In this document: one piece after another, positions 1-64,000 of the stretch
Position numbering within the stretch: the first letter of the stretch is position 1
How the letters are laid out: the number at the start of each line of letters is the position of its first letter
IMG/VR virus record: IMGVR_UViG_3300024259_002152
Span: 186,001 to 250,000 of that record
DNA length: 64,000 nucleotides
Strand: one strand, 5' to 3'
The notes under the pieces: model-generated
What the model saw: only the letters and a program-made list of their open reading frames with translations
Told to the model about the DNA's origin: nothing
Databases searched by the model: none
Made by a program: the position numbers and the translations under genes

Positions 1-1
1 A

Positions 2-115
2 TCAATAAAGATTAGGTCGAAGGGTGACGAGTTGGTTAGAGCTTTTACTGTTATCAGGGGAGAAGATTTTAAAAAGGTTATAGAACCATTCATAAAGGTG
101 CGAAATGATATTTAA
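2..115 (+). CDS. 3' end of an upstream gene (partial, unidentified)
   Basis: Frame 2 is open from the window edge (SIKIRSKGDELVRAF...KVRNDI*) to TAA at 113-115 and overlaps the neuC start. Not in the ORF track. Confidence 0.5.
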   Translation, partial: SIKIRSKGDELVRAFTVIRGEDFKKVIEPFIKVRNDI

Positions 116-1238
116 AAAAATATGTTATATTACTTCCAGCCGTTCTGATTATGCTAAAGTAAAAAATCTTCTAAAACAAATAAACGAGGACGATGAGTTT
201 GAGCTGTACATAATAGCCACTAGCGCTCAAATTAAACAAAGATTTGGAGATGGTGTTCAAGAATTAATTGATGATGGTTTAACAATACATAAAAGAGTTG
301 ATTGTATGGTTGAGGGAGACAATAGGCTTGCAATGTTAAAATCATCAGCCATGGAAATATATGAATTAACGAATATTATAGATGAATTAAAACCTGATCT
401 TGGCCTAGTAGTTGGAGATCGTTTTGATATGTTGACTTCTGTATATGTTCTTTCTATGATGAATATACCAATTGCCCATATACAGGGGGGAGAAAAAACA
501 GGAACGATAGATGATGTTATAAGGGATGTTATGACCAAATTTGCTCATATCCATTTTGTTTCAAATGAAGATGCTAGGCAAAGAGTTGAGTCTTTATCGG
601 AAGATAGACAATACATTTATAATGTCGGTTGTCCTAGCTTTGATTATATAAAAAGTTTAGATATACCTGACGATATTGATTATAATATTTTATTGCCTTT
701 TTGTAAAGACGATATTGATATTAGTAAAAAAGATGATTATTTTATTGTAATCGTACACCCAAACGTGGCGATAGAAGAAGATATAGATATGAAAATAATC
801 TTAGATGCATTAGATAATTTTGAGAATAAAAAAGCTATTTTTTATCCAAATACAGATCCATTTCATCAAAAGATTATTAATGCTATTAATAGAAAACACG
901 ATTATATGAAATTTAAACATATCTCTATGGAATGTTTTATGATGTTACTTAAACATTGCAAATGTATGATTGGTAATTCAAGTAGTGGTATCCGAGAAAC
1001 GTGTTTTTTTGGTGTTCCAACAGTTAATATAGGTAGAAGGCAAGAAGGTAGACTGAGTGGAAAGAATGTAGTTAATGTTAAATGCTCTGAGGACGACATC
1101 GTTAGTGGAATAAAATCAGTTTATAATAAAACTTTTGAGCCAGAATATCTTTATGGTAATGGGGCTTCAAGTGATAAGATTGTGGATATTTTGAAATCTT
1201 ATGATAATTTTGAATATAAAAATATATGTATTAAATAA
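105..1238 (+). CDS. neuC: UDP-N-acetylglucosamine 2-epimerase (hydrolysing), NeuC family
   Basis: Motifs ITSSRSDY, GDRFDML, HIQGGEKTGTID, MIGNSSSGIRE, NIGRRQEGR, YGNGASS. Confidence 0.92.
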   Translation: MIFKKICYITSSRSDYAKVKNLLKQINEDDEFELYIIATSAQIKQRFGDGVQELIDDGLTIHKRVDCMVEGDNRLAMLKSSAMEIYELTNIIDELKPDLGLVVGDRFDMLTSVYVLSMMNIPIAHIQGGEKTGTIDDVIRDVMTKFAHIHFVSNEDARQRVESLSEDRQYIYNVGCPSFDYIKSLDIPDDIDYNILLPFCKDDIDISKKDDYFIVIVHPNVAIEEDIDMKIILDALDNFENKKAIFYPNTDPFHQKIINAINRKHDYMKFKHISMECFMMLLKHCKCMIGNSSSGIRETCFFGVPTVNIGRRQEGRLSGKNVVNVKCSEDDIVSGIKSVYNKTFEPEYLYGNGASSDKIVDILKSYDNFEYKNICIK

Positions 1239-1901
1239 ATGAAAACACTGGCAATATATTTAAATGTTAGAAAAAATAGTTCTAGATGCAAAAATAAACT
1301 TCTTAAATTTTTTGCAGGAACATGTTTGTTCGATATCGCCTTAAAGAAGCTAGAACAAGTGAGGTCGGATGAAAAATTTGTTTGTGCTTATGATAGAGAG
1401 TTTTTTGAATATCAACATAATTCTTCTATTAAACATTATGTTAGAAGTAAAGAATCTGTATCTATTGATGGGCCATTAACAAAAGTATTTGAATGTTATA
1501 ATTCTTTTCAGTCTGACTATGTTATGTTTCTCAATCCTTCTCATGCCCATTTAAGAGTAGATACGATACAATCTGCTGTAGATTTTTTTAAAGCATCTAA
1601 TTATGAGTCCATGACATCTGTAGAAAAGATTAATGACTGGATATTTGATAATGATGGGAAGTTATTATATCCTTCTGATTTGGCCCATGGAGATACTAAA
1701 AGAACAGATCCTTCATATAGGGCTGCACATGCTTTTCATATATATAGTAGAAAAAGATTTATAGATAATAATGGATTGATATGGCCATGGCTGAAAAATG
1801 ATCCTCATTTATTTGAAATATCAAAGATAGAATCTTTGGATGTTGATGATGAGGTTGATTTTAAAATTAGTGAGTCTGTATACCTAGCGCATCTCGATTA
1901 A
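1239..1901 (+). CDS. Divergent acylneuraminate (CMP-nonulosonate) cytidylyltransferase, NeuA-like
   Basis: N-terminal VRKNSSRCKNK (ARxGSKxxxxKN-like), C-terminal LDVDDEVDF; directly follows neuC. Confidence 0.72.
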   Translation: MKTLAIYLNVRKNSSRCKNKLLKFFAGTCLFDIALKKLEQVRSDEKFVCAYDREFFEYQHNSSIKHYVRSKESVSIDGPLTKVFECYNSFQSDYVMFLNPSHAHLRVDTIQSAVDFFKASNYESMTSVEKINDWIFDNDGKLLYPSDLAHGDTKRTDPSYRAAHAFHIYSRKRFIDNNGLIWPWLKNDPHLFEISKIESLDVDDEVDFKISESVYLAHLD

Positions 1902-2511
1902 GATTCCAAAACTGATCTTGTTGATATGAGTATATTTTTATATCTTTGTTTATTAAATATACCAAAATTAATTTAAGAAATTTTCTGCTTCTATTTGTTT
2001 TTTCGATGCCTATTTCTTTATCAGCCCCATTGAAATGATGCATAGTTGTCTCTGTAGGTCCATCAAAACCTATTATATGAATATTTTTTGGTTGAAAAAA
2101 TACAGACGACAATAGACAGGCAAAGCCAGACCCTCCTGTTTTATGATTTATATACCCGTTTTGATTAATGTTTATTGTTTTAGTACTTTTAACTTTGTGA
2201 TTATAGTTAAGTAAATAAACGTGGGTTTTGTCTATTTTTTCAGGTACTTTTATTTTTGGGCCAACTATAATATGGTGAGATTCTCCTGGTTTATGAGTTT
2301 TAAGATATTGTTTAAAGAATATCTTATCTAGGAAAAGCATATAATCTACTTCTTTGGTTATCGGAGCTTTACGATTGGAGGATATAGAAGTTGTTTCTTT
2401 ATTATTTAATAAAGTTTCTATTTGTTTCCGATAAATAAGTGATGACGGACCTCCTCCTATGATGATTAAATTATCATAATTAGGAGTAGTATCAAAATTT
2501 AATATTTTCAT
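1867..2511 (-). CDS. DUF115/MAF_flag10 (MptE-like) domain protein
   Basis: IIIGGGPSS near the N-terminus, GGSGFACLLSS...IHIIGFDG; the only sizeable minus-strand gene in the first 62 kb. Confidence 0.6.
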   Translation of the reverse strand: MKILNFDTTPNYDNLIIIGGGPSSLIYRKQIETLLNNKETTSISSNRKAPITKEVDYMLFLDKIFFKQYLKTHKPGESHHIIVGPKIKVPEKIDKTHVYLLNYNHKVKSTKTININQNGYINHKTGGSGFACLLSSVFFQPKNIHIIGFDGPTETTMHHFNGADKEIGIEKTNRSRKFLKLILVYLINKDIKIYSYQQDQFWNLNRDALGIQTH

Positions 2512-2528
2512 AAATATAAGGAATAAGT

Positions 2529-3293
2529 ATGTTATCTTTTAATAAGTATCGACAAAAATCTATCCTTTTCATAGGACCGGGAGAATCAAAACAATATATA
2601 GATATGGAAAAGGCAATGGGAGATTCAGATTATACTGCTAGTCTTAATGATGGTATTTTAGATTATTTGACGGATTTTTATTTTGTAGGAGAAAAATTCA
2701 TATATGATTATGTAGAAAAAAAAGCTGTGTCTTCTTTTTTTGACACAACAGAAAAAATCTTTTTGGGTCTTCATAAGGCTCATAAAACAAGGATTGATCG
2801 TGAGTATTTTGATAATAAACAAAATAATAAGACATTTCATTTTGTAAAATCCATATCAGCATTAAAAGAAGTTTATTCTTATAATCTGGATTTAATTAGA
2901 AGTTTCAATAAGAAGAATATGAGAGTTTTATCTAATTTGTTGAATCATTTTCCATGTAAAAAATGGGAATATATTAGAGCTAGAACTCTGGCAAATTCTT
3001 TACAAATTTTATATAATTTGGGTTTTGAAGAAGTTAGGTTAATAGGATTTATGGATTCTTTTAAGTTTACTAGGCAAAATTATGAAAATCAAAAAGGATA
3101 TATAAAAGAAGCCAGAAAAAAAATAAAAGTTGCTTCTCCTCAAGATAGAAATGAAACAGAATTGAAAACTAGTTTTGAATATCAGGCCCAAATACTTAAA
3201 ACAGTAGATTATGTTTATAAGCTAAATAAAAGGAGAATTTACAATATGTGTCCAAAGGAGAAAAGTCCTCAAAATATATTAGATTATAAATAA
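2529..3293 (+). CDS. DUF115/MAF_flag10-like protein
   Basis: ILFIGPGES, LANSLQILYNLGFEEVRLIGFMDS. Confidence 0.55.
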   Translation: MLSFNKYRQKSILFIGPGESKQYIDMEKAMGDSDYTASLNDGILDYLTDFYFVGEKFIYDYVEKKAVSSFFDTTEKIFLGLHKAHKTRIDREYFDNKQNNKTFHFVKSISALKEVYSYNLDLIRSFNKKNMRVLSNLLNHFPCKKWEYIRARTLANSLQILYNLGFEEVRLIGFMDSFKFTRQNYENQKGYIKEARKKIKVASPQDRNETELKTSFEYQAQILKTVDYVYKLNKRRIYNMCPKEKSPQNILDYK

Positions 3294-3310
3294 GTTGGGA
3301 GAACAATAAA

Positions 3311-4078
3311 ATGAAAGAAACATATATAGGGATTATACCTGCCAGATACCAGTCATCTAGATTTCCAGGAAAACCGTTATGTGATATTTTTGGTAAACCT
3401 ATGATTCAAAGAGTTTATGGGTCAATTATCGATTGGGATAAATGGAAAGCTGTTTATGTGGCTACCGATAATTTGCAAATTAAAGAAAAATGTGACGAAT
3501 TACAAATACCAGTGATCATGACTAAAGATACTCATACAGATTGTTTAGACAGGGCGGCAGAAGTTGCTGAATATTTAGAATCTAATAATAAAGGAGCAGA
3601 TAAATATATCGTTATTCAAGGAGACGAACCATTATTTAATGTAGATACTCTTAATACAGATTTATCCCCTTCTATTGTTAATTTCTATACTGAAGTACAT
3701 GATACATGTGATAAATATGATAGCAACGCTGTTAAGGTAGTTGTTTCTCGTAACGACAAGGCTCTTTATTTCTCGAGATATTCTATTCCCTATCATGATG
3801 AAAAGACAAAAAGGACTAACGATGAAGCAATTATTTTGAAACAAATAGGAGTTTATATGTTTACTGGGGAAATGTTAAAACTTTATAATGGTTTAAAGCA
3901 ATCTCCATTAGAGAATATGGAGGGTATAGGTTTAAATAGATTGTTGGAAAATGATATTGAAATTTATATGAGATATACTAAACATGATAGTATTAGCGTA
4001 GATACTCCTGAAGATAGAGACAGAATTGTAAAATTAATTAAACAATATCATTCTGATGGAGACTCTCATCTCGAATAA
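3311..4078 (+). CDS. kdsB: 3-deoxy-manno-octulosonate cytidylyltransferase (CMP-KDO synthetase)
   Basis: IIPARYQSSRFPGKPL, QGDEP, ALYFSRYSIPY, IGVY, SPLENMEG, SVDTPED. Confidence 0.92.
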   Translation: MKETYIGIIPARYQSSRFPGKPLCDIFGKPMIQRVYGSIIDWDKWKAVYVATDNLQIKEKCDELQIPVIMTKDTHTDCLDRAAEVAEYLESNNKGADKYIVIQGDEPLFNVDTLNTDLSPSIVNFYTEVHDTCDKYDSNAVKVVVSRNDKALYFSRYSIPYHDEKTKRTNDEAIILKQIGVYMFTGEMLKLYNGLKQSPLENMEGIGLNRLLENDIEIYMRYTKHDSISVDTPEDRDRIVKLIKQYHSDGDSHLE

Positions 4079-4169
4079 ATCAGAGGTATTGGAATGGGAA
4101 AAATATGGAGTGAAGTTATCAATAAGTTAAATCTGAAAAAAGTTGAGGAAAATGGTAGGGCAAATTTAT

Positions 4170-4871
4170 ATGGAAAAAGTTACTTTCACTACTACATCTT
4201 GTTGTAGAAGCGATTTACTCTATGAGACTTATAGTAGTTTTGTAAAGAATTTTGAAGGAATAGATTTTAATAAATCTATTTTATTTTTGAATCTAGATTA
4301 TTATGATGGTATAGGAGATATAGACAAAAGTATTACCGTGGCAAAGCAATTTTTTGGTGATGTAGTTCATAATATATCTGATGAGCCTAATTTTGCTAAA
4401 GCCGTTAAGTGGTGTTGGAGGCATAATTTTGATACTTCATATGTTTTTCATTTAGAGGAAGACTGGAAATTATTATCAAAAATTCATATAGAAAATATGA
4501 TTAATATTCTAGAAGGTGAAGATAAAAGTGTAATGAATGTAAGATTGAGACATCGGGGGAGGCTTCCAGAAGGTCGTTCTTCTGATATTACATTGTCTCC
4601 TTCATTATTTAAGAAAGAATTTTTAGAAATATGTGATTATATGCCCGATATATTTAATCCAGAAAAAGTAATAAGTAGATCATATTGCCTTGCAAGAAAA
4701 AAAATGTGTTCTATCTTAGAATTAGCTGTTATCAATTCTTATGTATTTACAAATTTAAATACTAATCTGGGTGAAAAAAATAATAGTATTGTAGAAGATA
4801 TAGGTAGATTATGGAAGAATGAGAATAAAATATATTTACATCCTAAGGGCACAGGATGGAGATTAGGGTAG
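4170..4871 (+). CDS. GT-A fold (GT2-like) glycosyltransferase
   Basis: TFTTTSCCRSDLLYET, YVFHLEEDW (DxD-equivalent). ATG at 4170 preferred to the track's TTG at 4143. Confidence 0.6.
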   Translation: MEKVTFTTTSCCRSDLLYETYSSFVKNFEGIDFNKSILFLNLDYYDGIGDIDKSITVAKQFFGDVVHNISDEPNFAKAVKWCWRHNFDTSYVFHLEEDWKLLSKIHIENMINILEGEDKSVMNVRLRHRGRLPEGRSSDITLSPSLFKKEFLEICDYMPDIFNPEKVISRSYCLARKKMCSILELAVINSYVFTNLNTNLGEKNNSIVEDIGRLWKNENKIYLHPKGTGWRLG

Positions 4872-4973
4872 GTATTTTAATTAGAAAAATACAGTAATAG
4901 ATGAAAAAATTCGATAAGAGAATGTTCTTTCATAAAAATATGAACATCTAATTGATGAGAGGGAAGTTTAAGA

Positions 4974-5954
4974 ATGCATTTAAAAGTATTGTGTTTATCT
5001 TCTTTTAAAAAGGGAACCGCTCTTACTAATTTGATAAATATGACTCATTATAATCATCCTGAAGTAGAATTTATTTCTTATGAGCATGGACAGAAAGGGC
5101 ATGTTTGGCTAGGGAATAACACAACCCTATTTGAAGGGGAATCAAAAATAAGAAAAGTTGTTTTTGTTTGTTCTGTTCCAACTATCAGAAAACGCAATAG
5201 AATGGATGGTTGGGAGAATATGGATCATGTTGTATATCTTTCTGATTTTTGTAAAAATATTATTGAATCTGATCATAAATCAAACAGTAACTCTAAACTT
5301 TTATTTTTTGGTGGGCTTCCTGTCGATAATGATTTAAATCCTATAGATAAGCCTCGACACATTGATGGTCCCATTCAATTTATAGCTATAGCTAAATGGT
5401 ATAAAAGACGCTACAAAAGGCTTAAGCAGATAATTAAGCTTTATAATAGTTATTTGAAAAAAGAATATCCTGGTTCTATATTAAATATTATTGGGGCTGA
5501 AGATTACAGGAAAGACGGAAACATACACTACTATAAAAAATCTTTTCATAACAAAAAATTAATAGATATTTTTAAAAAATCTCATATTCAATTAACTCCT
5601 ACTCCATTTGATACTGGTCCAAAAACTATAGCAGAATCTCTTCACTATAGAGTCCCGTTTATTTGTAGTAACAATTGTGCTGGAATAGAATATATAAAAG
5701 TTTTGGGTAAGTGCGGAATAGAGGTCGATACGGACCCCTATATATCTAGTTTGAGCGATTATAATAAATATCAACCACTCTCTATGGTATCAAAAAATAA
5801 ATTTCATGCTAGACCCATTCCTTATGAAGATTATTTTGAAGCAGTTAAGCAAATAATTAATAATTTTGAAGAGTATACTTCTTGGCAGTGGAATGATAAA
5901 TTTAATTATACAAAACAATCAGATAGTTTATACAATATACTCAAAGGCAAATAA
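4974..5954 (+). CDS. GT-B fold (GT4-like) glycosyltransferase
   Basis: C-terminal IQLTPTPFDTGPKTIAESLHYRVPFICSN resembles the ExFGxxxxEA motif. Confidence 0.7.
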   Translation: MHLKVLCLSSFKKGTALTNLINMTHYNHPEVEFISYEHGQKGHVWLGNNTTLFEGESKIRKVVFVCSVPTIRKRNRMDGWENMDHVVYLSDFCKNIIESDHKSNSNSKLLFFGGLPVDNDLNPIDKPRHIDGPIQFIAIAKWYKRRYKRLKQIIKLYNSYLKKEYPGSILNIIGAEDYRKDGNIHYYKKSFHNKKLIDIFKKSHIQLTPTPFDTGPKTIAESLHYRVPFICSNNCAGIEYIKVLGKCGIEVDTDPYISSLSDYNKYQPLSMVSKNKFHARPIPYEDYFEAVKQIINNFEEYTSWQWNDKFNYTKQSDSLYNILKGK

Positions 5955-6572
5955 ATGGAAAAAATAAAATTAACAGAACATGACAAGAGAGAGCTTTTAA
6001 AGATAGTTAAACTTACTAATAAAAAAAATAGAACAAGTCCATATCAAGCTATCGGAGATTTAAAAGGAACAAGAAAAACAGAATTTAGATACAAATTCAT
6101 GAATTTACCAGAGGATTTTGAAGGTAAATCAGTATTAGATATAGGATGTAATTTAGGGGCTATGTCATACATGGCTAAACAGAGAGGAGCAGGGAGGGTC
6201 GTTGGTATTGATTATAATACAACTCTTTTAGAAACATCATCTAGCATATTTAAAAGACACAATTATGATATATCCCTTATTGGTTACGATTTGAACACAC
6301 AAGGATTTGAGCCATTGGTAAAAATTTTGAGAGAAGAGAAATTCGATTATATATTTGCTTTATCAATTTATCATCATGTTGATGATAAGAAAGTTTTATG
6401 GAATATAATTAACAATTACTGTAGTGATATTTGTTGGTTTGAAGGGCATAAGAGAAATACTAAAGAAGAATTGGAAAAAGAGTTATTATCTAATCTTCAC
6501 GCAAAAAAAATAGAATTCATAGGAAATATAAAAGATCATGTTCGTAGATCAATTTTTAAATGCGTATTTTAG
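5955..6572 (+). CDS. Class I SAM-dependent methyltransferase
   Basis: EGKSVLDIGCNLG...VVGID, FDYIFALSIYHH. Confidence 0.85.
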   Translation: MEKIKLTEHDKRELLKIVKLTNKKNRTSPYQAIGDLKGTRKTEFRYKFMNLPEDFEGKSVLDIGCNLGAMSYMAKQRGAGRVVGIDYNTTLLETSSSIFKRHNYDISLIGYDLNTQGFEPLVKILREEKFDYIFALSIYHHVDDKKVLWNIINNYCSDICWFEGHKRNTKEELEKELLSNLHAKKIEFIGNIKDHVRRSIFKCVF

Positions 6573-6583
6573 AGAGCAAAAAA

Positions 6584-7180
6584 ATGAATAACGAAAGAAA
6601 AAGATTAAAACATCAAGCCAGATTAAAAAGAAGAGAAAAAAGGGCAAAAATATCAGCAAATATTCCTAAAGAAGTAAAAGTTATAGATATGCAATTAGTA
6701 TATTATCCATATCGTCAATGGCAAGATGCGTTTCAAAAATATTGGAGAGAAGGTGATGATACTGTTTTTAAAATCATAAATTCACCATGGGCTTTGTTTG
6801 TTGAAGATTATCTTATATCGGGAGATGAGATATTAAAAAATATAGATGATCATGTTGTTTCTAAATGGGGATTTGAAGCATTTGAAATAGCTAAAAAAAA
6901 TATAGATAATATTCATCCTAAGAAAATGGATAAAAAAAGTCATGCTCGAAGATCTGCAAATAGGTTGATCAATTTAACAAAAAGCATAAAAGAATATGGT
7001 TATTGCGGTGGAGCATATAATTCTAATGATAATCTTATTAATGTTATAAAGAATTATATAGCACCTAACGGAAATAAAGGGTTCAAATTATTATATGGTA
7101 ATCGTAGAGCAGCAGTTTGTTCTGGCTTGGGTATGAAAAAAATAAAAGTTAGATGTTGGGACTATTATAAAACTAGTTAA
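6584..7180 (+). CDS. Hypothetical protein with basic N-terminus and possible ParB/Srx-like C-terminal motif
   Basis: RKRLKHQARLKRREKR; FKLLYGNRRAAVCSGLGMKKIKV. ATG 6584 preferred to 6560. Confidence 0.45.
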   Translation: MNNERKRLKHQARLKRREKRAKISANIPKEVKVIDMQLVYYPYRQWQDAFQKYWREGDDTVFKIINSPWALFVEDYLISGDEILKNIDDHVVSKWGFEAFEIAKKNIDNIHPKKMDKKSHARRSANRLINLTKSIKEYGYCGGAYNSNDNLINVIKNYIAPNGNKGFKLLYGNRRAAVCSGLGMKKIKVRCWDYYKTS

Positions 7181-7206
7181 GCAAAAATAATTATATAGTT
7201 ATACAA

Positions 7207-7620
7207 ATGAAAAATAAAAAAATAGTATTTACTAACGGATGTTTCGATATTATTCATAGAGGTCATATTGACTATTTAGAAGAAGCAAAAAAATTGGGAG
7301 ATATTCTTCTAATAGGTTTGAATAGTGATGAATCAGTGAGAAAATTAAAAGGTGAAAATAGACCTATTAATAATGAAGAGGATAGAAAAAAAGTTTTACT
7401 GGCTTTGAAAAGTGTAGATGAGGTTATTATTTTTAATGAGGAAGACCCCTTAGAATTAGTAAAACAAATAAAACCAGATGTCATTGTCAAGGGGGGCGAT
7501 TGGAAAATAGAAAATATGATTGGTGCTGATTTTGTGATAGAAAATGGAGGAGAAGCATATTCTTTACCTTTCTATGATGGATATTCAACTACTAACATAT
7601 TGAATAAAATGAAAGATTAA
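7207..7620 (+). CDS. rfaE2: Stand-alone D-glycero-beta-D-manno-heptose 1-phosphate adenylyltransferase (HldE C-terminal/RfaE2 type)
   Basis: VFTNGCFDIIHRGH, GLNSDESVRKLKGENRPIN, VKGGDW, YSTTNI. Confidence 0.92.
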   Translation: MKNKKIVFTNGCFDIIHRGHIDYLEEAKKLGDILLIGLNSDESVRKLKGENRPINNEEDRKKVLLALKSVDEVIIFNEEDPLELVKQIKPDVIVKGGDWKIENMIGADFVIENGGEAYSLPFYDGYSTTNILNKMKD

Positions 7621-7663
7621 ATATGAATATTTTTATTGTTGATTGTTATGGAGGTTATTTATA

Positions 7664-8599
7664 ATGAATATATTAATAGGCACACATCCTTTTGGTCAGT
7701 GTGGAGAATTGCCAGTTAAACTGTTAAAAGAAACTGGATGGAATATAAAATATAATCCATTGGGGAGAAGATTAGAAGGTGATGAAGTAAAGGGTATGCT
7801 AAAAGGAATAGATGCTGTAATAGCTGGTACTGAACCTTATAATAAGGATACTATCCAATATGCTAAAGATTTGAAAGTTATTTCTAGAGCTGGTGTAGGA
7901 TTAGATAGTGTGGATTGTGAAGCATGTAAACAAAATAGAATTCAAGTAGCATACACTCCAGAAGCTCCGTCTGATTCCGTAGCAGATTTAACTATTGCTC
8001 AAATTTTTAATTTATTAAGGGGTTTACATCTTGCCAATCAATCGGCTAAAGATGGCGAGTGGGAAAGAATATTAGGTCTTTCTATTAAGCAGATTAATGT
8101 TGGGATACTAGGAGTGGGTAGAATAGGGGGTAGAGTTATTAATAGATTGAAACCTTTTGGTGCTAATATATTGGCTTGCGATATTGCTCCTAATAAGGAT
8201 ATAGATGGGGTTACATGGGTTGATAAAGAGGTTTTATTTGCGGAAAGCGATTTAATTTCTATTCATATTCCTTTGAATGAGGAAAATTATCATTTTATAA
8301 GCTCCAAAGAATTTGACATGATGAAAAAAGGAGCTTACATAATTAACACTTCGAGAGGTAGTATTATTAGAGAATCAGATCTTGAATCGTGTCTTGCAAA
8401 TAATCATTTGGCAGGAGCAGCATTAGATGTTTTTGAGAATGAACCTTATAGCGGGGTAATGCAAGACATGGACAATGTAATATTAACTGCTCATCTTGGA
8501 GCGTCCGATAGACGTTCGAAATACCTGATGGAATTAGGGGCAGTTGAGAATTGTGTAAATCTTCTTAGTGGTAATATTATTAAAGATATAGTTATATAA
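7664..8599 (+). CDS. D-isomer-specific 2-hydroxyacid dehydrogenase (SerA-like, no ACT domain)
   Basis: ISRAGVGLDSVD, GILGVGRIG, INTSRG, ALDVFENEP, TAHLG; GGAGG SD before ATG 7664. Confidence 0.88.
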   Translation: MNILIGTHPFGQCGELPVKLLKETGWNIKYNPLGRRLEGDEVKGMLKGIDAVIAGTEPYNKDTIQYAKDLKVISRAGVGLDSVDCEACKQNRIQVAYTPEAPSDSVADLTIAQIFNLLRGLHLANQSAKDGEWERILGLSIKQINVGILGVGRIGGRVINRLKPFGANILACDIAPNKDIDGVTWVDKEVLFAESDLISIHIPLNEENYHFISSKEFDMMKKGAYIINTSRGSIIRESDLESCLANNHLAGAALDVFENEPYSGVMQDMDNVILTAHLGASDRRSKYLMELGAVENCVNLLSGNIIKDIVI

Positions 8600-8630
8600 A
8601 AAATTAGTCTGATAAAACGAAAGATTAGAT

Positions 8631-9620
8631 ATGAATATTCTTATAACGGGGATCACTGGTTTTGTTGGTAGTCATCTAGCAGATTATTTATTAAAAGAAA
8701 CGGATGCGATGATACATGGTTTAACGAGATGGAGATCTCCAAAGGAGAATATTCTCCATTTGGTTGATCATGATAGAATTGTTTTAGAACATGGCGATTT
8801 AACTGATTTTTCTTCTTTATATAGAATTATTAAAAATGTCAGACCAAATTATATATTTCATTTAGCGGCTCAGTCTTATGTTCCATATAGTTTTAATGTC
8901 CCAGCAGCTACTTTAGATTCTAACGTAGTTGGCACTTGTAATTTGTTAGAGGTTATCAAGCTTGTAAAAATAGATGATGGTTATGACCCAATAGTGCATA
9001 TTTGTTCGTCTTCTGAAGTATATGGCCAAGTGAGAGAAGAAGATATTCCTATTAAAGAAGATTGTCCTTTTAGACCAGCTTCTCCTTATGCTGTTAGTAA
9101 AACAGGAGAAGATATGCTTGGGTTACAATACTGGGTATCATGGAACATCAAGACAATTAGAACAAGAATGTTTACGCATACTGGTCCACGAAGGGGAGAT
9201 GTTTTTGTAGTCGCTGCCTTTGCAAAACAAATAGCTAAAATAGAGGAGGGATTACAAAAACCTATTATTAAAGTAGGTAATTTAGATAGCGTAAGAACTT
9301 TTGCAGATGTACGAGATACTGTTAAGGCATATTGGTTACTTGTGAATAAATGTGATCCTGGAGATGTTTATAATATAGGTGGAAACATCACGATGACTAT
9401 CAGAGACATGTTGACGATGCTGCTTAATAAATCTTATAAATTAAAAGATATTAAAATAGAAGTTGATCCTAATCTTCTTAGACCTTCTGATGTTACATTA
9501 CAAGTTCCATGTGTTGATAAATTTGTAAATAAAACAGGATGGAAACCAGAAATAGAATTTGATAAAACATTACAAGATACTCTTGATTTTTGGAGAGAAT
9601 GCTGGAGAAGAAATGTGTAA
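8631..9620 (+). CDS. gmd: GDP-mannose 4,6-dehydratase/Rmd-like SDR
   Basis: ITGITGFVGSHL, HLAAQSYV, SSSEVYG, PASPYAVSK, RMFTHTGPRRG. Confidence 0.85.
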   Translation: MNILITGITGFVGSHLADYLLKETDAMIHGLTRWRSPKENILHLVDHDRIVLEHGDLTDFSSLYRIIKNVRPNYIFHLAAQSYVPYSFNVPAATLDSNVVGTCNLLEVIKLVKIDDGYDPIVHICSSSEVYGQVREEDIPIKEDCPFRPASPYAVSKTGEDMLGLQYWVSWNIKTIRTRMFTHTGPRRGDVFVVAAFAKQIAKIEEGLQKPIIKVGNLDSVRTFADVRDTVKAYWLLVNKCDPGDVYNIGGNITMTIRDMLTMLLNKSYKLKDIKIEVDPNLLRPSDVTLQVPCVDKFVNKTGWKPEIEFDKTLQDTLDFWRECWRRNV

Positions 9621-10563
9621 ATTTGTAGAATTTTATAAGAAAATGTATCTTATTAGAAAAGTAGAAGATATAATAAGAGATAACTACTATGACGATGAGA
9701 TGAAGACACCTATGCATATGTCAAAAGGTTCTGAGGCAATTGCTGTAGGAGTTTGCTCAGCATTAGGGAATAGAGGGCAATATTTTTCAACATATCGTTC
9801 TCATGCCCCATATTTAGCAAGCGGCGGGAACCTTAATGAATTTTTTGCAGAAATGTATGGGAAAAAAGAGGGGAAATACGCAGGGAAAGCTGGGTCAATG
9901 CACATAGCTTCTCCTAGTACTGGGCACATCTCTTCTTCTGCCATTGTCGCAAGTAATATTCCTGTAGCTGTTGGTGCAGCTTGGGCTAATAAAATACAGG
10001 ATAATGGGAAGATAGTAGTTGTATTTTTTGGAGATGGTGCGTTGGATGAGGGTGGTTTTTGGGAGAGTATCAACATGGCTTGTTTATGGAAACTTCCTAT
10101 AATTTTTGTATGTGAAGATAATAGGTTGGCGGTTCATACTCCTTCTTCTGAAAGGCAAGGATATAATGATATAATAAATGTTGTAAATAATTTTAAAATG
10201 AATACGATTTCTTGTAGCGGATTAGAAGTAGATTTTGTTGAATGTCAATCCAAAAAAGCCATCATGAGCATAGATACAAATGAGTTTCCATTTTTTTTAC
10301 GATTTAGTTATTTTAGATATTTAGAGCATGTCGGGGTAAATTCTGATCTAAAAGAAAGTTATAGAGAAAAAGACTCATGGTGGTTATATGGTGATGATGT
10401 TGATCCTGTTTCGATTATGAGGTGTAAATTAATTGACATGAATATAGATATTAAGAGTATTGAAGATCAGATTTCGAAAAAAGTTAATGCATCTCTTGAT
10501 TTTGCTAAAAATGATGAATTTTCAGATATAAGTGAAGTTTATAAGGATGTGTTTTATGGCTAA
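9613..10563 (+). CDS. ThDP-dependent dehydrogenase E1 alpha-like subunit (sugar-cluster type)
   Basis: STYRSH, GSMH, FFGDGALDEGGFWESINMA...VCEDN, RYLEHVG. ATG 9613 overlaps the gmd stop. Confidence 0.88.
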   Translation: MCKFVEFYKKMYLIRKVEDIIRDNYYDDEMKTPMHMSKGSEAIAVGVCSALGNRGQYFSTYRSHAPYLASGGNLNEFFAEMYGKKEGKYAGKAGSMHIASPSTGHISSSAIVASNIPVAVGAAWANKIQDNGKIVVVFFGDGALDEGGFWESINMACLWKLPIIFVCEDNRLAVHTPSSERQGYNDIINVVNNFKMNTISCSGLEVDFVECQSKKAIMSIDTNEFPFFLRFSYFRYLEHVGVNSDLKESYREKDSWWLYGDDVDPVSIMRCKLIDMNIDIKSIEDQISKKVNASLDFAKNDEFSDISEVYKDVFYG

Positions 10564-11602
10564 AATAAAAACTACTTTTAAAGATGCTATTAATCTTGCT
10601 CTTATTCAGGAGATGGAGAGGGATAAAACCGTTTTCATATATGGTATAGGAGTGCCTGACCATAAAAAGATTTTTGGGACAACTGCTAATTTGGTCGAGA
10701 AATTTGGAAAAAATAGATGTTTTGATACTCCTCTATCAGAAGACGCTCTTACTGGCATGGCATTAGGAGCAGCTCTTAACGGAATGAGACCTATTCTTGT
10801 GCATATGAGAGTAGATTTTTCTTTGCTCGCTATGAATCAATTAATAAATCAAATATCAGCTTTTAGATATATTTCTAATGGAGCATTTAAAGTTCCTATT
10901 GTCATAAGAAATATTATAGGAAGAGGGTGGGGGCAGGGTAGTCAGCATACTAAAACTATGCAATCTTTATTTGCTCATATTCCTGGTTTAAAAGTTGTTA
11001 TGCCAACTACTATAGAAGATGCTAAGGGGCTTACAGCAGCCGCTATAAGAGATAATAATCCAGTTATGCTTATGGAGCATAGATGGTTATATTTTCAAGA
11101 AGGAGAGGTCGAAGAAGAGCCATTTGTACTGCCTCTTAATGAAGCTAGTAAAATAAGAGATGGAAAAGATGTGACAATAGTAGCCACTTCGTGGATGAAT
11201 GTAGAGGCATTGAAAGCATCTGAGGTTATGGCTAGACGAGGAATTGAAGTTGAAATTATTGATGCACGATGCATATCGTCGGTAGATATGAGGACTATTA
11301 GTAGATCTATTCGTAAAACAGGTAGATGTATTATAGCAGATTATGATTGGGTACATTGTGGTTTTAGTGCTGAGTTAGCGGCTCAAATATATCATAAATG
11401 TATAAGTTCTTTGACCGAAAGGGTAGTTAGAATGGGTTTTATTCACACTCCGTGTCCTACTGCAAGACATTTGGAAAATGAATTTTATCCTAGTGCGATA
11501 AACATTATTAAGGAAATAGAAGATTTGTTTGATTTGGAAGAAATTAATCTAGATGGAGAAGAATTTTATAGTTATGAGAAAAAGTTTAAGGGGCCTTTTT
11601 AA
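10556..11602 (+). CDS. ThDP-dependent dehydrogenase E1 beta-like subunit
   Basis: RCFDTPLSE, GRGWGQGSQH, HIPGLKVVMP, GKDVTIVA. Confidence 0.88.
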   Translation: MAKIKTTFKDAINLALIQEMERDKTVFIYGIGVPDHKKIFGTTANLVEKFGKNRCFDTPLSEDALTGMALGAALNGMRPILVHMRVDFSLLAMNQLINQISAFRYISNGAFKVPIVIRNIIGRGWGQGSQHTKTMQSLFAHIPGLKVVMPTTIEDAKGLTAAAIRDNNPVMLMEHRWLYFQEGEVEEEPFVLPLNEASKIRDGKDVTIVATSWMNVEALKASEVMARRGIEVEIIDARCISSVDMRTISRSIRKTGRCIIADYDWVHCGFSAELAAQIYHKCISSLTERVVRMGFIHTPCPTARHLENEFYPSAINIIKEIEDLFDLEEINLDGEEFYSYEKKFKGPF

Positions 11603-12369
11603 TGTTGGAAGATAAGTGCAAATGGTTAAGAGGAGAGATTCTAAATATTCTCATGAGATCTGGGAAGGGACATGTTGGAGGTGCTCTTTCTTGCGTCGAA
11701 ATATTAATATCTCTTTATTATGGGGGTCTTATTGCTGGGGATAATAAGTTTATTCTTAGTAAAGGGCATGTGTCGATAGCTCTTTATCCTATTCTTCATG
11801 ATTTGGGCTATATCAGTGATGAAGATTACAAAGGATGTTATATGAATGGAAATGTGTTAGGGGGACATCCAGATATCAACATCAACGGAATAGAATTTGA
11901 CACTGGTTCATTAGGTCATGGTCTTGGTGTTGCTTGCGGTATGGCAATTGCCAATAAAAATAGGGATGTATACGTATTAATGGGAGATGGGGAGTGTAAC
12001 GAGGGTTCTGTGTGGGAATCTGTTTTATTCGCTGCCAAGCATAAATTAAATAATATTGTTTTAATTATAGATAAGAATAATATTTGTGCTACAGATTTTC
12101 TTAAAAATGCTTGTCCTTTGCGACAATTGAGCGGTCGTCTTCGTCAATGTGGGTGGGTTGTTGCCAATACTGATGGTCATGATGTAGAAAACATAATTTA
12201 CTCTATTAACATGCCAAAAAGGTTATGTTATGATCAACCATTGGCAATCATAGCCAAGACTATTAAAGGAAAAGGTATTTCTTATATGGAGAATAATCCA
12301 AAATGGCATCACGGGGTTCCAAGCAAAGAAGAGTTGGAGATAGCCAGGAGAGAGATAGATGGATCTTAG
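11602..12369 (+). CDS. Transketolase, N-terminal (ThDP-binding) subunit
   Basis: GHVGGALSCVEIL, FILSKGH, GGHP, TGSLGHGLG, GDGECNEGSVWE, TIKGKG. Confidence 0.92.
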   Translation: MLEDKCKWLRGEILNILMRSGKGHVGGALSCVEILISLYYGGLIAGDNKFILSKGHVSIALYPILHDLGYISDEDYKGCYMNGNVLGGHPDININGIEFDTGSLGHGLGVACGMAIANKNRDVYVLMGDGECNEGSVWESVLFAAKHKLNNIVLIIDKNNICATDFLKNACPLRQLSGRLRQCGWVVANTDGHDVENIIYSINMPKRLCYDQPLAIIAKTIKGKGISYMENNPKWHHGVPSKEELEIARREIDGS

Positions 12370-13303
12370 AGATGCTTTTTTTGATAGTTTATACAATTTA
12401 ATAAAAGATGATGATAATTTTTATTTTCTTACAGCAGATATGTGGGCATTTAGTCTGCAAAAGTTTAAAGACAAATTAAATGACAGATTTATAAATGTTG
12501 GTATAGCTGAGCAAAATATGATTAGTGTAGCAGCAGGTCTTGCCCAAGAAGGTAAAAAAGTATGTGTTTATACTATTACTCCATTTGTAACAGAAAGATG
12601 TTTTGAGCAAATTAAGGTTGATTTATGTTGTATGAATTTGCCAGTTATGATTGTTGGAATTGGCTCTGGTTTGACTTATAGTTATGACGGACCGACTCAC
12701 CATACACCATATGATATATCTTTAATGAGATCACTTCCTAATTTATCTATATATAGCCCTTCGACTCCGTTAGTTAATAAATATGTTGCAGAAATAGCAT
12801 ATCGAAATGAAGGTCCTTCTTATATTAGACTAGATAAGGGGAATTTTGAAGATATTTATGATAGTATTCCTTCTCAACAATCCATTGGTATTTTAGGTCC
12901 CTTAGAACCAGAATCTGATTTAGCTATTATGACTACTGGTTCTATAATTTATGAAGTAATAAAAATGATTCCATTTTTAAATCAGGATAAAGGGATTAAT
13001 ACAACTTTGACTGATATCTATCAAATCAAACCTCTAGATGAAGGAAGGTTAGTTAAAATTATATCTGGTCATAAAAGAGTAGTCGTTATAGAGGAACATT
13101 CTTCTATAGGTGGTCTCGGAAGTATTGTGAGTGAAGTTATGATAGATCATAAACTTTATAAGCCATTGATGAAAATTTCTCTCCCTGATGAATTTTGCAA
13201 AAAATATGGAGATAGAAACTGGATAAGAGCAGAATACGGCTTAGATAGTAGTTCTATTATGAATAAAATAATCTGTACGGAGAATGATATTAGTGAGCAA
13301 TAA
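12359..13303 (+). CDS. Transketolase, C-terminal (pyrimidine-binding) subunit
   Basis: DRFINVGIAEQNM, GPTHH, GPSYIRL, VIEEH..GGLGS. Confidence 0.92.
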   Translation: MDLRDAFFDSLYNLIKDDDNFYFLTADMWAFSLQKFKDKLNDRFINVGIAEQNMISVAAGLAQEGKKVCVYTITPFVTERCFEQIKVDLCCMNLPVMIVGIGSGLTYSYDGPTHHTPYDISLMRSLPNLSIYSPSTPLVNKYVAEIAYRNEGPSYIRLDKGNFEDIYDSIPSQQSIGILGPLEPESDLAIMTTGSIIYEVIKMIPFLNQDKGINTTLTDIYQIKPLDEGRLVKIISGHKRVVVIEEHSSIGGLGSIVSEVMIDHKLYKPLMKISLPDEFCKKYGDRNWIRAEYGLDSSSIMNKIICTENDISEQ

Positions 13304-14231
13304 AATATATGATTTAACAGTAGGAGAGTTCTCTAAATTTTTTGGAATAAATAATGAAGAAATGCCACCTGAGTGTGTAGAGATTATTAATAAGCATGAT
13401 TTCAGATATACCTGTTGCAGTAAAATAGAAAGAGATAGGATAATACTAAATTTTGTAAAAAAAATGGATAATAAAATTTATTCACTGTCTGGAAAATATC
13501 AGGAGGAGAGATGGGAAAAGGGGTGGGGAGAGAATTTAAAAAACTTTGTAGAAAATGATTTCGATACTAAATTTTTAATTCCCAAATATAATAAGCAGTC
13601 TTCTTACATAGTTCTAAAAGGGGATTATGTCAAACCTGTTGATTTAAATTTTGAAATCAATTTTATAGAGTTAATTAGGGCTTTTGTATTTTATAGGTAT
13701 TTAAAAGATCAAAATAGTATTCATGAATTTGGATGTGGTTCTGCATATAATTTAGTAGCTTTCTCAGAGATAGATCCAGATAAACAATATTATGGATATG
13801 ATTGGGTTCAACAGTCTATTTCTATTATAGATGCAGTAAGAAAACATCTTGGACATAATGTCCATGGTTCCATTTTTAACATGTTTGATCCTAATCGTGA
13901 TTTGCAAATAAATGGAGGTGTTGCTCTGACCATAGGTGCTCTTGAGCAACTAGGCTCTGATCATCATAAATTTATCGATTTTTTATTGGATAAACCTTTT
14001 TCAAGATATGTTCATTTGAATTCGATATCTGAATTATATGATTCCGATAACAGTCTTGTTGATTATTTGATTCGTCGATTTGAAAAAAGTAGAAATTATT
14101 GTAACGGATTTTTTGGCAGATTGCGTAAGTTGGAGAAAGATGGTGTGATAAACATCTTAAAAATGCAGAAAGTGAGTTGCGGAAGTAAGTATGGAGACGT
14201 TTATTCAATTACAGTTTGGGAGAAAACTTAA
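13284..14231 (+). CDS. Putative SAM-dependent methyltransferase
   Basis: SIHEFGCGSAYNL...YYGYDW (motif I/II-like), LTIGALEQL. Confidence 0.55.
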   Translation: MILVSNKIYDLTVGEFSKFFGINNEEMPPECVEIINKHDFRYTCCSKIERDRIILNFVKKMDNKIYSLSGKYQEERWEKGWGENLKNFVENDFDTKFLIPKYNKQSSYIVLKGDYVKPVDLNFEINFIELIRAFVFYRYLKDQNSIHEFGCGSAYNLVAFSEIDPDKQYYGYDWVQQSISIIDAVRKHLGHNVHGSIFNMFDPNRDLQINGGVALTIGALEQLGSDHHKFIDFLLDKPFSRYVHLNSISELYDSDNSLVDYLIRRFEKSRNYCNGFFGRLRKLEKDGVINILKMQKVSCGSKYGDVYSITVWEKT

Positions 14232-15335
14232 ATGCGATATTCAGTAATAGGTGAAGACTTAGTACCATTAATAGGGCAGGGAGGATCTATTATAGGAGAA
14301 GATCCATCTATTAATTACGATAGGATTCTTAAAACTGGGATAGATAATGGTCTTACATTTATTGATACGGCAGAAGTTTATACGGGGGGAGAATCGGAAA
14401 AAATTATAGGTAGAGCTATCAGTAAATGTAGAGAAAAAGTTTTCATTTGTACTAAAGTCTCTCCAAATCATCTACTATTTAACGACATTATCTCTTCTGC
14501 CGATAATAGTTTAAGAAGACTTAATATTGATACTATTGATTTGTACAAAATTCATTGGCCTAATAATCTTTTGTGTCCCGATGATATATTAAGAGCATTT
14601 GATGATCTCCACAGACATGGCAAGGTAAGATATTTTGGGGTGAGTAATTTTTTACCAATGGATTTTGAGAAATTCAACACTAAAGATACTCGTTTCGGTT
14701 CATTCGTATCCAATCAGATAGAATATAATTTATTTGATCGCTTTGCAGAAATAGGGATAATTCCATATTTTAAAAATAAAGATGTTAAAATAATTGCTTA
14801 TTCTCCTTTAAATAGGGGAAATATTTGTTCCGATAGCGAAGAGATATTAAAAGAACTATCTGCAAAATACCATAAGACGCCAGCCCAAATATCACTAAAT
14901 TGGCTGGCATCTCATGATATTATTTCTGTTCCTTTTTCTTCTAATATAGATCATATAGTAGAGAATGCTACATCTTGTGATTTTGAAATTGATGAACAAG
15001 ATATGGATTTAATTAATAAAGAAGTAAAGGGAAAATTGTTATTTAAAAAAGTATCTGAGATTCAAGTTGCTAAAAACGGTTTTGGAGGTCATAAGGTATA
15101 TAATACAAAGGAAGAGGCATTAGAAAATAGATATAATTTTTGTCCCAGTCCTAGGGATATATCAGATTATTTATTGTCTTTAAGTCGAGAAGAATTGAAT
15201 TATATTAAACCAGTTAGAGTTATGGATGAGAATGGAGTTTTGAATCTTATAGAAGGAAGAGTAAGATATTGGGGATGGAATATAGCTTTTGGAGATGATA
15301 TTCTCCTCCCCGTTTATATTGTAAAGAAAGGTTAA
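14232..15335 (+). CDS. Aldo/keto reductase with a ~100-aa C-terminal extension
   Basis: FIDTAEVY, TKVSP, IDLYKIHWP, GKVRYFGVSNF, NQIEYNL, AYSPL; the extension contains LIEGRVRYW. Confidence 0.85.
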   Translation: MRYSVIGEDLVPLIGQGGSIIGEDPSINYDRILKTGIDNGLTFIDTAEVYTGGESEKIIGRAISKCREKVFICTKVSPNHLLFNDIISSADNSLRRLNIDTIDLYKIHWPNNLLCPDDILRAFDDLHRHGKVRYFGVSNFLPMDFEKFNTKDTRFGSFVSNQIEYNLFDRFAEIGIIPYFKNKDVKIIAYSPLNRGNICSDSEEILKELSAKYHKTPAQISLNWLASHDIISVPFSSNIDHIVENATSCDFEIDEQDMDLINKEVKGKLLFKKVSEIQVAKNGFGGHKVYNTKEEALENRYNFCPSPRDISDYLLSLSREELNYIKPVRVMDENGVLNLIEGRVRYWGWNIAFGDDILLPVYIVKKG

Positions 15336-16096
15336 TGATGGATAATACTGAGTTGGGTGCTAAGGTATATTCTGATAAAGATGAATTAGAAGCAAGGTCA
15401 AAAATAGTTAAATTATTAAAAGAATGTCCTATTCCAAACGATGAGATATTAGATAATTTAGGATTATTTCTTACTTCTAAAAATCTGTCAAGGATATTTT
15501 TTATGAATCATATTTACAAGCAGATTGTGGATGTCCCAGGGGTTGTTTTAGATATGGGAACAAGGTTTGGTAATAATATGTGTTTATTTTCAACTTTTAG
15601 AAGTATGTACGAGCCATTTCATAGACATAGAAAGGTTATAGGTTTCGATACTTTTGACGGTTTTCCAGAAGTAACTAAAGAAGATGGGAATTCTAATTTG
15701 ATGGAAAGGGGGAATTTAAAAGTGGGAGAAAAATATTACAGTTATCTTAATAATATTTTGGAAAATAAAAAATTAAACGAGCCTCTTCCTCATATCAAAA
15801 AATATAATTTAATAAAAGGAAATGCTATTGAAAAGTTAGGTGAATATCTTGAAAAACATCCTCAAACTATCATCGCATTGGCATATTTTGATTTCGATTT
15901 ATACAAACCGACCAAGATGTGTCTAGAAATGATAAGGTCGTTTATTACTAAGGGATCGATTTTAGCTTTCGACGAATTAAATGATGAAGATTCTCCTGGA
16001 GAAACTGTGGCTCTGAAAGAAGTATTTGGTTTGGAAAATATTAGATTAAAAAGAATATCAAATGTATCTAGGGCTTCTTATTTTGTTGTGGAGTAA
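15335..16096 (+). CDS. TylF/MycF-like sugar O-methyltransferase
   Basis: PGVVLDMGTRFG, IGFDTFDGFP, FDFDLYKPT, GSILAFDEL. Confidence 0.78.
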   Translation: MMDNTELGAKVYSDKDELEARSKIVKLLKECPIPNDEILDNLGLFLTSKNLSRIFFMNHIYKQIVDVPGVVLDMGTRFGNNMCLFSTFRSMYEPFHRHRKVIGFDTFDGFPEVTKEDGNSNLMERGNLKVGEKYYSYLNNILENKKLNEPLPHIKKYNLIKGNAIEKLGEYLEKHPQTIIALAYFDFDLYKPTKMCLEMIRSFITKGSILAFDELNDEDSPGETVALKEVFGLENIRLKRISNVSRASYFVVE

Positions 16097-17053
16097 ATGG
16101 TAAATTTTAGAAGAGGAAAGTATGTTGTTTTTGGAGGTTCTGGGCTTATAGGGACATCTGTTCTGTCTTTGTTGAAAGATAAAGATGGGATTGATGTGGT
16201 GTCTACTTATTTTCAAAATACTCCAAAAGTATTAGCGAAGAATATTTACCATGTTCAGAAAGATTTAAGAGGATGCTCTTGCGATGACATATTGTATGGT
16301 GCCGATTATGTCATTCTCTTGGCCTCTAATATAGTTCTTCCATCTTTATCTGAGAAAGAAATTATTAATAAAAATACCGATAATTTGGTTATAACATCTA
16401 GGGTTCTAGAATCTTGTTATCAAGCGAAAATCAAAAGGGTGGTCTGGGCCAGTAGCACTACTGGATTTCCAGACAAAAATGGGAAACTAAAAGAAGAAGA
16501 GATGTTCGTTGGGGACCCAATAGATAAATATTTTTACCTTGGATGGGTGAATAGGTTTATGGAAAAGGTTTGTTTATTTTATGCTAATAAGATCAAACAT
16601 AAAATGAGAATTTCAATTATAAGACCTACTTGCGTATATGGGGAGAATGAGGGGTTTAATTCCGATAAGTGTCATATGCTTCCGACTATGGTAAAAAAAA
16701 TCATAGATGGAGAGCATATAACAATATGGGGAAACGGAGAAAAAATAGTTGATCTTATTCATGCGGACGATGTTGCCGAGATATGTGTTTTGCTATTAGA
16801 TTCGTCTAATGATTTTCAAGTTTTTAATATTGGCACAGGTAAATATTATAGTGTTAATGATATTATAGACATTATTTGTAAGCTAGAGAATATAAATGAC
16901 TTGTCCATTGATAGGGTTGAAACAGAAAAACTGGATAGTAGCAGATTATTTTCTGTGGAAAAGATGGAAAAAGAAATAAAATTTACTCCTCGTATTGGTA
17001 TTGATAGTGGCATAAAAAGATTAATTAGTGAGTATAAAAAACATCATGGTTAA
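16097..17053 (+). CDS. NAD-dependent epimerase/reductase (GDP-fucose-synthase-like SDR), paralogue 1
   Basis: FGGSGLIG, IRPTCVYG, HMLPTMV, WGNG; the YxxxK position reads LGWVN. Confidence 0.8.
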   Translation: MVNFRRGKYVVFGGSGLIGTSVLSLLKDKDGIDVVSTYFQNTPKVLAKNIYHVQKDLRGCSCDDILYGADYVILLASNIVLPSLSEKEIINKNTDNLVITSRVLESCYQAKIKRVVWASSTTGFPDKNGKLKEEEMFVGDPIDKYFYLGWVNRFMEKVCLFYANKIKHKMRISIIRPTCVYGENEGFNSDKCHMLPTMVKKIIDGEHITIWGNGEKIVDLIHADDVAEICVLLLDSSNDFQVFNIGTGKYYSVNDIIDIICKLENINDLSIDRVETEKLDSSRLFSVEKMEKEIKFTPRIGIDSGIKRLISEYKKHHG

Positions 17054-18374
17054 AATAAGTTTCATAGTGCCGACATGGCAATATTTTTCGAATCCATTTA
17101 AGTTGCAGCCGTTACTGGAATTATATTTTTCTACAATAATTAGAGAAGAATTTTCCTCAGATTCTATTTTAATTGATATTATAGATCTTAGAGATTATAG
17201 AAAGCAAAAATTAGATGATGATAATTTAGATTATGATGTTTTTTGTGATTCTATTATACCGCAAAGAGATATCTATTTTTATTGGAGTCCTAAAACTGCC
17301 GATTTTTATGAAGTTGAAAGAGTAGTTAAACTATTAAGGGATAAATATCCAGAGTCTAAACATGTAGCTGGTGGAACTCATGTGGACAATTTTATAGAAG
17401 AATGTTCTTTAATTTTTGATGCAGTAGTAAATGGCCCAGGAGATAGAAGTTTTAGTAGATATATAGATGATTATATTAATGGTTTGACATCTAAAGTTTA
17501 TAAGGACGATTGGAAAGATGTGCATTATAAGGATTTCCCATTTCCAAAAAGAGATTTTTTGCCATTATCATCAATAGTTAATAGAGAGTTATTTACAGAA
17601 TATGGAGGTCTTCTCGGGACTTCTGTATTATTCTCGAGAGGTTGCCCTTTTCAATGTAAATTTTGTGTTTACAATATCCCCAATCGTTTGCAAACTAAAA
17701 CTCCTGGGGATATAAAAGCAGAGATTAATTATTTGAAAGATAATTATCATGTTGAGGCTATTAATGTAAGAGACGAAATGTGTATCGGAATGTCTGAAAA
17801 AATATATATTCCGTTTCTTCATGCTATAGGTGATAGTGACGTGGTGTGGAGGGGTCAAACAAGGGTTGGCATAAATAATAATCTTATATCTTTGGCCAAG
17901 GATAGTGGCTGTGTTGAATTGGTTCTCGGAGTGGAGAGTGTGTGTCAAAATGTTTTAGATGGTATAAATAAAAATCAAACCATCGAACAGTCTATTGATA
18001 CTATTAGATATTGTAAAGAAGTCGATATTAAGACAAGGATAAATTTAATATTAGGATTGCCTGGAGAGCCTCTCGACATTGTGGATAGAACCATTAAATT
18101 TTTTGAGGATTATAAGCCCAATTATGTTAGTATTTCTGGGTTGTGTCCTGTGCCAGGATCTGATATATTTAAGAATCCGAAAAAATATGGAATAAAATAC
18201 ATAGATCGTGATTGGAGCAAGCATTCTCATCTAATGTTTCGATATGGGGAGGATGAAGAGGGTGGATTACCATTCGAATACGATGATATTGAAAACTCTT
18301 TTTCCAGAAAAGAAATAATTGCGAATATAAAGGTATTGCAGGAATATTTGAGGCAAAATAATATGTCCTATTAA
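17046..18374 (+). CDS. B12-binding radical SAM protein 1
   Basis: VAGGTH in the N-terminal domain, SRGCPFQCKFC (CxxxCxxC), LGVES, ILGLPGE, PVPGS. Confidence 0.85.
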   Translation: MVKISFIVPTWQYFSNPFKLQPLLELYFSTIIREEFSSDSILIDIIDLRDYRKQKLDDDNLDYDVFCDSIIPQRDIYFYWSPKTADFYEVERVVKLLRDKYPESKHVAGGTHVDNFIEECSLIFDAVVNGPGDRSFSRYIDDYINGLTSKVYKDDWKDVHYKDFPFPKRDFLPLSSIVNRELFTEYGGLLGTSVLFSRGCPFQCKFCVYNIPNRLQTKTPGDIKAEINYLKDNYHVEAINVRDEMCIGMSEKIYIPFLHAIGDSDVVWRGQTRVGINNNLISLAKDSGCVELVLGVESVCQNVLDGINKNQTIEQSIDTIRYCKEVDIKTRINLILGLPGEPLDIVDRTIKFFEDYKPNYVSISGLCPVPGSDIFKNPKKYGIKYIDRDWSKHSHLMFRYGEDEEGGLPFEYDDIENSFSRKEIIANIKVLQEYLRQNNMSY

Positions 18375-18388
18375 GAAAGGTATATAAT

Positions 18389-19378
18389 ATGATTTCACAG
18401 GAAGTGTTAGAAAGTTTTGGAAGTAAATCTTGTTTAGTTACTGGAGGAACTGGGCTCATAGGCAGACAGGTGGTTAAAATATTATGTGATGCTGGTGCTA
18501 ATGTTACAATTATATCTTTAGATGATATCGATGTTGACAAAAGAGCTATACATTTGGCAGGAGACTTATGCGATTTTAATATTTGTAGGCAAATAACGGC
18601 AGGTAAGGATTATGTGTTTCATATAGCTGGGATAAAAGGATCAGTAAAAGTTACTAGGGAAAAACCATCTAGTTTTTTTGTTCCTTTACTTATGATGAAT
18701 ACCAATATTCTAGAAGCTTGTAGAATTAATAATGTTAAGAAGGTAGTATATACGAGTTCTGTAGGGGCTTATTCTAGCGCTGAGGTATTTAAAGAAGATG
18801 AGAACTTAACAGGAGAACCTATGGACTTGTTCCCTGGATGGGCTAAAAGAATGGCCGAAAAACAAATTGAATCATATGCTATTCAATATGGTTTAAAGAA
18901 CTTTGCAGTTGTTAGACCTGCTAATATATATGGGCCAGGAGACAACTTTGATCCAGATAATGCTATGGTTATTCCTACTCTTATGCAAAGAATATATAAG
19001 AAGGAAGATCCTGTAATTATTTGGGGAGATGGCTCTGCTATAAGGGATTTTGCTTATAGTAAAGATATTGCTGAGGGAATTGTTCAAGCTTTGTGTCATG
19101 GTACTGAAGGAAAATTTGTGAACCTTGGAAGTGGAAAAGGAGTCACAATCAGAGAATTAGTGGAGGCTCTTCATAGCTTTTTAGATTTTAATTATGAGTT
19201 TGATACTAGTAAACCTTCTGGTTTTCCTAGAAGGGTAATGGATATTTCTTTGGCTGAAAAGATGATATGTTACAACCCTTCAACGTCTTTAGTTGACGGG
19301 CTTAAAGAAACATGGGAGTGGTTCGTGAATAATGCCGATGAATATAAAAATAGAAAAAACTATTTTACGGAAGAATAA
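18389..19378 (+). CDS. NAD-dependent epimerase/reductase (GDP-fucose-synthase-like SDR), paralogue 2
   Basis: TGGTGLIG, FHIAG, VRPANIYGPGDNF, WGDGSAIRDF; the YxxxK position reads PGWAK. Confidence 0.85.
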   Translation: MISQEVLESFGSKSCLVTGGTGLIGRQVVKILCDAGANVTIISLDDIDVDKRAIHLAGDLCDFNICRQITAGKDYVFHIAGIKGSVKVTREKPSSFFVPLLMMNTNILEACRINNVKKVVYTSSVGAYSSAEVFKEDENLTGEPMDLFPGWAKRMAEKQIESYAIQYGLKNFAVVRPANIYGPGDNFDPDNAMVIPTLMQRIYKKEDPVIIWGDGSAIRDFAYSKDIAEGIVQALCHGTEGKFVNLGSGKGVTIRELVEALHSFLDFNYEFDTSKPSGFPRRVMDISLAEKMICYNPSTSLVDGLKETWEWFVNNADEYKNRKNYFTEE

Positions 19379-19379
19379 G

Positions 19380-19910
19380 ATGAAGGCAGAAAAAACGAAT
19401 TTACCAGGGGTTTTATTATTTGAACATGAGTGTTTTGAAGATCATCGTGGCACTTATGAAGAATTGTATAATAAAATCAAATTTGATGAAGTATGTCAAG
19501 AATATATTGGTTATACAATAAGTTTTTTAGAAACTAATATAGCATTATCTTCTAAACATGTGTTGAGAGGTATTCATGGAGATGACAGGACTTGGAAATA
19601 TGTAACTTGTTTAAAAGGAAAATATTTTATTAATGTTTTGTGTTATGATAAAGTATCTGAATATTATGGGAAGCACCAAAGTTTTGTTCTGAGCGAACAA
19701 AATAAGAAACAACTTCTTATACCTCCTCTCCATGGTCATGGTTATGTTGTTATGAGTGAGGAAGCCATTTTCTATTATCAACAATCTTGTACTTATAGAG
19801 GTATGGGAGAGCAATTTACCATTAGGTATAATGATGAAAGATTTAATATGTGGTGGCCTATTAAAAATCCAATTTTATCTCAAAGAGATGAGGCTGGAAA
19901 GGTGGTTTAG
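19380..19910 (+). CDS. rmlC: dTDP-4-dehydrorhamnose 3,5-epimerase family (cupin)
   Basis: FEDHRG, HVLRGIHG, LIPPLHGHGY, WPIKNPILSQRD; ATG 19380. Confidence 0.88.
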   Translation: MKAEKTNLPGVLLFEHECFEDHRGTYEELYNKIKFDEVCQEYIGYTISFLETNIALSSKHVLRGIHGDDRTWKYVTCLKGKYFINVLCYDKVSEYYGKHQSFVLSEQNKKQLLIPPLHGHGYVVMSEEAIFYYQQSCTYRGMGEQFTIRYNDERFNMWWPIKNPILSQRDEAGKVV

Positions 19911-19928
19911 TAAAAAAGAAAGGGAATT

Positions 19929-20891
19929 ATGTTTTTTAAAGATAAAAATATTTTAGTAACAGGGGCATCTGGATTTACGGGAACTAATCTTATTAAAAGA
20001 TTGCTAGAAGAAGGTTCTAATGTCAGGGGGGTATTGCATCATAAAGAACCTCAAACTGATTTTGATTCTAATAAAATTAGTTATATGTGGGGTGATTTAA
20101 CTAATAAAGAAGATTGCAAAAAAGTAGTAGATGGAATTGATTATGTTTTTATGTGCTCTGCAAATACATCTGGTGCGGCAGTTATGGAAAGTACCCCTTT
20201 GGCTCATGTTACTCCAAATGTGATTATGAACGCTTTAATGCTAGAAGCTGCTTATGAGGCAGGGGTAAAAAAGTTTATGTTTATGAGTAGTACGACCGTA
20301 TATCCTATTTCTGAATATCCTTTGAAAGAAGATGATATTAGTGACGAGTTTTATAGTAAATATTTTTTTGTTGGGTGGATGAAAAGATTTTCAGAAATTA
20401 TGTGTGAAATGTATGGCAGCAAAATCAAAAAACCAATGACAACAATAATAATTAGACCAGGGAATTTGTATGGAGATTATGATGATTATGAGTGGGATAC
20501 TTCTCATTCGACTGCTGCTTTAATTAGAAGGGTAGTAGAAAGACATGATCCATTGGTGGTTTGGGGAGATGGAAGTGATTTAAAAGATATTACTTATATC
20601 TCTGATTTGATTGATGGAATAATTACTTCTATGGAGAATATCGAAAAATTTACTATTATTAATATAGCTAGCGGTAAATCTTATAGTATTAAAGAAACAT
20701 TAAATACCATTCTGGAAGTAGATGGCTATACAGATGCTAATGTGGAATACGATTTAACTAAACCCACTATGATTCCTAAAAGATTGATAGATATAACTAA
20801 GGCGAAAGAGTTGATAGATTTTAAACCTAAATTTGATTTGAGGTCCGGTATAGAGAGGACCATAAAACATTATAGAGAAAATAATAAATAA
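19929..20891 (+). CDS. NAD-dependent epimerase/reductase (GDP-fucose-synthase-like SDR), paralogue 3
   Basis: TGASGFTG, IRPGNLYG, HSTAALIRR, WGDGS; the YxxxK position reads VGWMK. Confidence 0.85.
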   Translation: MFFKDKNILVTGASGFTGTNLIKRLLEEGSNVRGVLHHKEPQTDFDSNKISYMWGDLTNKEDCKKVVDGIDYVFMCSANTSGAAVMESTPLAHVTPNVIMNALMLEAAYEAGVKKFMFMSSTTVYPISEYPLKEDDISDEFYSKYFFVGWMKRFSEIMCEMYGSKIKKPMTTIIIRPGNLYGDYDDYEWDTSHSTAALIRRVVERHDPLVVWGDGSDLKDITYISDLIDGIITSMENIEKFTIINIASGKSYSIKETLNTILEVDGYTDANVEYDLTKPTMIPKRLIDITKAKELIDFKPKFDLRSGIERTIKHYRENNK

Positions 20892-20919
20892 TGGAAGAAT
20901 TTTTTAAAGGGCAAATAAT

Positions 20920-22305
20920 ATGAAAAATAATTTGGATTTGTTACTAGTAGAACCATGTTTAGATTGGAAGATAAATTTAAAAAGAAAAAAGGGCATGAGA
21001 ATTACTAAGAAGGAGGATGTTAAAGAAGGACTGAAAATATCTACGGCATATCTTATAGCGTCAATTAAAAATAAAGGCTTTAAGGTAAAGTTTATAGATA
21101 TGACTTTGGAAGAAATGAATGCAGATGATCTGATAGAGTATATTAGAAATAATTCTCCCACAATTGTTGGTATGCCTGCTTTTACTTTTCAAATTCCAGT
21201 AGTAATTCAATTATTTTCTCAAATAAAAAAAGCTTTTCCAAATATCATTTTATGTATCGGGGGGTGTCATGTCTCTGCGTTGCCTGAAAGAACATTAGAA
21301 GAGTGTCCTGATGCTGATTTCGTGATTCAGGGAGAAGCAGAAACTAGTATGCCAATGATTATTGAGAGAATCAATGCTGATAAGGACATTTCAGATATAT
21401 CTGGAGTGATTATAAGAGGTCAAAAAAATTCTAATGATGTATTTTTTGAGGATGTTAATAATCTTCCATTTCCAGCGTGGGAAGAATTTAGAATAAATAA
21501 AGATTTACACAATATGAAAAAACCGTGGTTGCCGATAACAACAGGTAGGGGATGCCCTTTTAGATGCGTTTTTTGTTGTAGGCAGTCTGGGGATCATTGT
21601 AGGAGGAGAACTGTGGAATCGGTAATGGAGGAAATAGAAAGAAATATAAGAGACTTCGATTGTAATACAATAAGTTTTATGGATGAAACCTTTATTTTGA
21701 ATAAACGATGGACGGACCATTTTTTGGATTCTATGCTTTCTTCTGGACTGAATAAAAAAATTAAATGGTTATGTGGGACTAGAGTTAATTCAGTGTCATT
21801 AGAATTACTTAAAAGAATGAAAGAAGCAGGTTGTTTTTCTGTTTTTTACGGATTTGAGAATGCTGATGAAAATGTGTTAGATATCATTAAAAAAGGTACT
21901 ACTCCTAAACAGATGCAAAATGCTGTAGAATGGACAAAACAATCGAAGATAGCCCCTCTAGGGTCATTTATAGTAGGTTTGCCAGGGGAGTCTAAAAGCA
22001 CTGTTCTTAAAACAATTGAATTTGGTACAAATTTAGATTTATATTCCATAACATTTCAGATAGCAGTCCCATATCCTGGTACTGAACTTAGAGAAATGGC
22101 TCTTGCGGGAGAATATGGTATGAGGGTAATGTCGGATGATTGGGCAGAATATATAGCTAACGATCATGATATTTATGGAAGGGGAAAGATAGGGCATTTA
22201 GAAAGTGTTGATTTACCATGGCAAGTAAGAAGAGAGTTACAGAAATATGGATATAGTAAAAATCCGAAAAAAGATTTATCAGAATACATACGGTCTTTAA
22301 GTTAA
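20920..22305 (+). CDS. B12-binding radical SAM protein 2
   Basis: CIGGCHVSALP, TGRGCPFRCVFC, MDETF, YGFEN, IVGLPGE, PYPGT. Confidence 0.9.
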   Translation: MKNNLDLLLVEPCLDWKINLKRKKGMRITKKEDVKEGLKISTAYLIASIKNKGFKVKFIDMTLEEMNADDLIEYIRNNSPTIVGMPAFTFQIPVVIQLFSQIKKAFPNIILCIGGCHVSALPERTLEECPDADFVIQGEAETSMPMIIERINADKDISDISGVIIRGQKNSNDVFFEDVNNLPFPAWEEFRINKDLHNMKKPWLPITTGRGCPFRCVFCCRQSGDHCRRRTVESVMEEIERNIRDFDCNTISFMDETFILNKRWTDHFLDSMLSSGLNKKIKWLCGTRVNSVSLELLKRMKEAGCFSVFYGFENADENVLDIIKKGTTPKQMQNAVEWTKQSKIAPLGSFIVGLPGESKSTVLKTIEFGTNLDLYSITFQIAVPYPGTELREMALAGEYGMRVMSDDWAEYIANDHDIYGRGKIGHLESVDLPWQVRRELQKYGYSKNPKKDLSEYIRSLS

Positions 22306-22329
22306 ATAAAAATATAGGAGATATGTAAC

Positions 22330-22764
22330 ATGGAAAGAAAATGGTTACCAAATTTTTCGGAATTAATCGACAGATTGTCGATTCATCAACTAAAAGAAGT
22401 TTTTCTCCCAGAGCATAAGGATAAATATGCTAAAGAGATGAAAGATATTGAGAATGATATTGATATTATTATTAAAGAGAATGATATTAAAATAACTGGA
22501 AAAATGATTAGAACTATTATTATAATGGCACAGATGAATGAGCATATTTGGTATAATGAGTCAAAAGCAAGAAGCGGAGTTGATCAAGATGTTAATTTGC
22601 TTAAACTTACTCATGGGATCAATGGCCTGCGTAATAGGGCTGGTAACTATCTTCTTGAACAGATAGGAGATTGCGAAAAAAGAGATTGGAAGACTGATTG
22701 TCTAGCGGCAGAATTTAAAGATTGGGAAACCAGTTTATTCGATGATGATCTATCATCTGAATAA
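22330..22764 (+). CDS. Conserved hypothetical protein (DUF6165-like helical)
   Basis: SELIDRLSIHQLK...NEHIWYNES...NGLR pattern; AGGAG SD. Confidence 0.5.
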   Translation: MERKWLPNFSELIDRLSIHQLKEVFLPEHKDKYAKEMKDIENDIDIIIKENDIKITGKMIRTIIIMAQMNEHIWYNESKARSGVDQDVNLLKLTHGINGLRNRAGNYLLEQIGDCEKRDWKTDCLAAEFKDWETSLFDDDLSSE

Positions 22765-22866
22765 GGAACAAAAGTTTTTTTAAGAATGTTATCATAGATG
22801 AAATTAATTAGAGATTTATACATGGGCGATACAAAATAAACAAAAATATTTTTAATGGAGAATAAA

Positions 22867-23661
22867 ATGCAAAAAGTGGGTATTATAGGTTATGGGATAA
22901 TAGGTCAAGCAGTAGCTAAGCTATTTACAGGCAAAGCACAGTTGTGTATATATGATTCTAATCCTAGAACTATTTTTAACACAGAAGAGCACAAAAAATC
23001 TATTAATAATTGTAATATAGCTTTTATATGCGTTCCTACTCCTCATAATCAATATGATGGTTTAGATATGTCCATTGTGGAGAGAGTGGTAAAAGAGTTG
23101 AATCCAGGAATATTTGTATGTTGTTCTGCTTTACAACCTGGCACAGCAGATAACTTAACAAAAGAATATAGAAAAAAAATAGTTGTTCAACCAGAATATT
23201 TTGGAGAGACTACCAATCATCCTCTTACTAACTTATCTCAAAGTCCATTTCTGATTTTAGGAGGAGAGAATAAAGATGTAGGTGAAGTTATAAGATTATA
23301 TCAAAAAGTATATAACGCGAGTGTGAGAATAAGAAAGGTAACAGCTTTAGAAGCAGAAGTGATCAAACTTTCAGAGAATAGAGCCATAGCATATAAAGTC
23401 GCTCAGTGTCAAGAACTATACGATGTTTGTCAAAAATCAGGGGTTGATTATGAAACTATTAGACAGGCAGTTTATGGCGATGACCCTAGGTTTAATTTGT
23501 GGTGGACTTTTGTATATGATGATAATAGGGGATTAAATTCTAAATGCATTCCTAAAGATGTTTATGGATGGCACAAATGGGCAGAAGATGCTGGGATAAA
23601 CCCAGAGCTTACCGGAAGTTTATTAGAATATAATAATACTTTGATAAAGAAAGATAAATAA
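22867..23661 (+). CDS. Short UDP-glucose/GDP-mannose dehydrogenase family protein 1 (divergent)
   Basis: IIGYGIIG, FICVPTP, QPEY, EVIKLSEN, SKCIPKD; no C-terminal domain. ATG 22867 has a GGAG SD (track start 22855). Confidence 0.75.
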   Translation: MQKVGIIGYGIIGQAVAKLFTGKAQLCIYDSNPRTIFNTEEHKKSINNCNIAFICVPTPHNQYDGLDMSIVERVVKELNPGIFVCCSALQPGTADNLTKEYRKKIVVQPEYFGETTNHPLTNLSQSPFLILGGENKDVGEVIRLYQKVYNASVRIRKVTALEAEVIKLSENRAIAYKVAQCQELYDVCQKSGVDYETIRQAVYGDDPRFNLWWTFVYDDNRGLNSKCIPKDVYGWHKWAEDAGINPELTGSLLEYNNTLIKKDK

Positions 23662-23663
23662 AT

Positions 23664-24512
23664 ATGAAAAATACAATCGGCGTGATTGGTTGCGGTTTTG
23701 TTGGAAAGGCGGTGACGAAAGGATTCGCGCAATTTTCGGACGTGAAGATATATGATATAGATGAGAAAAAATCAACCCACAATTTTGAAGAAGTAATAAG
23801 TTGTGAGTTTGTATTTTTATGTTTGCCAACTCCTATGATTTCCGCAGAAGGTGGAAAAACTAATTTAACTATATTTGAAAAATGTATTGCAGATATAGAT
23901 AATATTAAAGATAGAAATAAGGGCTCTATTTATATTATTAAATCTACAGTGCCAATAGGAACGACTAAAAGACTATCTGCACAATACCCACATATGCATT
24001 TAGTGCATTGTCCAGAATTTTTAACAGCTCGTTCCTATCTGATTGATTTTATTTGTCCATCTAGGAATATAGTTGGATGTGAAAATATATTTGTAGGGGG
24101 GAAAGTTAAAAGCTTGTTAGAAGATAGATTTCCAGGAACTCTATGTATAATGATGACATCTCAAGAGTCTGAAACAGTTAAATATATGTCAAATGCCTTT
24201 TTGGCAACCAAAGTTATGTTTTTTAACGAGATGAAATTACTAACTGATAAAAAGAATTTATCCTGGGACAAAATTTTAGAAGGAGTTATGAGTGATGGAA
24301 GAATAGGGACATCGCACTATCAAGTGCCAGGGCATGATGGGCAAATGGGATTTGGGGGTGTGTGTTTTCCTAAGGATATTAATTCTTTGATTGATACAAT
24401 GGAAAAGAGCGGTATTGATCCGATAGTTTTAAAGGCAGTGTGGGAACAAAATAAAAAGATCAGAAAAAATTGGGGTTGGGAAAATGATACTTCTGCTGTC
24501 ATGAAAGATTAA
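23664..24512 (+). CDS. Short UDP-glucose/GDP-mannose dehydrogenase family protein 2
   Basis: VIGCGFVG, LPTP, KSTVPIGT, CPEFL, ETVKYMSNAFLATKV, GFGGVCFPKD; ends soon after PKD. Confidence 0.88.
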   Translation: MKNTIGVIGCGFVGKAVTKGFAQFSDVKIYDIDEKKSTHNFEEVISCEFVFLCLPTPMISAEGGKTNLTIFEKCIADIDNIKDRNKGSIYIIKSTVPIGTTKRLSAQYPHMHLVHCPEFLTARSYLIDFICPSRNIVGCENIFVGGKVKSLLEDRFPGTLCIMMTSQESETVKYMSNAFLATKVMFFNEMKLLTDKKNLSWDKILEGVMSDGRIGTSHYQVPGHDGQMGFGGVCFPKDINSLIDTMEKSGIDPIVLKAVWEQNKKIRKNWGWENDTSAVMKD

Positions 24513-24520
24513 TAGTAAGT

Positions 24521-25360
24521 ATGCATTTAAACAGGAAGAAAATCAAACAAAATAAATTGAAGATTTCTCCTAGGGGAGGGAAAAAAAAGAAGATAAAAAT
24601 AGCTGATCCAAAACCAGTTGTTAGACCCGTCAAAAGATCTAAAAAGAAAAATAAACAATTAAGAATTAGTAAGACATCTGGTTTAAATAGTATAGATATT
24701 AAGAATTTTGGGGATAAGTCACTTTATAAACCAATTCGTGAATGGAAAAGCTTATTAGAAGGACAAGCAGCTTTTATATTGGGGAATGCTCCCAGCATAA
24801 CGAGACAGAATCTAGATATTTTGAATCCGTATTTTACGATAGGTGTTAATAGGATATTATATATTTTTACTCCGACTATATTGATTTGGCAAGATATTCA
24901 GATGTGGAATAGCGAAAAGAAAAAAATAGCTAATAATAAATCGTTAAAAATATGTAATAGCGTTAGTGATCCTCGTAAGGCATTTCTAAATTTTAAAGTT
25001 AAGGGTGGAAATTTTAAATTCGGGAATGATCCTTCCATATTGCATGGTACAGGGAATACTACAGCTTTAGCAGCTCAACTAGCTGTTAATTTAGGTTGTT
25101 CGGATATAATTTTATTAGGAACAGATTGTCAATATCAATCTGGAAAAACAGATTTTTATGGCAAGAATAAAGATCATAAATCATATACGTTAAAAATGTG
25201 TAACGTGGCTATGGAGTGGATGAGAGACAATTGTCCTATTCCTGTACATAATTGTAGTAAGAATAAGCTCTGGCCTGAAGAAAATATAGTAGATGTTATA
25301 AAAAAATTAGGCCCTAAGAAACTAAATAGAAAAGAATATATTAGAAAGTTTAAACGATAA
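24521..25360 (+). CDS. DUF115/MAF_flag10-like protein with Lys/Arg-rich N-terminus
   Basis: FILGNAPSI, TIGVNR, GNTTALAAQLAVNLGCSDIILLGTDCQY. Confidence 0.7.
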   Translation: MHLNRKKIKQNKLKISPRGGKKKKIKIADPKPVVRPVKRSKKKNKQLRISKTSGLNSIDIKNFGDKSLYKPIREWKSLLEGQAAFILGNAPSITRQNLDILNPYFTIGVNRILYIFTPTILIWQDIQMWNSEKKKIANNKSLKICNSVSDPRKAFLNFKVKGGNFKFGNDPSILHGTGNTTALAAQLAVNLGCSDIILLGTDCQYQSGKTDFYGKNKDHKSYTLKMCNVAMEWMRDNCPIPVHNCSKNKLWPEENIVDVIKKLGPKKLNRKEYIRKFKR

Positions 25361-25623
25361 TGTATGGAATAGATTTTAATAATCAATTAGTTGATTACTT
25401 ACTAGATGATGATAGAAAAATTCCTAAAGCACATCTAGAAGGGGTATGTAAAATCGAGCAAAAAGATAAAACATGTCGATTTATTGCTTTGTCAAAGATA
25501 GGATATGTGTGCATGAAAAAAAGTCCTGCTAAGGTTAAGCTAGATGAAATGGCAAAAGATGGAAATATGGTGGCACAGTCCGACAACTGCGAGGGGTTGG
25601 GAGATATATATGGTAAAAGTTAA
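25360..25623 (+). CDS. Small Cys-containing hypothetical protein
   Basis: 87-aa ORF coupled to both neighbours; four Cys (VCK, TCRF, VCMK, DNCEG). Confidence 0.6.
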   Translation: MYGIDFNNQLVDYLLDDDRKIPKAHLEGVCKIEQKDKTCRFIALSKIGYVCMKKSPAKVKLDEMAKDGNMVAQSDNCEGLGDIYGKS

Positions 25624-26473
25624 TAATAAAAAGACTTTAAAAGTGAAAAAGAAGACGGTAAACTTAAAAAGTAAAGCAGTTAAGAAGAAAGCAGTTAAGA
25701 AGAAAGCAGTTAAGAAGAAAGCAGTTAAGAAGAAAGCAGTTAAGAAGAAAGCAGTTAAGAAGAAAGCAGTTAAGAAGAAAGCAGTTAAGAAGAAAGCAGT
25801 TAAGAAGAAAGTAGTTAAGAAGAAAGCAGTTAAGAAGAAAGCAGTTAAGAAGAAAGCAGTTAAGAAGAAAGCAGTTAAGAAGAAAGCATTTAAGAAGAAA
25901 GCAGTTAAGAAGAAAGTAGTTAAGAAGAAAGTAGTTAAGAAGAAAGTAGTTAAGAAGAAAGCAGTTAAGAAGAAAGCAGTTAAGAAGAAAGCAGTTAAGA
26001 AGAAAGCAGTTAAGAAGAAAGCAGTTAAGAAGAAAGCAGTTAAGAAGAAAGCAGTTAAGAAGAAAGTAGTTAAGAAGAAAGTAGTTAAGAAGAAAGTAGT
26101 TAAGAAGAAAGCAGTTAAGAGAGTTGCTAAACAAAAGGCTGTTAAAAAGAAAACAACTAGGAAAAAGGAAGTAAAAAAGAAAGCTAGAAAAAGAGTTTCT
26201 AGAAAGAAAATATTAATGGAAGATATTTATTCGATTATCAATAAGGCTCAATTTGGTAAAAGAAAAATAACATTTGTGACTGATCTGGCTGATGCTCCAA
26301 CCATAGAGAACAATATTAAAGATGTGGAGTTAAAATACGATAAAGTAGAGATGAAAACACAAGTAGTTTTTACTTTATACCCTAATGAGAAGAAATATGA
26401 TGAAGTAATGGATACTATACATTTTGATATTATGGACGATGAAATACCTGATATTGGACAAATTTTTGGATAA
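25610..26473 (+). CDS. Histone H1-like lysine-rich repeat protein with acidic C-terminal domain
   Basis: (A/V)VKKK pentapeptide x29 followed by a unique ~115-aa tail; ATG 25610 with GGAG SD. Confidence 0.75.
   Translation: MVKVNNKKTLKVKKKTVNLKSKAVKKKAVKKKAVKKKAVKKKAVKKKAVKKKAVKKKAVKKKAVKKKVVKKKAVKKKAVKKKAVKKKAVKKKAFKKKAVKKKVVKKKVVKKKVVKKKAVKKKAVKKKAVKKKAVKKKAVKKKAVKKKAVKKKVVKKKVVKKKVVKKKAVKRVAKQKAVKKKTTRKKEVKKKARKRVSRKKILMEDIYSIINKAQFGKRKITFVTDLADAPTIENNIKDVELKYDKVEMKTQVVFTLYPNEKKYDEVMDTIHFDIMDDEIPDIGQIFG
25676..26120 (+). repeat. Tandem 15-bp repeat G(C/T)AGTTAAGAAGAAA, 29 full units plus a partial unit
   Basis: Directly visible; variants are GCA/GTA and one GTT>TTT; no spacers. Confidence 0.98.
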
Positions 26474-26525
26474 GTCCTTTGTTAATAAGTACTTATGTTA
26501 ATTTTCTATATTGTTAAAAAAACAT

Positions 26526-26553
26526 TTGAAAGTGAAAATGAATACTTTATAAT
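26526..26553 (+). promoter_or_regulatory. Sigma70-type promoter, motif copy 1
   Basis: TTGAAA-GTGAAAATGAATACTT-TATAAT (16-nt spacer), intergenic. Confidence 0.7.
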
Positions 26554-26621
26554 GATAGTTGGTATGAAATGTAGAGATATTGTCCAAAAGTAAGCAGTAG
26601 CAGATAGGATGAAGCATAAAA

Positions 26622-27509
26622 GTGAAAGATGAACAATTATTAAATAATTCCCTCTTATATCCTGATTTTCTTTGTGAGTCAGGTAGCCATTTATATGGAA
26701 TGGTTACGCCTACATCAGATTATGATTTGAGGGGATTTGTATTTCCTCCATTTTCATATCTTGTTGGGATTAAGAAATTTGAGTGCCAAGAAATGGAAGG
26801 AGATAAGAAAATTTATAGTGCTGCTCATTTTCTTAGATTGGCAATGAAGGGAGATCCTCAATGTTCGGAAAGTTTTTTTGCAAATAAAGAGAATATTGTG
26901 CAATGTTCGGAATTGGGCAAAGAAATAATGGATCTAAAGGATGATATTATTAGTAATGCCATTTATGGAAGAATCATGGGATATAGTACAGGAGAATGGC
27001 GTAAGGCAATGGCGGTTAAATTAGTTTCGACTAAATTTAATAAAACTAAAAAAGAGATTATAAATGATGTGCGTAATCATTGGACTCTTAATAAAGAGAA
27101 TATGGATAGGATTATCGAAATTCTCGATTCCGTAGATAAGAAAAAATGTGTTTCTTCAATGACTGGTCTTGGGGCTAAAAGAAAGGCAGATATTGAGCAA
27201 TATGGTTTTTGCAGGAAGAGTGCTGCCCATTCGATTCGTCTTGTAAGGCAGTTGACAGAGCTTATGGAAACGGGAACGATGACATTTCCTCGCCCCGATA
27301 AGGATGTGCTTTTAGATATCAGGAACGGTAAATACACAAAAGAAGATATGGAAGTAATGCATGATGAATCTGTTGCCCAAGCAGAAAGAATGCGTGATAA
27401 GTCTGTCCTTCCTGATAGGCCTAATGAAAAAAGAGTTTGGAAAAAGTATTCAGAGTTAGTTGCAAATGTTATCCAGAAGGATGTAAAATTTTTGCAACTT
27501 GTACAATAA
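26622..27509 (+). CDS. DNA polymerase beta-superfamily nucleotidyltransferase (phage type)
   Basis: ESGSHLYGMVTPTSDYDLRG (GS...DxD), KSAAHSIRL, LLDIRNGKY. Confidence 0.85.
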   Translation: MKDEQLLNNSLLYPDFLCESGSHLYGMVTPTSDYDLRGFVFPPFSYLVGIKKFECQEMEGDKKIYSAAHFLRLAMKGDPQCSESFFANKENIVQCSELGKEIMDLKDDIISNAIYGRIMGYSTGEWRKAMAVKLVSTKFNKTKKEIINDVRNHWTLNKENMDRIIEILDSVDKKKCVSSMTGLGAKRKADIEQYGFCRKSAAHSIRLVRQLTELMETGTMTFPRPDKDVLLDIRNGKYTKEDMEVMHDESVAQAERMRDKSVLPDRPNEKRVWKKYSELVANVIQKDVKFLQLVQ

Positions 27510-27535
27510 TGTTGTTATTTTGTTAGGATGGTAAT

Positions 27536-27940
27536 ATGGAACAGAAGAGAAATTTCAGAGGATTAAAAAAATATGAATCTTTGTTGAAAACAATTTGTAT
27601 GGTAGATGATTATGGTCATTTACCCGAGGCGGAATGGGAGGGTTGTTTAGGGATAGCTTGTGTTATTTCTGTGATAGAAGGAGCGACTCCTAATCTATTT
27701 TCTTTGTCAAAACATCTAGATATTCCTCATTATAATATCAATCTACAAAATGCTTTTGAGAGATTGAGAATTAGCGGTATATTTAATGCTAGACATGATA
27801 TCAAAAATGATCCTTTATTAATTGGAAATGGAGTTGATGGCAAATGGAGAACTGCTGCTGAGGCAGAAAGGGGAGCGTGGTGCCATGTCTCAGGGGTTGC
27901 TGGGGGACTCATTGGTCTAGGAAAAACGCTTGAAAAGTGA
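27536..27940 (+). CDS. Hypothetical protein
   Basis: 134-aa ORF with protein-like composition; no family recognised. Confidence 0.55.
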   Translation: MEQKRNFRGLKKYESLLKTICMVDDYGHLPEAEWEGCLGIACVISVIEGATPNLFSLSKHLDIPHYNINLQNAFERLRISGIFNARHDIKNDPLLIGNGVDGKWRTAAEAERGAWCHVSGVAGGLIGLGKTLEK

Positions 27941-27957
27941 AAGTAAAGTAGTATAAT
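27930..27957 (+). promoter_or_regulatory. Sigma70-type promoter, motif copy 2
   Basis: TTGAAA-AGTGAAAGTAAAGTAG-TATAAT; overlaps the stop of the preceding gene. Confidence 0.75.
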
Positions 27958-27995
27958 AAGTAGTATATTAGTTGTTATTTTATTAGGAGAACCAT

Positions 27996-28211
27996 ATGAG
28001 AGTTCAAAAAAGAAGAGTTAATACGAAAAGACACACAATTGGCTGGAAAATTGGCGGAAAATGGGTATCGCGTAGAGATGCCTGGGACCTTGCTCGACAA
28101 GGGAGGGTCGAAGGGGTTGTTGCTTGTCGAGGGGAAAGTGGAGTATATATTCAATCACACCCTAATGCATCGACGAGACTTTATGACCTTGATGAGGTTG
28201 TAGACGCTTAG
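27996..28211 (+). CDS. Small DUF3892-like protein
   Basis: WVSRRDAWDLARQGRVEGV...YIQSHPN...LYDL; AGGAG SD. Confidence 0.55.
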   Translation: MRVQKRRVNTKRHTIGWKIGGKWVSRRDAWDLARQGRVEGVVACRGESGVYIQSHPNASTRLYDLDEVVDA

Positions 28212-28277
28212 AAGGTATAGGAAAATATTGTTTTTCATCCTCCTCCGTGGCATGGGCGTGTAAATTTTTACATTTAT

Positions 28278-29885
28278 GTGCCTATGCTATTTTTATTAAG
28301 GGCTTTAAAATTGTTTTATAATACTCCTGAAGAAGTGCGATATTATTTAGACATCTATAAAAGCTCGTATGAACCAAAAATATTATGTCAAAATGATAAA
28401 GTAAAATATTTTTTTCAGAGAATACAAAAAGAACTTTTTTATTACACTTCCGATGAAAATATAAATCTTATCGATTTTGATGAATTTTCTATTGTTGACA
28501 ATATAAATAGAAATTTTCAAATTTTGCAGATAGGGACATTTGCAGCTCCTCGATTTGTTTGGTCATGTTGGTTAGGATTATTTTTATTACAAAGTCAAAT
28601 TATATATAGTGCTCAGAAAACTCAAGGACCTAATGGAGATACTGTATGGGGAGCGTATCTTAAAACAGTTGTAAGAGATCCTAATGAATTTTTTAAAGAT
28701 TTCTGTCAAAATACGATTGGTGTTGGATATGAAAATGCTAGTTGCGATGGAATGCTATTGCAATTTAATTGGAAAGATATGAATGAATATCTTCATATTA
28801 TAGATAATGAGGATTTTCCAGGTTATAAATGTAAAGTGCAATATTTCAGATTTGATAGTAGAGGGGAAAATAATCATGATTATAATGCAAAGTTATTTAT
28901 AAAAGCGAAAAATAGATTAAGAAAATTTTTATGGGATAATAGTCGTGGGTTTGAGGGATTTGATATATTATTTAACTATTTCGGGGAAATGGGGCTTAAT
29001 GCGGTTCCTTTAGATAACTTTTGTCATTTTTCTTATAAAGAATTGAATCATAAAACTAAAGCATCTGATATAATAAAAATATTAGCTAAAAAGGGTCTTA
29101 CGATATCTTCTCAAAGGGCTAAAAATATACAAACATTTATTGGTGGAATTGTGAGAGATCCATCTTTTACCAATTTTAATTCTATTGGTTTTAGAAGGCT
29201 TATAATAGGAAAATCTATTATTCCAGAGATTGAAGAAAAAAATAGTCATTCTATATCTGTATATTTAACGAGTTTACCAGGGAACAGACGTTCTATATTA
29301 AATACTACTAAAAAAGAAGTTCTGAAAAGATACGGCTATAGTTGTTTTAATAAGGGTAAAAGCGAATTTGATAGTTATGAGTGTGCTTCAGAATATATGC
29401 GTATAAGGACTTGTGCGAAGGTGTTTGGTATGCAATCTAATGAATATATAACTAGTGGGGGCTCAGTGGTATCATGCATCAGAGAACTTAGAAGGAAAAC
29501 AAATTGGGATATTATTTGGGACACATTTGAATTAGATAAAAAAATGTCGTATCATTTTCATCATGTTGTTTTTAAAAAAACTCTTTTATCTAAAGGAGCA
29601 GATTGGATAGATTGTAATGATAGAGCATTTCTTATCCCCATGAATAGTCATGAGCATATTAAAACTCCTCATAATAATGAATATGAAACTACTATCTATA
29701 TGATTCAAAAAGGATGGATCTCTTATTCAGAAGCTTGCTATTTATGGAAAAATATTATGGAAAGAATAATTTCTATGACTCCTCCTGGCGTTAGGGAGAA
29801 TAGCGATCTTATCGGTTATCTCAATACATTAGTTGGTGAATTTTTAAGGGAAGGAATAGATGGCAAAATATCTAGTAATTGTTGA
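28278..29885 (+). CDS. Large hypothetical protein, possible C-terminal HNH-like motif
   Basis: 535 aa; FHHVVFKK...CND...LIPMNSHEHIKTPH near the C-terminus. Confidence 0.45.
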   Translation: MPMLFLLRALKLFYNTPEEVRYYLDIYKSSYEPKILCQNDKVKYFFQRIQKELFYYTSDENINLIDFDEFSIVDNINRNFQILQIGTFAAPRFVWSCWLGLFLLQSQIIYSAQKTQGPNGDTVWGAYLKTVVRDPNEFFKDFCQNTIGVGYENASCDGMLLQFNWKDMNEYLHIIDNEDFPGYKCKVQYFRFDSRGENNHDYNAKLFIKAKNRLRKFLWDNSRGFEGFDILFNYFGEMGLNAVPLDNFCHFSYKELNHKTKASDIIKILAKKGLTISSQRAKNIQTFIGGIVRDPSFTNFNSIGFRRLIIGKSIIPEIEEKNSHSISVYLTSLPGNRRSILNTTKKEVLKRYGYSCFNKGKSEFDSYECASEYMRIRTCAKVFGMQSNEYITSGGSVVSCIRELRRKTNWDIIWDTFELDKKMSYHFHHVVFKKTLLSKGADWIDCNDRAFLIPMNSHEHIKTPHNNEYETTIYMIQKGWISYSEACYLWKNIMERIISMTPPGVRENSDLIGYLNTLVGEFLREGIDGKISSNC

Positions 29886-31860
29886 ATCTCCTAAAAAGAC
29901 AGGATATATTAAGAAATTCCTGGGAAAAGATTATGATGTGACAGCTTCAGTGGGGCATATAGCAGATCTACCGAAGAAAAAAATCGGAGTGAGTATAAAA
30001 GATGATTTTAAACCAACCTACGAAGTAAATGCTGATAAAAAAGATGTAGTTAAAAATATAATAGCTAAAGCTAAAAAAGCAGAACTTGTCTATATAGCAA
30101 CCGATCTTGACAGAGAGGGTGAGGGCATCGCTCAACATATAGCTAATATACTTCCGCAAGGAACTAGTTACAAAAGAATAGTTTATGGTTCAGTTACGAA
30201 AAAAGCAGTAGAAGATGCTATAAAAAATGCTGGAGAGATTAATGGAGATATGGTTGATAGCTATGAATGTAGGAGGATACTTGATAGACTATGCGGCTAT
30301 AAGGCGTCCTTTCCCGTTACTCAAGCTACAGGTGGCCCTTCAGCAGGTAGAGTGCAAAGTGCAGCTTTAAGAGTGCTTGCCGAAAGAGAAAAAGAAATAC
30401 AAAGTTTTGTTCCTCAAGAATATTGGCCTATCGAAGTAGAATTAGAAAGGGAGAATGGAGAAAGAGTAATAGCCATTGTTAAAGTCCCGAAACCTCTGGA
30501 TATAAAGAATGAAAGTGAAGCTAATGCTATTATAGATGTTCTGAAAAAGGAGAAATGGACTGTCTCTAAATATGAAGCAAAAGAAAAATCTAATAGAGCT
30601 TATGCTCCATTCATAACATCTACTCTATATCAGGCAGCTTCTTCTGTTCTTGGTTGGGGGTCTAAAAAAACAGCTTCAGTAGCTCAAATGCTATATGAAC
30701 AAGGAAGCATCACGTATATTCGTAGCGACTCAACATATATTGTTCCTGACTTCGTAGAAGGAATTAGAAGTACAATCCCCACAAAATACGGATGTGATTA
30801 TTTATCTAATAAAATTAATACGTGGTCGAATAAGGCGTCTGCCCAGGAAGCTCATGAAGCTATTAGAATCACCGATACTGCCATAGAGAATGTGGGTGGT
30901 GGGGATACTCGAAAGCTCTACGAACTCATATGGAGACGAACTGTGGCTTCTCAGATGGCAAATATGGTGCAGTTTGCAGGTAGTGCTGAGTTTGATTGTG
31001 ATAAATATAAATTCGGAGCTAATGGAAGTAGAGTTATCTTTGATGGGTGGAAAAAAGTATGGACTTATGGGTCATATTCTGACTCAGTTTTGCCAGAATT
31101 TGTAGTCGGAGAAGAACTGAAACTTGTAAATGTAACAACTGAACAAAAATTTACTTCTCCTCCACCAAGATACTCAGAATCTTCTCTCACAAAAGAATTA
31201 GAAAAAAGAGGAATTGGTCGTCCTAGTACATATGCTTCTATCCCTAATACCTTATTTGCCAGAGGGTATATAGAAAAACAGAAAAATATTATTCATACAA
31301 CGGAGATGGGAGTTAGAGTATCTGATTTTTTAATAGGAGTTGATTTTTGTTTTGTAGATCTAGACTTCACAAAATCTATGGAAGATGATCTTGATAAAAT
31401 AGCCAATAAACAAGCTTGTAAATTACAAGTTTTGACATGTTTTTGGGATAGATTGAAAAGTGATATTGAAAATGCTAAAAAGAAGAGGGAAGAAGATAGT
31501 CAGACTGATTATAAGTGTCCAGAGTGTGGGGCTAATCTCTTAAGAAAGCATAGTAAGTATGGACCATTCTATGCTTGCTCTAACAGAACTAATAAAACCA
31601 TAGAATGTCAATATAAATGTCAGATAGGTGAAAATGGAGAACCATTTGAGCCTCCTAAACCAGAGGTAGAAGAAAGTAGTTTTAATTGCCCTAGTTGTGG
31701 AGAGCTATTGCTTAAAAAGACAAGTAAGAAAAATTGGGAATATCTCAGTTGCCGCAACTGGAATAAGACGGAAGAATGCAAAGGATTTTTTGACAAAGAT
31801 AGTGCGGAGAAAATAGTATTTAAAAAGAAAAAATTTAAAAAATGGAAAAAGAAAAAATGA
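29860..31860 (+). CDS. topA: DNA topoisomerase I (type IA) with C-terminal Zn ribbons
   Basis: LVIVESP, SVGHI, ATDLDREGE, SAGRVQS, ITYIRSDS (catalytic Tyr), QEAHEAIR, GIGRPSTYA, CPECG/CPSCG. Confidence 0.96.
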   Translation: MAKYLVIVESPKKTGYIKKFLGKDYDVTASVGHIADLPKKKIGVSIKDDFKPTYEVNADKKDVVKNIIAKAKKAELVYIATDLDREGEGIAQHIANILPQGTSYKRIVYGSVTKKAVEDAIKNAGEINGDMVDSYECRRILDRLCGYKASFPVTQATGGPSAGRVQSAALRVLAEREKEIQSFVPQEYWPIEVELERENGERVIAIVKVPKPLDIKNESEANAIIDVLKKEKWTVSKYEAKEKSNRAYAPFITSTLYQAASSVLGWGSKKTASVAQMLYEQGSITYIRSDSTYIVPDFVEGIRSTIPTKYGCDYLSNKINTWSNKASAQEAHEAIRITDTAIENVGGGDTRKLYELIWRRTVASQMANMVQFAGSAEFDCDKYKFGANGSRVIFDGWKKVWTYGSYSDSVLPEFVVGEELKLVNVTTEQKFTSPPPRYSESSLTKELEKRGIGRPSTYASIPNTLFARGYIEKQKNIIHTTEMGVRVSDFLIGVDFCFVDLDFTKSMEDDLDKIANKQACKLQVLTCFWDRLKSDIENAKKKREEDSQTDYKCPECGANLLRKHSKYGPFYACSNRTNKTIECQYKCQIGENGEPFEPPKPEVEESSFNCPSCGELLLKKTSKKNWEYLSCRNWNKTEECKGFFDKDSAEKIVFKKKKFKKWKKKK

Positions 31861-32264
31861 ATAAAAAATATGTAAATATAGCTCATTATGATGACAGGGG
31901 AGATCCATCTCCCCCTAATAATTACCGTCCTGAATTAGTAGTTGGTAATTATACCTTTCTTTTAGAGGGTTGTAGAGATGCTTATAATGGTTGTATGCCC
32001 GTAAAAGAGGCATCAAAAATAGCTTATAAAATAGGTTCTCTTTTAAAATTAGAAGTTAAGGACTCGTGGTCGGTAGATACTGAAGTTGTTGGGAAAATAG
32101 AGATATATTATATTTATAAAAATGGCGATAAAATCGCCTATGCCATTGAAAGGAAACCTTATTCCAAAGAACAATGGGATCTTTATATTGGGGAAAATAA
32201 AGAATGTCAAGAATGTGGATCATTAGATGAATGTTTTGAGGTTTTACAAACAAAGGCGAAATGA
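31857..32264 (+). CDS. Hypothetical protein
   Basis: ATGA overlap with the topA stop; CxxC near the C-terminus. Confidence 0.55.
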   Translation: MNKKYVNIAHYDDRGDPSPPNNYRPELVVGNYTFLLEGCRDAYNGCMPVKEASKIAYKIGSLLKLEVKDSWSVDTEVVGKIEIYYIYKNGDKIAYAIERKPYSKEQWDLYIGENKECQECGSLDECFEVLQTKAK

Positions 32265-32279
32265 AATAGAAAAATTCTG

Positions 32280-32489
32280 ATGAAAAAGAACAAAACAATG
32301 GCACGAAAACCACGTAAAGATCGTCATATTTATGATACTAATAGAACGATGGCACGAAGACCTAAAAGAGGTAGTGGATGGTGTAGCAGTTGCGACAGGG
32401 CAATAGTTGGTAATGGTCAAAAATGTCCTGTTTGTAAGGTGAGAAGTGGAACAAGAGGTGATAAAAAAGGAGATAATGAAGAAGAGTGA
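32280..32489 (+). CDS. Small basic Zn-ribbon protein
   Basis: CSSCD...CPVCK; internal duplication MARKPRK/MARRPKR. Confidence 0.55.
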   Translation: MKKNKTMARKPRKDRHIYDTNRTMARRPKRGSGWCSSCDRAIVGNGQKCPVCKVRSGTRGDKKGDNEEE

Positions 32490-32742
32490 TATAAAAATGT
32501 TAGAAGATTTTGATAATCATTTAATTGAATGGACAGAAGAATTTGAAAAAATGATTATAGAAAATATTTGTCCTAAATGTGAGTGGGAGCCAGATTGTGG
32601 TGATTATATAATTTCATATGGTCCGAAGGAATATTCTTACCATTTATCTTTATTATCTTCTTTTCCTCAATATGTTTGGGCTGAGGTCTATGAATGTCCC
32701 AATTGCAATACGGTATTTAAAGTTGAAGCTGAATCTATATAA
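32476..32742 (+). CDS. Small Zn-ribbon protein
   Basis: CPKC...CPNC; AAGGAG SD before ATG 32476. Confidence 0.6.
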   Translation: MKKSDIKMLEDFDNHLIEWTEEFEKMIIENICPKCEWEPDCGDYIISYGPKEYSYHLSLLSSFPQYVWAEVYECPNCNTVFKVEAESI

Positions 32743-32758
32743 TAGAAAAAGAATAAAA

Positions 32759-33445
32759 ATGAAATATCCAATTCCAAAAGATACATATAAGAAAGTAGAA
32801 ATAGATAAAAATATAAGTGTTACAGGTTTTAGATCTACAACTTATGATTTTCAAGATAAACTTATTCCTGATCTTATTCAATTAACTATTCAAACAGATA
32901 CTCATGATGCATCTTTTAAATTTAATATTCGTGGGAGAGATAAAATACTTGAGTTAAAAGAAGTGATTGAGTTTGCATTAGAAATAGATGAAGAAAGGGA
33001 AAGAATTAGACGTGAAAATAATAAAAAGGTAAATGAAGAAATAAGAGATCGTGCAATAGAAAGAGATAAAAAAGCAAATAGAAAAAATGGAGATAGCAAT
33101 GTTCCACGAAATTTAGAAGAATGTTTATCTTTATTTGAAGATTTTTTTACGCCTGAAGGGATTAAAGAAATAAAAAAGATGGACGAAAGAGATATGTGTG
33201 TTTTGCATCATGAAATAGGAAGATGGTTGAGGAATAATTGGGGACTTTGGAGAACTGAATCTAATTTGTGCAAATGGTTTCAAGAACAGGGAGTTTTCCA
33301 TCCAGATGATATGTCTGATATTATTTTGAAATCATTTTGGAGAAAAATGAATGATAAATCTATTAAATTAGATGAACAGATACAATGTTGTAAAATATAT
33401 TGGGAAAAAAGAAACAAATCAGATGATAAAACTTTCGGACATTAA
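32759..33445 (+). CDS. DUF6794-like domain protein
   Basis: HHEIGRWLRNNWGLW...GVFHPDDMSDIILKSFWR; ATG 32759. Confidence 0.7.
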   Translation: MKYPIPKDTYKKVEIDKNISVTGFRSTTYDFQDKLIPDLIQLTIQTDTHDASFKFNIRGRDKILELKEVIEFALEIDEERERIRRENNKKVNEEIRDRAIERDKKANRKNGDSNVPRNLEECLSLFEDFFTPEGIKEIKKMDERDMCVLHHEIGRWLRNNWGLWRTESNLCKWFQEQGVFHPDDMSDIILKSFWRKMNDKSIKLDEQIQCCKIYWEKRNKSDDKTFGH

Positions 33446-34280
33446 AAATATAGCGACTATCATAAAGACAAAATATGGTAATAATCTTTATAAGATGAAT
33501 TTTATATTTTGTGTTCAAAAAGATGCTAATTCATATTTTATTTTCCAAGAAATTCAAGGAATGCCAATTAGAAGAATCGTTTATCATGAATCAAATAATT
33601 CAGTTACTTTTACAGCTAGTTGGTCAGCATGGGCTAATCCATTTGCTATAGTAGCAGATGCTAATTGTGAGCAAATAGAAAATTGGAAAGATGTATTAGA
33701 TAGAAGTAGACCATATAATTCTTATATAGATGTCGAAGGAGGGTTTAATAAACAAGAATGGAAATCAGTTGATAAGATAAATAGAACAGAAAAAAAGAAA
33801 CGCCATAAGCATAAGACAGATACTTTTGTTGAGTTTAGAGTTGATAGGATACAAAGAGCAATTTTTAATGAGTGGGGTTTTGAACTATATAGTCCTACTA
33901 TTAGCATGATAGGTTTCAAATCACGACATTCTTTTCCACATGAAGTTTTTGACGTGCCAGGAACTTCTGACGACGAATTTGACGATGATGGTCCTACATT
34001 AGATGAGAATGAAGTTTTTGCATATGTAACAACGTGGCAAGGAGGAACGTTTCGTATCACAGAATTTGAAAACAATTCTGACGAAATATCTCAAATATCA
34101 GCAGAATCTAATGCATTTTTCAATTATGATCTATCAAGCTATTGGGATATAAATGAGAGTGATGAAGAAAATGAGAAATTCGATGAAGAGATGGCAAGTG
34201 TGTTTCTTGATGAGAGAGAAGATGATGAAACTATTTTTGATGTTGGGCAGAAAAAAGTAAATTTATATTTTGACGATTAA
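33423..34280 (+). CDS. Hypothetical protein with acidic C-terminus
   Basis: Long ORF; ATG 33423 overlaps the upstream gene end. Confidence 0.55.
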   Translation: MIKLSDIKNIATIIKTKYGNNLYKMNFIFCVQKDANSYFIFQEIQGMPIRRIVYHESNNSVTFTASWSAWANPFAIVADANCEQIENWKDVLDRSRPYNSYIDVEGGFNKQEWKSVDKINRTEKKKRHKHKTDTFVEFRVDRIQRAIFNEWGFELYSPTISMIGFKSRHSFPHEVFDVPGTSDDEFDDDGPTLDENEVFAYVTTWQGGTFRITEFENNSDEISQISAESNAFFNYDLSSYWDINESDEENEKFDEEMASVFLDEREDDETIFDVGQKKVNLYFDD

Positions 34281-34301
34281 AAACTTATAGGAGTAAATAG
34301 T

Positions 34302-34835
34302 ATGAATGAATTAGAAGGTATCAGATTGTTTTTGAGCGGACCTATCGATCGGGTTAAAGATGATGGAGTTGGATGGAGAAAAGAATTTCAAGACAAATGT
34401 AAAAAATTACAATTGCCTTTTGATTTTTTCGACCCTTGTCATAAACCAAAAGGGATGGGGTCAGAAATAGGAGATGAAAAAATTAGAATACAGAATTTGA
34501 TGAAAAAAAGAAAATGGGAGCAAGCCCAATCTGAAGTTAAAGTATTCGGAAGATACGACTTAAGGATGGTAGATCTTAGTCATGTTCTTGTTCTTTATTG
34601 TGATATTGACGTCCACCTCTGTGGGTCGTATGAGGAATTCGTAACGGCAAAAAGGCAGCATAAGCCCTGTTTTGTTATTATGGGGGAAGGACAATCGAAA
34701 TATGATATCCCTTCATGGCTTATTCAGCATGTGGATGAAGATGAGGTGTTTAATAATGTAGATGAGTGTGTTGAGCACCTTAAACTGATACATGAAGGTA
34801 AAATAGTTCCTGATGATAGATGGGTGATAGTGTAG
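34302..34835 (+). CDS. Nucleoside 2-deoxyribosyltransferase/nucleotide hydrolase-like protein
   Basis: LFLSGPID, FFDP, YDLRMVDLSHVLV, GSYEEFVTA..QHKP. Confidence 0.72.
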   Translation: MNELEGIRLFLSGPIDRVKDDGVGWRKEFQDKCKKLQLPFDFFDPCHKPKGMGSEIGDEKIRIQNLMKKRKWEQAQSEVKVFGRYDLRMVDLSHVLVLYCDIDVHLCGSYEEFVTAKRQHKPCFVIMGEGQSKYDIPSWLIQHVDEDEVFNNVDECVEHLKLIHEGKIVPDDRWVIV

Positions 34836-34843
34836 ATTTGTAT

Positions 34844-34872
34844 TTGCAAAGTGAAAGTGAATGGATAATAAT
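34844..34872 (+). promoter_or_regulatory. Sigma70-type promoter, motif copy 3 (degenerate)
   Basis: TTGCAA-AGTGAAAGTGAATGGA-TAATAAT. Confidence 0.55.
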
Positions 34873-34924
34873 GATTGACAGAATGAAACGTGTCTTAAAA
34901 TAGATCAAACATAGGAGATTAAAC

Positions 34925-35374
34925 ATGGCACAAGAAAAGCCTAATTACGAAGTAAATGATGAGTTTAATAATATGGCAGTTCAACTTGTCGAAAAGTATG
35001 CAGAAAAGTTTGACAATATTGAAGTTGGCAAAGTTTGCTGTGTTAATTTAACGAACAAAGATCGTAAAGAAGTAGAAGGAGCAGTAGATCGAATATGGAA
35101 GCTCAAAGCAGTCAAGATGCCTGAAGCTATTCATAATCCTTTCGGGTGGTATGTGATCCTTCATTCCAATGATTGGGACGATATGAGCGACAAGCATAAA
35201 CTTGCCCTTGTAGCTGATGTTCTGCATGGAATACCAAATGAGACAGATAACGATGGTAGAGTTAATCCTTGTAACGTTAAGGGCTATCTTCCTGTCTTCG
35301 AGACCTTAGGAATCAAATATCTTGATGATCCTGATATTCCTCATCTTCTTGATGAAGATGTCGTATGGAAGTAG
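34925..35374 (+). CDS. Phage metallopeptidase-like (PhageMetallopep) protein with degenerate metal site
   Basis: WYVILHSNDWDDMSDKHKLALVADVLHGI matches the family pattern except that HELxH is replaced. Confidence 0.55.
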   Translation: MAQEKPNYEVNDEFNNMAVQLVEKYAEKFDNIEVGKVCCVNLTNKDRKEVEGAVDRIWKLKAVKMPEAIHNPFGWYVILHSNDWDDMSDKHKLALVADVLHGIPNETDNDGRVNPCNVKGYLPVFETLGIKYLDDPDIPHLLDEDVVWK

Positions 35375-35377
35375 ACT

Positions 35378-35596
35378 ATGTATAGAATAGATAAATTTTT
35401 ACAATACTACAATAGTCTCAAGGGTGTTGATATGGAAATCTCTCCAGGGGTTTGGGTCCATGCCCGACCCCTACCATTTTATTATAGTCTTTTCACAAAA
35501 GGATTTTGGAGAGAAAGAAAACAAAGAAAAAAAGATGCTAGAGCTGTCCTGAGGGGAGAAGCAATAGCAGTGACATGGAATTTAGATAAGGATTAA
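35378..35596 (+). CDS. Small hypothetical protein
   Basis: 72-aa ORF in operon spacing. Confidence 0.55.
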   Translation: MYRIDKFLQYYNSLKGVDMEISPGVWVHARPLPFYYSLFTKGFWRERKQRKKDARAVLRGEAIAVTWNLDKD

Positions 35597-35598
35597 AA

Positions 35599-36057
35599 AT
35601 GGCAAAGTTTCAATTATGGTCAAGAGATGAGTATGGACAAGGTAGCATTATAATGACCTCAGAAGATATAGATGAGGTTATTAAGAGAGGTAAGCAGGAA
35701 GTTACTGATCTTAATGTTCAAAATGCTTTAACTTCTACTGATAGAGAAAATAACTGGGAAGCATATTTTGTAAATGTCAAAACTTCGGCAAAACGTTCTC
35801 AAACAAAATATGCTTATGGATCAACTGATGTTCATACTAAGGATAGGGTTTATGCTATTGCAGATAGTGGTGTAAAATCTATTATACTTTCGGAAGTTCC
35901 GAAAGCAGTTGTTGAGATTTATCTTGGTAATATTTCTACGAAGAGAAAAGAGGAGAAAGATTGGATCGGGACAGATTTGAGAGCCAGACCAATTGACAAT
36001 GTAGATCATCCTGATTTACAAGGTAAGACATTGTTTTTTGTTAAGAAGGTTGGATAA
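35599..36057 (+). CDS. Hypothetical protein
   Basis: 152-aa ORF with SD, coupled to the next gene. Confidence 0.6.
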   Translation: MAKFQLWSRDEYGQGSIIMTSEDIDEVIKRGKQEVTDLNVQNALTSTDRENNWEAYFVNVKTSAKRSQTKYAYGSTDVHTKDRVYAIADSGVKSIILSEVPKAVVEIYLGNISTKRKEEKDWIGTDLRARPIDNVDHPDLQGKTLFFVKKVG

Positions 36058-36473
36058 TGGCAAAAAAATTTGATAGTGTAAAAGATAGTGGAGCGCGTGA
36101 GGAATTCTCTACAGGAGCCAGGAGAGATACGCAGGAAGGTAAGGGACGTTTTGACTTGTTGCCTATTAATGCGATGTTTCGGTTGTCTCGTCATTTTGAG
36201 AACGGAGCCGTGAAATATGGAGATTCAAATTGGCTCAAGGGTATACCCTTAAAGAGGTATTTAGATTCCCTATTAAGGCATACTTTCAAATTTGCGGGAG
36301 GTTTAGAAGGGGAAGATCATCTGTGTGCGATTATCTGGAACGCTTGTTGTTTATTGGAAACTCAAGAACTTATTAGACAAGGAAAATTGCCAAAAGAACT
36401 TGATAATTTGCCAGATCCCGTTTTGGACCCAAAGGAATTTAATGAGGAGATAAGAGATTCTGATTCCAAGTAA
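36057..36473 (+). CDS. dATP/dGTP diphosphohydrolase-domain protein (DUF5664)
   Basis: KDSGAREEFSTGARRD..GKGRFDLLP, GAVKYGDSNWLKGIP, YLDSLLRH, EDHL..IIWNA. Confidence 0.88.
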   Translation: MAKKFDSVKDSGAREEFSTGARRDTQEGKGRFDLLPINAMFRLSRHFENGAVKYGDSNWLKGIPLKRYLDSLLRHTFKFAGGLEGEDHLCAIIWNACCLLETQELIRQGKLPKELDNLPDPVLDPKEFNEEIRDSDSK

Positions 36474-36550
36474 TTAAAATGAAGGATTTTTTTCAATATA
36501 GTCGTTCAGCGATTAATAGGACGACGAAATCAAATAGAAAGGTTATGTAA

Positions 36551-36841
36551 ATGAAAAATTTAACTATCGGTATCGACGTTAATGGTATTGGAATAATAGA
36601 GATGTCTGTAATAGCTTTGCAGGTTTATGATAGGAAAGAAATAACAAAGGAACAATTGTCAAAAATTATCGAAATAGATTTTGATAAAGGGGAACGAACT
36701 GGCAAAGGTTATCCAGGAGATAGTGCCACACCATGCGCATTGTCTCATTTAGTAATACAACTGTATGATAGGGAGTTGATAACAAAAAACATTTTGTTAA
36801 AAATGCTATTTGGAATGGAAGCAGAGGTCCAAAATGATTAA
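36551..36841 (+). CDS. Hypothetical protein with internal duplicated motif
   Basis: LQVYDRKEITKEQL and IQLYDRELITKNIL recur. Confidence 0.55.
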   Translation: MKNLTIGIDVNGIGIIEMSVIALQVYDRKEITKEQLSKIIEIDFDKGERTGKGYPGDSATPCALSHLVIQLYDRELITKNILLKMLFGMEAEVQND

Positions 36842-37151
36842 AGTTAAAGAAGCAGAAGTATGTCTTTCAGAGACAACGGTTAGGGAATTATTAAGAGCAA
36901 TCGAAGAAGCGAAGAAGACTATTGTTTTCTCAGGAGAGATGAAACCCATGCCTGATGGGGATATGTCCACATATCAATATGAATTGGAGCAAAGAAAAAG
37001 AGGAAATATCATAGTCTCTTCTCCTCATGGAGATATAAAATTTAGAGTTGAGGTAGAAACCCTCCCTAATACTCAAGAAAGTTTAGGATACAAATTAGAA
37101 AAACCGAAAGAACTAGAAGAGTCTAATTGGTCTGATGTAAGTATTTATTGA
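36834..37151 (+). CDS. Hypothetical protein
   Basis: ORF coupled to the upstream gene; ATG 36834. Confidence 0.5.
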   Translation: MIKVKEAEVCLSETTVRELLRAIEEAKKTIVFSGEMKPMPDGDMSTYQYELEQRKRGNIIVSSPHGDIKFRVEVETLPNTQESLGYKLEKPKELEESNWSDVSIY

Positions 37152-37168
37152 AAGTGAAGGAATAAAAA

Positions 37169-37396
37169 ATGAAAGTTTGGATAAGCAGAGATAACATGGA
37201 TAGTGTAAGGGATATTATAAAAGTATGGGAAAGAAAACCCAACAAGACAAGCGATAGTTGCTTTTATGATTCAATTTCTAGTAGCTCAGGGTGGTTAATC
37301 ATGTCTGCGAATGATTTTAAGGAGAGGTTTGGTTTCCGTCCTCGCAAAGGAAGCTGTAAAGAATATAATCTAGTGCTGGCAGCCCTTCGTAGATAG
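37169..37396 (+). CDS. Small hypothetical protein
   Basis: 75-aa ORF, AAGGA SD. Confidence 0.55.
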   Translation: MKVWISRDNMDSVRDIIKVWERKPNKTSDSCFYDSISSSSGWLIMSANDFKERFGFRPRKGSCKEYNLVLAALRR

Positions 37397-37408
37397 AAGA
37401 TAATAAAA

Positions 37409-37828
37409 ATGACATTTAGTAAAACTCTATTAACAGAAATTCAACAAAAAGTTCATCCAAATTGTGTAATATGCAGTCAGAATAACCCAAAAGGATTAAA
37501 ATTAGATTTTAAATTATCAGATGATGGAAGTATTTCATCTATATTTAATTTTGGTAAAGAATACGAAGGGCATAGTGGTGTTTTACATGGGGGCATAATT
37601 TCAGCTATTTTAGATGGAGCCATGGGTAATTGTTTATTTGCTCATGGGCACGTAACTTACACAGCAGATTTTCGTTTACGTTTCAAACATGCGGTCCTTA
37701 TAGGTAAACCTTTAACAGCACATGCGTGGATCACCAAAGTTAGACCGCCTCTATATAAAACCAAAGCAGAAATTTATCAAGACACTATGATAAAAGTAAT
37801 TGCAACCGCTAAATTTATGGAGAAGTAA
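37409..37828 (+). CDS. PaaI-family thioesterase (HotDog fold)
   Basis: HPNCVICSQNNPKGL, GHSGVLHGGIISAILDGAMG, TADFRLRFK. Confidence 0.88.
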   Translation: MTFSKTLLTEIQQKVHPNCVICSQNNPKGLKLDFKLSDDGSISSIFNFGKEYEGHSGVLHGGIISAILDGAMGNCLFAHGHVTYTADFRLRFKHAVLIGKPLTAHAWITKVRPPLYKTKAEIYQDTMIKVIATAKFMEK

Positions 37829-37831
37829 AAA

Positions 37832-38080
37832 ATGAAAATTATTATGGTTCTCTATCCTGATTGGGATGCTATTTATGTAGATGGTATTTGTAAAAAAGAG
37901 AATGATAATTTAAGTGCGGGAGATATTCTTGAAATATTGGAAAATTATCTTCCCTGTTCTATAGAGAGTATCGAAACAAAAGAGGTAGATGAGGGGTGGT
38001 GGGAACAAAGATATAATAAAGGTATAGATTGCTACCCTGAAAAAATTGAAGATATAGTTTTTCAGAATGAGGAAAGTTGA
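37832..38080 (+). CDS. Small hypothetical protein
   Basis: 82-aa ORF; DWDAIYVDG motif. Confidence 0.55.
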   Translation: MKIIMVLYPDWDAIYVDGICKKENDNLSAGDILEILENYLPCSIESIETKEVDEGWWEQRYNKGIDCYPEKIEDIVFQNEES

Positions 38081-38296
38081 ATGAAAGTTAATTTTAAAAA
38101 GCCAGAAAACGGGAATAAGGACAATGATGCTCTTTTAGATTATGAGATAATTGACTCTAAAGATAAAAACACTTTAGAGATATGGCATCACAACGCAGAT
38201 GATGGTTATTATTCTTATGGTTTTGAAGTAACAGGAACAGATGAAGAAATAAAAGTTATTAAAGAATTTTGTGATAAAATTACGGAGGCTAAATAA
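38081..38296 (+). CDS. Small hypothetical protein
   Basis: 71-aa ORF abutting both neighbours. Confidence 0.55.
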   Translation: MKVNFKKPENGNKDNDALLDYEIIDSKDKNTLEIWHHNADDGYYSYGFEVTGTDEEIKVIKEFCDKITEAK

Positions 38297-39406
38297 GTGA
38301 AAGTTGAAACCCCCTTATCTCTCAAGTATCGTCCTAAAAAATTATCTCAGGTAGTAGGGCAACCAGTAGTAGTTAGAGCATTTACTAATGCTTTCAAAAT
38401 AAATAATCTGCATCATGCTTATATTCTAGCAGGTCAATTTGGTTGCGGAAAAACGACAGTTGCTAGAATTGTTGCGGCAACTGAAAATTGTTTAGAGAAT
38501 AAAAAAGATCCATGTGGTAAGTGTAATAATTGTCAAGAAATTTTTGCTGGGAAATCCTATGAAGTTCTTGAGATAGATGCGGGAAGTGAAGGTAAGGTTG
38601 ATAATATCAGAGCATTACACAAATCTTTACATCAATGTCCCGTAGAATGCAAAACAAAATATGTTATTATTGATGAGGCACATTCTTTAACAGGTTCAGC
38701 AGCAGAAGCGTCTTTAAAGATGATAGAGGAACCTCCTCCTATGGTTAGATTTATCTTAGCCACTACTGAGCCACAGGCGTTTAAGGAAACCATTCATAGT
38801 CGTTGCATTATGTGGAGTTTCAACAAGGTTGGTAGGGCTGATATATTCAGTCATTTGCAAAATATTTCTCAGCAGGAGCAAATTGGTTGTGATGATAAAA
38901 CTCTTCAATTAATTGCCAGATATTCCAAAGGGTCAGTGAGAAATTCTTTACAACATCTTCAGAAAATTATGAATTATGTGGGAGATGATTCAATAACATA
39001 TGAATCTGCGGTAGAAGCTCTTGGAGTGATAGATGATGTATTATATTTTGATCTTTTCGATGGCATTATAGCAAAAGATGCCATGAAATGCTTTATGACT
39101 ATTAACAAGATATTTTGCGATGGTAAAGAAGCTAAATTGGTTATAGATGGAGTTTATGAGCATTTGAATAATTTGCTGGTTACGAGGACATGTCGAAAAG
39201 ATCTAGATTCTTTTGATTTTACACAGGAAGAAGCTAAGAGATATATACATCAAAACTCTACAATAGCTAAGAGTGGTGGAGATGATATACTAAGAATGAT
39301 GAACCTATTAAGCAATGTCTCATTTGGGGTAGAGTATAGTTTAAATCCAGCACAATTGCTGAATAAGTTTGCGGTAGAATCTATCCGTATGTTTGCTAAA
39401 AGATAG
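38297..39406 (+). CDS. dnaX: DNA polymerase III gamma/tau-like clamp-loader ATPase (gamma-length)
   Basis: KYRP...VVGQ, HAYILAGQFGCGKTT, PCGKCNNC, EIDAGS, IIDEAH, FILATTE, IHSRC. Confidence 0.92.
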   Translation: MKVETPLSLKYRPKKLSQVVGQPVVVRAFTNAFKINNLHHAYILAGQFGCGKTTVARIVAATENCLENKKDPCGKCNNCQEIFAGKSYEVLEIDAGSEGKVDNIRALHKSLHQCPVECKTKYVIIDEAHSLTGSAAEASLKMIEEPPPMVRFILATTEPQAFKETIHSRCIMWSFNKVGRADIFSHLQNISQQEQIGCDDKTLQLIARYSKGSVRNSLQHLQKIMNYVGDDSITYESAVEALGVIDDVLYFDLFDGIIAKDAMKCFMTINKIFCDGKEAKLVIDGVYEHLNNLLVTRTCRKDLDSFDFTQEEAKRYIHQNSTIAKSGGDDILRMMNLLSNVSFGVEYSLNPAQLLNKFAVESIRMFAKR

Positions 39407-39427
39407 CAAAAATGAACTTTAATACAA

Positions 39428-39474
39428 TTTCAATCATATGTCGATATAAATGTGTGATTTATATATGATTGAAA
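39428..39474 (+). promoter_or_regulatory. Inverted repeat/hairpin abutting the sigma-factor SD
   Basis: TTTCAATCATAT (39428-39439) / ATATGATTGAAA (39463-39474) is a perfect 12-bp IR; inner ATAAAT/ATTTAT stem; contains TCGATATAAA. Confidence 0.6.
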
Positions 39475-39483
39475 GGAGTTCAT

Positions 39484-40203
39484 ATGGGTAAACGCAGACC
39501 CGTTAAGCGGATCTTTGGCCCACTTGAAAAACTAGAATATGAAGATTTAGTAGATGTTGTAAGAGGTAGATCGAGAACTAAAAGGAAAAATAACGCTTAT
39601 AATGAGATAGAGAAAAGAATAAAAGTCAAAGTATTTTATATTACAAGGCAATTTTATATTCCTGGTCTTAATTTTGATGATATATTGCAAGAAGCTTTGT
39701 TTGCTTTAAGATTTAAAGCTATTCCTGATTATGATAAAGATAAAGGACATGGTGATCGACCTTATCCTTTTGACAAATTCGCTATGCTTTGTATCAGGAG
39801 GCATCTATCAACTTTATTAAAAAGTAGTTTTCGTAATAAAGAGAAGGCCCTAAATACTAGTTTTTCTTTGGATCAAGATAGAAGTACCCACGATGACGAA
39901 AATTTATATTTAGTAGATATTCTTTCTGTCACAAAAGGTTCGTTAGTTGATAAGGTTGGACAGCAAGAGTATTATCGTAATTTGATAGAGAGATTATATA
40001 AAAGACTCTCCAAGTTGGAGAAAAATGTCTTTGTTTTGTATACTTGTAGATATTCATATGATGAAATAACTGATAAAATTAATAAGTTTTATAAGTCCCG
40101 AGGTAGAAAAAGAAAAGTAAATGTTAAAAGTGTGGACAACGCTTTGAGTCGAATTAAAATAAAAGCTAAAGAGATTTTTGATAAATATGATGGAGAGATA
40201 TAG
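39484..40203 (+). CDS. Sigma-70 family (SigH-like) RNA polymerase sigma factor
   Basis: FYIPGLNFDDILQEAL, FAMLCIRRHLSTLLK...KEKALN.S.SLD, SYDEI, KSVDNALSRIK; AGGAG SD before ATG 39484. Confidence 0.85.
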   Translation: MGKRRPVKRIFGPLEKLEYEDLVDVVRGRSRTKRKNNAYNEIEKRIKVKVFYITRQFYIPGLNFDDILQEALFALRFKAIPDYDKDKGHGDRPYPFDKFAMLCIRRHLSTLLKSSFRNKEKALNTSFSLDQDRSTHDDENLYLVDILSVTKGSLVDKVGQQEYYRNLIERLYKRLSKLEKNVFVLYTCRYSYDEITDKINKFYKSRGRKRKVNVKSVDNALSRIKIKAKEIFDKYDGEI

Positions 40204-40238
40204 TAAACAGGGGTAGTAAAAAATGATTTAAAAAGAAA

Positions 40239-40266
40239 TTGAAAAGTGAAAACAATCCCATATAAT
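40239..40266 (+). promoter_or_regulatory. Sigma70-type promoter, motif copy 4
   Basis: TTGAAA-AGTGAAAACAATCCCA-TATAAT. Confidence 0.75.
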
Positions 40267-40308
40267 AAAGTAGTAAGAATTGTAGATATTTTCCACAAGG
40301 AGTAAAGT

Positions 40309-41616
40309 ATGATTTTCGAAGTTAATAGAGAAGAATTCACAAGGGCTATTAAACCCGCTGTAGAGATTGCAACCAAAAACACACTCAAGGATTTCAAATA
40401 TGAGAATTTATTAACGATAAAAGCTGAACAGGATCAGGTTGTTTTGGTTTCTTATGGAGGCACATTAAGTATTGTCGCTCCTATATCAGGAAATAATTTT
40501 GGAGCACTAGATTATAGTTGCGAAGAAGAAGGGCAAACTACTGTTTATGCTGATGACTTATTGACATTTATGCAATCTCTTCCTAAAAGCTACGACAAAG
40601 TAAAGATTTCATTAGTGTCTAATCAGCTTAAATTATCTTCCGCTTCAAAGAAAACTGACGGCAAGAAGGCTAGTTCAGAACGATCTATGCCTACGGTGAC
40701 TGATATTGTTCGTCTTCCAAAAATTGGGACAACTTTTGACCAAGATATTGAATTGGATAGAGAGGTTTTTGTAAATGGTATTGATAGCGTCCTGTTTGCT
40801 CCAGCATACGAAGAAAAATATTTTTCTTATATGTGTATGTTATTTGAAGCAAGTTCTGGCACAGATCAAGAGATGAGATTTTCAGCAGGTTCAGGAGGAA
40901 GGTTTGCGATTAAATCTGTTAAAGGCAAGAATATAGTGCTGAATCAGAATGAAGCGAAGATGATTTTTCCAAAGAACAGTCTTTCTTCTATATTTAAGAT
41001 TTTATCAAGCGCAACAGAATCTTCCATTCGTATTAAATCTATAGGCGTAGATCAAACAAAAAATATTTCTGAGCAAATTCTGGTTGAGTGTGATGGAATG
41101 ACTATATGTGTATTTGGATTAGAGCATTTTACTAAATATCCTGATTTAAGTAAAATTTTAGCACATCAATATTCTAATAGAGTTTATAGTAGTTTGGAAG
41201 ATTGGCAGTCTATTGAGAAGACAATTGAGGGAACACGACACAGATGGAATGATAGTATTCATAATACGGAGATCATCATTGAAGAGAGTGATGAAGTTTT
41301 TAAAGTAACTCCTAAAACTCCTCATGCGAGTCCTACATTTATTGGAATGGTAGATACAAATGATTGTATTATCAAGGGTGATAAGATATGGTTCTGTTGT
41401 AATTCTGATTACCTGAGAGAGATGGTTGTTCAAGGTGGGGGTAAGGGTCGTATTCAGTTGAATTTTGAAAGTCAGTCGATATTGGAAGGGATAACAGATG
41501 ACAAACAGGCTCAGAAAATGATGAAACCAGTCCTGGTCAAATTTCCAGAAAATGTTGATGACGCCAAAAATACTGTTGATAACTTTTATATGTTCTTCTC
41601 AATTTCTACTAAATAA
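40309..41616 (+). CDS. dnaN: Divergent DNA polymerase III beta sliding clamp
   Basis: MIFEVNREEF N-terminus, KYPDLSKI and CNSDYL motifs at DnaN-like positions, size and context next to dnaX. Confidence 0.65.
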   Translation: MIFEVNREEFTRAIKPAVEIATKNTLKDFKYENLLTIKAEQDQVVLVSYGGTLSIVAPISGNNFGALDYSCEEEGQTTVYADDLLTFMQSLPKSYDKVKISLVSNQLKLSSASKKTDGKKASSERSMPTVTDIVRLPKIGTTFDQDIELDREVFVNGIDSVLFAPAYEEKYFSYMCMLFEASSGTDQEMRFSAGSGGRFAIKSVKGKNIVLNQNEAKMIFPKNSLSSIFKILSSATESSIRIKSIGVDQTKNISEQILVECDGMTICVFGLEHFTKYPDLSKILAHQYSNRVYSSLEDWQSIEKTIEGTRHRWNDSIHNTEIIIEESDEVFKVTPKTPHASPTFIGMVDTNDCIIKGDKIWFCCNSDYLREMVVQGGGKGRIQLNFESQSILEGITDDKQAQKMMKPVLVKFPENVDDAKNTVDNFYMFFSISTK

Positions 41617-41635
41617 CGTTGTAATGTGATTTGAA

Positions 41636-42808
41636 ATGAATAAGGTAATAGTTTTAGAAGGTAATATAATTGAACGTAAAAGAGTCCTTAAAAAAATTAA
41701 GGACTCTTTTATGGACGATTACGAAACAGTAGTCTTCGATAAAAAAGATTCGTACGACTGTGTTTCTCATGCTCTTACCGAGATTTCATGTTTTTCTGGA
41801 GATAAGTTATTTATTATGAGAGGGCTTCCTGCCGTTGATGCTCCTACTGATGCTCAGGCAAGAACTAAAGTTTTAAATTATTTAAAAAAACTATTTCCCA
41901 CAATTCCTGCGGGAAATGTTCTAGTAATGGATAATATTGGCATATCTGGAGAATCATTTTTAAAGGAAGTTAGAAAATATGGAGAAGTTCATAAGTTTCA
42001 GCAAAAGATTAATAAATCTGATGGTAATCAAATAGCTAGTAGCTATTTTAAAAATAAGAAGATTGTGATTGACGATGCCATTTCTCAACTTTTGGTAGAT
42101 TCGTTAAATTTTAATGGTGATGAAATAGATGTTGATAAATTATATTTGATTTTGAAGAAATTTTATCAATACGTTTATGGGAAAAATAAGATAGTTAAAG
42201 AAGATGTATATGCTATTTGTTCTTCTAAAGAATTTATTATTTGGTCCCTTTATAATATGTTAGATGATGTTAGTTCTTCCGAAGATAAGAATATTGGGTC
42301 TATTATCAGTTTTATTTATAATCATTTGGATAATGCTAAGTATTTTGAACATGAAGTAGTAATGATTTTAAGAGCGATGATATGGAGATATGGCTTATTA
42401 TTGCTGGCCAAGAGTGAAGTAAATAATAAAAGATCTCAGCAGGAAATTAGTGATAATATCTCTAATATAATTAAATTAGAGAGTCATGGTAGATCTTATA
42501 AGATACAAATGAATCCCAAAACGTCTAAAGACGCGTCTATTCCTGAGTATTCGAAGAAAATGATCAACTCTGTGATGAATAGTTATTATGGTAGGGCTCC
42601 ATTAGCTTGTTATACCTACGGGCAGTTATTGTTGATATATTATACTGCTATAAAGACTCTTTTAAAGATAAGATCTGGTTGCACTGGATCTGAGATAAGG
42701 ATAGCAATATCCATTATGATTTCAGTCGTTTGTGGGATAATAACCAAACAAAATACGATAGATGGCATATTGGAGCACAAAAAACTTATATATGGAATTA
42801 ATAGATAA
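41636..42808 (+). CDS. Divergent DNA polymerase III delta (HolA)-like subunit
   Basis: VIVLEG N-terminus, LTEISCFSGDKLFI (L..lPfF.++rlv-like), IWSLYNML; context after dnaX and dnaN. Confidence 0.5.
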   Translation: MNKVIVLEGNIIERKRVLKKIKDSFMDDYETVVFDKKDSYDCVSHALTEISCFSGDKLFIMRGLPAVDAPTDAQARTKVLNYLKKLFPTIPAGNVLVMDNIGISGESFLKEVRKYGEVHKFQQKINKSDGNQIASSYFKNKKIVIDDAISQLLVDSLNFNGDEIDVDKLYLILKKFYQYVYGKNKIVKEDVYAICSSKEFIIWSLYNMLDDVSSSEDKNIGSIISFIYNHLDNAKYFEHEVVMILRAMIWRYGLLLLAKSEVNNKRSQQEISDNISNIIKLESHGRSYKIQMNPKTSKDASIPEYSKKMINSVMNSYYGRAPLACYTYGQLLLIYYTAIKTLLKIRSGCTGSEIRIAISIMISVVCGIITKQNTIDGILEHKKLIYGINR

Positions 42809-43080
42809 TGGAAGAAATTTATAAAAGTGTACTACTATTGATCCATTCTCTAACTCAATTGTCTGGAACGACTTACAAGTATAAAGAGGAGCCGAATGAG
42901 GAGAATGGGGAAAAAATAGTTACAATAGTAGATAAATGTGAAAATAAGTTCTTGAAAGTGAAAGAAGAAATAGTTAGAATGGTTCAAGAAGTAGAAGATG
43001 GTCAAAAAACAGAAGAGATAGAAGAAACAGAAGAGATTGAGACAATCCCTACAGAACAAGGTTTTTTAATAAAGGAATAA
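42808..43080 (+). CDS. Acidic hypothetical protein
   Basis: 90-aa ORF, coupled start. Confidence 0.5.
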   Translation: MEEIYKSVLLLIHSLTQLSGTTYKYKEEPNEENGEKIVTIVDKCENKFLKVKEEIVRMVQEVEDGQKTEEIEETEEIETIPTEQGFLIKE

Positions 43081-43086
43081 CATATC

Positions 43087-43281
43087 ATGGCAGGATTCAA
43101 AACAATTAAAGTGCTGATTAATGATGATGGAACAGTCGAATTTGACCAAGTTGGATGGACAGGAAAGAAGTGCGCAAATGACATTCAATCATTAATCGAT
43201 GCTATGGGAGAAGAAAAATCAGTACAGAAAAAAGATGAATATTATAAGGACAATAAGGTTCAGATTCAACAAAGATTTTAA
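43087..43281 (+). CDS. DUF2997-like small protein
   Basis: IKVLINDDGTVEFDQVGWTGKKC...DEYY pattern. Confidence 0.7.
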   Translation: MAGFKTIKVLINDDGTVEFDQVGWTGKKCANDIQSLIDAMGEEKSVQKKDEYYKDNKVQIQQRF

Positions 43282-43292
43282 AGGATAGATTT

Positions 43293-43712
43293 ATGCCATT
43301 TAAAAAAGTTATAACATCGGACGGTCAGCCTATAGTTATAGGAACAACTCTTGGCGAGGATATTAAATTCCCTCCTGGTTTTTGCTATAGAATAGGAGGG
43401 CTTATCTACACAGTTAAAGAAGATGTGACACAAGATCGAAGCTCTCCTATGAGAGAGATAAGTGTTAGTGATGGTTCAACAGAAATTATGACTGTAGCTA
43501 GTATTACTAATGATTTGAAAGCTCATGGGTGTCAAGTTATGCCAATGGATAAGAGATTTGCTAAAAAAGAAGAGACTCAGACAGAAGAAGTAGAAGTAGT
43601 TGAGAAAAAGATCTCAAAAAAAAAGCCTCAAAAAACGAGCGTCCAAAAAAAAGTGGTCAGGGATAAAAAGGTGGCCAAGAAGGTAACCAAGAAAACCAAT
43701 GGAACTAAGTAA
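43293..43712 (+). CDS. Hypothetical protein with Lys-rich C-terminal tail
   Basis: ...KKISKKKPQKTSVQKKVVRDKKVAKKVTKK. Confidence 0.55.
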   Translation: MPFKKVITSDGQPIVIGTTLGEDIKFPPGFCYRIGGLIYTVKEDVTQDRSSPMREISVSDGSTEIMTVASITNDLKAHGCQVMPMDKRFAKKEETQTEEVEVVEKKISKKKPQKTSVQKKVVRDKKVAKKVTKKTNGTK

Positions 43713-43905
43713 GATTGCATTAGATATCCTCCCAAGTGGTCATATAAGATTTAGACGGGGAGATAGAGAATATAACAAGCGGATGAGAGAAATCATATCG
43801 TTCGTTGTTGATAATGACGAGACTGTTTTGAGAGAGATAGATGATTTCTTAATAGGATCAGAAGATGTAGAATTGTTAATAGGGGATACAATTCTCTGCG
43901 GATGA
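43699..43905 (+). CDS. Small hypothetical protein
   Basis: 68-aa ORF overlapping the upstream stop. Confidence 0.55.
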   Translation: MELSKIALDILPSGHIRFRRGDREYNKRMREIISFVVDNDETVLREIDDFLIGSEDVELLIGDTILCG

Positions 43906-43928
43906 TTATTCTATTTTGTTCTTTTTTC

Positions 43929-43950
43929 ACATCGCTCTCGACTGCGATGT
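43929..43950 (+). terminator. Stem-loop (possible terminator)
   Basis: ACATCGC / GCGATGT followed by TCTTT. Confidence 0.4.
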
Positions 43951-43958
43951 TCTTTAAT

Positions 43959-43992
43959 ATAGCCATATGGTTTAGATCATATGGCTATTTTT
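43959..43992 (+). terminator. Intrinsic terminator-like hairpin with TTAG loop
   Basis: ATAGCCATATG-GT-[TTAG]-AT-CATATGGCTAT followed by a T-run. Confidence 0.65.
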
Positions 43993-44001
43993 ATGAAATG
44001 A

Positions 44002-44046
44002 ATCTCCTAAGTCGATATATATAAAAAGTATATTGATTTAGGAGAT
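44002..44046 (+). promoter_or_regulatory. 18-bp hairpin sequestering the resolvase ribosome-binding site
   Basis: ATCTCCTAAGTCGATATA (44002-44019) pairs with TATATTGATTTAGGAGAT (44029-44046), with 2 G-U pairs; the right arm holds AGGAG. Confidence 0.7.
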
Positions 44047-44683
44047 GAGTGTGGCTAATAAATTTGAAGTTATTATAGGCGTAGATCCAGGAGTAGTTGG
44101 TGGCATATCTATTATTTATAAAAATGGAGTAATTGATATTAATAGAATACCAGTAAAAAAGGTAGTAGTTAATAAGAAAAATAAAAAAACCTATGATTTA
44201 GTTGGTATATCCGAGATATTTGAACCATTTATTAATAAAAAAGTTTTATTTGTCCAAGAGAAAGTATCATCACATCCTGGGGAAGGAAGCGTATCGGCGT
44301 TCAATTTCGGTCGATCTTCGGGATATACTATCGGTATGGCTCATGCTTTGGGTTTCGAGGTAGTAGAGGTGACTCCTCAAGCTTGGAAGAAACACTTTCC
44401 AGAGCTTGTTACTCAAGAGATATTAGTAAAAAAAGAAGAGATTAAGAAATTAAGAGTATTATCTAAAACATTAAAGGATAAACCCTCCCAAAAATTGAAT
44501 AAAAAAGAGATAGATAAGCTAAATAGGCAAATTAAGACGTTAGCCAAAGAAGAAGCTAGGAGTTTAGCTTCTTCTCTATATCCTCAATCAGCAGGTGAAT
44601 TTAAGCAGAAAAATAGTGATGGGATAGCAGAGAGCCTATTAATCTCATTATATGGTAGGGATAATCAAAATGAATTGGTTTAA
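44045..44683 (+). CDS. RuvC-like Holliday junction resolvase (phage type) with a coiled-coil insertion
   Basis: IIGVDPGVVGG, QEKV...GSVSAFNFGRSSG, VTPQAWKK, DGIAESLLI. GTG at 44051 fits SD spacing better than ATG 44045. Confidence 0.82.
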   Translation: MSVANKFEVIIGVDPGVVGGISIIYKNGVIDINRIPVKKVVVNKKNKKTYDLVGISEIFEPFINKKVLFVQEKVSSHPGEGSVSAFNFGRSSGYTIGMAHALGFEVVEVTPQAWKKHFPELVTQEILVKKEEIKKLRVLSKTLKDKPSQKLNKKEIDKLNRQIKTLAKEEARSLASSLYPQSAGEFKQKNSDGIAESLLISLYGRDNQNELV

Positions 44684-45032
44684 ATTTGCAAAAGATTTTG
44701 GTGATAGAAATACGATTAATTCTAAAATAAGGTATCTCAAGATACTAAAAGAAACGATATCTTCTAATTCTAAAATAGTTTTTCAGAGTGGTAAAACAGC
44801 TAAGGATTCGACCTATAGTATCATAACGTCGTCTAAAATTACGTCTTATCCCTCATTGCATGAGGTTCTAATACGAGCAGATTCTTTAGTATTAGATAGT
44901 CCTTGGAAATTTGGAGAATTATGTAGTGATGCCATTAACAAAATAGATCAATTAATATATGCTCTTATAGAAGAGAGAAAAGAGATTACTTATGAAGGAA
45001 AGAAAAAGGGGCCTAAGAAAGGTTGGGTATAA
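44670..45032 (+). CDS. Hypothetical protein with N-terminal MNWFKFAK motif
   Basis: ATG 44670 overlaps the resolvase end. Confidence 0.6.
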   Translation: MNWFKFAKDFGDRNTINSKIRYLKILKETISSNSKIVFQSGKTAKDSTYSIITSSKITSYPSLHEVLIRADSLVLDSPWKFGELCSDAINKIDQLIYALIEERKEITYEGKKKGPKKGWV

Positions 45033-45691
45033 TGTCAAAGAAAAATGATGTGGAACAACATTCTGTCGTAGTAACTAATGCTCCAAATGCAAATGTCGTC
45101 CCGTATTTGTTCAGTTTAGATAGAATAGAAAAAACAAATTGTAATTTATGTCAATGTGAATTTAGGGATGAAGCTGAAGATATCTATGAGAATCAAAAAA
45201 GAAAAAACTATTCGGAGATAAAAAGAAGATTAAAACAAAACCATGATTTTGATGCAACGGTTGGTGGTATAAAAAATCATATGTTGTTTCATTATAAAGC
45301 TGCTCAAAATAATGCTGCTTTGCAGGAATATGCTGAAGATGTGCAGCAATGGGTTAATATGCAGACCAATAAGCTGGTAGCGATGAAATCAAGGATAGCA
45401 GTGCTAGAAAGAGAAATGTTTACTCTTGGTAAAGAGAGTGAAGAATTAGATATTTCTGAAAGAAGAAAAAATGCCGAAACAATGAAAAAATTAGCAGAAA
45501 CTATTCTTACTTATGAAAATAAATTATCAGAATATCAGGAAGAGGTAAAACCTGTGAATCTTGTATTTAATCAGTTAAAAGTCATTGTCAATGATGAGCT
45601 TGCACATGTTGATAATATCAAAACAAGGACTGTGGTAAGCACTATTTTGAAAAGATTGAATGATAGTGTCGGAGAGATGATGATTGAATAA
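45032..45691 (+). CDS. Hypothetical protein: CxxC...HxxxH putative Zn/HTH region plus coiled coil
   Basis: CNLCQC...IKNHMLFH followed by a long heptad-rich region. Confidence 0.5.
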   Translation: MSKKNDVEQHSVVVTNAPNANVVPYLFSLDRIEKTNCNLCQCEFRDEAEDIYENQKRKNYSEIKRRLKQNHDFDATVGGIKNHMLFHYKAAQNNAALQEYAEDVQQWVNMQTNKLVAMKSRIAVLEREMFTLGKESEELDISERRKNAETMKKLAETILTYENKLSEYQEEVKPVNLVFNQLKVIVNDELAHVDNIKTRTVVSTILKRLNDSVGEMMIE

Positions 45692-45864
45692 TGAAAGTAT
45701 GGAATTTTAAAAAACAAAAGATAGAGAATGGGACAGAGTCTCCTGGTTGTAATAGTGTAGATGGAGTTAAAGATTATAAGCCCGTCTTTATGAGTTATAA
45801 GGAGAACGGAGAAAATAGAGTAATTTCAATTAAGGACAATCAAAATGAAACAGATAGAAAGTGA
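45691..45864 (+). CDS. 57-aa ORF missed by the track
   Basis: ATG overlaps the upstream TAA; MKVWNFKKQKIENGTESPGC...NETDRK*; fills the gap and overlaps the next start. Confidence 0.5.
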   Translation: MKVWNFKKQKIENGTESPGCNSVDGVKDYKPVFMSYKENGENRVISIKDNQNETDRK

Positions 45865-46033
45865 AAGTTTAATATATACTCAGAAGAATATTGTGGTGGG
45901 AGATAGAAAGAGAAATGTTATTACTATTGATAAAAAGCCAGGGGCTCAACTGGGTCAAAAAGTAGTGGATAATAAGGTTGTGACAGTAAAGAAAAGAAAA
46001 TGTAGCGGTTGCTCGAGGAGAAGGAAAGGGTAA
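45845..46033 (+). CDS. Small basic hypothetical protein
   Basis: 62 aa ending KKRKCSGCSRRRKG. Confidence 0.55.
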   Translation: MKQIESESLIYTQKNIVVGDRKRNVITIDKKPGAQLGQKVVDNKVVTVKKRKCSGCSRRRKG

Positions 46034-46034
46034 C

Positions 46035-48548
46035 GTGAATAAAGATTTTATCTTATCGGTTTTGAAGAAAGTGAGATTTTTGTTTCCTTTCGTGGTGGAC
46101 TCACCTCATGAGGTTCTTGGGGAGTTGGCGCAAATAATTCCATCTCGATATATGATATTTCCTTGTGATATTATAGATCTTAGACAGTTTATTAGAGAGG
46201 ATAAGATTTCATCTTCGAATCCTATACTGTTTTTTTCTCAAAAATTTGCAGATAAATATTTGAAAGAATATTCAGTGTTTTTAGTTCTTGACTCTCATGT
46301 AGATGTTGTGAATGATCTATACGGAGGTGTTCAAGTTAATTATTGCGATGAACTCCCTTTGTCTCATCTACTTGTTAGAATCCTTATTAACGAACCATCT
46401 GCAAATAACTCTTTCGATGTTGTTAAAAACTTAATGGAAGAATTTAATTTAGGGGTAGAATGTTTGGTATCAAATAGTGTTCCTGGTATTTCTGGTCCTA
46501 GCAAAAAATTGTCATATATAATAGAACCTAAAAAGGCACAAAGAACTATAGGTGTTCCTTCAGACCTCCCTCTTACTCCAAAAGAAAACGATATATTTGA
46601 GTTCTTGAGACAAGTTAAAAAAGATTACAATCTTGATATTCAAATGAGGGTGGCAGGAGGATGGGTCAGAGATAAGATTCTTGGTAAAGAAAGTGATGAT
46701 ATAGATATAGCTGTAGATATGCCAGGTTATGATTTTGCTAAATTGGTGGCCCAAGCTGCCTTTAAGAGCAATATATCTCATGACCCTAAAGCGTATAATG
46801 TTAGTTTAGACAAAGATGCAGACCCAGCCACGAGAGTTGATGATGACAATCTGATGGTAGGGGCTGTAGATTTATTTGGTCAGAAAATAGAATTTGTTCC
46901 AATGAGAACAGAGCACTATCCTGATCCTCAAAGCAGAAAACCTAAAATTACCACAACGAATGATCCAAGAGAAGATGTGAAAAGAAGAGATCTTACAATC
47001 AATTCTATTTATTATAATATAGATACTGGTCAAGTAGATGATTTTGTAGGAGGAGTAGAGGATTTAGGTTTGGAAAGCGGAAAAATGATATTAAGAACAC
47101 CAGATGATGCCAAAAAAACTTATGAAGAAGATCCATTAAGGTTGCTGAGAGCTTTGCGCTTTCATAGTCGTTATCCCAATAGCGAATTAGATCCAGATAT
47201 AATCAAATCAATGTCAGACCCAGACATACAAGAATCTTATGTCAAGAAAGTTGCTGCGTCAAGAGCTGGACCTGAGATAATGAAAATGTTAGTGGGGGAT
47301 AATCCTACTGCATCTTTAAAACTATTATTTGAGAGCGGTTTATATAGGAAAGTTTTTGATGTTCCTGCAATGGGGAATATTAATCCTGATGGTATAGAGA
47401 TGGATCAAAAATCTCCTTATCACAAATATAGTTTATTAGATCATACGATAGAAGTGGTGTCTAATCTTAATAGTATTATGAAAGAGAATGAAGAGCCCGA
47501 TGATATGAGAGGACTTATGAATCTTGCTGCTGTTTTTCATGATTTCGGAAAAATGGATAACAAAGTTGCAAGACCTCATAAACGTCCAAGAGTTCCTGGA
47601 CATACTACTTATGTTGGGCACGAAAGAAGCTCAGAAGATATGGCAGAAGCCATATTGAAATCTATTAACGTGCCAAAAGAAAAAAGAAATTTAGTTAATA
47701 CTGTTATTAAAACACATATGTATCCTCATGATGCTTCGGATTGGAGTAGTAAAAATAAAGGTCCAGGTAATTTTATTGAAAAATTAAAAATAAAAGGCAA
47801 AGGTGGAGTAGATGATTTGTGGAAGTATGTGTTTTATCATGGTCAAGCTGATGCCATGTCGTCTAATCCTGAGACATATGATGAGCAAAAATATAATCAA
47901 GGAAAAGAGTGGTTTGAGCAATATCGTTCTGAACCATCGACAGAATTTACCAGATTTCAAGGAACGTTAATAGATGGTAACGTAGTGGATAATCTCAGGC
48001 AGCAAATAGAGCAGCAGAGACAAGTTCGTATCAGAAAAAACATTATCAGTGATGCTTTACATTTTATTTTACAACAGCAATATACAGGTAATATTGATAT
48101 GTCTTTTGCTTCATTGCCAGAAGGAGCAGATAGAGAGAAAGCTATGAATAAGTCTATTAATGATGCTACTAATAAAGTCAAAGGGTGGATGCTTAATGTG
48201 CATAATAAATATTTAGAACCACCTAAGGGAGGACAGGTTATGGGGTCTAATTGGTTTAAAAAAGTAAAAACTGCACAAGTAGCTGCTCTATCAGGAGATG
48301 TGCAAACTCAAGATCCAGAGATAAAGAAAGGTCCAAAAGAAGCTCTTCCAAAATATCAAGTTGGTATGAAGGTAAGAGATAGAAGAAATTCTGTATCTCA
48401 ACAACAGACCTATGGGGTGGTAGAAGCAATAAAAGGTAATAAAATGAAGATAGTTTGGAATCCTGATAGTAAAGAAAAAAGACAAGAAGAAGTTGTCGAT
48501 ATGGTGGAAAATACTGAAATTTTATCTTTAATTGTTGCGGAGGTATAA
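46035..48548 (+). CDS. cca: Class II CCA tRNA nucleotidyltransferase with HD domain and N- and C-terminal extensions
   Basis: RVAGGWVRD...DDIDIA, EFVPMRTE, DVKRRDLTINS, EDPLRLLRALRF, LLDHT, FHDFGK, YVGHE. Confidence 0.9.
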   Translation: MNKDFILSVLKKVRFLFPFVVDSPHEVLGELAQIIPSRYMIFPCDIIDLRQFIREDKISSSNPILFFSQKFADKYLKEYSVFLVLDSHVDVVNDLYGGVQVNYCDELPLSHLLVRILINEPSANNSFDVVKNLMEEFNLGVECLVSNSVPGISGPSKKLSYIIEPKKAQRTIGVPSDLPLTPKENDIFEFLRQVKKDYNLDIQMRVAGGWVRDKILGKESDDIDIAVDMPGYDFAKLVAQAAFKSNISHDPKAYNVSLDKDADPATRVDDDNLMVGAVDLFGQKIEFVPMRTEHYPDPQSRKPKITTTNDPREDVKRRDLTINSIYYNIDTGQVDDFVGGVEDLGLESGKMILRTPDDAKKTYEEDPLRLLRALRFHSRYPNSELDPDIIKSMSDPDIQESYVKKVAASRAGPEIMKMLVGDNPTASLKLLFESGLYRKVFDVPAMGNINPDGIEMDQKSPYHKYSLLDHTIEVVSNLNSIMKENEEPDDMRGLMNLAAVFHDFGKMDNKVARPHKRPRVPGHTTYVGHERSSEDMAEAILKSINVPKEKRNLVNTVIKTHMYPHDASDWSSKNKGPGNFIEKLKIKGKGGVDDLWKYVFYHGQADAMSSNPETYDEQKYNQGKEWFEQYRSEPSTEFTRFQGTLIDGNVVDNLRQQIEQQRQVRIRKNIISDALHFILQQQYTGNIDMSFASLPEGADREKAMNKSINDATNKVKGWMLNVHNKYLEPPKGGQVMGSNWFKKVKTAQVAALSGDVQTQDPEIKKGPKEALPKYQVGMKVRDRRNSVSQQQTYGVVEAIKGNKMKIVWNPDSKEKRQEEVVDMVENTEILSLIVAEV

Positions 48549-48549
48549 A

Positions 48550-49440
48550 ATGTTACAGGTTGGTTATGGAGGTTATTATTTGGTAGGGGGCAACGTAACA
48601 GAATATGTCGATTCTCCGACATATTATGAGCCTGGTTTTAATGTTATGTACCCAATAGAAATAGCCGCTCCTAAGTCAGATCGTTTTTTCATTCTTATCA
48701 GGAAAAGAGAAGATGAGTCGGGAGATGGTTTTGCCAATTTGGTTGCTACAAATGTTTCAGCGACAGCAGTTGACGCCACTAATGGAGAAAGTCTATTAGT
48801 AAGGACTTCTAATAACACTTTACATCCCGCTTGGAATCAAGATCCATCTTCTACTACTCCTGTTCTCCTACAGATAGATAATCAGTTGGACATGGTTAAT
48901 ACTATTTTAAGAGTAAGAGTAATTGATTGTAAAGTGAAAGATTCGACAGATAATAGTTTTATCAATTTTAGAGTGATTATAGAAGAAGATCCTGAAGATT
49001 TATATTTCAATTATATTCCTGTGCATAGGAGAATATATCCCGATAGAAATACTTTTAGTATTGCTGGTAGGTCAGCATATGTAACATTAAGAAATGATAG
49101 CGATGCTTATTTATTAGTGTCCCCCTATGCTTGGTTAAAGGAAGACACAAAGGATAAGTCAGATTTTTCTTATCCTCAAGATACATTTTATTATCAAATA
49201 GAGAATACTTACAATAGCGAAGACTTTACATTTGCATTATCAAGTTATAGTGATTCTTTTGTGGCTGAACATGTGTCTGTGTTAAATGTCCCAGGGAACA
49301 AAAAAGTAGCTCTTATTTTAATAGATAATGCTATTTATGATTATATATTTCAGTTGAGAAGTGGCGTAAGTTTAGTAATATCTGTTGTGGGAGAACTTAG
49401 TGGTATAGAAGATACGTTTACGGTCAACCTTAATGTATAG
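48550..49440 (+). CDS. Beta-rich hypothetical protein (possibly structural)
   Basis: GGAGG SD before ATG 48550; aromatic, Asn/Thr-rich composition. Confidence 0.55.
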   Translation: MLQVGYGGYYLVGGNVTEYVDSPTYYEPGFNVMYPIEIAAPKSDRFFILIRKREDESGDGFANLVATNVSATAVDATNGESLLVRTSNNTLHPAWNQDPSSTTPVLLQIDNQLDMVNTILRVRVIDCKVKDSTDNSFINFRVIIEEDPEDLYFNYIPVHRRIYPDRNTFSIAGRSAYVTLRNDSDAYLLVSPYAWLKEDTKDKSDFSYPQDTFYYQIENTYNSEDFTFALSSYSDSFVAEHVSVLNVPGNKKVALILIDNAIYDYIFQLRSGVSLVISVVGELSGIEDTFTVNLNV

Positions 49441-49449
49441 GAGCGGGTA

Positions 49450-49962
49450 ATGGGATGGTTTAAAGAGTCACAAAATGAAAATTTTATAGAAAAAGTAAAG
49501 GATATTTTAAAAAAACATTCTTTCACTAACGCAATATCTAACTACTATCATATTCCCATTAGTGAAGTCGATACTCATCTAGAAATAGAGGTGTGTGATC
49601 TTCATGGGAAATTTGCAGAAGGAAATGGTAAATTAATAAGAATAGATAAAAAGTTGTTAGATAATGACTTCTTTGATGAAAATTTTCACTTTGTGATCCA
49701 CGAATTTTTCCATTGGTTGAAGAGAAGGTCAGAAAATAAATTTTACTTCAACGATCCAGAAGAAGTCCAAAGTTTTGTTTTGCAGATGGCTTGGAATTTG
49801 ATAAATGGGAAAAGCGAAGAAGAAGTAACTAGAAAGATTTATCCCATCATTAAGGCTCATTTTAAAGATCAAAATAAATTTGAAGATGTATTTACAGAAA
49901 TGTTAAATAAAGCAATTAATCTCTATCAGATTTATCAGAGAGGGGGAGAATTTTCGATTTAA
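49450..49962 (+). CDS. Putative zincin metallopeptidase with N-terminal MGWFKESQ motif
   Basis: VIHEFFHW (HExxH) with downstream DPEEVQSF. Confidence 0.65.
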   Translation: MGWFKESQNENFIEKVKDILKKHSFTNAISNYYHIPISEVDTHLEIEVCDLHGKFAEGNGKLIRIDKKLLDNDFFDENFHFVIHEFFHWLKRRSENKFYFNDPEEVQSFVLQMAWNLINGKSEEEVTRKIYPIIKAHFKDQNKFEDVFTEMLNKAINLYQIYQRGGEFSI

Positions 49963-49992
49963 ATATAAATAGATATTTTTTACGGAGATATT

Positions 49993-50709
49993 ATGAAAAG
50001 AATAAAAGTAACGCATTTTTTGCAAGATCCTGCACTTTGTGCAGTAGCCGCAGTCGCTGTTGTAGCAAATTTTTATAATCCAGAGATAACTTATGAGCAT
50101 GTGAAGAAAGTGGCTCATAGAAAAATTAGTAAAAAAATATCCGATGATGGACTATATTCTTCTCAAATATGTATGCTCCTTAATCTTCTAGGATTTCAGA
50201 ATGTATCTTTAGTTACTAGTGATTTTTCATGTATAGATTATTCCTGGTGTGATTATGGAAAAAGAAAGATGAAAGAAGTCCTAGAACAATCAATTTATAC
50301 TAAAAAAGAGAAAGAAGAGAGAGCTTTAACCAAAAATCTTTATAAATGGTATACGTTACAAGGTTATAACAATAGTATTAAAATTGATTATAATTTTGGC
50401 AGGTATATTAGAAAGCAATTAAATAAAAGAAAGCCTCTCATTTTGTCTTTTAATTGGACTATGTTTTTTAAGTTTGCTAAAGAGGGAGAAGTCGGACCAG
50501 ATCCAATAAATGGGGAGTCTGAGGAGCATGCTGTAGTTGCGAATGGTTATGATAAAAATGGAGTATGGGTAGTGGACTCTCATCATAATTACTACACCTA
50601 TAATAGGAAAAAGTATAGAAGAGGTTTTTACAAGATATCTTGGGAAAATTTATTCACTATTATGGGTGAGGGAGATGTGATTATTCCTAATGATTATTAT
50701 ATTGAATAA
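49993..50709 (+). CDS. C39-like (papain-fold) cysteine peptidase
   Basis: HFLQDPALCAVAA (Gln/Cys), KPLIL, EHAVVANGYD...VVDS (His/Asp). Confidence 0.78.
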   Translation: MKRIKVTHFLQDPALCAVAAVAVVANFYNPEITYEHVKKVAHRKISKKISDDGLYSSQICMLLNLLGFQNVSLVTSDFSCIDYSWCDYGKRKMKEVLEQSIYTKKEKEERALTKNLYKWYTLQGYNNSIKIDYNFGRYIRKQLNKRKPLILSFNWTMFFKFAKEGEVGPDPINGESEEHAVVANGYDKNGVWVVDSHHNYYTYNRKKYRRGFYKISWENLFTIMGEGDVIIPNDYYIE

Positions 50710-50721
50710 GAGAAAATATTT

Positions 50722-52296
50722 ATGGCTTTTGACAGATATGTAGAGGGGTTTGATCAGTGCGAGCCTCCTGTATGTCCTGAAGATATAGTTATAACTATTA
50801 TCAGTGTTAGTTGCACAGAAGACAAGATGCTGCATGTAGAATGGTTGGTTACCGATAAATATAATAGAGATATTAATGGTAACTATTTAGCATGGTCTTG
50901 TGATAATCAGGATTTAGATACTACTGTTTTTCCTTCCATAGGTCCTACTTCTTATGTCTCTTATTTTGATATCTCTAGCTGTATGGGGATTATTTATTTT
51001 AAAATAAAGGTAAGAATTGGAACTACTTTTTTTGAGGGGGATTTAGAAGCGTTCGATACAGCACTATGTACGTCAAGCGATACAGCAGTTCCAGCATCAT
51101 GGTGCGGGGATTGTCCTGATGGAGTTTCTACACCTCCTCCATATCTACTGTATGTGATATCATCTACTGTTCCTTCATATCCTACATATTTTGACTATGC
51201 AGGGTTATGCTGGTATGTAGATGATAATGAGAATGAAATTTCTATAAGGGATTTGCCAGAAGGAGCTATTTTAACTGGAGCAAGTGAAATATATTCATCT
51301 TGTGAAGACTGTTGCTTACAATTAGATTGTCCTAGTCCTTGGGTAGAATTGCCAGCAGATATTCAAGCATTTGCGGGAGAAAAGGTGGGAGTCTTTTATT
51401 TTGAATATCAGACTTATGATGTTGCAGATCAGTTATTCGTTATTAGGAACTTTTTTGAGCCAGATGATTGTCTCACTGATGATGATGGAAATCTTTTACC
51501 TCCCCCTGATAATAAGATACTATTTGATACGGGTTGTGTGAGTACTAATTTACAGGATTGTCCATCTTTTTTCGTAGATGATCCCCTCTGTATGGATTTT
51601 GCTGCTGCTACTTATGGTTTTTGTGTTAGGGTTAGGGAGGGAGAGTTACCAATAGGTATTCTTAATGTTTGTAATTGTAATGATACCGAAGGCACTTATT
51701 GGAGAATATGTAGTATAGATCCTGATCGCAACATTTCTAATTGGGAAGGTGGAGATGAATGTTTATGCACGGATATGAGTTCTTCAAGCAGTTCTAGCTT
51801 AAGTAGTTCAAGTAGTTCAAGTTCAAGTTCAAGTTCAAGTAGTTCTAGTTCTAGTAGTTCTAGTTCTAGTTCTAGTAGCTCTAGTTCTAGTAGTTCTAGT
51901 TCTAGTTCTAGTTCTAGTTCTAGTTCTAGTAGTTCTAGTAGTTCTAGTAGTTCTAGTTCTAGCAGTTCTAGTTCTAGTAGTTCTAGTAGTTCTAGTAGTT
52001 CAAGTAGTTCAAGTAGTTCTAGTAGTTCTAGTAGTTCAAGTTCAAGTAGTTCTAGCAGTTCGAGTTTAAGTAGTTCGAGTAGCTCTCAAAACTTATGGTA
52101 TCATGCGGCTACAGGATGGACGGGGTCAGGATGCACAGGTATACCTGCTGGTTTGGTGCTCATCTGTCTTCCATCAGGTGTTGCGAATGGAAGATGTTAT
52201 AATGGAAGCTTCTCGGGTCTTCCGAGCGGATGCACAACCCTCGGACCAACAACTCCGTGCTCTGCAATAGATGGGACATATACTGGACCTTGTTAG
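50722..52296 (+). CDS. Cys-rich protein with poly-Ser tract and unique C-terminal tip (paralogue A1)
   Basis: MAFDRYVEGFDQCEPPVCP N-terminus; ~350-aa conserved Cys-rich region; Ser tract; ~70-aa Cys/Gly/Thr tip. Confidence 0.8.
   Translation: MAFDRYVEGFDQCEPPVCPEDIVITIISVSCTEDKMLHVEWLVTDKYNRDINGNYLAWSCDNQDLDTTVFPSIGPTSYVSYFDISSCMGIIYFKIKVRIGTTFFEGDLEAFDTALCTSSDTAVPASWCGDCPDGVSTPPPYLLYVISSTVPSYPTYFDYAGLCWYVDDNENEISIRDLPEGAILTGASEIYSSCEDCCLQLDCPSPWVELPADIQAFAGEKVGVFYFEYQTYDVADQLFVIRNFFEPDDCLTDDDGNLLPPPDNKILFDTGCVSTNLQDCPSFFVDDPLCMDFAAATYGFCVRVREGELPIGILNVCNCNDTEGTYWRICSIDPDRNISNWEGGDECLCTDMSSSSSSSLSSSSSSSSSSSSSSSSSSSSSSSSSSSSSSSSSSSSSSSSSSSSSSSSSSSSSSSSSSSSSSSSSSSSSSSSSSSSSSSSSSSSSSSSLSSSSSSQNLWYHAATGWTGSGCTGIPAGLVLICLPSGVANGRCYNGSFSGLPSGCTTLGPTTPCSAIDGTYTGPC
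51778..52086 (+). repeat. Poly-Ser coding tract (103 codons: 101 Ser, 2 Leu by hand count)
   Basis: Mosaic of AGT TCT, AGT AGT TCT, AGT TCA and AGT TCG units. Confidence 0.95.
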
Positions 52297-52327
52297 GTGT
52301 AAAAATATTAAATAAGAGAAAAATAAT

Positions 52328-54010
52328 ATGTTAGATTGTCAAGTAATAACAGAAAACGATGATATCTTTATTTGTAAAAAGATGGGAGAAAGAACCCATT
52401 TTAAAGATTTTAAAATACACAAATCTCAATGTGAGCAGTGCGTGAAAGATGAAGAAATAGTGCTAAGACAGTTTGAAAATAATTTTTATTTTAGCTGTTT
52501 GATAAGTGTCGATCAAATAGATAAATTAGAGAATAAAGAAGAGATTATAGAAAATACTTTAGAATATTTTAGGCATTCTGAAAATGATCCAGATTTAGTA
52601 AATAAATTAAAATCTATGTTATTCTATTTTGTTATGAATCCTAGATTTAAATTTGATCCTATGGACAAATTGAGGTTGGAATATATTTTAAATAATATTG
52701 AAAATTTGAATTTATCGGAATCAATGGAAAGTTTTATTAACGATGATGAAAATTTATATAATTTTTATAAAAAGAACTTATTGGATTTAATGAGTAGTAA
52801 TATAGATGTTTTTAAAAATAGTATTAAACAACAATTAGAAATGGTGGTCGTTACAAAAGATTTTGCTATTCGATTTTTTGGGGAAAATAAAGACAAATTT
52901 GATGATGCTTTTTGTGCCGATTTTCATAAGTCTTTAAAAGAGTATGATAATAATATGGGGAGGATGAAGAAAGATCCTAATTTCGTTCCTGTTTTTAAAG
53001 TATCTTTAATAGATAAAATAAAGGGGGCAAAAGAAGCATTTAAAAGAATAGTAAAGAAATCTAAAGAAGAAGGAAAAGATGCTTTATGGATCAGCGAGAA
53101 AAAAATAATAGAAAGGCAAGTTTGTTGTACTACCTGCACGGATGGAGGAAGTTGTCCTTATTGTGGTTGCCAGATAAAGAAATCATGGTTTTTACCGCTA
53201 GGAAAATCAGAATTGTCAACTGAGGGCTGTCCCAATCTCAATACTTATCCCCATCTTAAAATCTTTCCCTCAAAAAATTATTGGGAAGTGTGTGAAGAAA
53301 AAACTTCTGTGATTATAGTCGCAAGAAATGAAGAAAATTTGAATAAAACTCTTGGAAGTCTTATTGCTAATGCAACAGGAGAAATAGAAATATTAGTTGG
53401 ATTAGATGGGTGCAGATATGATGTTATAAATAATGAAAAAGTTGCTACTTTACAATTTAATCAACATATAGGTAGGAGAAAAATATCTAATCAATTAGTT
53501 AAGTTGGCTACTGGGAAATACTTATTTGAAGTTGATGCTCATTGTGCTGTTTCTTATGGGTGGGATACTAGGTTAAAATGTGTGTGTGATGATAATATTA
53601 TTGTCGGATGTTCTGTTAATTCTATCGATGAAAAATTATGGGGATGTGATGAGGATATTAAATGGGTGGGAGGGAAAATAATAGAAGATGCAAAATGGAA
53701 ATGGGATAAAATTGATAATAATGTTGAGAAGATAGAAGAGGTAGAGAGTTTTAATGCTTGCGGATGGATGATAAGAAAAGATTATTTTGAAAAATTAGAT
53801 GGTCATGATGAAGATCTTGGAGAATGGGGATGGGAGAATGTTGAGTGGACATTAAAGAATAAATCTAATAGTGGTAGAATTATTATAAGAACAGATGTTA
53901 TAGTATCACATCTGTTTCGGAAACAGTATCCCTATGAAATAAAAGGATTAAAGTATAATGATGTAATACAAATATTAAAAAATAAAGACATTTACAAACA
54001 GGGTGTCTAA
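52328..54010 (+). CDS. Glycosyltransferase with polypeptide-GalNAc-transferase-like GT-A domain and Cys-cluster N-terminal region
   Basis: TSVIIVARNE, DAHC (DxH), WGWENVE, SHLFRK; upstream CCTTC...CPYCGC...GCP cluster. Confidence 0.78.
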   Translation: MLDCQVITENDDIFICKKMGERTHFKDFKIHKSQCEQCVKDEEIVLRQFENNFYFSCLISVDQIDKLENKEEIIENTLEYFRHSENDPDLVNKLKSMLFYFVMNPRFKFDPMDKLRLEYILNNIENLNLSESMESFINDDENLYNFYKKNLLDLMSSNIDVFKNSIKQQLEMVVVTKDFAIRFFGENKDKFDDAFCADFHKSLKEYDNNMGRMKKDPNFVPVFKVSLIDKIKGAKEAFKRIVKKSKEEGKDALWISEKKIIERQVCCTTCTDGGSCPYCGCQIKKSWFLPLGKSELSTEGCPNLNTYPHLKIFPSKNYWEVCEEKTSVIIVARNEENLNKTLGSLIANATGEIEILVGLDGCRYDVINNEKVATLQFNQHIGRRKISNQLVKLATGKYLFEVDAHCAVSYGWDTRLKCVCDDNIIVGCSVNSIDEKLWGCDEDIKWVGGKIIEDAKWKWDKIDNNVEKIEEVESFNACGWMIRKDYFEKLDGHDEDLGEWGWENVEWTLKNKSNSGRIIIRTDVIVSHLFRKQYPYEIKGLKYNDVIQILKNKDIYKQGV

Positions 54011-55839
54011 TGGCTTTTGACAGATATGTAGAGGGGTTTGATCAGTGCGAGCCTCCTGTATGTCCAACGGATATAACGATTGAGATTATTAATGTTGTGT
54101 GTGTATCTAATACTTTATATGTTACATGGAGTATTGTAGATAATACCAGCCAGAATTTACTAGATAATCTTAATTCCAATGATCTGCTATGGTCTTGTGA
54201 TAATCAAGATTTTGATAATATTGTTTCTCCTGGATACTCTTCTACCAATATTTATACTGTTTCTTTTGATGTTTCCACTTGTGATGGAGTCATTTATTTA
54301 AAAGTAAAAGCAAAAATAGTTACTACTTTTTTTGAAAGTGGTATAGAAACATTTGATACATCGGGATGTATTGATGTTAGTAATCTAGCAGTTCCTGCAA
54401 TTTGGTGTGGAGATTGTCCTGATATAGTTTCTACTCCTCCTCCATATTTATTATATGTGAGATCTTCTACTGTCCCTTCGTACCCTACATATTTTGATTA
54501 CGGAGGTTTATGCTGGTATGTAAATAGCAGTAATAATGAGATTATGATAGAAGATTTACCAGTAGGGGCCATTTTGACTGGAGCAAGTGAAATATATTCA
54601 TCTTGTGAAGACTGTTGCTTACAATTAGATTGTCCTAGTCCTTGGGTAGAATTACCATCAGACATTCAAGCATTTAATGGAGAAAAGGTAGGAGTCTTTT
54701 ATTTTGAATATAAAACTTATCTCGTTGCTGATAGAATATATGTAGTTAGAAATTTTGATCCAGATGATTGTGATGCAGAAGGACCTTGGACTCCTCCGTC
54801 TGAAAAAATATTATTTGATACAGGTTGTGTAAGTACTAGTGCAGGTCCTTGTCCATCTTTTTTTGTAAGTGATCATTTGTGTTTAAGTTATGGTTCTTCT
54901 ACTTATGGTTTTTGCGTTCGGGTTAGGGAGAGCGAGTTACCTATAGGTCTTGTTAATGATTGTAACTGTAATGATGAGACTACAGATACTAATTGGGAAA
55001 TATGTAGTGTAGATCCTGATGGTGTTATCTCTAATTGGGAAGGTGGGAACGATTGTTTGTGTGAAGATGCCATGTCTTCCAGTAGTTCAAGTTCAAGTAT
55101 AAGCTCAAGCAGTTCAAGCAGTTCAAGTAGTTCAAGCAGTTCAAGTAGTTCAAGTTTGAGTAGCTCGAGTAGTTCTAGCTCGAGTAGTTCTAGTTCAAGC
55201 AGTTCTAGTTCAAGTAGTTCTAGTTCAAGCAGTTCTAGTTCAAGTAGCTCTAGTTCAAGTAGCTCTAGTTCTAGTAGCTCTAGTTCAAGTAGTTCTAGTT
55301 CAAGTAGTTCGAGTTCGAGTAGTTCGAGTTCGAGTAGTTCGAGTTCGAGTAGTTCGAGTTCGAGTAGTTTTAGTAGTTCGAGTTCAAGTAGTTCGAGTTC
55401 AAGTAGTTCGAGTTCAAGTAGTTCGAGTAGCTTAAGTTCGAGTAGTTCGAGTTCAAGTAGTTCGAGTAGCTCAAGTTCGAGTAGCTCAAGTCACGCTGCT
55501 GAGGGTTGTCCCGCTACGTGTGGAGATTGTAGCGAAACTTATAATGTAGAAATAACAGGTTTTACTACTAGTCCTGAGCATAATATTTCTACCACCGTTA
55601 CACGAATTAGTGGATGTCAATGGATAACTGCTGGGATGGGTTTCGGAATGGCAGGAGCAGCTATTGAATGTGCTGGAGGAGTATGGGTAGTGCGTGAATA
55701 TTATTTATTCCCATATGTAATGGCTATAATTCCATCTGGTACAGAACCTCTCGCTTATACTAATGATTGCCCTACTACTAATTCTCCATATAACTTACTA
55801 AGTGCCATAGGAGATACTGGGATAGCAACGGTATCTTAA
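54010..55839 (+). CDS. Cys-rich protein with poly-Ser tract and unique C-terminal tip (paralogue A2)
   Basis: First 56 nt identical to A1; same Cys framework; different ~115-aa tip. Confidence 0.8.
   Translation: MAFDRYVEGFDQCEPPVCPTDITIEIINVVCVSNTLYVTWSIVDNTSQNLLDNLNSNDLLWSCDNQDFDNIVSPGYSSTNIYTVSFDVSTCDGVIYLKVKAKIVTTFFESGIETFDTSGCIDVSNLAVPAIWCGDCPDIVSTPPPYLLYVRSSTVPSYPTYFDYGGLCWYVNSSNNEIMIEDLPVGAILTGASEIYSSCEDCCLQLDCPSPWVELPSDIQAFNGEKVGVFYFEYKTYLVADRIYVVRNFDPDDCDAEGPWTPPSEKILFDTGCVSTSAGPCPSFFVSDHLCLSYGSSTYGFCVRVRESELPIGLVNDCNCNDETTDTNWEICSVDPDGVISNWEGGNDCLCEDAMSSSSSSSSISSSSSSSSSSSSSSSSSSLSSSSSSSSSSSSSSSSSSSSSSSSSSSSSSSSSSSSSSSSSSSSSSSSSSSSSSSSSSSSSSSSSSSSSSFSSSSSSSSSSSSSSSSSSSSLSSSSSSSSSSSSSSSSSSSHAAEGCPATCGDCSETYNVEITGFTTSPEHNISTTVTRISGCQWITAGMGFGMAGAAIECAGGVWVVREYYLFPYVMAIIPSGTEPLAYTNDCPTTNSPYNLLSAIGDTGIATVS
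55075..55491 (+). repeat. Poly-Ser coding tract (139 codons, 135 Ser by hand count)
   Basis: AGT/AGC-TCN mosaic with I, L, F, L interruptions. Confidence 0.95.
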
Positions 55840-55880
55840 AAGATAAAAAGGAAAAATTGTACAAAATGAGGAACAAAAAT

Positions 55881-55920
55881 ATGTTAGACTGTTAAATAAA
55901 AACAGAAAATGGTAATATTT
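55881..55920 (+). pseudogene. 5' remnant of a second copy of the glycosyltransferase gene
   Basis: ATGTTAGACTGTTAAATAAAAACAGAAAATGGTAATATTT vs 52328 ATGTTAGATTGTCAAGTAATAACAGAAAACGATGATATCT: 32/40 identical, MLDC*IKTENGNI vs MLDCQVITENDDI. Confidence 0.65.
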
Positions 55921-55946
55921 GAGAAATAAAAAAGGAACAAAATATT

Positions 55947-56996
55947 ATGACTTTTAATAGATATACAGAAGGATTTGATCAATGCGGACCGCCATCATGT
56001 CCTGAGGATGTGATAGTAGAAATTACAAATAAGACATGCACTAATGATAACACATTGCATATAGAATGGACTGTCGTAGACAGGTATAACAGAAATCTAG
56101 ATCTAAATTCTGTTTTATGGTCTTGTGATAATCAGAATTTTAATAATACTTCTTACCCAGAAAATGATTTTCAGCCATATGAAACTTCTTTTGATGTTTC
56201 TAGTTGTGAAGGTATTATTTATTTAAAAGCAAAGGTAAGAATTGGTACAACTCTTATAGAAAGTAAGGTAGAAACATGCGATACGGCTTTGTGTGATACA
56301 ATTAGTAATCTAGCAGTTCCTGCAATTTGGTGTGGAGATTGTCCTGATACTGTTTCTAATCCTCCTTTATACTTATTGTATGTGAGATCTATGACTGTCC
56401 CTTCATATCCTGCATATTTTGATTACGGAGGGTTTTGCTGGCATTTAACTAATGATAATAACGAGGTATCTACGGATGATTTACCAGAAGGGGCTATTTT
56501 AACTGATATAGATACCTCTTATCTATATTGCAATGATTGTTGTTTAAAATTAGATTGTCCCAGTTCGTGGGTGGAGTTGTCGGCTGATGCCCAAGAAACC
56601 CCAGGAGAAAGGGTGGGAGTTTTTTACTTTGAATATCAAACGACTATTTGTCCTGATAGATTTTATGTTATTAAGAATTTTGTGGATAGTGATTGCACTG
56701 CTGCGGGGGCATGGACTCCAGAGTCAGATAAAATATTATTTGATACGGGTTGTATCGCAACTAGTTTAGAAGAGGGTCCATCATTTTTTGCTGGTAATCA
56801 TTTATGTTTAGATTATGGAGAGCCCACATATGGTTTTTGTTTAACTGTTAGAGAGGGAGATTTACCTATAGGTATTGTTAATGATTGCGATTGTTCAGAT
56901 AATTGCAATACTACTTGGAAAATATGTAGTGTAGATCCTGATGGTAGCATTCTTAATTGGGAAGGTAGTAATGAATGTCTATGTGAGGAAATTTAG
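55947..56996 (+). CDS. Cys-rich paralogue A3 lacking the Ser tract and tip
   Basis: MTFNRYTEGFDQCGPPSCP; 25 Cys by hand count; ends CLCEEI* exactly where A1/A2 enter poly-Ser. Confidence 0.8.
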   Translation: MTFNRYTEGFDQCGPPSCPEDVIVEITNKTCTNDNTLHIEWTVVDRYNRNLDLNSVLWSCDNQNFNNTSYPENDFQPYETSFDVSSCEGIIYLKAKVRIGTTLIESKVETCDTALCDTISNLAVPAIWCGDCPDTVSNPPLYLLYVRSMTVPSYPAYFDYGGFCWHLTNDNNEVSTDDLPEGAILTDIDTSYLYCNDCCLKLDCPSSWVELSADAQETPGERVGVFYFEYQTTICPDRFYVIKNFVDSDCTAAGAWTPESDKILFDTGCIATSLEEGPSFFAGNHLCLDYGEPTYGFCLTVREGDLPIGIVNDCDCSDNCNTTWKICSVDPDGSILNWEGSNECLCEEI

Positions 56997-57019
56997 GTTT
57001 TCACTAGTTAAAAAATATT

Positions 57020-57385
57020 ATGGAGTATCAAACAATGACGTTTAAAAATATATGTAAAAATTATTTTGATAGGAATAAAAAATATCTGCTATCAGATCAC
57101 ATTATTTACGAGATGAATGGGGCTGTGTTATGTAAGACAAGCAATGCTATTTTTGATTTTCATGAAATAGCAATAAAAAATATTATAGATTATTGCAAAG
57201 AGGCAGGATATGAAAAAATAGATAAAGTAGTTTTTGTTTCTTCTTATGATGTAGATATTGTTGAAGATGCTCCCAAATTACAACTAAAAATGCAAGCTGA
57301 TTCTAAAATAAGTATAATAAAAGAAAATGACAGATTTATAGCAATGGTTTGTATTGGAGAATGGGTGGAGATTAATGAAAAATAA
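57020..57385 (+). CDS. Hypothetical protein
   Basis: 121-aa ORF. Confidence 0.55.
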   Translation: MEYQTMTFKNICKNYFDRNKKYLLSDHIIYEMNGAVLCKTSNAIFDFHEIAIKNIIDYCKEAGYEKIDKVVFVSSYDVDIVEDAPKLQLKMQADSKISIIKENDRFIAMVCIGEWVEINEK

Positions 57386-59459
57386 TATAAAACAGAGTAT
57401 ATTCTTAGTGGGTTTTTTAATCATTTTTATTTCTTTTGTGCTGTCATGGAGGGTATTGACTTATAAAAAACTAGAAAATACTATTGTATTGAATACTCAA
57501 GAGAGGCTAGTGACTGTCGTTGAATCGGAATCAGTAATTATCAGTCAATTGATAAATAATTATTTTGTAGAGGACGATTGGTTGGCATTTATGAATGATT
57601 TCAATGGGAGAACGGGAAAAATAGGAAAAGATGGATATATGTGGATAATAGATGATAAGGGAATAGTAAAATATCATCCATATCAACAATACATCGGTAA
57701 AAGTGCAATTATTTTAAGAAGGAATATATTGGATGATGGAGGTTGTAAGAATTTTGAAGATATTATTGGTAGAATGAAAAGAGGAGAAAAAGGATATGGA
57801 GATTATACATCTATTTGGAGCAATAAAGATCAAAAAAAAGTGAAAAAAATAGTAGCATTTTGCCCTCTTGAAGTAAATAAAAACAAATGGTCGATTGCTG
57901 TTTCTATTGGTTATGTGGAGATCTCGTCTCCTATAGTCATAAATAAATATATGGATATTTTCGGCGTAATTGTTATATTTATTTTTACTTGTATTGTGGG
58001 TTATATTTTTTATAAGAAACAAAAGAAAATAGATGAAACAAGTATATTTGTTCAAACAGAACACGAGTTAAGGGAAAGTAAAGATTTTATAAGAAGAGTT
58101 ATTGATACTATTCCTCTTTTAGTTTTTGTAAAAGATTATGAGGGACATTACATATTAGCTAATCAAACATTGGCAGACATGCTAGGCGTAACAGTAGAAA
58201 AAATAGAGGGGAAAAAAGACATCGATTTCATGGGTAGCACTGAGGTTGAGGAAGCAAATCGGTATACAGATGCAGATAAAAAAGTCATTACAACTCAGGA
58301 AGAGATGCATATTTATGAAGAAAAATCTACGGACTCTAAGGGCAATATCGTATATTTTAACACAATAAAATATCCTTTAACTATTGGGGAGAAATCTGAT
58401 TACGTTCTAGGAGTATCTACTAATATCACAGAAAGAAAAATGGCAGAAGAGAAAATAGAGTCTTTGGCAAAATTTCCAGGAGAAAATAGCAATCCAGTGT
58501 TGAGAATAGATCATGATGGCAAACTTATTTATGCTAATAATGCTAGTGAAGCTTTATTAGAACTATGGGGTAGTAACGTGGGAGGATATGTGCCATCATC
58601 TTTTACTCATATAATAAAAGAGTGTTTGTTAGAGCATATAGTAAAAACTAAAGATATAAAAATTAATGGTAATATTTTGACATTGAGTTTCACTCCTATC
58701 CGTGATGATTATATTAATATTTATGGATCAGATATCACAGACATAAAAGCAGCAGAAGAAGAATTGAGAAAAGCAAACGAGGGGTTAGAGGAATTTGCTT
58801 ATATTACTTCTCATGATTTACAAGAACCATTAAGAACTGTTTTTGCATATTCTCAGTTATTGAAAAATTCTTGTTACGATAGATTGAGTGAAGAAGAACA
58901 AAAATTTCTTAACTATTTAATGAGCGGCAGCCAACGGATGAAGATACTTGTAAAAGAGTTGCTTGATTACTCAAGAGTTGGGAAAAGTCGAGATGCATCA
59001 GGAATTGAAAGAGTGAATATAGGGATGTTATTGGATGAGATCTTTGAAGACTCTCAAGTATATATTAAAGAAACAAATGCTATTATTACTGTTCAAAAAC
59101 ATATGCCTACAATTATTGGTTCTCGTTTGAGAATAAAACAGTTATTTCATAATCTAATTAGTAATGCATTGAAATTTAGAGGACAACAACAACCTATCAT
59201 AAAAATAGGTTATCGCGAGTTAGATGATGCAAATTATTGGGAGTTTTATGTTGAAGATAATGGGATAGGAATTGATCCTCAATTTCATGATCGTATTTTT
59301 GGTATTTTTAAAAGGTTGTATTCTAGAGAAGAATATCCTGGAACAGGTATAGGATTAGCTTTGTGTAAAAAGATTGTAGAAACTCATGCAGGTGATATAT
59401 GGGTAGAGTCTGAAGCGAATAAAGGGACTATAATCTATTTTACAATTGCTAAATCATAA
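57375..59459 (+). CDS. Membrane sensor histidine kinase (TM-Cache-TM-PAS-PAS-HisKA-HATPase)
   Basis: Two hydrophobic segments; GYMWIIDDKGIVKYHP; EEFAYITSHDLQEPLR; NLISNALKF; DNGIGID; GTGIGLALCKKIV. Confidence 0.92.
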   Translation: MKNNIKQSIFLVGFLIIFISFVLSWRVLTYKKLENTIVLNTQERLVTVVESESVIISQLINNYFVEDDWLAFMNDFNGRTGKIGKDGYMWIIDDKGIVKYHPYQQYIGKSAIILRRNILDDGGCKNFEDIIGRMKRGEKGYGDYTSIWSNKDQKKVKKIVAFCPLEVNKNKWSIAVSIGYVEISSPIVINKYMDIFGVIVIFIFTCIVGYIFYKKQKKIDETSIFVQTEHELRESKDFIRRVIDTIPLLVFVKDYEGHYILANQTLADMLGVTVEKIEGKKDIDFMGSTEVEEANRYTDADKKVITTQEEMHIYEEKSTDSKGNIVYFNTIKYPLTIGEKSDYVLGVSTNITERKMAEEKIESLAKFPGENSNPVLRIDHDGKLIYANNASEALLELWGSNVGGYVPSSFTHIIKECLLEHIVKTKDIKINGNILTLSFTPIRDDYINIYGSDITDIKAAEEELRKANEGLEEFAYITSHDLQEPLRTVFAYSQLLKNSCYDRLSEEEQKFLNYLMSGSQRMKILVKELLDYSRVGKSRDASGIERVNIGMLLDEIFEDSQVYIKETNAIITVQKHMPTIIGSRLRIKQLFHNLISNALKFRGQQQPIIKIGYRELDDANYWEFYVEDNGIGIDPQFHDRIFGIFKRLYSREEYPGTGIGLALCKKIVETHAGDIWVESEANKGTIIYFTIAKS

Positions 59460-59509
59460 GGGTATTATATGTAATAACTTATAGTAAATAAAGTTTATTA
59501 TTTTTTATG

Positions 59510-59537
59510 TTGAAAAGTGAAAGTGTAGTGGTATAAT
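59510..59537 (+). promoter_or_regulatory. Sigma70-type promoter, motif copy 5
   Basis: TTGAAA-AGTGAAAGTGTAGTGG-TATAAT with an AT-rich upstream tract. Confidence 0.78.
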
Positions 59538-59572
59538 ATTTTTATTAAAGTATTTTGCTGTTGTTTGTCGAA

Positions 59573-59625
59573 TAGTAAGATAGTTAGTTTAGTTTAGTCT
59601 AGTTTAGTTTAGTAAGGAGTTACAA
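59573..59625 (+). repeat. (T)TTAG tandem-repeat leader running into the SD
   Basis: TAG TTAG TTTAG TTTAG TCTAG TTTAG TTTAG TAAGGAGTTACAA-ATG. Confidence 0.9.
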
Positions 59626-60243
59626 ATGAAAAAAAACAAGGCGGAATTAGTGTTTATTGTGGACCGTTCCGGCTCCATGATGTCAATTGCTTCTGATATG
59701 CAGGGAGCAATCAAGTCAGTTCTATCAGACCAAAAGAAAAACCTCAAAGGTGATATAAATGTGACCTTTGTACGTTTTGACTCTGAATACGAGGAAGTAT
59801 TCAGTGGTCGATCTATCAATGATGTTTCTGAAACGGATTTAGAAATTAATCCAAGAGGAATGACATCTTTGTTGGATGCAATGGGAAAAACTCTTAATAC
59901 TTTTGAAAGAAGATTTTCTGAAACAGATGAGAAGAATAGGCCTAAGAGGGTTTTATTCCTTATTATTACTGATGGACAAGAAAATAATAGCAAAGAGTAT
60001 TCGAGAGATAAAGTTTTTGGCATGATTAAAACTTTGGAAAGAGATCACGAATGGGGATTTACTTTTATTGGTGCTAACCAAGATGCTATTTCTGAAGGTA
60101 GTAGTATTGGTGTAGCAAGAGGAAAATCTCTTAATTATGCAGCTTCGACGAAGGGAGTTAGGTGTATGGCACGATCTGTTAGTAATTTTACAGCAGATTA
60201 TCTTGAGAGTGGTGATGCAAGTTACTCTGACGGTGATGAGTAA
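59626..60243 (+). CDS. von Willebrand factor A domain protein
   Basis: VDRSGSM (DxSxS MIDAS), PRGMTSLLDA, ITDGQENNSKEY, FTFIGANQDA. Confidence 0.9.
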   Translation: MKKNKAELVFIVDRSGSMMSIASDMQGAIKSVLSDQKKNLKGDINVTFVRFDSEYEEVFSGRSINDVSETDLEINPRGMTSLLDAMGKTLNTFERRFSETDEKNRPKRVLFLIITDGQENNSKEYSRDKVFGMIKTLERDHEWGFTFIGANQDAISEGSSIGVARGKSLNYAASTKGVRCMARSVSNFTADYLESGDASYSDGDE

Positions 60244-60245
60244 TT

Positions 60246-60283
60246 TTTAGTTTAGTTTAGTTTAGTTTAGTAAGGAGTTACAA
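60246..60283 (+). repeat. (TTTAG)5 leader plus identical TAAGGAGTTACAA SD block
   Basis: Shares 29 bp AGTTTAGTTTAGTAAGGAGTTACAAATGA with 59601-59629. Confidence 0.9.
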
Positions 60284-61153
60284 ATGAGTTATGATCAGAA
60301 AATCCAGTCCGCTCGTAAAGTCATTGACGAGCATAATGCAAATGCTGACAATCAAATCAATTTTGAGGAATTTACCAAAAAGCTTATTAATTTGGGAGGT
60401 TCTTCAGAAGAATCTCTAAAAGCAGTGAGTTGGGAAGATTTACAAGATTGTGGACTTCCTAAAATTATTGCTAGGAGATTAACATTTCTCTTCAGGCAAG
60501 ATTCCGACAATGAGGGAGGTAAATCTACTTATGTCTCTGAAAAGAAAGTTGGAACACTTTCTTATAGGGAGTTAGTAGAACGCTACAATCCAAAAGATGT
60601 TAAAAATCCTGTGGGCAAAAGATTAAAAGATCTTTCGGATAACAAGAAGTTTATTGTTTTCGATGATAATAGTAAAGTTATTATTGATGAAACAATAAGG
60701 TTGCTGGAAGATATTGTTAATGGGTTGCCTGAAGTAGAAACGGCTTTTGTGAATAAAAGACCTCTTCAAACCTATAGCGTTGGAGAGCGTCCTGATTTTT
60801 ATGCAGAAGAAAATCCGATTTATCCTGGGAGAGCATTACGTTCTAATGAAACGTGCGATCAAACAGGGCGTTCTTGGCAAGGGGTTTCTATAGAAATCCG
60901 TCAATTACTATATTTGGCTATTGACACAGATGAATTTGTCATTTCGTCTGTATCGGATGCTCACGATATCTTAGATAAAGTTTTATCAAAAGAGTGCTCT
61001 TTTGATAGGTTGAGAGGAAGATATCCTGAAGCATCTAAGGCTTTTGATGAGGCTAGTAAAATCGGGACACTTCCTCTTCTGAAAATCAAAATAGGGGATC
61101 ACGGAAGTGCAGAAAAAGGTAATAATCCTTTTGGTAGGAACACTATCTATTAA
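60284..61153 (+). CDS. Hypothetical protein, possible SAM/HhH-like helical motif
   Basis: SWEDLQDCGLPKIIARRL. Confidence 0.55.
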   Translation: MSYDQKIQSARKVIDEHNANADNQINFEEFTKKLINLGGSSEESLKAVSWEDLQDCGLPKIIARRLTFLFRQDSDNEGGKSTYVSEKKVGTLSYRELVERYNPKDVKNPVGKRLKDLSDNKKFIVFDDNSKVIIDETIRLLEDIVNGLPEVETAFVNKRPLQTYSVGERPDFYAEENPIYPGRALRSNETCDQTGRSWQGVSIEIRQLLYLAIDTDEFVISSVSDAHDILDKVLSKECSFDRLRGRYPEASKAFDEASKIGTLPLLKIKIGDHGSAEKGNNPFGRNTIY

Positions 61154-61164
61154 TATTAATTATG

Positions 61165-61195
61165 GGTGGGCAGCTTAGGTTGCCCACCTTTATTT
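61165..61195 (+). terminator. Intrinsic terminator-like hairpin with TTAG loop
   Basis: GGTGGGCAGC-[TTAG]-GTTGCCCACC-TTTATTT. Confidence 0.7.
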
Positions 61196-61207
61196 AGGAG
61201 ATATAAT

Positions 61208-62467
61208 ATGTCACAAGAAATGTCAGTAAAACAAGATTTAAAATGTATTTTTAATATGCCTGAGCAATTAAATAGCTCGTTTGATAGAGATCAAGAGGAA
61301 TTTCATAGTCTACCTCCTCATGCTCCCGTAGATGTTTATCCTGTAGATGAATATGAAAGTTGCCCCGCAAATTGGACACATGGTTCTGATGTGGCAAGTA
61401 GTTATTTTGTTGGAGTAAAAGAAAAACATGGCATGTGGTTAGATTTTAATGAGTGTTTTTATCATACTCATGATGTCGCGATTGTTATTTCAATTCAAGG
61501 TATTAATCCAATAACAGGACAAAAGATGGTAGCAGAAAAAGCTCTAAAGTTGGAGCAATATCATAAAAAATGTCCTATTCATAATGTTGATTATAAACAA
61601 GATAGATATTGTGAGAAGTGTGGGTTCAAATGGCCAGGACAAAATTATCTTGCCACCACAGGAACACCTGAAATGATGTTGTGGTTAGATGGTTTTAGAA
61701 CTCCAGAAGGAACAGTAAGGCAATACATTTTTACAGAAGATGAAATCAGGGGAGTGGCTTCTCAATTAATTGGTAAAGAAAGAGTATTTGCCATAGGTAT
61801 TGCTTATTATCTGAGTAAAAATAAAAAACCTTATACCCTACAACGTCCTGAAGAAAGAGTATTTACAGATAGTTATGCAGGACGTAAGTTTTTTAGTCCT
61901 ATGCATACCTCGGGGAATTGGAGTAAGGCTGCTCGCATCGGTGCGAGTGGATGTGATTCTAAGTCCTCGGGTTCTGATATAAAGATGGAGGCACTTGATC
62001 TATCTGATGAAATATCCATGCTTTTTGATGATTCTCCGAGTTATACAGAATCTTTAGGTGTAGATGATTCTGATATGATGATAGGAGCTTCAGATAATGA
62101 TGATTTATCGACCAACGGATTATTGAAGGGGATAATTACCCCTGATGCGGGAGATGATGGAGATAGAGCTACGGTTTGTACTGTGAACGGTTCGGCAATG
62201 CCTTCTTCCTCTACTCCTACTTCGAGTTCTGCTTTGAGACAAAGAAAGTCCATTACTCCTGTCAAGCAATTAGAGATAGGCGCAGGAGCATTAATACAAC
62301 AACGTGTTTATGATGATCCTAAGGTATTGACTTATTGGGAAGAAAAACCTGCTGGTATGATTTATATCAATTACTGCGATGAAGAAACAAAGAAACGAAT
62401 TTTAGATGCTGGTAGAAGAGCAGATGAAAAAGACGGATTTATGCAGGATATTAAAGTAGGTGGATGA
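61208..62467 (+). CDS. Conserved-looking hypothetical protein with a low-complexity middle
   Basis: GMWLDF...QGINPITG, WLDGFRTPEGTVRQY, IGAGALIQQRVYDD...W; AGGAG SD before ATG 61208. Confidence 0.6.
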   Translation: MSQEMSVKQDLKCIFNMPEQLNSSFDRDQEEFHSLPPHAPVDVYPVDEYESCPANWTHGSDVASSYFVGVKEKHGMWLDFNECFYHTHDVAIVISIQGINPITGQKMVAEKALKLEQYHKKCPIHNVDYKQDRYCEKCGFKWPGQNYLATTGTPEMMLWLDGFRTPEGTVRQYIFTEDEIRGVASQLIGKERVFAIGIAYYLSKNKKPYTLQRPEERVFTDSYAGRKFFSPMHTSGNWSKAARIGASGCDSKSSGSDIKMEALDLSDEISMLFDDSPSYTESLGVDDSDMMIGASDNDDLSTNGLLKGIITPDAGDDGDRATVCTVNGSAMPSSSTPTSSSALRQRKSITPVKQLEIGAGALIQQRVYDDPKVLTYWEEKPAGMIYINYCDEETKKRILDAGRRADEKDGFMQDIKVGG

Positions 62468-62494
62468 TAGGGCTCAATAGAGAGAGCAGGACAT

Positions 62495-62537
62495 AAAGGG
62501 ACTATTTTTTACATAATGTGGGAATAGTCCCTTTTAT
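62495..62537. terminator. Bidirectional terminator between convergent genes
   Basis: AAAGGGACTATT (62495-62506) / AATAGTCCCTTT (62523-62534). Confidence 0.72.
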
Positions 62538-62947
62538 ATTGATACAGATTTTAAAGTTGCAAAAGTTAAAGCTCTTGAGAGATCTTTTGTTTGTATTTCA
62601 TCTTTGATAAGATAGTCTTTGATACCTAGTAGCCATGCTTTTCTACCAACGGAGTAATCTTCTAATCCTGTTAAGACAATAACTGGTGTGTTCTGGTTGT
62701 GTTTTTCTAGGTGCTCTAATGTAGTTTCTACTGTTTCTATCCCATCTGTTTCGGGCAATCCTAAGTCAAGGATGATAGCATCGAAAGTAGTCGAGGCCAT
62801 TTTTTTAAGTCCATCTTGTAGGCAATTTGATTCATCACAAACCATTACTCTTCCGTTCATTTGTTTAAGATGATTAATGATTAGATCTCTATCTTCTTTA
62901 CTGTCATCTATTATTAATATCTTCATTTTACTCAATGTCCTTTCCAT
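62534..62947 (-). CDS. Stand-alone response regulator receiver domain
   Basis: ILIIDDSKED, ILDLGLPETDG, PVIVLTG, DYLIK. Confidence 0.88.
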   Translation of the reverse strand: MERTLSKMKILIIDDSKEDRDLIINHLKQMNGRVMVCDESNCLQDGLKKMASTTFDAIILDLGLPETDGIETVETTLEHLEKHNQNTPVIVLTGLEDYSVGRKAWLLGIKDYLIKDEIQTKDLSRALTFATLKSVSI

Positions 62948-63398
62948 CTATAAAGCAAAAATTGTTATTATTGGGCAATTCATTTGATTTAAACCAATAC
63001 TTTCCTATAAGACCAACTTTATCATATAACTCTTGAATATCAAAAGTTTTAGTGATATATGAGTTGGCATGTAATTTGTATGTTTCTTCTATGTCAGGAG
63101 GAAAATCAGAAGTGGTGAATATAATAACTGGTATTACTTTATAGGCGTCATCAGTTTTAATAATTTTTAATATTTCTTTGCCATTAATATTTGGTATATT
63201 TATATCTAAAATAATGATATGGGGAGTTGGAGCAGACTCAAAGTTGCCTTTTTTATAGAGAAAATTTAAAGCATCGCTTCCATTACTAATATTTATCACA
63301 TCTAATGAAAGATTTGGGATCTTAGATAGAGCTTGTCTAAGTAGCTCAAAATCGGCTTCATTATCCTCTATAGATAATATTGTAAATCTCTTAGCCAT
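62928..63398 (-). CDS. Stand-alone Rcp1-type response regulator
   Basis: IEDNEAD, ILDINIPNINGKEIL, IPVIIFTTS...DIEETYKLHANSYITK. Confidence 0.92.
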   Translation of the reverse strand: MAKRFTILSIEDNEADFELLRQALSKIPNLSLDVINISNGSDALNFLYKKGNFESAPTPHIIILDINIPNINGKEILKIIKTDDAYKVIPVIIFTTSDFPPDIEETYKLHANSYITKTFDIQELYDKVGLIGKYWFKSNELPNNNNFCFIDGKDIE

Positions 63399-63473
63399 AT
63401 TTTTAGATTCCTAATTCATATGGGAACGAATACTTATAGATTTCAGTATTTTTACTTGGAATCCTTTTTTTAT

Positions 63474-63501
63474 TTGAAAGTGAAAATAAGTTGATTATAA
63501 T
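63474..63501 (+). promoter_or_regulatory. Sigma70-type promoter, motif copy 6
   Basis: TTGAAA-GTGAAAATAAGTTGAT-TATAAT. Confidence 0.75.
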
Positions 63502-63539
63502 GTGAAAATGAATAAAACTTATAGATATAAGGAGAAAAT

Positions 63540-64000
63540 ATGAATAAAGGTAATATTCCTGTGATAAATATTAGTGGAAAAACCATCCCTGAGGCTTGGG
63601 AAAAGGCTGTTTTGGCTGTTTGGGAGAGTGGTTCGAAAGTGAAAACCCAATATGATAAACCAGAAGATCCCCCAAGTTGTGACGCTACGGTTATTGTGAC
63701 AGTGGAGAATCCTTTTGCTGAGCCAAGAATTCATAAGAATTTTCCTGGGGGCCCAGAGGAGTTAGAATCTTATAGACAAGAGGTTGTAGAGGGCATACAT
63801 GATCATTGGATTAATCCTGAGGAGAAAAAATGGACTTATACATATCATGAGAGATTATTTAGATATACTCCTTGTGAAGATTTAAGTAAATCTGATTCTC
63901 CTCGTCCTTTTATACCTATTGACCAGATACAATATATCATAGATTATATGGCTAAATCAGGCTATACAAGACGAGCACAAGCCATTACGTGGCAGCCTAC
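63540..64000 (+). CDS. thyA: Thymidylate synthase family protein (5' part; runs off the window; not in ORF track)
   Basis: Hand translation MNKGNIPVINISGKTIPEAWEKAV...WTYTYHERLF...IDQIQYII...TRRAQAITWQP; AAGGAG SD. Confidence 0.8.
   Translation, partial: MNKGNIPVINISGKTIPEAWEKAVLAVWESGSKVKTQYDKPEDPPSCDATVIVTVENPFAEPRIHKNFPGGPEELESYRQEVVEGIHDHWINPEEKKWTYTYHERLFRYTPCEDLSKSDSPRPFIPIDQIQYIIDYMAKSGYTRRAQAITWQP

What the first reader, a model, noticed from the sequence alone, without database searches (positions are those of the whole stretch)
59573..60286. TRAP-like (UUUAG)n arrays overlapping the SD of two consecutive genes
Seen: both leaders are UAG triplets spaced mostly by two pyrimidines, running into an identical TAAGGAGTTACAAATGA. 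Counting NAG triplets gives 11 in 59573-59619 and 7 in 60248-60277. Established: Bacillus TRAP binds up to 11 (G/U)AG repeats with 2-nt spacers and blocks translation when they overlap the SD. Inference: co-ordinated translational control by a ring-shaped RNA-binding protein (host TRAP-like or phage-encoded). Alternatively, the 5-nt period places UAG stops in all three frames as an insulator, or forms an unstructured U-rich enhancer.
Basis: partly seen in the sequence, partly recalled or inferred. Interest (0 to 1): 0.65.

Follow-up and report, generated by a model that had tools for sequence, protein, structure and literature searches.

The report
Conserved UAG-repeat leaders in huge phages
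Two neighbouring genes of a huge marine phage are each preceded by a run of UAG triplets spaced five bases apart that ends right at the ribosome-binding site. Dozens of related phages keep this feature, so it is very probably a translational control element, built like the binding site of the Bacillus TRAP protein, though no TRAP is present.

Summary
The window lies in a 351-kb phage record. Its only two dense UAG arrays are at 59573-59612 and 60248-60270, each followed by the same TAAGGAGTTACAAATGA.

They head a two-gene unit: sigma-70-type promoter, vWA gene, 289-aa gene of unknown function, terminator.

In 58 non-redundant leaders from relatives (48-76% protein identity), both genes keep such arrays.
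- Period 5 accounts for 77% of steps between UAGs.
- Spacers vary (UU, AA, AG, AU) while UAG is kept.
- C is 0.4% of array bases.
- The last UAG lies 1-6 nt before the SD in 50 of 55 leaders.
- Leaders change more slowly than synonymous sites.

Under strict TRAP grammar (2-3-nt spacers) this window has 6 and 5 triplets, not 11 and 7. The clade median is 6 and the maximum 11.

No TRAP, HutP, Hfq or S1 gene was found in four related phage records, one of them complete. The host is unknown.

Best reading (0.4): an operator for a still unidentified multimeric ssRNA-binding protein that controls translation of both cistrons. Main rival (0.3): a passive, C-free, unstructured leader.

The three-frame stop insulator and phase variation are disfavoured.

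The parts
59510..59537 (+). Promoter: TTGAAA, 16-nt spacer, TG-extended TATAAT. It belongs to the phage-wide class TTGAAAAGTGAAAG-N8-9-TATAAT.
   Evidence: Consensus scan gives 11 of 12 matches with a TG extension. The same extended motif occurs about 25 times on the record. It is conserved upstream of the first leader in relatives.
59545..59585 (+). 5' module of leader 1: invariant UUAAAG at or near the predicted transcript start, then a hairpin whose 3' arm carries an invariant CGA.
   Evidence: The MFE hairpin has z -2.6. UUAAAG and CGA are invariant in 27 relatives. In most of the 27 a hairpin is predicted at the same place with different stem sequences (mean z -2.2, 21 of 27 below -1.5). 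RNAalifold found no consensus structure. A second copy without an array lies at genome 7251.
59573..59612 (+). Array 1: 8 UAG plus 1 AAG. The regular core is 59585-59612, six UAG with UU or UC spacers.
59614..59628 (+). SD AAGGAG (59614-59619), 6-nt spacer, and ATG (59626-59628) of the vWA gene.
59626..60243 (+). vWA-domain gene, 205 aa, with a DxSxS MIDAS motif. It matches phrog_7371.
   Evidence: Pfam VWA E 1.8e-8. phrog_7371 E 4e-54. It is absent from some relatives that still carry the array in front of the 289-aa gene.
60248..60270 (+). Array 2: five UAG with UU spacers. It starts 4 nt after the vWA stop codon (TAA, 60241-60243).
   Evidence: No significant structure is predicted (z -0.06).
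60272..60286 (+). SD AAGGAG (60272-60277), spacer, and ATG (60284-60286) of the 289-aa gene. Identical to the first site.
60284..61153 (+). Gene for a 289-aa acidic protein of unknown function. It is conserved in huge phages and carries the motif CDQTGRSW.
   Evidence: 112 homologues, many on contigs of 200-550 kb. No Pfam, PHROG, PADLOC or NCBIfam family matches. The model has pLDDT 84 and no clear fold match. Only residues 1-78 look weakly HhH/SAM-like (Z about 7). pI is 5.4.
61164..61196 (+). Terminator-like hairpin (11 pairs, 7 G-C) followed by a T-rich tail. It ends the two-gene unit.
61208..62467 (+). Next gene, 419 aa from ATG 61208, with its own SD and no array. Function unknown.

Best explanation
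The two arrays are cis-acting RNA operators in the 5' leader and the intercistronic leader of one bicistronic mRNA (vWA gene, then the 289-aa gene).

Each array presents 5-8 UAG triplets at a pitch of about 5 nt on unstructured, C-free RNA that ends 1 nt before the SD. I propose that a multimeric or cooperatively binding single-strand RNA-binding protein reads the UAG triplets, as TRAP reads (G/U)AG-N2. Once bound, it covers the SD-proximal part of the ribosome's landing area. Both cistrons would then be switched together, most likely repressed.

The protein is not identified. It is not a recognisable TRAP, HutP, Hfq or S1 homologue of the phage. Candidates are a host factor or a phage product. 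One phage candidate is the 289-aa protein itself, acting in an autogenous loop like T4 gp32 or RegA.

Shown:
- the anatomy of the unit
- that the arrays are unique in the genome
- conservation of position and of the UAG triplet across the clade
- slower change than at synonymous sites

Inferred:
- that the element acts as RNA
- that a protein binds it
- the sign of the effect
For: 1. Specificity. These are the only two such arrays in 351 kb. In the closest relative (298 kb) there are again only two, at the same two places, with 11 and 10 UAG.

2. Clade-wide conservation. All 58 non-redundant leaders of relatives with 48-76% protein identity carry UAG chains of 2-13 (median about 7) in front of the vWA gene and/or the 289-aa gene.

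3. The triplet is kept while the spacer is free. Spacers are UU 178, AA 40, AG 10, AU 9, UG 6, UA 6, UC 5. Interior units without UAG are rare, about 3-10. The base before AG is U in 67% and G in 22%, against 38% and 26% in shuffles. A is depleted, 9% against 36%.

4. Spacing. The AG-to-AG distance is 5 in 55% of steps, against 9% in shuffles. Contiguous NAG runs with 2-3-nt spacers have a median of 6 and a maximum of 11, against a mean of 1.75 and a maximum of 5 in shuffles.

5. Position. The last UAG lies 1-6 nt before the SD purine run in 50 of 55 leaders.

6. Constraint. In pairs with 76-83% identity at synonymous third positions, the leaders are 84-95% identical. The arrays are identical in contigs from independent seawater samples.

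7. Not a general expression device. About 25 other promoters of the same class have leaders without arrays.

8. (TTTAG)n of 4 or more units is a scattered repeat in many genomes and viruses, but only 5 of 120 and 5 of 120 such arrays precede an SD and start codon. The placement here is therefore not a property of the repeat itself.

9. Array 2 has no promoter in front of it and lies inside the transcript. Both arrays are on the sense strand. This fits action at the RNA level.
Against: - No binder was found. PF02081, PF09021, PF17209 and PF00575 are absent from four related records, including a complete one.
- The cold-shock-domain gene (this record) and the CsrA gene (closest relative) are each present in only one record, so neither is a consistent partner.
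- The 289-aa protein is acidic and has no recognisable RNA-binding fold beyond a weak HhH/SAM-like N-terminus.
- The period is not fixed. Periods of 4, 6 and 7 nt make up 23% of steps, and some relatives use only 6- or 7-nt units.
- More distant relatives (33-44% identity) replace the arrays with hairpins plus GAAGAAG or GAGAGA tracts. The need might therefore be compositional rather than specific.
- Copying of repeat units inflates the apparent conservation of UAG.
- There are no expression data.
Confidence: 0.4

Rival explanations
1. Passive leader. The arrays are simply unstructured, C-free, start-codon-free RNA that keeps the strong SD accessible. They could act as a ribosome standby or landing track, an S1-type U-rich enhancer, or a Rho-poor untranslated stretch. 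No sequence-specific binder is involved. Repeat slippage is only the way such sequence is generated and maintained.
For: - C makes up 8 of about 1,940 array bases.
- Array 2 has no structure beyond chance (z -0.06).
- The array units contain no AUG, GUG or UUG (read directly from the sequence).
- Unit length varies among relatives: 4, 5, 6 and 7 nt.
- Distant relatives carry other C-poor purine-rich tracts at the same place.
- Unit gain or loss is the fastest change. L057 and L058 are identical except for one 7-nt unit.
- (TTTAG)n arises readily in many genomes.
Against: - It does not explain why G is kept at every unit, nor why U or G and not A precedes AG, while the spacer is free.
- It does not explain why the pitch stays near 5.
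- Only this operon, out of about 25 with the same promoter class, has the arrays.
Confidence: 0.3
2. A genuine TRAP (mtrB product) of a Bacillus-like host, activated by tryptophan, binds the arrays and blocks translation.
For: [quoted passage not shown] Thirteen of 58 relatives reach 9-11 contiguous triplets, and the maximum is 11.
Against: - This window has only 6 and 5 triplets with permitted spacers.
- No TrpBP is present in the phages.
- The phage and its relatives come from seawater, marine or brackish sediment and saline-lake metagenomes. From my own knowledge, TRAP is confined mainly to Bacillales.
- No tie to tryptophan is visible in the gene content.
- Relatives built on 4-nt and 7-nt units would fit TRAP poorly.
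Confidence: 0.05
3. RNase target. Each AG/UUU junction matches the loose RNase E preference (R-N, cut, W-U-U; my own knowledge). The arrays would then be processing or decay sites that uncouple the two cistrons or set mRNA half-life.
For: The arrays are single-stranded, U-rich and intercistronic. RNase E processing of phage leaders is known for T4 gene 32 (my own knowledge).
Against: - Variant units such as UAG-AA and UAG-UC lose the U at +2 yet are common.
- One or two sites would be enough, so 5-13 phased copies are not explained.
- No RNA data are available to show ends.
Confidence: 0.08
4. DNA-level element or functionless microsatellite. The arrays would be an operator of direct repeats for a DNA-binding protein, or a neutral slippage product carried along, including a phase-variation tract.
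For: It is a simple-sequence repeat. Copy number differs among relatives. The two leaders are identical in this phage and in its closest relative, which suggests recombination between them.
Against: - Presence at both sites in all 58 leaders over deep divergence, and slower change than at synonymous sites, argue against neutrality.
- Array 2 has no promoter to operate on.
- The tract lies between the predicted transcript start and the SD, so unit changes alter neither reading frame nor promoter spacing.
- No length variants were seen in contigs from the sampled runs that span the arrays.
- The arrays are always on the sense strand.
Confidence: 0.07
5. Three-frame stop insulator. UAG every 5 nt stops ribosomes in all frames before the next start.
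For: A period of 5 puts UAG in all three frames (read directly from the sequence).
Against: - Relatives L088 and L094 use a 6-nt unit, which places UAG in one frame only.
- UAA units would serve equally well in a 33% G+C genome but are rare.
- The vWA gene already ends at TAA 4 nt before array 2.
- Three units would be enough.
Confidence: 0.03

Closest known systems
TRAP operators of Bacillus subtilis trpG, trpP and ycbK (translational control by the 11-subunit trp RNA-binding attenuation protein)
   Same: - (U/G)AG triplets with mostly 2-nt spacers whose sequence is free.
- Several contiguous copies.
- Placement against the ribosome-binding site.
- Very few sites per genome.
   Different: - No TrpBP homologue in the phages, and the host is unknown.
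- UAG predominates rather than GAG.
- Only 5-6 properly spaced triplets in this window.
- The array stops just before the SD instead of spanning it.
- Relatives tolerate 4-, 6- and 7-nt units.
- No link to tryptophan.
Autogenous translational operator of phage T4 gene 32 (structured 5' element followed by an unstructured A/U-rich tract with repeated UUAAA or UAAA reaching the RBS; my own knowledge)
   Same: - A phage mRNA leader with a 5' structured element, then an unstructured tract of short repeats that ends at the RBS.
- Operon-specific.
   Different: - The repeats here are regular and carry a conserved G.
- The downstream protein is not a recognisable ssDNA-binding protein.
- The intercistronic copy lacks the 5' hairpin in this phage.
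- Binding by the gene's own product is untested.
HutP binding site of the Bacillus hut operon (UAG triplets separated by 4 nt; my own knowledge)
   Same: UAG is the recognised triplet. Some relatives have UAG at a 7-nt pitch.
   Different: - A period of 7 accounts for only 13% of steps.
- No HutP homologue.
- No terminator follows the array that could be antiterminated.
A/U-rich translational enhancers and ribosome standby sites upstream of the SD
   Same: Unstructured, U-rich and immediately 5' of the SD.
   Different: Those elements have no conserved G, no fixed pitch and no tandem units. They are not restricted to one operon.

Membership tests
TRAP-regulated RNA operator | 9-11 NAG triplets, with G or U preferred at the first base | tested here: inconclusive
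   With 2-3-nt spacers this window has 6 and 5. The clade median is 6, and 13 of 58 leaders have 9-11. The first base is U in 67%, G in 22% and A in 9%.
TRAP-regulated RNA operator | Spacers of 2-3 nt with non-conserved sequence | tested here: met
   The core spacers here are UU or UC. Across the clade, period 5 accounts for 77% of steps and period 6 for 5%, with many spacer sequences. Periods of 4 and 7 make up 18%.
TRAP-regulated RNA operator | At least one repeat overlaps the ribosome-binding site | tested here: inconclusive
   The last UAG ends 1 nt before AAGGAG. Overlap exists only if the SD's AAG and GAG are counted, which gives spacers of 1 and 0 nt.
TRAP-regulated RNA operator | A TRAP protein (Pfam PF02081) in the phage | tested here: not met
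   No match at E up to 10 in this record or in three relatives, one of them complete. The control search found Bacillus subtilis.
TRAP-regulated RNA operator | A TRAP protein in the host, and dependence on tryptophan | not testable with these tools
   The host is unknown. Relatives of a virus record cannot be drawn.
HutP-type site | UAG triplets with 4-nt spacers, a HutP protein, and a downstream terminator | tested here: not met
   Period 7 accounts for 13% of steps. There is no PF09021 match. The SD and ATG follow the array directly.
Hfq distal-face site | Contiguous A-R-N triplets (Gram-negative bacteria) or AG repeats (Gram-positive bacteria), and an Hfq protein | tested here: not met
   The AGU triplets are separated by UU, so they are not contiguous. 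The phages have no PF17209 match. A host Hfq cannot be tested.
T4 gene 32-type autogenous operator | A structured 5' element followed by an unstructured repeat tract reaching the RBS | tested here: met
   Leader 1 has UUAAAG, a hairpin, then the array up to the SD. Leader 2 has the tract only in this phage. In one subclade leader 2 also has a hairpin.
T4 gene 32-type autogenous operator | The regulated gene's own product binds the tract | not testable with these tools
   The 289-aa protein has no known fold apart from a weak HhH/SAM-like N-terminus, and it is acidic. No RNA-protein prediction tool was available.
Phase-variable simple-sequence contingency locus | Repeat length changes switch the reading frame or promoter spacing, and lengths vary within populations | tested here: not met
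   The tract lies between the predicted transcript start and the SD. No indels were seen in contigs from the independent seawater runs that span the arrays, though depth was low.

The most novel reading that the evidence does not exclude
A clade of huge marine and sediment phages has evolved its own TRAP-like control system without a TRAP-fold gene. An unrecognised phage protein would assemble on UAG-N2 repeats next to the SD and titrate translation of a conserved two-gene module. That protein could be the conserved 289-aa product itself, acting on its own mRNA. This would be a convergent second invention of repeat-counting RNA recognition.
Probability: 0.2. Interest if true: 0.8.

Novelty: new variant of a known kind. 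Interest (0 to 1): 0.6.

Why it matters
Ring-shaped or cooperative proteins that read short triplets at a fixed pitch are known from very few systems, chiefly TRAP and HutP, and essentially from Bacillus.

Here the same RNA grammar is conserved in uncultured huge phages from seawater and sediments. It sits in front of a core gene of unknown function, and no known reader is present.

If a binder exists, it would be a new RNA-binding protein family and a compact, tunable translational switch in which repeat number acts as the dial.

If no binder exists, the clade shows how a simple-sequence repeat can be held for a long time as a functional leader.

Either way, the element marks the 289-aa gene as tightly controlled, and it gives a short RNA bait for finding that gene's regulator.

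Tried and rejected
- **Known readers.** Searches for TrpBP, HutP, Hfq and S1 in this record and three relatives found nothing. CsrA occurs only in the closest relative and a cold-shock-domain gene only in this record, so neither is a consistent partner.
- **Rfam.** No family falls on the arrays. There is only a sub-threshold L20_leader hit on the terminator.
- **Identity of the 289-aa protein.** Pfam, PHROGs, PADLOC, NCBIfam, a PDB profile search, Foldseek against PDB and BFVD, the wide VIA search and the protein atlas gave no assignment beyond a weak HhH/SAM-like N-terminus. The atlas was equally uninformative for the next gene.
- **Amber suppression or recoding.** There are 31 tRNA genes and none reads UAG. 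Genes are intact under table 11. No other genetic code was used.
- **Consensus structure of the 5' hairpin.** RNAalifold found no consensus structure. Only per-sequence folds support the hairpin.
- **Host.**
  - The virus record has no drawn relatives.
  - The GenBank relative LR756511 carries no host information.
  - The huge-phage paper gave no clue.
  - Homologues of the cold-shock gene carried no taxon names.
- **RNA evidence.** No RNA run holds the stretch. Only DNA contigs could be laid.
- **Literature.** Searches found no description of such leaders.
- **First attempt at relatives.** A single-protein search of viral contigs found none. The alignment-based searches succeeded.
Full report
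**What is there.** The window is bases 186,001-250,000 of a 350,866-bp IMG/VR virus record. The record has 33% G+C and is estimated 73% complete.

- Array 1 (59573-59612) holds eight UAG and one AAG. Its regular core is 59585-59612, six UAG with UU or UC spacers.
- Array 2 (60248-60270) holds five UAG with UU spacers.
- Each array is followed by the identical TAAGGAGTTACAAATGA. The SDs are at 59614-59619 and 60272-60277, and the start codons at 59626 and 60284.

They include the SD's own AAG and GAG and need spacers of 0-1 nt. With spacers of 2-3 nt the contiguous runs are 6 and 5.

The arrays are far from chance. There are 7 matches to TAGTTTAGTTTAG (up to 1 mismatch) against 0.23 expected. 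They are also the only such arrays on either strand of the whole record.

**Transcription unit.** A near-consensus promoter lies at 59510-59537: TTGAAA, 16 nt, TG-extended TATAAT.
- It belongs to a class, TTGAAAAGTGAAAG-N8-9-TATAAT, that occurs about 25 times on the record. None of the other leaders of that class has an array.
- The predicted leader starts near an invariant UUAAAG. It forms a hairpin at about 59548-59585 (z -2.6) and then runs through array 1 into the SD.
- The first gene (59626-60243) encodes a 205-aa vWA protein.
- Array 2 starts 4 nt after that gene's TAA stop codon.
- The second gene (60284-61153) encodes a 289-aa protein with no family.
- A strong hairpin with a T-rich tail follows at 61164-61196.
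- The next gene most likely starts at ATG 61208, with its own SD.

So this is a two-gene unit in which both cistrons are headed by an array.

**Relatives.** The 289-aa protein has 112 homologues, many on contigs of 200-550 kb. An alignment-based search fetched 36 viral and 80 metagenomic loci.

Every leader from relatives with 48-76% protein identity carries UAG-rich repeats directly in front of the SD of the 289-aa gene. Where a vWA gene is present, its leader carries them as well.

In several relatives the vWA gene is absent, and the 289-aa gene follows the promoter, the hairpin and the array directly. The intercistronic copy therefore looks like a duplicate of the leader that arose when the vWA gene came to lie in between.

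The closest relative is a 298-kb record. It again has exactly two arrays, at the same two places, with 11 and 10 UAG and blocks of AA spacers.

The two SD-to-ATG stretches are identical to each other in this phage and in that relative (26 of 26). In the other relatives they match less well, 11-23 of 26.

**Grammar across 58 non-redundant leaders.**
- UAG chains range from 2 to 13, with a median of about 7.
- The period is 5 in 257 of 335 steps, 7 in 43, 6 in 18 and 4 in 17.
- Spacers are mostly UU, then AA, AG(UU) and AU.
- C accounts for 8 of about 1,940 array bases.

An analysis that assumes only AG dinucleotides gives the same picture.
- The AG-to-AG distance is 5 in 55% of steps, against 9% in shuffles.
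- The base before AG is U in 67%, G in 22% and A in 9%, against 38%, 26% and 36% in shuffles.

Interior units that have lost UAG are rare, whereas about a third of spacers differ from UU. The last UAG lies 1-6 nt before the SD purine run in 50 of 55 leaders. In a small subclade a short hairpin sits between the array and the SD.

Relatives below about 44% identity lack the arrays. They have hairpins plus GAAGAAG or GAGAGA tracts at the same place.

**Constraint and dynamics.**
- In pairs whose synonymous third positions are 76-83% identical, the leaders are 84-95% identical.
- One pair that is identical everywhere else differs by one 7-nt unit, so unit gain or loss does happen.
- Contigs from independent seawater runs that span the arrays show them without indels, at low depth.
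- (TTTAG)n of 4 or more units turns up in at least 120 prokaryotic and 118 viral contigs. Only 5 of 120 arrays in each set are followed by an SD and start codon.

The repeat itself is therefore common. Its placement in this clade is not.

**The 5' module.** UUAAAG and a CGA about 20 nt further on are invariant in 27 first leaders. Most of the 27 fold on their own into a hairpin at the same place with different stem sequences (mean z -2.2; 21 of 27 below -1.5). RNAalifold finds no consensus on the MAFFT alignment, so covariation is suggested but not demonstrated. A second copy of this module, without an array, lies at genome 7251. The module and the arrays are therefore separable.

**Who reads it.** No TrpBP, HutP, Hfq or S1 match exists in this record or in three relatives, one of them 100% complete.
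- A CsrA gene is present only in the closest relative, and a cold-shock-domain gene only in this record.
- The 289-aa protein folds with confidence (pLDDT 84) but matches nothing clearly. Only residues 1-78 resemble HhH/SAM helical domains (Z about 7, E 0.28). The protein is acidic.
- None of the 31 tRNAs reads UAG.
- The host could not be determined.
- The samples are seawater, marine or brackish sediments and saline lakes.

**Interpretation.** The conserved triplet, free spacer, pitch near 5, position against the SD and restriction to one operon fit best with a platform for a multimeric or cooperative single-strand RNA-binding protein that controls initiation on both cistrons. I give this 0.4.

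This works like TRAP on trpG, trpP and ycbK, where 9-11 NAG repeats with non-conserved spacers are bound and one repeat on the RBS is enough (PMC4347634). It is not shown to be a TRAP system, because the defining protein is absent from the phages and the triplet count here is low.

The overall layout, a structured 5' element followed by a repeat tract reaching the RBS, also recalls the T4 gene 32 operator (my own knowledge). That makes an autogenous loop through the 289-aa product a testable guess.

The main rival (0.3) is a passive C-free, unstructured, start-free leader. It fits the variable unit length and the different tracts in distant relatives. It does not fit the conserved G or the operon specificity.

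An RNase target, a DNA-level operator or neutral microsatellite, a literal host TRAP, and a three-frame stop insulator each get less than 0.1. The last is contradicted by relatives with 6-nt units that put UAG in a single frame.

**Verdict.** The element is a new variant of a known kind of control element, and its reader is unidentified.

No alternative genetic code was used. The reads tool was given 1,401 bases.

Noticed in passing
window 25544-26473 (repeat at 25664-26120): A 309-aa protein with about 30 tandem AVKKK units, encoded by a 15-bp repeat that is 97% regular. It has a histone-H1-like lysine-rich tail and is probably a DNA-coating protein.
   Followed up: partly
window 51790-52066 and 55084-55476: Long serine-coding repeats (AGT/TCT type) inside two large ORFs (50722-52296 and 54010-55839). 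Apart from the two leaders, they are the only UAG-dense stretches on the record.
   Followed up: no
window 57354-59459 (+), 62534-62947 (-), 62928-63398 (-): Phage-borne two-component parts flank the operon: a Cache-PAS-HisKA-HATPase kinase upstream and two single-domain receiver proteins downstream on the other strand. The kinase is also directly upstream in relatives L007 and L011.
   Followed up: partly
whole record; for example window 27930, 40239 and 59510: A promoter class, TTGAAAAGTGAAAG-N8-9-TATAAT, occurs about 25 times, almost always on the + strand. It is conserved in relatives.
   Followed up: partly
genome 7240-7340 (outside the window): A second copy of the UUAAAG plus hairpin (CGAAUAG) 5' module sits behind a TATAAT box. 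It has no UAG array and is followed by another promoter of the same class and a 368-aa gene.
   Followed up: partly
genome 327905-338016 (outside the window): A cluster of 31 tRNA genes with no suppressor. One ARAGORN call at 329129-329204 has an odd two-base anticodon. A cold-shock-domain gene (65 aa) lies inside the cluster, at L374:1492-1689.
   Followed up: partly
L373 (closest relative, G001:257495-257659): The closest relative encodes a CsrA homologue (E 1e-23). None was found in this 73%-complete record.
   Followed up: no
L257 and L311:1213-1260: Unrelated phage contigs carry (TTTAG)6 directly against the SD (TTAGGAGCACAGCATG) of a small membrane-peptide ORF next to a terminase gene. 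This may be an independent use of the same leader device.
   Followed up: partly
L012-L042 and L096-L102 (distant relatives), 100 nt before the gene: Homologues with 33-44% identity have leaders with one or two hairpins of the type GCAGCAAUCGGCUGC, followed by GAAGAAGGAG, or by (GAA)n or (GA)n tracts. The gene therefore always has an elaborate leader, but of a different kind.
   Followed up: partly
window 61110-61201: A sub-threshold Rfam hit to L20_leader (28 bits against a gathering score of 58.7) falls on the terminator hairpin after the 289-aa gene. I take it as chance.
   Followed up: no
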